Source: Promethearchaeota archaeon
GTDB lineage: Archaea; Asgardarchaeota; Lokiarchaeia; Sigyniarchaeales; SOKP01
DNA length: 22,646 bases
Assembly (NCBI GenBank): GCA_048938025.1
Contig: JBHLMP010000003.1
Span: 66,608-89,253 of the forward strand
Direction of reading: 5' to 3'
Below, one piece after another: positions 1-22,646 of the stretch. A model generated the notes under the pieces. It had not been told where the DNA came from. It saw only the letters and a list, made by a program, of their open reading frames with translations, and ran no database searches. Position 1 is the first letter of the stretch. Each line of letters begins with the position of its first letter. The position numbers were made by a program, and so were the translations under genes.

Positions 1-178
1 GATTGGATTCTACCAAATATTTTTCGTGCTTTAGATTAATCCGATTTTTTCCAGTAATTGAATCTAATACTAAAAATCCTGTATCTATAAATATAAAATC
101 CTTGACTAAGCAGGGAATATATGGATACATCAACTTAGATTTTTCAAACCAATTATGTATTGATTTCTTTTTTAACAT
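1..178 (-). CDS. 5' part of a hypothetical protein running off the left window edge (MLKKKSIHNWFEKSKLMYPYIPCLVKDFIFIDTGFLVLDSITGKNRINLKHEKYLVESN...)
   Basis: Manual translation: ATG at 178-176, open for 59 codons to position 1. Not in the ORF track. No family recognised. Confidence 0.45.
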   Translation of the reverse strand, partial: MLKKKSIHNWFEKSKLMYPYIPCLVKDFIFIDTGFLVLDSITGKNRINLKHEKYLVESN

Positions 179-582
179 GGGGTATATTTCTTATTTTTCC
201 AAAATTTATCAAAATTCTAAATCCAACTGACAAATAATTATTTAAAATTTATAATTAAACTCAATTCTTCAGATTGTTTATATAAATTATCAAAATTGAA
301 GAATTTAATAAATATCACCTTTCTATTTGTTAGCTGATCAATTATCATTAGAGCTGAAATTATTGGATTTTTAAAAAAGGCTAGAGCAACAATATCAAAT
401 TTAGAATCAATAGACGCAAAATTATCGTTAAATGATTTTAGGTTTACAAGAGCTTTAATAATCCTATATTTTTATCCCAACTACTAATTTTGTATAGTTG
501 TTATTAATAGTATAAGAAAAAAAAAATAAAATTTATTAGTTAATATTTTGATTATTCTTGTTATTTTTAGCTATAGGTCAGT

Positions 583-2340
583 CTAAAACTCGAAATAGAC
601 CGGATATAAGTCTAGTCTTGCAATGGCATTGGGAACCCAACCTTTAACATAACTCTGATAGACATCCTTATTCGCGCCCGTCTCAATCCATACAAAGAAG
701 TAGAGTTCTTCAAGCAATTTTTGTTGAATCTGGTTATAAATTGCTTGTCTTTCATCAGGATCGACCGTTGTCTCTCCTTCAAGCATTAAAACCTCTAATT
801 CATAATCATACGTATTGACCCAACCTGTGGTTCTGTTACTGTATAGTGGTGTAATCATATTTTCCGGATCTATATAATCAGGAGCCCATCCAATTATATA
901 CATTGGTATTTGGTCTCTTCTCAATGGTCCTGAAACTGTCTCCGTGCAAGTGATTATATCCCAGAAAGAGATCTGTACTAGCGGGGCATCAATCCCTATA
1001 AATTCTAGGTTATCCGAGAAATATAACCCAATATCTCTTCTTCTAACACCTTCCGTTTGGGCTGTAATATTCCAATGTTCAGTTCCTGGCCATCCTCCAG
1101 CGGCTGCTTGATCAAGCCATTCTTGATCAGTAGTAAAGCCAACTCCAAATCCCATCGATTGCACTATCGAACGTGCATAAGCACGATCGAATACAGGATA
1201 ATCAAATGAATAGTTTGACATTGGGATACCTTCGGGGATTGGAGATTTCAATCTGTAACCATTGCCTAACCTTATTACATCGATTACATAGGAATAATTA
1301 ACCGCATAGGAGATTGCTTTCCTCCAGGTTACATTAACCATATACCCGTTAAATCCCATATAGTCAAAACTTAAAGTAGGTCCGGCGTCTACGAAGGTTA
1401 TATCTGGATCAGCAATGAATTGATCGAAGAATTCTTCGAGTGGGGCATCATATAGGTCAATATCACCTGCTAATATGGCTGTATTTATTGCAATATCATC
1501 TTCAATAATCCAAATTACTAAATTTTTAACCTTTGTTTCACAATTTGCAGGTGTCAGCCAATAATTAGGATTAGCATGAAATTTCACTTCAACGTCTGTA
1601 GTATAATAATCGAGTATAAAAGGACCGGTTCCAATTAAAACATCACCGTCAGCATATGTGAGGTAGTCAAGTTCTTTGCCTTGTGCTTGTGCAGAGGTAG
1701 GTGAGTGAAAGAAAGCAGTATGAAAGTTTAATAAGTTAACGAATGATGCCTTAGCCATATTCATCTTAATTCTCACGGTGTAAGCGTCTTCTACTACTGT
1801 TTCATTAATAACACGCTCACCTCCCAATGTAAATAGGATAAAGACTTTGGTTACTCCAAAGTAGACGCTTGATGAAAGTGGTATGTTAAATGGAGCAGGT
1901 AAACCTGCGTTTCCTGAAACATTTAAGAAATAGTTTAATCTGTCAAAATTCCATTTTACCGCTGCCGCATTAAATGGAGTACCATCCGTAAAATTGACAC
2001 CCTGTCTAAGGTGGATTACCAATTCAGGTTTTTCCGCGGTACCTTCGACAGTTGGAAGGTCGGTTGCAAGCCACGGAATTAATGGATATGTAGGATCTGT
2101 TACATCTAATTTGTATAAACCTTCACAAACTTGGGAAATTACATCTCCTCCAGCTGTATCATAACATAAATGCGGATCCATATCCGTAGGACCTGCTATT
2201 GATGCAAAAATAAGCGTATCTTTTTCTCCTGGTTCTTCAATAACACCAGCCATTATGCCAAGTATAACATTACCAACTCCAGATGCAGCCAAAACTACAG
2301 CTAGAATTATAATAGCTAAATTTTTCTTTTCCATTTCCAT
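583..2340 (-). CDS. ABC transporter substrate-binding protein, family 5 (DppA/OppA-like), N-terminally membrane anchored
   Basis: Hydrophobic N-terminal helix. Family-5 motifs DMDPH, EGLY, PWLA, LRQGVNFTDGTPFNAAAVKWNFDR, GTGPFIL, ANPNYW, RKAISYAVN, GWAPDYIDP, ERQAIYNQIQ. Confidence 0.93.
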   Translation of the reverse strand: MEMEKKNLAIIILAVVLAASGVGNVILGIMAGVIEEPGEKDTLIFASIAGPTDMDPHLCYDTAGGDVISQVCEGLYKLDVTDPTYPLIPWLATDLPTVEGTAEKPELVIHLRQGVNFTDGTPFNAAAVKWNFDRLNYFLNVSGNAGLPAPFNIPLSSSVYFGVTKVFILFTLGGERVINETVVEDAYTVRIKMNMAKASFVNLLNFHTAFFHSPTSAQAQGKELDYLTYADGDVLIGTGPFILDYYTTDVEVKFHANPNYWLTPANCETKVKNLVIWIIEDDIAINTAILAGDIDLYDAPLEEFFDQFIADPDITFVDAGPTLSFDYMGFNGYMVNVTWRKAISYAVNYSYVIDVIRLGNGYRLKSPIPEGIPMSNYSFDYPVFDRAYARSIVQSMGFGVGFTTDQEWLDQAAAGGWPGTEHWNITAQTEGVRRRDIGLYFSDNLEFIGIDAPLVQISFWDIITCTETVSGPLRRDQIPMYIIGWAPDYIDPENMITPLYSNRTTGWVNTYDYELEVLMLEGETTVDPDERQAIYNQIQQKLLEELYFFVWIETGANKDVYQSYVKGWVPNAIARLDLYPVYFEF

Positions 2341-2417
2341 ATTGAATTCACTTAATAATTTTTTATTTTCTTTATTTTTTTTAGATTTGTGGTTATTTAT
2401 CTTTTTGAATTCGTATA

Positions 2418-2432
2418 CTTATAAGGTTTATC
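2418..2432 (-). promoter_or_regulatory. Putative BRE/TATA promoter of the SBP gene (GATAAACCTTATAAG on - strand)
   Basis: Purine-rich element plus TTATAA about 80 nt upstream of the ATG. The same AAACCTTATAA occurs upstream of aglH. Confidence 0.4.
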
Positions 2433-2671
2433 TTTTTTTTTTTATTGTTTTTTAAAATCATAAAAGATTTTTTTCGAGATTTTTAATCATCTTAGATTCA
2501 AAGGAATTCTATATTGAATTATTTATATTCTAGTGCTTTTTAATTTGCATGAAACGCTCAAATTTTTCAAAGAAATAACTAAGATGTTTTTAGGAAAAAT
2601 GTCAATTAGAGAAAAATGAAATTCTTGTAATGGGAAAGAAGTGGGATTGGTTTCTATCATTTTGCTATTTA

Positions 2672-3607
2672 TTATAATTTATCAAAATAAAATGAGAAAA
2701 ATAAAATTGCAACAAGTAATAATGCAGCTATTATCAAGCCTTTATCTAAAAAGGCTCTTTCTGTATTGCGAGCGATCCTTGGCTTAGCTGAAATTAAATA
2801 CATATATCTCATGAGAATATATAAAGAAATTGGGATAGTAAGTATCGCTATATATTCATAAAGTTCAGGAGTGTCTGGTTCAGCCAATCCAAATTTTATA
2901 ATTAAATAAAGAGAATATGTCATAAATAGAGAGCCGGCAATAATAACATGAAATTGATCTAATAATTTTAGAGAATATTGATCATATATTTTCTTATGTT
3001 CAACTGCTCTATCTTTTCCAAGAAATTCTAAATCTCCTTTCCGTTTAGCTATACTTAAAAACATTGCAATTTCAAAAATAGCTAAAAATAACCAAGCTGA
3101 AACAAATTGTTCGATTATTGCACATCCTGCCAATGCTCTCCACAGATATCCGGTAGATAAAATAAGTATATCAATGAAAGCATAATTCTTAAATAAGTGA
3201 TTATAAAGTTGACCTGTTATGATTATTAAGATTATTGTAAGAATAAAACCCAAATTACGGATCCAAAAGATCAGAGATGAAACCATTATTACCAATAATG
3301 CTATTAGCAATACTATAGCAAGAGAAATAGGTAAATCTTCTGAAGCAAGTGGCTTTTTTTTCAGTTTTTCTGGGTGTTTTTTATCAGTTTTAATATCTCT
3401 TATGTCATTGATAATATAATTAAATGAAGAGGCACAACATAATAAAATAAATCCTAGTATTAGAGGAAAATAGAGGGATGTTTCAAATAATCTTTCACTA
3501 AAAAAAATTCCTACGAAAATCATAACATTTTTATAATATTGTCGAATGCGTAGAAGATATAAAATATCTCTAATTTTACTTGTCATTGTTAACTTTTTGA
3601 AATACAC
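2672..3607 (-). CDS. UbiA prenyltransferase family protein (decaprenyl-phosphate phosphoribosyltransferase-like)
   Basis: LRIRQYYKN, YIINDIRDIKTDKKHPEKLKKKPLAS, AIAKRKGDL-type motif, RYMY, multiple TM helices. The true start may be the ATG at 3586. Confidence 0.88.
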   Translation of the reverse strand: MYFKKLTMTSKIRDILYLLRIRQYYKNVMIFVGIFFSERLFETSLYFPLILGFILLCCASSFNYIINDIRDIKTDKKHPEKLKKKPLASEDLPISLAIVLLIALLVIMVSSLIFWIRNLGFILTIILIIITGQLYNHLFKNYAFIDILILSTGYLWRALAGCAIIEQFVSAWLFLAIFEIAMFLSIAKRKGDLEFLGKDRAVEHKKIYDQYSLKLLDQFHVIIAGSLFMTYSLYLIIKFGLAEPDTPELYEYIAILTIPISLYILMRYMYLISAKPRIARNTERAFLDKGLIIAALLLVAILFFSFYFDKL

Positions 3608-3624
3608 ATTTATTTTAAACTTTG

Positions 3625-6171
3625 TTAAGTTATTATAATTCTTTCCGGCTTAAATTTCTTCAAGATTCTATACCCTAAACGACTAGAAAAGCTTGTTGAA
3701 GATTTAGTTTGAATCATTGCACTGCTGTATTCAAAACTAATTAATTCTATCGTTTTATATGGGATTCTTTTATCTTTACCAAATATGTTTTTAATAGTAA
3801 TTATATCCTCATTGTATTCTTCATTCTTATTGGAGATTTTTTCTAAATTTTTTAATTCTATACTTACTTGGTGAATATAACCAATTTCTAGATTATTTAC
3901 AGGTTTTTTCAGATAAATATATACTTTTATATTAGTATCCATCAACCATCTAATCACTTTAACTTCAGATTTTCTATATTTAACATTTTTGCTTATGGTT
4001 AAATATATCTTTTTAGGACGGATAATTAATTCACTAAGAGCATAATTCAAATGTTCTTGATCTTGATTTTCAGCTTTAGTCGAGTCGGAAAGAAAAATCT
4101 TAAAATCTTCCAGATTTTCAGCTCCTACGACATTTACGCATCTATAAATATTTAATTTTCCTTTTGATCTTAGAAATACCTCTTGATCTTTAAAATTTTG
4201 AATTAATACTATTGAATTTGGTAATTTAGTTTTTAAAATCGATTTTTGAACAATAGAACGATTCTTATTTATAAAGATATAGTATCCGTTTTTATTATCA
4301 TCCTTAAGTTCAATATCCGTTAAAATTAAGGGATTATCATTTTGGAAGAAATATGTTTCATTCAAATTAATTTGAATAAGTGAATACATTGATGAGTTTA
4401 ACAAACTTAATTCATTGGATTTTAAATTAGAAATAACATATTGATCACTATCACATATATCATCAAGAAATTTAATATCATTTAATTTACCAATTTCCAT
4501 TTCATCTGTAATTTTATTTTTAAAGATATAATCTTTCTCAAGGTCAAATTTGTATATTTCTTTTCTTCCAAGTGTATCCATCAATAATGAAATATCCTTA
4601 ATTTTAAAAAATTCTTTAAATTTTTCATTTGCTATTTGCTTAAATATAGATCTAGATTTTTCAAATTTTTTAGCATATTTTTTTTGTTTTGACTTTTTTA
4701 AACAAATAAATGGTAGAATTGCTTCCTTAATAGGTTTTAATTCATCGTTTAATATTGCAGCAATTCTATAAAAACTTGGAGGATGTGAATTTATAAAATT
4801 TGATAGAAGTGAAGCCTTAGAGGGTTTTATCATTGAGCGATATAAATAATTTGCAGTGTTCATATAATCCAGAATTTGGTTCTCTTTTGAGATTTTTTCT
4901 TCACTCAAAAGCATAGTATTAAGCCCAATTTCTCTTCCTGTAGTATAGAAACTCTCCAAATTATAGAGGGCTTTAACGAGCTCATATCCATAACCTGATT
5001 CTTTTGCTTTCAAATCTGCTTTTCCTTCTAAAATTCTGACGAATGCAAAAAGGATTATGTATATTATCAAATTTAAGAAGATAAAAGCAATCATTGGAAT
5101 CTGAGGATTCCCAAAGGTGTAATCATAAAAAGTTGCTGGTATGCCTAATAACATTCTTAATAATAAATCACCTGTAGTGATGAATGTTAATATAAATGTA
5201 TGCTTTCCTTTTGTATGAGCCAATTCATGAGCTACTATACCTTTTAGCTCATCTTCAGGAATTTGATTAATATCTTCAGCAATAATACTAATTCGTTTAT
5301 CAAAAGTAGACCCATAAGCCATAGCATTTAAAATTGGATATTTCCCAAAGCCAACCTTAACATCACCTTTTATTCCAATATCTAGTTTTACTTTTTTTAC
5401 TAATTCTAAAATTTCACTATTTTCTACTTTCTTAATCCCTAGTAATTTATCTAAAATTACACCAGAAATGAAATAGATAAGCCAATTAACTATAATCAAT
5501 ATGAAATATATATTCATAAAAAAATCTGATAATTTGAATTCCTTTAAAGTAAGAGGTTTATTAGAAATAAACTGCAATGGCGTATATTGATTAATAAATA
5601 CAACTGCTAACCAAGCTATTATATATAATAACAAAATTAAATATTCTGGGCTCATAAATCGCCAGACTACTATATATTTTCTACCAAATAGTATAAATCC
5701 CAGGATGAGAATAATCCAGAAAGAAAAGGCAAAGCTTGTATTTAAATAGAAAGGATTATCTAAATAATAAGAAAAGATTCCAGCTATAAAGATGGTATTA
5801 TAAGTCACTAAAGAGATTATTAATATCTTATTAATAATAGGATAATCCCTTAACTCAAAAATCCCTATCCATAAATATATTGAAAATGCACCCATTAATG
5901 AAGTTAATATGTCTTTTGAAAAGAAAAAGATAAGAAAAAAAAAGAATAAAATGGCAACAAAATCACTCATTTCACTTCTTTTTCCATTCTTTACCCAATG
6001 ATAGAATTCTTCAGTTGTTAATAAATATAATAAAAAGGATACTAAAAAAGTCCAATCTTTTAGAAGATCAAGTAAAGAGTAATGAAGTATTACAAGATTT
6101 AATAAGAAAAATGAACTGATTGAACAAGAAAGATATATAATAAATAGAGCATACCTTGTGAACTTTTTCAA
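3625..6171 (-). CDS. M48-family (HtpX/Ste24-like) membrane zinc metalloprotease with extra N-terminal TM region and long soluble C-terminal extension
   Basis: NAMAYG, ELKGIVAHELAH (HExxH), EGKAD third ligand, SHPP. About 8 TM helices precede the catalytic domain. TTG start. Confidence 0.85.
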   Translation of the reverse strand: MKKFTRYALFIIYLSCSISSFFLLNLVILHYSLLDLLKDWTFLVSFLLYLLTTEEFYHWVKNGKRSEMSDFVAILFFFFLIFFFSKDILTSLMGAFSIYLWIGIFELRDYPIINKILIISLVTYNTIFIAGIFSYYLDNPFYLNTSFAFSFWIILILGFILFGRKYIVVWRFMSPEYLILLLYIIAWLAVVFINQYTPLQFISNKPLTLKEFKLSDFFMNIYFILIIVNWLIYFISGVILDKLLGIKKVENSEILELVKKVKLDIGIKGDVKVGFGKYPILNAMAYGSTFDKRISIIAEDINQIPEDELKGIVAHELAHTKGKHTFILTFITTGDLLLRMLLGIPATFYDYTFGNPQIPMIAFIFLNLIIYIILFAFVRILEGKADLKAKESGYGYELVKALYNLESFYTTGREIGLNTMLLSEEKISKENQILDYMNTANYLYRSMIKPSKASLLSNFINSHPPSFYRIAAILNDELKPIKEAILPFICLKKSKQKKYAKKFEKSRSIFKQIANEKFKEFFKIKDISLLMDTLGRKEIYKFDLEKDYIFKNKITDEMEIGKLNDIKFLDDICDSDQYVISNLKSNELSLLNSSMYSLIQINLNETYFFQNDNPLILTDIELKDDNKNGYYIFINKNRSIVQKSILKTKLPNSIVLIQNFKDQEVFLRSKGKLNIYRCVNVVGAENLEDFKIFLSDSTKAENQDQEHLNYALSELIIRPKKIYLTISKNVKYRKSEVKVIRWLMDTNIKVYIYLKKPVNNLEIGYIHQVSIELKNLEKISNKNEEYNEDIITIKNIFGKDKRIPYKTIELISFEYSSAMIQTKSSTSFSSRLGYRILKKFKPERIIIT

Positions 6172-6189
6172 AATAAATACCTTTAAATT

Positions 6190-7566
6190 TTAATCAAATT
6201 CATTAGGTTTTTTTGTTTTCATTTTGTTAATTTGTTGCCAAAAATAACTGATTGTAATATAATACCACACGATGAATCCAATAATAAATAATACAAAGAC
6301 GAATAGTAGATTAATAGGAAGTTTTATAACTCCTAAATTAATTATCCCAATCGGAAGCGGAATGATTAGAAATTCGACTATTATTAGGAAAATGATTCCA
6401 GAAACTAATAAAATTATCATTAATGTAATTATCCCTCGAGTTCTAGGAAATTTATATAATAAGAATAAAGTAGGAACACCAAGTATGACAATAATAAGAA
6501 AAATACTAAATATATTATAATTCCCTAAAGTCCATTGCATAAAAAAAATAGATACAATAGAAAAAAATCCACAAATAATAGAAATTACATAAAAATTTTT
6601 AACTAATTCTGGTTCTGTTAACGCTCCTTTTGCTAATATTAACCTTGGTAATGTAAGAGCAGCATCTTTTTGATCTGATGCCTTTATTCGATCGTCTTCT
6701 AGTAGGATGATATCCTCCTTTTTCTCTCTTATATCACTGCTTTCAAGGAAACCACGGACTGAATAAATTACATAGAAGCTATTGAATATATGTATTAAAA
6801 GGGCGCAAAAGGCAGCAACTTCAAGTGATCCGAATAATGCAATACCTGCAATCATTGCTCCCATACTTAATGTTCCTATATCTCCTGGAAAAACTTTGGA
6901 TGGGAATTTATTGTAGATAAAAAATGGTATAATAACGGCAATTACTGGAATAGAAAAAATAACTGCTTCAGCAGAATTCCATAAAAGACCACATATAAAT
7001 AAAAAACATACCGCAATTAAGCATGTTCCAGAACCTTCACCATTATAACCTTCTAACATATTCACAGTATTTATAAATACTGCCACAATTATAGGTAAAA
7101 CTAGAGGATAAATAATGGTTAATCTTGTTCTATCTAAAAATGGAATTATTGGAGAAGGGATGTTTATAAAGTCGAGATAAATAGCTAAAAATATAGCACT
7201 ACCAGAAAATAGGGATAAAATAATTTTATATCGCGATTTGAATTTTATTCTATCATCAATAAATCCTATTAATCCAGCTAATAAAACTGTTAGTAAAAAG
7301 ATAAAAGTTACTTTGAAAAAATTAGAAAAGAATATCATTACCAAAATCGAGGCAATTACAAATCCAATAACTATACTAAGACCACCAGATTCAGCAATTT
7401 CAGGGCGTGCGTTTTTATGGATGTCATATCCTACATATTTTTTCTTTTTCATAAATTCTATTATATAAGGGAGGATGAAGTATGTAGCGAAAAAAGATAC
7501 AATAAAAATAATTATTAGATAGAGTATTTCTATTAAATTCCAATTTAATTCAGATAACGGAATCAT
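6190..7566 (-). CDS. aglH: UDP-GlcNAc:dolichol-phosphate GlcNAc-1-phosphotransferase (AglH/Alg7/DPAGT1-like, MraY/glycosyltransferase family 4)
   Basis: GYDIHK..PEIAESGG, GFIDD, NTVNMLEGYNG, YNKFPSKVFPGDIGT. Polytopic membrane protein. Confidence 0.85.
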   Translation of the reverse strand: MIPLSELNWNLIEILYLIIIFIVSFFATYFILPYIIEFMKKKKYVGYDIHKNARPEIAESGGLSIVIGFVIASILVMIFFSNFFKVTFIFLLTVLLAGLIGFIDDRIKFKSRYKIILSLFSGSAIFLAIYLDFINIPSPIIPFLDRTRLTIIYPLVLPIIVAVFINTVNMLEGYNGEGSGTCLIAVCFLFICGLLWNSAEAVIFSIPVIAVIIPFFIYNKFPSKVFPGDIGTLSMGAMIAGIALFGSLEVAAFCALLIHIFNSFYVIYSVRGFLESSDIREKKEDIILLEDDRIKASDQKDAALTLPRLILAKGALTEPELVKNFYVISIICGFFSIVSIFFMQWTLGNYNIFSIFLIIVILGVPTLFLLYKFPRTRGIITLMIILLVSGIIFLIIVEFLIIPLPIGIINLGVIKLPINLLFVFVLFIIGFIVWYYITISYFWQQINKMKTKKPNEFD

Positions 7567-7664
7567 GATTTTATAAAATGTTTAAATTTATTATGAAGTT
7601 ATCAATAACTGAACTTTCAAGATGAAAAAATAAAATACTTGATTTATTATATTTTTTTATTTTT

Positions 7665-7676
7665 TTATAAGGTTTT
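7665..7676 (-). promoter_or_regulatory. Putative BRE/TATA promoter of the aglH-M48-ubiA run (AAAACCTTATAA on - strand)
   Basis: Shares AAACCTTATAA with the SBP upstream region. About 100 nt upstream of aglH. The downstream genes are co-oriented with 17-18 nt gaps. Confidence 0.35.
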
Positions 7677-7802
7677 ATATAATAAATAGATTGAAATTAG
7701 TGCTTGAATCCATTTAAATTACTTTCATTAATTTTTATGAGAACAATTGTACTTTTAAGAGTTAAATTATACGACTCTATAAATGTTTATTAAATAAAAA
7801 GT

Positions 7803-7907
7803 TAGCCCGACACGGATTTTCGAGATAATAGTCGATATGACTAAGATTTTCGAACCGTGGTCCAGGGGTTCAAGGCCCCCGATGCTTGGCCACTACACCA
7901 TCGGGCT
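7803..7907 (-). tRNA. tRNA-Gln(UUG) with 32-nt intron at position 59/60
   Basis: Acceptor AGCCCGA/TCGGGCT (A1-U72, typical of archaeal tRNA-Gln) plus discriminator A. D arm GTGTAGTGGCCAAGCAT. Anticodon arm GGGGG-CCTTGAA-CCCCT. T arm CACGG-TTCGAA[intron]T-CCGTG. CCA not encoded. T-run follows. Confidence 0.92.
7817..7848 (-). other. Non-canonical tRNA intron (T-loop, 59/60): AATCTTAGTCATATCGACTATTATCTCGAAAA
   Basis: BHB-like motif: T stem, 4-bp helix TTCG/CGAA, bulges AAA and AAT, internal hairpin TAGTC/GACTA. Removal restores the TTCGAAT T-loop. Confidence 0.88.
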
Positions 7908-7930
7908 TTAATTTATAATTTTCAATATAA

Positions 7931-8554
7931 TTATATATTAAAAGGTTTTAGATCTTGATTAAAAAACTCTTCATCTAATAAATTTTTTTTAGTTTTAAGA
8001 AATTCAACTTCTTTTATTTCATCTCGATATTCATCAGGTAGCATTTGTGGAATTGTTTCTATTATAGGATACCAACGACCGCAATTTTTACAAAACAATA
8101 ATCCTGATTCAATTTCAATTTCTAATTTTATTTTATTTATAAAAAAGAGCTCAGGAAGTAAATCTTCAATTTGGTTAAGATTTATATTTTTGGAGAATTT
8201 AATAATCTTTGGTTTTATCTCTGATTCAATAATTTTAAAGCAGTTTTTGCTAGTCTCAAGATTAGTTTTGTCAGTAATGTTGTCTAATTCATTAATACTT
8301 GCAATAATCAGTTCAAGGTAGATTGTACTTGGGCTTTTTTCCATAATAATATTATCTTTTAACAAGAGTATTTCGTTTTCCATTGAGATTTCAACTACTT
8401 TTTCTTGTTTAATATAATTTATATCTCTATTCCTGTATACATTAATTATCGATTCGAATTCTTCTGGTTTAGTTTCAAAAGAAAAAATATATAATTCCAA
8501 TGGGAAATGTTTATCAATAGGACAAGCCAATATATCGAATAACCAAGGTTTCAT
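7931..8554 (-). CDS. trm112: Trm112-family methyltransferase activator with a long internal insertion
   Basis: N-terminal MKPWLFDILACPIDKHFPLEL and C-terminal EIESGLLFCKNCGRWYPIIETIPQMLP zinc-ribbon halves. Confidence 0.85.
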   Translation of the reverse strand: MKPWLFDILACPIDKHFPLELYIFSFETKPEEFESIINVYRNRDINYIKQEKVVEISMENEILLLKDNIIMEKSPSTIYLELIIASINELDNITDKTNLETSKNCFKIIESEIKPKIIKFSKNINLNQIEDLLPELFFINKIKLEIEIESGLLFCKNCGRWYPIIETIPQMLPDEYRDEIKEVEFLKTKKNLLDEEFFNQDLKPFNI

Positions 8555-8751
8555 TTTTTTCTACACTCTTTGATTTGATAAATGATCTTTAAAATTTCTA
8601 TGTTTTAATCAAATAAATAAGTGCTCAAGGTATATTGAATTTAATTAAGGTAATAAACTTTTTTTTAGATAATCAAGAGCATGTTTAATAAATATTTCAA
8701 TCGATTATAAGATTATAGTTTTGATATGTTTAAAATAATTTTATAATCAAA

Positions 8752-10602
8752 CTATATAAGATAACTTCTTAATTGTTGAATAAATTTATTGATATTTCTA
8801 TCAATTTTCTTTCTCCTTTTCTTGAAATCATCTGATAATTTCAGATAAGCTGTTCTTGAAGGCAATCTTCCTCGTTTATAACGTGTTTCTAAAAGATTCA
8901 AGCCATCTTCAATACTTATTCGCTCAGCTTCTAGAACATCTAATTTTTTTACGATATTTTCAAAGGTTTCATTTGTTTCCATTACAACTTTTTTAAATGG
9001 AATTATTTCTTTTTGAATTTCCTCGATTTTTGATGTGTTTTTACTTAAAATACTTTGATACTTCTTTTTAGCCATTTTTTTTCTTTTTGCATCTTCTTCT
9101 GCTTGTCTAATTTCTATAGCTAAAGCGTTTTTTTCCTCATATAAAGAGGAATATTCTCGGATTTCATCTATTGGGATAAATTCCTTCTTAATTGCAGCTG
9201 AGTCATATTCTCTCTTTCTTGTTTTTATTAGTAAAACGTAAAAAGATGCAATTGAAGATATAACTATTATAAAAATGATAGGTCTTAAAAACATATCAAA
9301 AAGATCAATTGTAAATGTGAACTGTATTAATCTATTTTCTAATGGACTTACATAATTAGACCTATAGATCATTATAGTATTACCTTTAGAACTTTTAATG
9401 GCATCTGGAGGATCGGTGATATCATCGATTTTATAGCATCCATCAATAACAATTTTAACGGTTTGTTCTCTTCCCATAAAATCATATTTAGTTGTTAAAA
9501 TATCTATTTTAATTGATGCTTGAAACCAATTTAATGAATAAAATTTTTCAAAAGGTAAATAATATTCTACTGTAAATTTAAATGTTGAATTTGGTGCCAT
9601 TACCACTCGATTTTCTTCTAAATCAATGGTTAAAAGACCAGAGGGATCAATTGTTGTTCCTAAAATTTCACCTAAATCATCTGAGATATATACATTTCTA
9701 GCAGATTTAATAAGTTTCAATGAATATGTGCTAATATCCATTATTCCATTATTTTTTAGTAAGAAATCTTCTTTAACTCTTATGATCCCCCAGGGTGAAA
9801 TGAAAATTTCTCGAGTAATTTCTTTCGCTTCTAATCTTGCATAGCTGTTATCAGCGAGAGATATAGTTGTATATCTGTACTCATTCAAATTTTCTAAGAA
9901 GGGTTCTATATAATTGTCACTAAGTTCACTTTCGATATCTAGTATATCATAAATAACTAAAACATAATCTGGAACTACGTACCCCCACTCATCATTTGTT
10001 TTTAATTCTTTACCAGAATCTGGAAAATCAAAAATAGCTCTCATATTTTTTTCTGCTTTGTACGGTAGAAGTGGAAAAATATAACCCGTGAAATAAACTC
10101 CTTGTTTTAGTTCTTCAGCTGGTTCAAGTTGCATATATAAAAGATTTTTATACATTTGTCTAAAGATTATAGTTTTTGATTGGTATGGTAATAAAGGAGA
10201 ATCGAAATATATTGCTATCATTTCATAAGCATCCATTACCATATAGGAACGCTCAGTTAGTAATGTGTTCCCCCCATTTCCAGTAGCTTCGAAGAAAACT
10301 AGATAATCTGAATATTCTTTAGGAATTGCTATAAAAACTGATGTAATAGGATTACTGTTTAAATTTTTAAATGTTATTTCATCTCTAAAATACATTAAAT
10401 CATATTGACTTGTATTGACTGCGCGACCAATATTAGTAATTAAAATATTCTCTGCCCCTTCCAAATTAGGTGAGAGTTTTGGATTTTCTGTACTATTTTG
10501 ATTAATATAATTTATCTCAGATGGATTAGAGATAAATGAAAATAGTGCAATAATTAACAGAAATACTGTGAAAACAAATAAAATATTTTTTCTTTTTAAC
10601 AT
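8752..10602 (-). CDS. Ribophorin I (RPN1/Ost1)-like oligosaccharyltransferase accessory subunit
   Basis: Signal/anchor peptide, beta-rich extracellular domains with REIFISPWGIIRVKEDFLLKNNG (cf. ribophorin I R.I.VSHWGNI.VEE), YISDDLGEI, FTVEYYLP, one TM helix, and a basic helical cytosolic C-terminus. Confidence 0.8.
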   Translation of the reverse strand: MLKRKNILFVFTVFLLIIALFSFISNPSEINYINQNSTENPKLSPNLEGAENILITNIGRAVNTSQYDLMYFRDEITFKNLNSNPITSVFIAIPKEYSDYLVFFEATGNGGNTLLTERSYMVMDAYEMIAIYFDSPLLPYQSKTIIFRQMYKNLLYMQLEPAEELKQGVYFTGYIFPLLPYKAEKNMRAIFDFPDSGKELKTNDEWGYVVPDYVLVIYDILDIESELSDNYIEPFLENLNEYRYTTISLADNSYARLEAKEITREIFISPWGIIRVKEDFLLKNNGIMDISTYSLKLIKSARNVYISDDLGEILGTTIDPSGLLTIDLEENRVVMAPNSTFKFTVEYYLPFEKFYSLNWFQASIKIDILTTKYDFMGREQTVKIVIDGCYKIDDITDPPDAIKSSKGNTIMIYRSNYVSPLENRLIQFTFTIDLFDMFLRPIIFIIVISSIASFYVLLIKTRKREYDSAAIKKEFIPIDEIREYSSLYEEKNALAIEIRQAEEDAKRKKMAKKKYQSILSKNTSKIEEIQKEIIPFKKVVMETNETFENIVKKLDVLEAERISIEDGLNLLETRYKRGRLPSRTAYLKLSDDFKKRRKKIDRNINKFIQQLRSYLI

Positions 10603-10754
10603 ATAATTATTTAATCTTCCTTAAATTATCTAAAAATAATTAAAACAATTAATAAAATTTATTAAAATTTTATTTTTAAACTTTCAGATAAAATTTTATA
10701 TTTTTTTGGTTATTTATTTAATATATACAAATTAATTGTTGGATTTTTTTAAAA

Positions 10755-10976
10755 ATGTCATCTCGTACAGGTCAATCAAGACGTAAGAAAAGAAGAAGCG
10801 GGAGTGCTCCAATGCCAATGGGAGGAGCTGGATTAATGAGATTCTTTGAGGATAGTTCTATAGGCATTAAAGTGGGACCTATAAGTACACTAATATTATC
10901 TATTTCATTAATTTTAATCGTAATCCTTGCTCATGCGCATATCTTTGATTGGTTATTTACTCCGGGAGGAGGTTAA
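10755..10976 (+). CDS. secG: Preprotein translocase subunit Sec61beta
   Basis: Basic disordered N-terminus, GGAGLMRFFEDSSIGIKVGP followed by a single TM helix ending ILAH. Confidence 0.93.
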   Translation: MSSRTGQSRRKKRRSGSAPMPMGGAGLMRFFEDSSIGIKVGPISTLILSISLILIVILAHAHIFDWLFTPGGG

Positions 10977-11023
10977 AGGTACTTCTTTTTTTAATTTAAT
11001 TTAATGATTTATAAACAAAAAAT

Positions 11024-11317
11024 ATGAGAATTACTGATTTTCAAGGCTTAATAAAAGATCTTTACTTTCGACAAGACTATAAAAGAGGAATTAAAGCAAC
11101 TTATATTTGGTTAATTGAAGAGATTGGAGAGCTAGCGAAGATTATCAATGATCCTAAAATTGATATAGAACAAGCTTCTGAAGAACTTGCTGATATTATA
11201 GCTTGGACAAGCTCATTAGCAAATTTATTAGATATTGACCTTGAAGATGCTCTATTAAAAAAATATCCTAATATGTGCATTAAATGTAAATCTAATCCTT
11301 GTATTTGTGGAAAGTAA
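11024..11317 (+). CDS. MazG-like nucleotide pyrophosphohydrolase
   Basis: WLIEEIGELA, EELADIIAW, LANLLDIDLEDA..KKY, and archaeal C-terminal CxxCxxxPCxC. Confidence 0.9.
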   Translation: MRITDFQGLIKDLYFRQDYKRGIKATYIWLIEEIGELAKIINDPKIDIEQASEELADIIAWTSSLANLLDIDLEDALLKKYPNMCIKCKSNPCICGK

Positions 11318-11439
11318 CTTATTTATTTCGAAATTTGAAGATTTAACATATTAAATTTAAGAAAATCCTAAAAACTTTCAAAATTTCTATAAAACATAAC
11401 TGCACTTTTAAAAAAAATTATAATTTTAATTTCATTTTA

Positions 11440-12558
11440 GTGCTTACTATGAGCTTATTTAGTAAAAAGATTTGGATAGACATTGAACAACCTAAAACAG
11501 CCATAATGTTTAACTCCCTAATTAAAAAATTTGAAAAGGAAGATTCAGAGCTTTTAATAACAGCTAGAGATTATGATTCGACATATCAAATTCTAGACGA
11601 TTCTGGAATAAAATATAAAAAAATTGGTAGGCATGGAGGTGGAAAATTAGAATTTAAATTGAAAACTTACATAACTCGCCTAAAACAATTATTTCCTTTA
11701 ATCATTAGATTTTCACCAGACTATTTTATTACTTTTTTATCAATAGAAGGAACAAGGATCGCATATGGATTACAAATTCCTTCAATAGGATTTAATGACG
11801 AACCTCGCAATAAACCTGTATGTAAGTTAATACACCCATTCATAGGGAATCTAATCACTCCGGAGTGCATCCCTAAAGAATTGTATGTCCATCTTTATGC
11901 CGATCCTGAGAAAATTATTAGATATAATGGAGTTGATGAAATTGCTTGGCTTTCAGAATATGCTCCCAATGCTGAAGTTCTTGAAAAATTTGATTTAGAA
12001 AAAGGAAAATTCTTGATAATCAGGACTGAGCCTACCCATGCTAGTTATTTAATTGATAAACTTAAACCAGAAGAAACTATGATTAGTAAATTTTTTCCTC
12101 CGATTTTTAAAGAATTTCCAAATCATAAATATTTCCTTCTTGTGCGTTCAAAAAAACAAGAACAATTCCTTTTAAACCGGCTTAAAAATTTTAGTAAAGA
12201 AAAAAATGTCATCATAACTCAATATTTACCAAATATTGTCGATTTATGTTTCTATGGAGCTTTAATAATTAGTGGGGGGGGAACCATTGTACGTGAATCA
12301 AGTTTATTAAATGTACCTAGCATCGAATTTTTCCCAGGAGAATCTGCACCACAGGAAAAATTTTTAATAAAAAATGGATTTCCTCTAGAACATGTACGAG
12401 AGTCAAACCAATTGGTTGAAAGAACTATAGATATTCTTAATCAAGGTCCTTCTCCAGATAGATTTAAGCTTAGCTCTTTTAAAGAAAAAATTAAACAATT
12501 TGAAAATCCAATCGATATTTGTTTCAATTATGTAAAAAGCAAATTAAGAGATTTGTAA
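11440..12558 (+). CDS. DUF354 family protein (GT-B fold, putative glycosyltransferase/epimerase-like)
   Basis: KIWIDI, LITARDY, IGRHGG, AYGLQIPSIGFND, YNGVDEIAW, SGGGTIVRESSLLNVPSI. The start may be the ATG at 11449. Confidence 0.85.
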   Translation: MLTMSLFSKKIWIDIEQPKTAIMFNSLIKKFEKEDSELLITARDYDSTYQILDDSGIKYKKIGRHGGGKLEFKLKTYITRLKQLFPLIIRFSPDYFITFLSIEGTRIAYGLQIPSIGFNDEPRNKPVCKLIHPFIGNLITPECIPKELYVHLYADPEKIIRYNGVDEIAWLSEYAPNAEVLEKFDLEKGKFLIIRTEPTHASYLIDKLKPEETMISKFFPPIFKEFPNHKYFLLVRSKKQEQFLLNRLKNFSKEKNVIITQYLPNIVDLCFYGALIISGGGTIVRESSLLNVPSIEFFPGESAPQEKFLIKNGFPLEHVRESNQLVERTIDILNQGPSPDRFKLSSFKEKIKQFENPIDICFNYVKSKLRDL

Positions 12559-12629
12559 AGTCTTTTTTTTACAAATTCAAAGATAAAAATTCTAGGATAT
12601 TTATTTTAAATTGTTAAGATATTATCTAA

Positions 12630-13742
12630 TTAGTGATTTTTAGTATCAATTAAAAACTTCTGATAAACTTTTTCTAGTCTTTTTCCAACCGAGTCCCAAG
12701 AATATCTTTTTACAAATTCCTGTCCTCTCTTTACAAGACTTTCCCTTAGAATATCATCTTTTATGAGCTTATTAATTGCTTCAGCAAGTAATCGGGGGTT
12801 TTTAGGAGGAATAAAGATGGCATTATCCTGCAAAATTTCACGATAGACTTTTAATGATGAGCTTATTACAGAAGTTCCACATGCAAGTGCTTCAAGTTGT
12901 GTATTTCCAAATCCTTCTGACCCAAATGAATATTGTATTAATATATCGGCCATAGTGTAATAAACTGGAACCTCTTCTTCAGGGACATACCCTAAAAAAA
13001 TGATATCTTTATATTGGCTTTTCCATTTTCTGTAAATATTTGCCATTTTAAAATCAGGAAGTCCACCGATGACAAAATTTAAGTCTGGAATCTTCTTTTT
13101 GGCGATTTTATAAGCTGCTATTATATCATTAACATCTTTATAGTTTGCAATCCGTCCGAAAGTAAAGATCACCGGACCTTTAATATTTAACTTCTCTTTT
13201 AATTTTTGAGCTTCTTTTGGTTTAGGCTTAAACCAATCTCCAATACCATTATAGATTACTTGAATTTTATTTAAATTAGCCTTTGGTATATAATGTTTAA
13301 TTCCATTTTTAGAATAATCTGAAACAGTTGTTATATATGTAGCCTTTTTAATAATATATTTAATTAAATATGTCTCCATTGGAATTGTAGTAAATTTTGT
13401 TTCAAAAGGACCTAAATCATGAATTGTCGATATATATTTCTTTTTATTAGAAAAAATTATAGGTAATGTTCCTTTGGCACCATTTCCATGAATAATATCA
13501 AAATTATGACTTCTAAGATACTTAGCAATTTTAGATACAAATTGAGGTGCCCAAAAAAAACGTTTTCTTATTAAGTCGACTTGTACTATTTTTGGATCAT
13601 CAAGTTTAATATTCCATTTACCAGTAACTAATTTAACGTCATGATTCTGTTTCTTTAAATAATCAAAAATCCCCTCAAAACCAGAACGTTCGCTATCTGG
13701 AGCGATTTTTAAAGAAACTAAACAAATTTTCAGTTTTTTCAT
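12630..13742 (-). CDS. GT4-family (GT-B) glycosyltransferase
   Basis: DIIHG, TIHDL, TVSDYS, VIYNGI, EGFGNTQLEALACGTSVI (Ex7E), YSWD. Confidence 0.92.
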   Translation of the reverse strand: MKKLKICLVSLKIAPDSERSGFEGIFDYLKKQNHDVKLVTGKWNIKLDDPKIVQVDLIRKRFFWAPQFVSKIAKYLRSHNFDIIHGNGAKGTLPIIFSNKKKYISTIHDLGPFETKFTTIPMETYLIKYIIKKATYITTVSDYSKNGIKHYIPKANLNKIQVIYNGIGDWFKPKPKEAQKLKEKLNIKGPVIFTFGRIANYKDVNDIIAAYKIAKKKIPDLNFVIGGLPDFKMANIYRKWKSQYKDIIFLGYVPEEEVPVYYTMADILIQYSFGSEGFGNTQLEALACGTSVISSSLKVYREILQDNAIFIPPKNPRLLAEAINKLIKDDILRESLVKRGQEFVKRYSWDSVGKRLEKVYQKFLIDTKNH

Positions 13743-13779
13743 TTAATTTTTTAAAAAAAATTTTGTATTTGAAATAATT

Positions 13780-14760
13780 TTATGTTAATTCTTCAAATCC
13801 AGCTTCAGTAATTAAAATAGTTTCTTCTGACTGAGCTACAAAAACTCCTTTTTTTTCTGCTAATACATAATGGGCTTGCAATTTTCCTTGTTGTACAAGC
13901 TCTTGGAGTCCAAATGCAATACCCATCCTAAATTCTTTTGCCAACCATCTCTCTGCGAAAGGTAAAGTTTTATAATTCTTATTAATAAAACCCAAGAGTT
14001 GTTTGGAAGTTTTCCTTCTTAAAGGTACTCTACCAGCATAAGGGTTCAACTCATAAATGAACGCATTTCTGGTATTATGAACAGTACCTTCGCCTGTACT
14101 TGCAAATATTTCTATAGAAAACACCTCACCATCTTCCATAATATCACCACCTTGAGTACCTAATTCAGGTAGTGATTTTTCCCCATGAACAGTCCATCTT
14201 TCTATTTGGTGTCCTCCTAGTTCTTTTATAGGATTATATTTAAATCCTTTAACAATACTTTCTATTTTTTTCCCCATTTCTTTAGTATGCACTTTAGGTT
14301 TTGCCATCATTTTAGCTGCTTCCAGAGCAACTTCAGTAGCTTGTATTATATTTTCAAGCTCTTTATTTTCATTTAAGTTAACAGAAAAGGCAGTATCAAC
14401 GAGATAACCTTCTATATGGACACCTAGATCGATCTTTACTATATCACCATCATCAATGGTTAAGCCATCATCTTTTAAAGGAGATGTATAATGTGCTGCT
14501 ATATTATTTATACTTAAATTTACTGGAAATGCACATTTTCCGTCTAATTCTTCAATTTTTCCCTCAGTAGTAGAAATTATATCAATTGCCTTTGCTCCTA
14601 CTTTAATTTTTGGTTTTATGAATTTTTTCACTTCTTGAGCAATTTTTCCAGCTTTTCTAAGTGATTCAATTTTTAATCTCTTTTGTTCTTCCTCTTTTTC
14701 TAACTCTTCTTCACTTTTCTCCTTTTGAGGTTTGCTTTTTAAATTTTGATTCTCAGTCAT
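13780..14760 (-). CDS. map: Methionine aminopeptidase type II
   Basis: AFPVNLSINNIAAHYT, KIDLGVHIEGYLVDTA, LGGHQI, EIFASTGEG, helical insert with LPFAERWL, VAQSEET. Confidence 0.96.
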   Translation of the reverse strand: MTENQNLKSKPQKEKSEEELEKEEEQKRLKIESLRKAGKIAQEVKKFIKPKIKVGAKAIDIISTTEGKIEELDGKCAFPVNLSINNIAAHYTSPLKDDGLTIDDGDIVKIDLGVHIEGYLVDTAFSVNLNENKELENIIQATEVALEAAKMMAKPKVHTKEMGKKIESIVKGFKYNPIKELGGHQIERWTVHGEKSLPELGTQGGDIMEDGEVFSIEIFASTGEGTVHNTRNAFIYELNPYAGRVPLRRKTSKQLLGFINKNYKTLPFAERWLAKEFRMGIAFGLQELVQQGKLQAHYVLAEKKGVFVAQSEETILITEAGFEELT

Positions 14761-14796
14761 TAAAATATGTAATGAAAGTATGTTTTTAAATAAGTA

Positions 14797-14818
14797 TTAA
14801 CTTTATTAATAAAGTTAA
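14797..14818. promoter_or_regulatory. 22-bp perfect palindrome TTAACTTTATTAATAAAGTTAA, candidate operator
   Basis: Exact reverse-complement symmetry in the divergent map/roadblock intergenic region. Confidence 0.35.
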
Positions 14819-14930
14819 CATTAAAATTAGATCAAATATAAAAATAATATTATAATCATTTTTTCATATTATCTATAATTAATTCGGTTTATTTAACCTT
14901 AAAGGAATTATAAGGAAAATTAACCAATTA

Positions 14931-14937
14931 AGGAGGT
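14931..14937 (+). promoter_or_regulatory. Shine-Dalgarno-like AGGAGGT of the roadblock gene
   Basis: Lies 11 nt before the TTG start at 14949. Confidence 0.55.
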
Positions 14938-14948
14938 AACACCCCCGA

Positions 14949-15320
14949 TTGTCAGAAAATATTAGTGAACTCACCGATCTTCTAAGAAAAATGGAAGCAG
15001 TTAATGCCGATATTCAGGGTAGTGCCATCGTTAGCGTACAAGGCTTACCTATTTGCTCTGTGCTTGCTCGAGATGTTAACGACGGTATAGTGAGTGCCAT
15101 GAGTGCTGCAATTTTAAGTGTATCTGAGCGTGCTGTAGAGGAACTCGCTCGTGGAGATTTGAAGCGTATTTTGATAGAGGGTGTTGATGGAATTATTATC
15201 TTGTCAAAAGCAGGGGAAAACGCCATCTTATGTACATTAGCGAAAAGTGACGCCTCATTAGGAATGGTTTTTCTAAATATCCAAAGTGTTTCAAATAAAA
15301 TTGCTGAATTATTGGATTAA
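14949..15320 (+). CDS. Roadblock/LC7 (MglB-like) domain protein
   Basis: IQGSAIVSVQGLPI, VSAMSAAILSVSERAVEEL.RG.L..ILIEG..G, LGMVFL. 123 aa. Confidence 0.95.
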   Translation: MSENISELTDLLRKMEAVNADIQGSAIVSVQGLPICSVLARDVNDGIVSAMSAAILSVSERAVEELARGDLKRILIEGVDGIIILSKAGENAILCTLAKSDASLGMVFLNIQSVSNKIAELLD

Positions 15321-15388
15321 AGAAATTTAATCACTTTTTGACATTATAGCTATTTTTAATATAATATCCTTATTTTAATAGTTGTAGT

Positions 15389-16807
15389 ATGCCTTCAAAT
15401 CAATTATTTGAAAATTGTATGTCAAGAATTTTAAATTCAAAAGATAGGAAGCAAATTGAGAAAGAATTCTACAATGGCCTTTCTGAAAGCCTTAAACTTG
15501 GACAATTTAAGAGTTTCCAAAAATTGATTGATAATTCAATTAAATTCGATATTTTTATAGATGTAAAAAAAATACCAAATAGATTCAATCTAATCTCAAT
15601 GTTACTTTTAAGTTGTACTGAAAGAATATCTGAAGGGTATCAAACTTCTGCTTTAGGTGATATAATAGATGCTTTAAGATTTTGTAATAAGTTTAATTTA
15701 TTAGAGAAAGAATTAAATGAAGATGATAAAAAGGTTTTAGAAAGTGTTAAAGAAGATGAATTATTTTTGTCAAACTTAAACGACTTATTTGGAAAGGTAT
15801 CTGATTCATTCATATTGTACATTTATAAGATAATGCCTCAAGATCTTTATGATTATTTCATTAATAATCCCCTTACTTATTTTCCAAATCGAGATGGATT
15901 AATGAATTATATAAAGAAGATTTTTTTTAACCAGTATACTATATATGGTCTTAGTATTAGATATTTAAGCCCAATAAAAAGATTTATTGATGATTTTAAT
16001 AAAAATTCTTTATTCTACAGTAATCAAATAAATAAAGGAAAGGGAGATATTATTTTAAAAGAGAATAAATTTATTGAATTTAGTGTCGTATACAAATACA
16101 ACGTATTATATTATGATTTTGATGAAGAACATGAACATCGTGAAATTAAAAGACATCTAGTATCTCCTAAAAACATTTTTAAAAATAAAGATAAATTTCT
16201 AGCTAAAAATAATTATAATTTCTATAATTTATCAATGATTTTAATGGGCGGGGTTGGTCCACAGGGATTAGGTTTTACATATTCAACTCCTAAAGGAGAA
16301 GTAATTGAAATCTGTACTGATGTTAACCAGAATAAAGCTATTATAATTAAATTCAAAGAATTTTTAAGAAATCAATTTATTGAAAAATTGGAAAAAGAAT
16401 TACAAAATTATCATATTAAAGCTAATACAATTAAAAAATTAATTGATTATCTCCTAGAGACTTTAAGTAAAGAAGAAAAAATCAATTACCAAAAAAAAAA
16501 ATCAATTATTAGCCAAATTAAAAATTTTTTAGTTGAGGATGGTTATAATCAAAATTTTAATGAAATTGATTTTCAGGATTTAATAGATAAATTTTCAAAT
16601 GCAATATCCGCAATTTTACGACCCATAAAGATGATTGATCAATACAAAGCTCGAATGAACTTAATCGCTGATGGAAAATTAAAGGCAGAAGATATTGCTA
16701 AATTAACAAGTTTAAAAGGAAAATCTCATTATGATGTTTTACGAGAACGGTTTTTCTTTCAATATATCATTGATTGGTTTTATGATATATATTCTTCAGA
16801 AAAATGA
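15389..16807 (+). CDS. Hypothetical protein
   Basis: 472-aa ORF with host-like codon use and a conserved-looking Gly-rich segment GGVGPQGLGFTYSTPKGEVIEICTD. No family recognised. Confidence 0.75.
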   Translation: MPSNQLFENCMSRILNSKDRKQIEKEFYNGLSESLKLGQFKSFQKLIDNSIKFDIFIDVKKIPNRFNLISMLLLSCTERISEGYQTSALGDIIDALRFCNKFNLLEKELNEDDKKVLESVKEDELFLSNLNDLFGKVSDSFILYIYKIMPQDLYDYFINNPLTYFPNRDGLMNYIKKIFFNQYTIYGLSIRYLSPIKRFIDDFNKNSLFYSNQINKGKGDIILKENKFIEFSVVYKYNVLYYDFDEEHEHREIKRHLVSPKNIFKNKDKFLAKNNYNFYNLSMILMGGVGPQGLGFTYSTPKGEVIEICTDVNQNKAIIIKFKEFLRNQFIEKLEKELQNYHIKANTIKKLIDYLLETLSKEEKINYQKKKSIISQIKNFLVEDGYNQNFNEIDFQDLIDKFSNAISAILRPIKMIDQYKARMNLIADGKLKAEDIAKLTSLKGKSHYDVLRERFFFQYIIDWFYDIYSSEK

Positions 16808-16847
16808 TAATCTGTAAATAAGAATTATAAAAATAAAAATTAAAGAT

Positions 16848-18317
16848 TTATCGTCTTATTTCTTGAATTTGGTCAAAGATGTTATCAAATCGTTCTCTTA
16901 TTGAACCATACAATCCTTCCTCTTCGGAAACAACTGAATTTATAGCAGTTTTTAATCCATAATGGCTTTCAGATATCAAAACCCTTATAGGGAGTGTAAA
17001 AATATCGGTAATAATCATTAAAATCTCTTGAATAAGATTAATTATTTTTGGAACGTTCTCTCGAGTTCTATCAATCGCAGAAGATTCAGAGGGGATTAAC
17101 TCATCCTCCCGTTCTTTCTTTAATTCTTCCCAGACATTTTCCTTTAATTCGGAAAAATCAATGCCCAAGTTTTCAAGCGCCATTTTAACACCTTCAAACA
17201 GATAATTAATTGTATCTTTTGCAGAAAAAAGTTTAATATTTTCAACCATTTCTACAGGAGCCAATCCATCTAAAAAGCTTACTAATAATTTGTTATAATC
17301 TCTTATTACATCTAATGGAATAAATAAAAGAGTCATATCTTTAATCTGTTTATATAGATAGCCAAATATTTTCGCAACTGTTTCATTCTTAAGAGCTTTT
17401 TCTAATAAACCTCCATATTCATTTAAAAGATGTGTTCCTAAGTATCCAATAATTCTTATCATATCATCTTCATAATTTCTAAAATAATCGAAAAAATGTT
17501 CTGGTTCCATGTTTAATTTATCTCGAATGAGATCAGCAACTCGTTCCTTAATGCCTTCCAATGGTTCATCAAGAATTTCTTCTAATTTATCTATTGATAT
17601 AACATCCTGAAGTTTGTCTACAATATCTAACTTAGTTTCTTGAACAAGTTCTTCTTCGATGCTTTCTTCGAAATAGACATGAGAGGAAATTTTATCTTGA
17701 ATTTTTACTGCTGTATGTTCTTGCCATTCTTTATAATCATATATTTTACAAATGAATTGGAGACAATCGTCACCTCTAGTAATACATTTTTGCTCAACGA
17801 TACCAATCCGATAATCATTCCTTTTTACTTTGAGTATAAAGTTAGCTACACTTTCTAACATTCCGCAGAGTCCACAAGCCATTCCCTCAGTCTCTATATT
17901 TTTTATTTTCATAAAATTAAATGTATCGTCTTTATCTTGACCATAACTACTACAAATTGGACATTTTTTAATTTTAAGAATATAATCGTTATATTTTGAT
18001 TCTTCTTTAGGGATTTCCTCATAAGAATAATCATCCAATTCTTTTCCAAAAACAACAACCCAAAGAATTCCAAAATAATCTAGAACTTTTTTTGGATTTC
18101 CGGGCATAAATTTAAAGAGTGCTGAATGCCTTTCACATGATTCATAAGCCGCTCTTTTTCCCATTTCTCTCAGAATTATTAAACTATCTTCTTCATTTTG
18201 CGTTATTTCATTAATTTCTTTAAGTATTTCCCTATAAAGGAGTGTATAAAAGAGTGCATTAGTAGAACGACCAAAAGTTTTTGTAATTTTTTTCATTAAC
18301 CACTGAAATGCCCCCAT
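16848..18317 (-). CDS. V4R-domain protein with long helical C-terminal region
   Basis: LREMGKRAA helix, CPIC, CGLCGMLE, VEQKCITRGDDCLQF (V4R E..C...G...C.F motif). Confidence 0.75.
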   Translation of the reverse strand: MGAFQWLMKKITKTFGRSTNALFYTLLYREILKEINEITQNEEDSLIILREMGKRAAYESCERHSALFKFMPGNPKKVLDYFGILWVVVFGKELDDYSYEEIPKEESKYNDYILKIKKCPICSSYGQDKDDTFNFMKIKNIETEGMACGLCGMLESVANFILKVKRNDYRIGIVEQKCITRGDDCLQFICKIYDYKEWQEHTAVKIQDKISSHVYFEESIEEELVQETKLDIVDKLQDVISIDKLEEILDEPLEGIKERVADLIRDKLNMEPEHFFDYFRNYEDDMIRIIGYLGTHLLNEYGGLLEKALKNETVAKIFGYLYKQIKDMTLLFIPLDVIRDYNKLLVSFLDGLAPVEMVENIKLFSAKDTINYLFEGVKMALENLGIDFSELKENVWEELKKEREDELIPSESSAIDRTRENVPKIINLIQEILMIITDIFTLPIRVLISESHYGLKTAINSVVSEEEGLYGSIRERFDNIFDQIQEIRR

Positions 18318-18319
18318 TT

Positions 18320-18847
18320 TTAATTCCCCCCTCCGATCTGATATTTATATATTTGAATACATGTTTTATTTCCATAGGTTCGAGACTCTTTTACTTCAAA
18401 TGGTTCTAAAAAAACTGATGAAGAATCCTTTGAAATGGAGTTAATTTGAGTGATGAGCTCAGACACCATGCCAATAACTATTTCACAACCAGCTACTTCA
18501 ATATCTTCGTAATGATATTTACATAATGAACATTTAGAATCTCGTACTATTACTAATTTCTCACTCTCATTAATTTCTATTGAAATATAGCTCCCAAGAA
18601 CTTTTTGATATATTGTTGTAATAAAATCCTTTAAATTAGAAATATTAACTATGTGTGTAGGTTTCCAATGATTAACATATGTCCGAGCGATACTTTTACC
18701 CATCCTCCTTAATCTTTCTTTTATATCTGATACTCCATTTTTATCCATGAAACGTGCTAAGTGGTATATAGCATTCCGCATTTGATTCATAGTCGCCTCT
18801 GATTGAATCAATTCTTCTCTTGTATAATTCATAATTATGTTTTCCAA
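18320..18847 (-). CDS. V4R / TRAPP-Bet3-like protein
   Basis: ERLRRMGKSIAR...LKDFITTIYQKVLG (Bet3-like), CSLC, CEIVIGMV, ESRTYGNKTC. Stop lies 2 nt before the next ATG, with GGAGG upstream of that ATG. Confidence 0.7.
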   Translation of the reverse strand: MENIIMNYTREELIQSEATMNQMRNAIYHLARFMDKNGVSDIKERLRRMGKSIARTYVNHWKPTHIVNISNLKDFITTIYQKVLGSYISIEINESEKLVIVRDSKCSLCKYHYEDIEVAGCEIVIGMVSELITQINSISKDSSSVFLEPFEVKESRTYGNKTCIQIYKYQIGGGN

Positions 18848-18980
18848 TCTTTTATTAAATTAAATATTGAAAAATACCATTACATAAAAAATTTTTAATT
18901 CGAATAATAGATTATTAGTATGATTTCTTAAGATTTTTAGGAATAGCCTAAAAAAAATTAAAGAAAAATAAAAAAATATT

Positions 18981-19371
18981 TTAGATTGCTTCTATTTTTT
19001 GAATAATTTCTCTAAAGATTTGTTCGCCAACGGCCCCTAACATCATCCCATTTCGAATTAATTGCTGACCTTGTACTTCAATTGGATGATTTAACAGCTC
19101 ACCATTCTTGAAAAACAGAATTGTTGGAATAGCAGTTACTCCAAATCTTTAGCGGCTACTTTTTTAGTTAGCTTTCGCCTAGAGGTCTGTTTTGATCAAG
19201 ATCGGTAGCTAAAAGATGGAATAATCCTTCATGTTCTAATTTTTCTAATATAGGGGACACGAACTTGCAGGGACCGCACCATTCTGTATATATATCTACT
19301 ACAGTAATTCCTTCCTTCATGTCATTTGTAATTGGCAAACCAAATTCTTTTAAATCTTCAATATTTACCAT
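18981..19371 (-). CDS. trxA: Thioredoxin, split: exon 1 19371-19174 (66 codons) + exon 2 19148-18981 (55 codons + stop); predicted spliced product 121 aa
   Basis: Exon 1: VVDIYTEWCGPCK...DLDQNRPLGE. Exon 2 in another frame: RFGVTAIPTILFFKNGELL...MLGAVGEQIFREIIQKIEAI*, including the cis-Pro motif. Joining gives the canonical ...DQNRPLGERFGVTAIPT... Confidence 0.85.
19149..19173 (-). other. Candidate 25-nt BHB-type mRNA intron AGCTAACTAAAAAAGTAGCCGCTAA
   Basis: [GGCG](AA^A)GCTAACT-AAAAA-AGTAGC[CGCT](AA^A): 4-bp central helix, two AAA bulge segments, intron hairpin. Canonical cuts restore the frame exactly. Confidence 0.8.
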
Positions 19372-19403
19372 TTTTTATATCTCGGTTTAGTTTAATTTTG
19401 TGA

Positions 19404-19426
19404 GAATTTTAGCACAACTAAAATTC
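19404..19426. repeat. Perfect 9-bp inverted repeat GAATTTTAG-cacaa-CTAAAATTC upstream of trx
   Basis: Read directly. It lies 33-55 nt upstream of the trx ATG, downstream of a TATA-like TATATAAA (19468-19461, - strand). Confidence 0.5.
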
Positions 19427-19654
19427 GTTAAATTGATAAAATTTTACTAATTGTTATGGATTTATATACACCGTTTCTTTTTATTCTTTTTATTTTCATG
19501 CTATAAATAAATAAGCAGTTTTAATTCTAAAAAAAACACTTTTTCTGTTAACATTTACTAAAATAAAATTTGTACTTATTATTGAAAAAAAATAATTTTA
19601 AAATTAAAAGAGAGTTATTATAATTAAATTAAGAATAATTGCGTGTTAATTAAA

Positions 19655-20161
19655 ATGGCAACATTGGATTTTGATTTTAGAAACCAGATTATTCAATCAG
19701 ACATTGGAAGTACACTTGCTTATTGTTATCAGTGTGCAACTTGTAGTGGTGCTTGTCCTGTGGCACAGGTTACTCAAGGACGTTATAATCCAAGAAGATT
19801 AATTTTAGATGCATTATTGGGTTTAAAAGAAAAGATTTTTGGCAAGGAGAATGCATTCAATATCTGGGGATGTACGGTATGCGATACTTGTGATGAGGTT
19901 TGCCCTCAAAAGGTGGAATTAACAGAGATTTTTACTATACTCAAAAATATGAGTATTGAGAGAGGGGAGGGTCCCGAATATTATACGATACAGGCATCAA
20001 CAATCTTAGAAAATGGTAAAGCTATTCCAATGCAACCCGCGATAGAGAGGAGAAGGGATCAATTGGGTTTACCAAAAGTATTAGCTCCAGATATTAAAGA
20101 AGTAAAAAAATTGTTAGAATCAACAAAATTAACTGGAAAGCTTCCAAATAAAGAAGAATAA
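19655..20161 (+). CDS. hdrC: Heterodisulfide reductase subunit C-like 2x[4Fe-4S] protein
   Basis: CYQCATCSGACP, YNPRRLI, IWGCTVCDTCDEVCPQ, RRDQLGLP. ATG at 19655 preferred over GTG at 19643. Confidence 0.88.
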   Translation: MATLDFDFRNQIIQSDIGSTLAYCYQCATCSGACPVAQVTQGRYNPRRLILDALLGLKEKIFGKENAFNIWGCTVCDTCDEVCPQKVELTEIFTILKNMSIERGEGPEYYTIQASTILENGKAIPMQPAIERRRDQLGLPKVLAPDIKEVKKLLESTKLTGKLPNKEE

Positions 20162-20285
20162 TAAATTTATTCTTTATATTATTTTTCAATTTCTTACTTT
20201 ATATATAATTTTAATTTTATAAATGATTTAACTACTATTATATAAATTATAAATAATCAAAATTAGTTAGATGAGGTTATAAAAA

Positions 20286-21056
20286 GTGAGGAAACCTATA
20301 ATTGCGGGCAATTGGAAGATGAATCGGGGTACTCCAGAAGGAGTAAAGGAAATGTTAAAAAAATTTATACCTCAAGTAAAGGGGATTGATATAGTTAATA
20401 TTGTAATCTGTGCTCCTTTTACTGCTCTACATCCCTTAATTGAAATCACAAAAAAGACAAATATTAAAGTTGGTGCTCAAAATATGTATTTTGAGGATAA
20501 AGGAGCATTTACTGGAGAAATATCTCCATATTTTTTAAAAGCTTTAGGAGTCGAATATGTTATTCTTGGGCATAGTGAAAGAAGGGACATATTCAAGGAA
20601 TCTGACGAATTAATTAATAAAAAGCTTAAAAAAGCACTGTTTATGGATTTAAAACCTATTGTATGTATTGGTGAACATTTGGATGAGAGAGAATCGGGTA
20701 AAACTAAAGAAGTTATTGAATTTCAAATGAATGCAACATTTAAAGAAATAAATAAAGATCAAATGAAGAAAACTGTAATCGCATATGAACCAATTTGGGC
20801 AATAGGAACTGGAAAAACAGCAACTCCTGAACAAGCAGAAGAGATACATGTGTTTATTCGCGACCTTTTATCTCAAAAATATGATAAAGAAACTGCAGAT
20901 TCAGTGAAAATCCAATATGGTGGTTCAATTAAACCTTTAAATGCAAAAGATTTATTTAAAAAGGAAAATATTGATGGTGGCTTGGTTGGGGGTGCTTCAC
21001 TCCAAGCAGATTCATTAACTCAAATAATTAAAGCAGCTGAAGATACAATTAAATAA
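20286..21056 (+). CDS. tpiA: Triosephosphate isomerase, bacterial/eukaryotic type
   Basis: AGNWKMN, GAFTGEIS, GHSERR, AYEPIWAIGTGK, YGGS, GGLVGGASL. 256 aa. GAGGT upstream of the GTG start. Confidence 0.97.
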   Translation: MRKPIIAGNWKMNRGTPEGVKEMLKKFIPQVKGIDIVNIVICAPFTALHPLIEITKKTNIKVGAQNMYFEDKGAFTGEISPYFLKALGVEYVILGHSERRDIFKESDELINKKLKKALFMDLKPIVCIGEHLDERESGKTKEVIEFQMNATFKEINKDQMKKTVIAYEPIWAIGTGKTATPEQAEEIHVFIRDLLSQKYDKETADSVKIQYGGSIKPLNAKDLFKKENIDGGLVGGASLQADSLTQIIKAAEDTIK

Positions 21057-21079
21057 TATATAACGATTTTCATAAAATA

Positions 21080-21946
21080 TTAACCAAGAATATCATTAAA
21101 GGAAGCAGTTAATTTTGCGGGAAATTCTCCAAAATAACTTTGAGGATCAGCAAAGAGTAGATAAAAATAGGGCTCAAATAATATATCTTCCACTGTTGGA
21201 CCTACACCTGATTTAACAATGCAGACTTGGATTTGCTCATCAGAAAGAAAAGATTGCCGATAAATCCATTCTAAAGGAAGTATTTTGGGTATAAATCCAA
21301 TATGTCTTAAAATTTGATTAACTTTTTCTAAGGAGTATTTTTTTCCAAAGACTATAATAGGTGAAAGATCAAATGAAGTGATACAAATTCCTTCTAAACC
21401 ATATCCCTTCATTTCGTTTAAAAAATCATTGGCTAAAAGTTTAATTTTATTCTTGTGATTTGATATTTGTTTTCTGGCTTTTGAATCGGTTAGAATATTG
21501 ATTATCTTATTTACTTCACTTTTCATCATTTCGTCTCCAGAATCAAGTGGAATCTTGGAAGTAATAATTGTGTTATATATTAATTTTATTTTCTCTTGTA
21601 CTGAATTATGTAATAAAAAGGGTTCTGTTTGCACAGTTATTAACACATCTCCTACGTGTTTTAGTTTATCTTTAGTAATTTGTGATTTGCTTTCCTTTTT
21701 AGGTTTAAATTCAAGGACTTCGATTTTTTTATCGATATTTCGAGCAAATTCAAACAGTGCAGATATTAAGCCTGCAGTAAGATCAAATTTTGAATCCAAA
21801 TCCATATGATCTTGATCAACAGATTTATCTTGGGAAAAATCAAAAAATCTAAGGAATATTTTCACGCCTTCGGGTATTGGTTCAATTTGTGTGTTAAAGT
21901 ATGGAAATCCTGTAGTAGAGATAATGCTTAATTCATATATGGTCAT
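21080..21946 (-). CDS. Longin-like domain protein, possibly with a second roadblock/profilin-like domain
   Basis: N-terminal IYELSIISTTGFPYF beta-hairpin and DLTAGLISALFEFA helix typical of Asgard longin-like domains. The C-terminal GLEGICITSFDLSPI resembles a roadblock strand pair. Confidence 0.6.
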   Translation of the reverse strand: MTIYELSIISTTGFPYFNTQIEPIPEGVKIFLRFFDFSQDKSVDQDHMDLDSKFDLTAGLISALFEFARNIDKKIEVLEFKPKKESKSQITKDKLKHVGDVLITVQTEPFLLHNSVQEKIKLIYNTIITSKIPLDSGDEMMKSEVNKIINILTDSKARKQISNHKNKIKLLANDFLNEMKGYGLEGICITSFDLSPIIVFGKKYSLEKVNQILRHIGFIPKILPLEWIYRQSFLSDEQIQVCIVKSGVGPTVEDILFEPYFYLLFADPQSYFGEFPAKLTASFNDILG

Positions 21947-22125
21947 TTATGTGAAGGTTTTAATTGTTGTTAATGGGATTTAATTTAACCCTTATTTTAT
22001 TAAGATTTAATATTTTTCCATTTAAAATAATTTAGTTAATTTTAAATTAATAAATTAGAATCAAGAAATATTTGAAAGATGTAGTTAAATAAATTACTTT
22101 TATTCAAAAAACTTATAAGAAGATC

Positions 22126-22646
22126 TTATGTAATGATAATAGTAGGCTTTCCTGGAAGAGATTGAATTGCTTTTTGTGCATTCGAATCTTTCTCAATTAA
22201 AATTTCAACCTCGCAGTTATATTTTTTCATGATTATTGATTTAATATCATGAAAAAATTTGTATTCCTCATTTGTGGTAAGAGTGAATTTTGGATATTTT
22301 CCTACATTTTTTAAAACTTTTATGATGAGTTGATTTATGAACTTACTATGAGGTTTTAAGTAATCTTTTTGCATGAGCGTTTTTATAATTTCACCTTTAT
22401 TTTTGGTTTCATTAATCAATGAAAGAAACAGTTTATAGAATCTATATTTCCATTCATCAGCTATGATAATTGAAATTTTATCTAATTCTTGTTTTCTCAT
22501 AACAGTTTTAATATTGTTAATGTCATCTAAAATATTGTTTATTAACTTCCATTTGAATTCATTTTCAAAAGTAAGTAATTCTTTGTTGTAAGAAGGCCAT
22601 AAAGCTAAACTAATAAATCCTTTTTTACCAATGATTTCCCAGATTT
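22126..22646 (-). CDS. leuS: Leucyl-tRNA synthetase (archaeal type), C-terminal part; gene begins beyond the window
   Basis: The frame is open to the edge: IWEIIGKKGFISLALWPSY...DDINNIKTV...IIIADEWKY...KAIQSLPGKPTIIIT*, matching the archaeal LeuRS C-terminal domain (KA..A.P.KPAI). The tracked 124-aa ORF is only its tail. Confidence 0.85.
   Translation of the reverse strand, partial: IWEIIGKKGFISLALWPSYNKELLTFENEFKWKLINNILDDINNIKTVMRKQELDKISIIIADEWKYRFYKLFLSLINETKNKGEIIKTLMQKDYLKPHSKFINQLIIKVLKNVGKYPKFTLTTNEEYKFFHDIKSIIMKKYNCEVEILIEKDSNAQKAIQSLPGKPTIIIT

What the first reader, a model, noticed from the sequence alone, without database searches (positions are those of the whole stretch)
18981..19371. 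Thioredoxin mRNA interrupted by a 25-nt tRNA-type (BHB) intron: candidate non-spliceosomal mRNA splicing in an Asgard archaeon
Seen: the WCGPC ORF stops at ...PLGES*, and the missing half (RFGVTAIPTILFFKNG...) resumes 25 nt later in a shifted frame. The - strand reads GGCG AA^A GCTAACT AAAAA AGTAGC CGCT AA^A GATTT. GGCG/CGCT form a 4-bp helix (3 GC + 1 GU), each followed by AAA and closed by a GCTA(A)CT/AGTAGC hairpin. The exon-side helix is weak, so this is a relaxed BHB/BHL. Established: archaeal EndA cuts after the second nucleotide of each 3-nt bulge and RtcB ligates. Applying that rule removes exactly 19173-19149 and yields GGC GAA AGA TTT (G-E-R-F) with no residue gained or lost against the thioredoxin consensus. 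The insert has TAA and TAG in the exon-1 frame and two TAA in the exon-2 frame, so a single indel or one ribosomal frameshift cannot rescue it. Both halves look otherwise intact. Protein-gene BHB introns are known in only a few archaeal genes (mainly crenarchaeal cbf5). I am not aware of one in thioredoxin, but I could not search.
Basis: partly seen in the sequence, partly recalled or inferred. Interest (0 to 1): 0.95.

Follow-up and report, generated by a model that had tools for sequence, protein, structure and literature searches.

The report
tRNA-type introns inside Asgard protein genes
A thioredoxin gene of an uncultured Asgard archaeon is interrupted by a 25-base insert that has the shape cut by the tRNA-splicing enzyme, and comparison with relatives indicates that it is removed from the messenger RNA, which is very rarely seen in archaeal protein genes.

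Summary
On the minus strand a thioredoxin ORF stops at 19168 and resumes at 19148 in another frame. The 25 nt between fold as GGCG/CGCU helix, AAA bulge and hairpin.

It is not an artefact. Contigs from three studies bridge it without gaps.

It is not a pseudogene. Four species of the genus keep it (25 or 26 nt), and the downstream half has dN/dS 0.07-0.20, like the upstream half.

A metagenome relative has an unrelated 34-nt insert at the same site, with compensatory changes. A second, 30-nt insert sits before WCGPC in 8 genomes of three genera. The cut-after-bulge-nt-2 rule restores every frame.

The same genome's single-copy aIF2-gamma gene is split in its P-loop by a 29-nt insert. This insert occurs in 29 of 161 genomes of the class and shows strong covariation, including between exons.

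Two EndA paralogues and RtcB are encoded.

Best reading: EndA/RtcB-spliced BHB introns in mRNA, confidence about 0.85. No RNA data were available. My nine literature searches found no report of such introns in Asgard protein genes.

The parts
19174..19371 (-). Thioredoxin exon 1: ATG at 19371 through the second nucleotide of the 5' bulge. It encodes M...WCGPC...PLGE.
   Evidence: ORF and translation. Pfam Thioredoxin PF00085, E 1.5e-8, profile positions 17-64 only. The end point is set by the cut rule and by colinearity with orthologues.
19149..19173 (-). 25-nt intron. It runs from the third nt of the 5' bulge through the hairpin and the 3' strand of the central helix to the first two nt of the 3' bulge.
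   Evidence: Sequence and fold. Present at 25 nt in G012, G032, L051 and L052, and at 26 nt in G074. Single copy in the genome. No Rfam family matches.
18981..19148 (-). Thioredoxin exon 2 (RFGVTAIPT...EAI plus stop TAA). It has no start codon in its first 34 codons.
   Evidence: Translation and ORF list. dN/dS 0.07-0.20 among the four intron-bearing genomes. An uninterrupted orthologue matches PF00085 profile 17-86 across the junction.
19176..19179 (-). Central helix H, 5' strand (GGCG, exon 1).
   Evidence: Pairs with 19154-19151 in both the MFE and the centroid fold. Paired in 5 of 5 distinct sequences. C-G is replaced by U-A in L076.
19173..19175 (-). 5' bulge AAA. The predicted cut is between 19174 and 19173.
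   Evidence: Unpaired in the fold. Cut rule from PMC2738675 (passages read).
19155..19172 (-). Intron hairpin h': GCUA(A)CU, a five-A loop, AGUAGC.
   Evidence: Fold. The base pairs GCUA/UAGC are kept in the genus. The inner stem and loop vary: a 7-bp stem in G074, and an unrelated 7-bp stem in L076.
19151..19154 (-). Central helix H, 3' strand (CGCU, the last paired nt of the intron).
19148..19150 (-). 3' bulge AAA. The predicted cut is between 19149 and 19148.
   Evidence: In the MFE only 19150-19149 are unpaired, and 19148 pairs with 19181, giving a 1x2 internal loop. The cut placed here restores G-E-R-F.
19181..19183 (-). Candidate exon-exon outer helix h. UCU pairs with AGA at 19148-19146. 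It is weak in this genome.
   Evidence: Present in the MFE but absent from the centroid. In G074 the homologous helix has 7 bp: MFE -18.2 kcal/mol, z -4.7, 0 of 200 shuffles as good.

Best explanation
The 25 nt at 19173-19149 are a bulge-helix-bulge (BHB, class HBh') intron inside the coding sequence of a thioredoxin gene.

Proposed steps:
1. In the transcript, four exon nucleotides (GGCG) pair with the last four paired intron nucleotides (CGCU).
2. Each strand of this helix is followed by a 3-nt A bulge, and an intron hairpin closes the motif.
3. The two-subunit tRNA-splicing endonuclease EndA cuts after the second nucleotide of each bulge.
4. RtcB joins the exons and probably circularises the 25-mer.
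5. The spliced mRNA encodes an intact 121-aa thioredoxin (...PLGE|RFG...).

Shown here: the motif, its conservation and covariation, purifying selection on both exons, frame restoration by one rule at five kinds of insert, and the presence of the enzymes' genes.

Inferred: cleavage, ligation, and that EndA and RtcB are the enzymes.

The intron belongs to a wider population of 25-34-nt mRNA introns in this Asgard family. These sit in catalytic-motif codons (before WCGPC, and within GHVDHG|KTT of aIF2-gamma). They have been gained, and precisely lost, several times.
For: 1. Motif. The MFE and centroid folds give GGCG/CGCU, the AAA bulge and the hairpin.

2. Real DNA. Contigs X1 record 3, X3 record 14 and X5 record 24, from three studies, span the insert with 0 gaps.

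3. Distribution in the genus. 51 of 54 genomes have the orthologue, at 52 places:
- 4 places carry the site-A insert.
- 6 places carry a 30-nt site-B insert with an in-frame stop.
- 42 places are uninterrupted.
- A class-wide pattern search finds site A in 4 of 161 genomes, with reverse-pattern control 0.

4. Selection:
- Exon 2 dN/dS is 0.07-0.20 and exon 1 is 0.08-0.18, with dS up to 0.88.
- Site-B genes have dN/dS 0.03-0.07 in the pairs where dS could be estimated.

5. Length varies (25, 26, 34 nt) but the same rule restores the frame. All 10 genome-derived spliced products are intact at 118-121 aa.

6. Covariation:
- Site A: 95.6% of cells paired against 11-59% when the partners are slid. 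3 pairs changed on both sides. 5 of 500 shuffles reach this.
- Site B: 87.5% against 28-42%. 3 pairs changed on both sides. 0 of 500.
- G100 and G105 add further variants.

7. Intron B is 85% identical pairwise, against 53% at exon third codon positions.

8. In L075 the in-frame stop is TAA, not TGA.

9. Tree. Site-A genes form one clade (100/100). Site-B genes lie in a clade that also holds 3 intronless genes with exactly the predicted junction.

10. Independent case in the same genome, aIF2-gamma:
- It is single copy (1 match in G000; 52 of 54 genus genomes have it).
- It is split in GHVDHG|KTT by 29 nt with AUGG/CCAU plus bulges.
- The insert is in 29 of 161 class genomes, control 0.
- In 23 sequences, 83.7% of cells are paired against 31-44% slid. 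11 of 21 pairs changed on both sides. 0 of 500 shuffles reach this. The exon-exon helix covaries at codon third positions.

11. Enzymes. Two EndA paralogues, each with both Pfam domains, and one RtcB.

12. Literature. Asgard EndA is reported as (alpha-beta)2 with the L1 loop associated with broad specificity (PMC5829648, passages).

13. Internal control. On tRNA-Ser(UGA) of this genome the same rule (CUUG/caag, cut after bulge nt 2) gives exactly ARAGORN's 19-nt intron.
Against: - No RNA was examined, so cleavage, ligation and the junction are unobserved.
- Thermodynamic support is weak for single sequences:
  - G000 site A: z -1.29, 24 of 200 shuffles as good.
  - Site B in L034: z -1.54, 19 of 200.
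  - aIF2-gamma in G000: z -0.71, 49 of 200.
  - For the L076 site-A insert the MFE does not form the BHB at all: z -0.42, 64 of 200.
- In G000 the 3' bulge is a 1x2 internal loop in the MFE, and the exon-exon helix has only 3 bp.
- At site B and in the 30-nt aIF2-gamma type only 3 of 4 central pairs form. [quoted passage not shown]
- All double changes at the two thioredoxin sites come from one divergent contig, L076. They therefore count as one lineage, not six events.
- Genome-wide scans for frame-restoring BHB motifs showed no excess over shifted-cut controls: 1242 against 1165-1351 loci, and 59 against 44-60. The motif alone is not predictive.
- Intron A is barely more conserved than synonymous sites: 84% against 78%.
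Confidence: 0.85

Rival explanations
1. Another RNA-level excision mechanism. The insert is removed from the mRNA at these boundaries, but not by EndA and RtcB. [quoted passage not shown]
For: Nothing here ties the enzymes to the substrate beyond the shape of the motif. The 3' bulge and outer helix are imperfect in G000. RtcB-dependent, spliceosome-independent excision guided by base-paired repeats exists in animals (PMC12779559, abstract only).
Against: The boundaries obey the EndA rule at five kinds of insert. The aIF2-gamma intron has the full hBHBh' layout with 96.4% of central-helix cells paired. The same rule reproduces a tRNA intron of this genome. EndA and RtcB are encoded.
Confidence: 0.06
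2. Translational recoding. The mRNA keeps the insert, and ribosomes bypass it (a hop as in phage T4 gene 60) or shift frame.
For: A stop codon follows shortly after the take-off region, and a hairpin lies in the gap. These are features shared with known bypass sites. That comparison is recalled, not tested.
Against: - Both coding frames have two stops inside the insert, so one shift cannot work.
- Insert lengths of 25, 26 and 34 nt need different shifts.
- There is no matched take-off and landing codon. At site B the last intron codon varies among CAA, GAT, GAC and GAA.
- Selection acts on base pairing, including compensatory changes in the 4-bp helix and between exons. Bypass does not predict this.
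Confidence: 0.04
3. Pseudogene. The thioredoxin gene was inactivated by a small insertion and is decaying. The BHB-like fold is coincidental.
For: The unspliced gene cannot give a full-length protein. Fold energy is not significant in G000. BHB-like motifs are common by chance in this A+T-rich genome. Two other thioredoxin-family genes exist in the genome.
Against: - Exon 2 is under purifying selection as strong as exon 1, across four species with dS 0.12-0.88.
- No further frameshifts or stops occur in any of 10 intron-bearing genes.
- Intron core positions are invariant while the loop changes.
- The same architecture interrupts the single-copy aIF2-gamma gene in 29 of 161 genomes.
Confidence: 0.03
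4. Two-piece thioredoxin. The halves are translated separately and assemble without being joined.
For: Both halves are conserved. That split thioredoxins can reassemble is recalled, not tested.
Against: Exon 2 has no ATG, GTG or TTG for 34 codons, and a stop lies directly upstream of it in its frame. This reading does not explain conservation of the helix and bulges, or the 30-nt in-frame inserts.
Confidence: 0.02

Closest known systems
BHB intron in cbf5 (pseudouridine synthase) pre-mRNA of Crenarchaeota (Watanabe 2002; Yoshinari 2006; Yokobori 2009, PMC2738675)
   Same: - An intron inside an archaeal protein-coding sequence.
- An unconventional or relaxed BHB.
- Predicted cuts between the 2nd and 3rd bulge residues.
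- Host lineages have a hetero-oligomeric EndA.
- It sits in a catalytic-residue codon.
- Patchy distribution, read as gain and loss (passages read).
   Different: - The host is an Asgard (Promethearchaeia) lineage, not Crenarchaeota.
- The genes are thioredoxin and aIF2-gamma.
- At least two sites in one small gene, and at least five unrelated intron sequences.
- cbf5 splicing was shown by cDNA. Here nothing has been shown at the RNA level.
Archaeal tRNA introns, especially the dense noncanonical introns of Asgard tRNA genes (preprint 10.64898/2026.10.13.758758)
   Same: - Same motif definition: 4 exon nt upstream of the 5' bulge pair with 4 intron nt upstream of the 3' bulge.
- Similar size: median 22-23 nt there, 25-34 nt here.
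- Repeated gains.
- Two EndA paralogues in most genomes (passages read).
- A tRNA-Ser intron of this genome obeys the same rule.
   Different: The host RNA is an mRNA. Removal must therefore be exact to the nucleotide for the reading frame, and must precede or compete with translation. The preprint text contains no occurrence of 'mRNA'. Its supplements could not be seen.
BHB intron in the 5' UTR of Haloferax volcanii HVO_1309 mRNA (PMC7714728)
   Same: An mRNA that is an EndA substrate, confirmed there in vivo and in vitro (passages read).
   Different: That intron lies in the untranslated leader and does not interrupt the reading frame. The EndA there is the homodimeric type.
IRE1-dependent HAC1/XBP1 unconventional mRNA splicing in eukaryotes
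   Same: A short frame-shifting intron (26 nt in XBP1, recalled) removed without the spliceosome. The exons are joined by the tRNA ligase RtcB (abstracts).
   Different: In that system the cuts are made by IRE1, in the loops of two stem-loops (recalled). Here both cuts lie in 3-nt bulges flanking a 4-bp helix. Whether splicing here is regulated is unknown.

Membership tests
Archaeal BHB intron (EndA/RtcB substrate) | [quoted passage not shown] | tested here: met
   GGCG/CGCU (1 G-U and 3 G-C) in both MFE and centroid. Paired in 100% of cells of 5 distinct sequences, with one compensatory C-G to U-A change.
Archaeal BHB intron (EndA/RtcB substrate) | Two 3-nt bulges on opposite strands flanking that helix. 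| tested here: inconclusive
   The 5' bulge AAA is clean. At the 3' side the MFE leaves AA unpaired opposite a single A, a 1x2 loop. In G074 the loop is 3 nt by 2 nt. A strict 3-nt 3' bulge can be drawn, but it is not the predicted optimum.
Archaeal BHB intron (EndA/RtcB substrate) | At least one flanking helix, h (exon-exon) or h' (intron), of 2 or more contiguous pairs. This is the canonical-class criterion of the preprint read. | tested here: met
   h' has 6 bp with one bulged A, and its 4 basal pairs are kept in the genus. h has 3 bp in G000 (MFE only) and 7 bp in G074. The class is therefore HBh'.
Archaeal BHB intron (EndA/RtcB substrate) | Cuts after the 2nd nt of each bulge give the functional, mature RNA. 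| tested here: met
   The rule removes exactly 25 nt here. It removes 26, 34, 30, 29 and 30 nt at the related inserts. Each time it restores an ORF colinear with the uninterrupted orthologues. This is a test of consistency, not an observation of cleavage.
Archaeal BHB intron (EndA/RtcB substrate) | The host encodes the splicing endonuclease and the RtcB ligase. | tested here: met
   Two PF01974 and PF02778 proteins of 201 and 200 aa, and one PF01139 RtcB at E 4.5e-170.
Archaeal BHB intron (EndA/RtcB substrate) | Spliced RNA, a circular intron, or in vitro cleavage is observed. | not testable with these tools
   No RNA data could be laid on the region. See Tried and rejected.
Programmed ribosomal bypass or frameshift | Matched take-off and landing codons, or a single slippery site that reaches the downstream frame without meeting a stop. 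| tested here: not met
   Two stops in each relevant frame. Insert length varies among 25, 26 and 34 nt. The landing-side codon varies at site B.
Selenocysteine or stop-codon recoding (considered for the in-frame 30-nt inserts only) | A single conserved in-frame UGA that is read as an amino acid. | tested here: not met
   L075 and L076 have TAA at that position. The conservation pattern follows the base pairing, not the codons.

The most novel reading that the evidence does not exclude
tRNA-type mini-introns form a mobile population in one Asgard family. In this reading they have repeatedly colonised the most conserved codons of protein genes: before WCGPC in thioredoxin, and in the P-loop of the essential initiation factor aIF2-gamma.

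Their removal by EndA and RtcB would then act as a gate. It would couple the cell's RNA-splicing capacity to translation initiation and redox control. RtcB is reported to be oxidation-sensitive in humans (abstract only).

If so, the archaeal relatives of eukaryotes already had to process protein-coding transcripts before translating them.
Probability: 0.2. Interest if true: 0.95.

Novelty: new member of a known kind. Interest (0 to 1): 0.88.

Why it matters
As of the papers read here, splicing of an archaeal coding sequence by the tRNA machinery had been confirmed only for crenarchaeal cbf5. One further intron, in a Haloferax 5' UTR, is also documented.

The present evidence points to several such introns in an Asgard family, the archaeal group closest to eukaryotes:
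- at two sites in thioredoxin;
- in the single-copy aIF2-gamma gene, found in 29 of 161 genomes of the class.

Why this matters:
- **Exact, timely splicing.** An intron with stop codons inside an essential translation factor must be removed exactly, and before or in competition with ribosomes. Transcript processing and translation therefore cannot be simply coupled for these genes. That bears directly on ideas about how intron-bearing genes were tolerated before the nucleus.
- **Annotation.** Such genes are called as truncated or frameshifted pseudogenes.
- **A ready test system.** The introns are very small, the junctions are predicted to the nucleotide, and exon-exon covariation is already visible.

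Tried and rejected
**RNA evidence.** The look-up of sequencing runs listed no RNA holder. All 20 rows were DNA contigs, so expression and splicing could not be examined.

**Genome-wide discovery of further mRNA introns in G000** used four approaches. None gave an excess over controls.
1. H (4 bp) plus h' base (4 bp), with an ORF-joining filter: 1242 loci at the true cut against 1165-1351 at cuts shifted by -2 to +2. Subsets with GC-rich H, short introns or an AAA bulge were equally flat.
2. The same with a no-start-codon filter: 250 against 252-279.
3. A codon-usage search for 5'-truncated ORFs next to another ORF. It gave 464 candidates, then 51. These were mostly antisense shadows, tandem genes and in-frame-stop genes. 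It missed aIF2-gamma.
4. H 4 of 4 plus 2 bp of h', with coding potential on both sides: 592 against 547-606. With the start filter: 59 against 44-60.

Only thioredoxin and aIF2-gamma stood out on inspection. The true number of such genes in G000 is therefore unknown. I reject the idea that the motif alone can find them.

**Mobile-element reading.** The 32-nt core is single copy in G000, and the next best blastn-short matches shown are 12 nt or less. The listing was cut at 15 rows, all from contig C48. The separate pattern search of all contigs found only this site.

**Other checks.**
- Rfam: no match at E up to 1 in 18700-19600.
- The bacterial-type promoter and terminator scan was uninformative: 5 hits against 5.3 expected.
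- ARAGORN found only 32 tRNAs, 18 of them flagged with introns, and several calls are doubtful. I used one clear case only.
- A fuzzy-regex search timed out and was replaced.
- The site-B pattern search was only partly specific. Of 12 hits, 4 were ordinary paralogue coding sequence, and the reversed control hit twice.

**Literature.** Nine full-text searches found no paper describing BHB introns in thioredoxin, aIF2 or any Asgard protein gene.
- Subscription-only papers are not covered. These include the predictions of other archaeal mRNA introns cited as refs 39 and 50 in PMC2738675.
- Supplements were not seen. Those of preprint 10.64898/2026.10.13.758758 could hold non-tRNA insertions.

**Not done.** No structure prediction, complex prediction or large protein-database search was run. 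None would bear on the question.
Full report
**1. What is in the window**

- On the minus strand an ORF starts at 19371 and encodes 67 residues with a WCGPC motif. It ends ...PLGES at a TAA (19170-19168).
- Pfam places it in Thioredoxin (PF00085, E 1.5e-8), but only over profile positions 17-64 of 103.
- The rest of the domain, RFGVTAIPTILFFKNG..., reads from 19148 to the stop at 18981 in a different frame.
- That second part has no ATG, GTG or TTG in its first 34 codons.
- Between the two parts lies GGCG-AAA-GCTAACT-AAAAA-AGTAGC-CGCT-AAA. The exon-1 frame meets TAA and TAG inside it, and the exon-2 frame meets two TAA.
- RNAfold's minimum-energy and centroid structures both pair GGCG with CGCU, bulge the first AAA and form the hairpin. 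The MFE adds a 3-bp exon-exon helix (UCU/AGA), which leaves only AA unpaired on the 3' side.
- The energy is not remarkable: z -1.29, and 24 of 200 shuffles fold as well.
- No Rfam family matches.

**2. Which organism**

- The window is contig C48:66608-89253 of a 3.52-Mb, 88-contig genome, 96.7% complete with 5.1% contamination.
- Named records whose exon-2 protein is 56-95% identical are MAGs titled Promethearchaeota, Promethearchaeia or other Asgard labels.
- Promethearchaeia is a class of the phylum Promethearchaeota.

**3. Artefact?**

- Contigs from four public DNA runs were laid on 18800-19500.
- Records from three different studies span the insert with no gap: X1 record 3, X3 record 14 and X5 record 24.
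- One X1 contig carries a 1-nt insertion inside the insert.
- The same runs also hold an intronless orthologue of another species, seen as loose ends at 19150.

**4. Comparative anatomy of the thioredoxin gene**

In the genus (54 genomes including G000), 51 have the orthologue at 52 places.

Site A, between G-E and R-F:
- It is occupied in G000, G012 and G032 (25 nt) and in G074 (26 nt).
- A class-wide pattern search finds these four and no others among 161 genomes, with reversed-pattern control 0.
- Two metagenome contigs (L051, L052) carry the same insert.
- The core GGCG-AAA-GCU...AGC-CGCU-AAA is invariant. The inner hairpin and loop change.
- G074 has a perfect 7-bp stem and a 7-bp exon-exon helix. 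Its fold is -18.2 kcal/mol, z -4.7, 0 of 200 shuffles as good.

Site B, directly before WCGPC:
- Six other genus genomes carry a 30-nt insert with an in-frame stop: ACUG-AAA-[9-bp hairpin]-CAG(C/G)-A(N)|U.
- Cutting after the second bulge nucleotide removes exactly 30 nt and gives T-E|W-C, as in uninterrupted orthologues.
- The class-wide pattern search adds G100 (32 nt) and G105 (30 nt) in two other genera. Of the 12 hits, 4 were ordinary paralogue coding sequence, and the reversed control hit twice.
- Among 26 metagenome loci examined, 4 have a site-B insert.

The contig L076:
- It has a site-B insert and also an unrelated 34-nt insert at site A: GGUG-AAA-[7-bp hairpin]-CACU-AAA.
- Only the double excision gives an open thioredoxin frame.

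**5. Tests of the rival readings**

Pseudogene:
- Among the four site-A genes, exon 2 has dN/dS 0.07-0.20 and exon 1 0.08-0.18, with dS up to 0.88.
- Site-B genes have dN/dS 0.03-0.07 in the pairs where dS could be estimated.
- All 10 intron-bearing genes from genomes give intact 118-121-aa products.

Recoding:
- One frameshift cannot pass the stops.
- The insert is 25, 26 or 34 nt long.
- The codon before W at site B varies.
- L075 and L076 have TAA where the others have TGA.

RNA-level constraint:
- Intron B is 85% identical pairwise (92% without its loop), against 53% at exon third codon positions.
- For intron A the contrast is small: 84% against 78%.

Covariation:
- Site A: 95.6% of cells paired against 11-59% for slid partners. 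3 pairs changed on both sides. 5 of 500 shuffles reach this.
- Site B: 87.5% against 28-42%. 3 pairs changed on both sides. 0 of 500.
- All these double changes come from L076, so they count as one lineage.

History:
- In a maximum-likelihood tree of 41 spliced or native coding sequences, the site-A genes are one clade (100/100). The truncated L013 was left out.
- The site-B genes lie in a 9-member clade (95/86) with three intronless genes.
- This implies at least one gain and two precise losses, or several gains.

**6. A second interrupted gene in the same genome**

One hit of the genome scan led to G000:C39.
- An eIF2-gamma homologue there is split inside GHVDHG|KTT by 29 nt. Pfam on the downstream part gives GTP_EFTU positions 44-188 and eIF2_C.
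- The layout is AUGG-AAU-[22-nt hairpin]-CCAU-AAA. The same cut rule restores G-K-T-T.
- The gene is single copy: one match in G000, and 52 of 54 genus genomes have a match at 53 places.
- Six genus genomes have about 400-aa open frames instead of 513-549. Two carry the 29-nt type and four carry a 30-nt type with an in-frame TGA.
- A pattern search of the class finds an insert at this position in 29 of 161 genomes. All are in the window's family, in 8 of 30 genera, with reversed control 0.
- On 23 sequences of the 29-nt type, a full hBHBh' structure has 83.7% of cells paired, against 31-44% when slid. 11 of 21 pairs have changes on both sides (37 cells). 0 of 500 shuffles reach this.
- The central helix is 96.4% paired.
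- The exon-exon helix covaries at synonymous third codon positions.

An essential single-copy gene cannot be a pseudogene in 29 genomes. This is the strongest indirect evidence that this lineage splices such inserts from mRNA.

**7. Machinery and rule**

- G000 encodes two EndA paralogues, each with the N-terminal and catalytic domains, and one RtcB.
- Passages of PMC5829648 state that Asgard archaea have the (alpha-beta)2 EndA with the L1 insert linked to broad substrate range.
- Passages of PMC2738675 give the cut position as between the second and third bulge residues.
- The preprint 10.64898/2026.10.13.758758 defines the motif as used here. It reports dense 22-23-nt tRNA introns in Asgard, and warns that the relaxed class is common by chance.
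- On tRNA-Ser(UGA) of G000 the rule reproduces ARAGORN's 19-nt intron exactly.

**8. What argues against, and what is missing**

- No RNA was seen.
- Single-sequence folds are mostly unremarkable. The MFE of the L076 site-A region does not form the motif.
- The 3' bulge in G000 is imperfect.
- Genome-wide motif scans showed no excess over shifted-cut controls. I therefore cannot say how many genes are affected. The motif by itself is weak evidence.
- The case rests on comparative data.

**9. Comparison with what is known**

- The papers read say that BHB introns in archaeal mRNAs were known from crenarchaeal cbf5, and from one Haloferax 5' UTR.
- Nine literature searches found no report for thioredoxin, aIF2 or Asgard protein genes.
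- I file this as a new member of the known kind 'BHB intron in archaeal pre-mRNA'. The defining structural features are met, except for a clean 3' bulge. The biochemical features are untested.

**10. Verdict**

- Confidence is 0.85 that the insert is removed from the mRNA by the tRNA-splicing machinery.
- Interest is high because of the lineage, the essential second host gene, and the number of independent introns.

Noticed in passing
G000:C39:14890-14918 (L172:591-619); outside the window: The single-copy aIF2-gamma gene is split in its P-loop (GHVDHG|KTT) by a 29-nt insert laid out as AUGG / AAU / hairpin / CCAU / AAA. An insert at this position is in 29 of 161 genomes of the class, all in the window's family. 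Covariation is strong, including between exon codon third positions.
   Followed up: yes
L034-L037, L047, L048 (genus genomes); L241 (G105), L240 (G100); L072, L074-L076 (metagenome): A second thioredoxin intron site lies directly before WCGPC. The insert is 30 nt (32 nt in G100) and has an in-frame TGA or TAA. Contig L076 carries introns at both sites.
   Followed up: yes
L172:242-589 (G000:C39): The aIF2-gamma homologues of this genus carry an N-terminal extension of about 115 aa with a helix-hairpin-helix domain (HHH_5, E 7.7e-12). This gives open frames of 513-549 aa. I do not know whether this fusion has been described.
   Followed up: no
G000 reverse-strand or forward coordinates as printed: C26 6776/6779, C29 10071/10074, C29 8150/8153, C15 23470/23473, C12 13550/13553: Pairs of open frames are separated by a single in-frame stop. 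The contexts look like selenoproteins...GADGVMIIG*YPKECDYETGN and ...IVASA*TPRTHEP. The resemblance to MvhD and HdrA is recalled, not tested.
   Followed up: no
G000 whole genome: ARAGORN finds only 32 tRNA genes. It flags 18 with introns, several of them doubtful. This fits the report that Asgard tRNA genes are heavily interrupted and under-annotated.
   Followed up: partly
G000:C27, reverse-strand coordinates 12596-14075 and 14061-15540: Two 493-codon open frames overlap by 14 nt. The second begins ...DTPQDVIIGLEVHIQL and has no ATG, GTG or TTG for 61 codons. It may have an unusual start, a frameshift or another join.
   Followed up: no
window 19159 (X1 contigs): A co-occurring population variant has one extra base and a substitution inside the intron hairpin. 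This matches the 26-nt form seen in G074.
   Followed up: partly
L094-L101, about 100-150 nt upstream of the thioredoxin start: A conserved A+T-rich block (...AAATGAAATTAATAAAAG.AATTAAATATTTATT...) precedes many uninterrupted orthologues. It is not obvious upstream of the G000 gene.
   Followed up: no
window 19643-20161 (+) and 20286-21056 (+): The neighbouring genes are a 4Fe-4S dicluster protein (Fer4_8, E 7.6e-12) and triosephosphate isomerase (E 1.2e-97). Four other neighbouring ORFs of 175-489 aa have no Pfam match at E 0.01.
   Followed up: no
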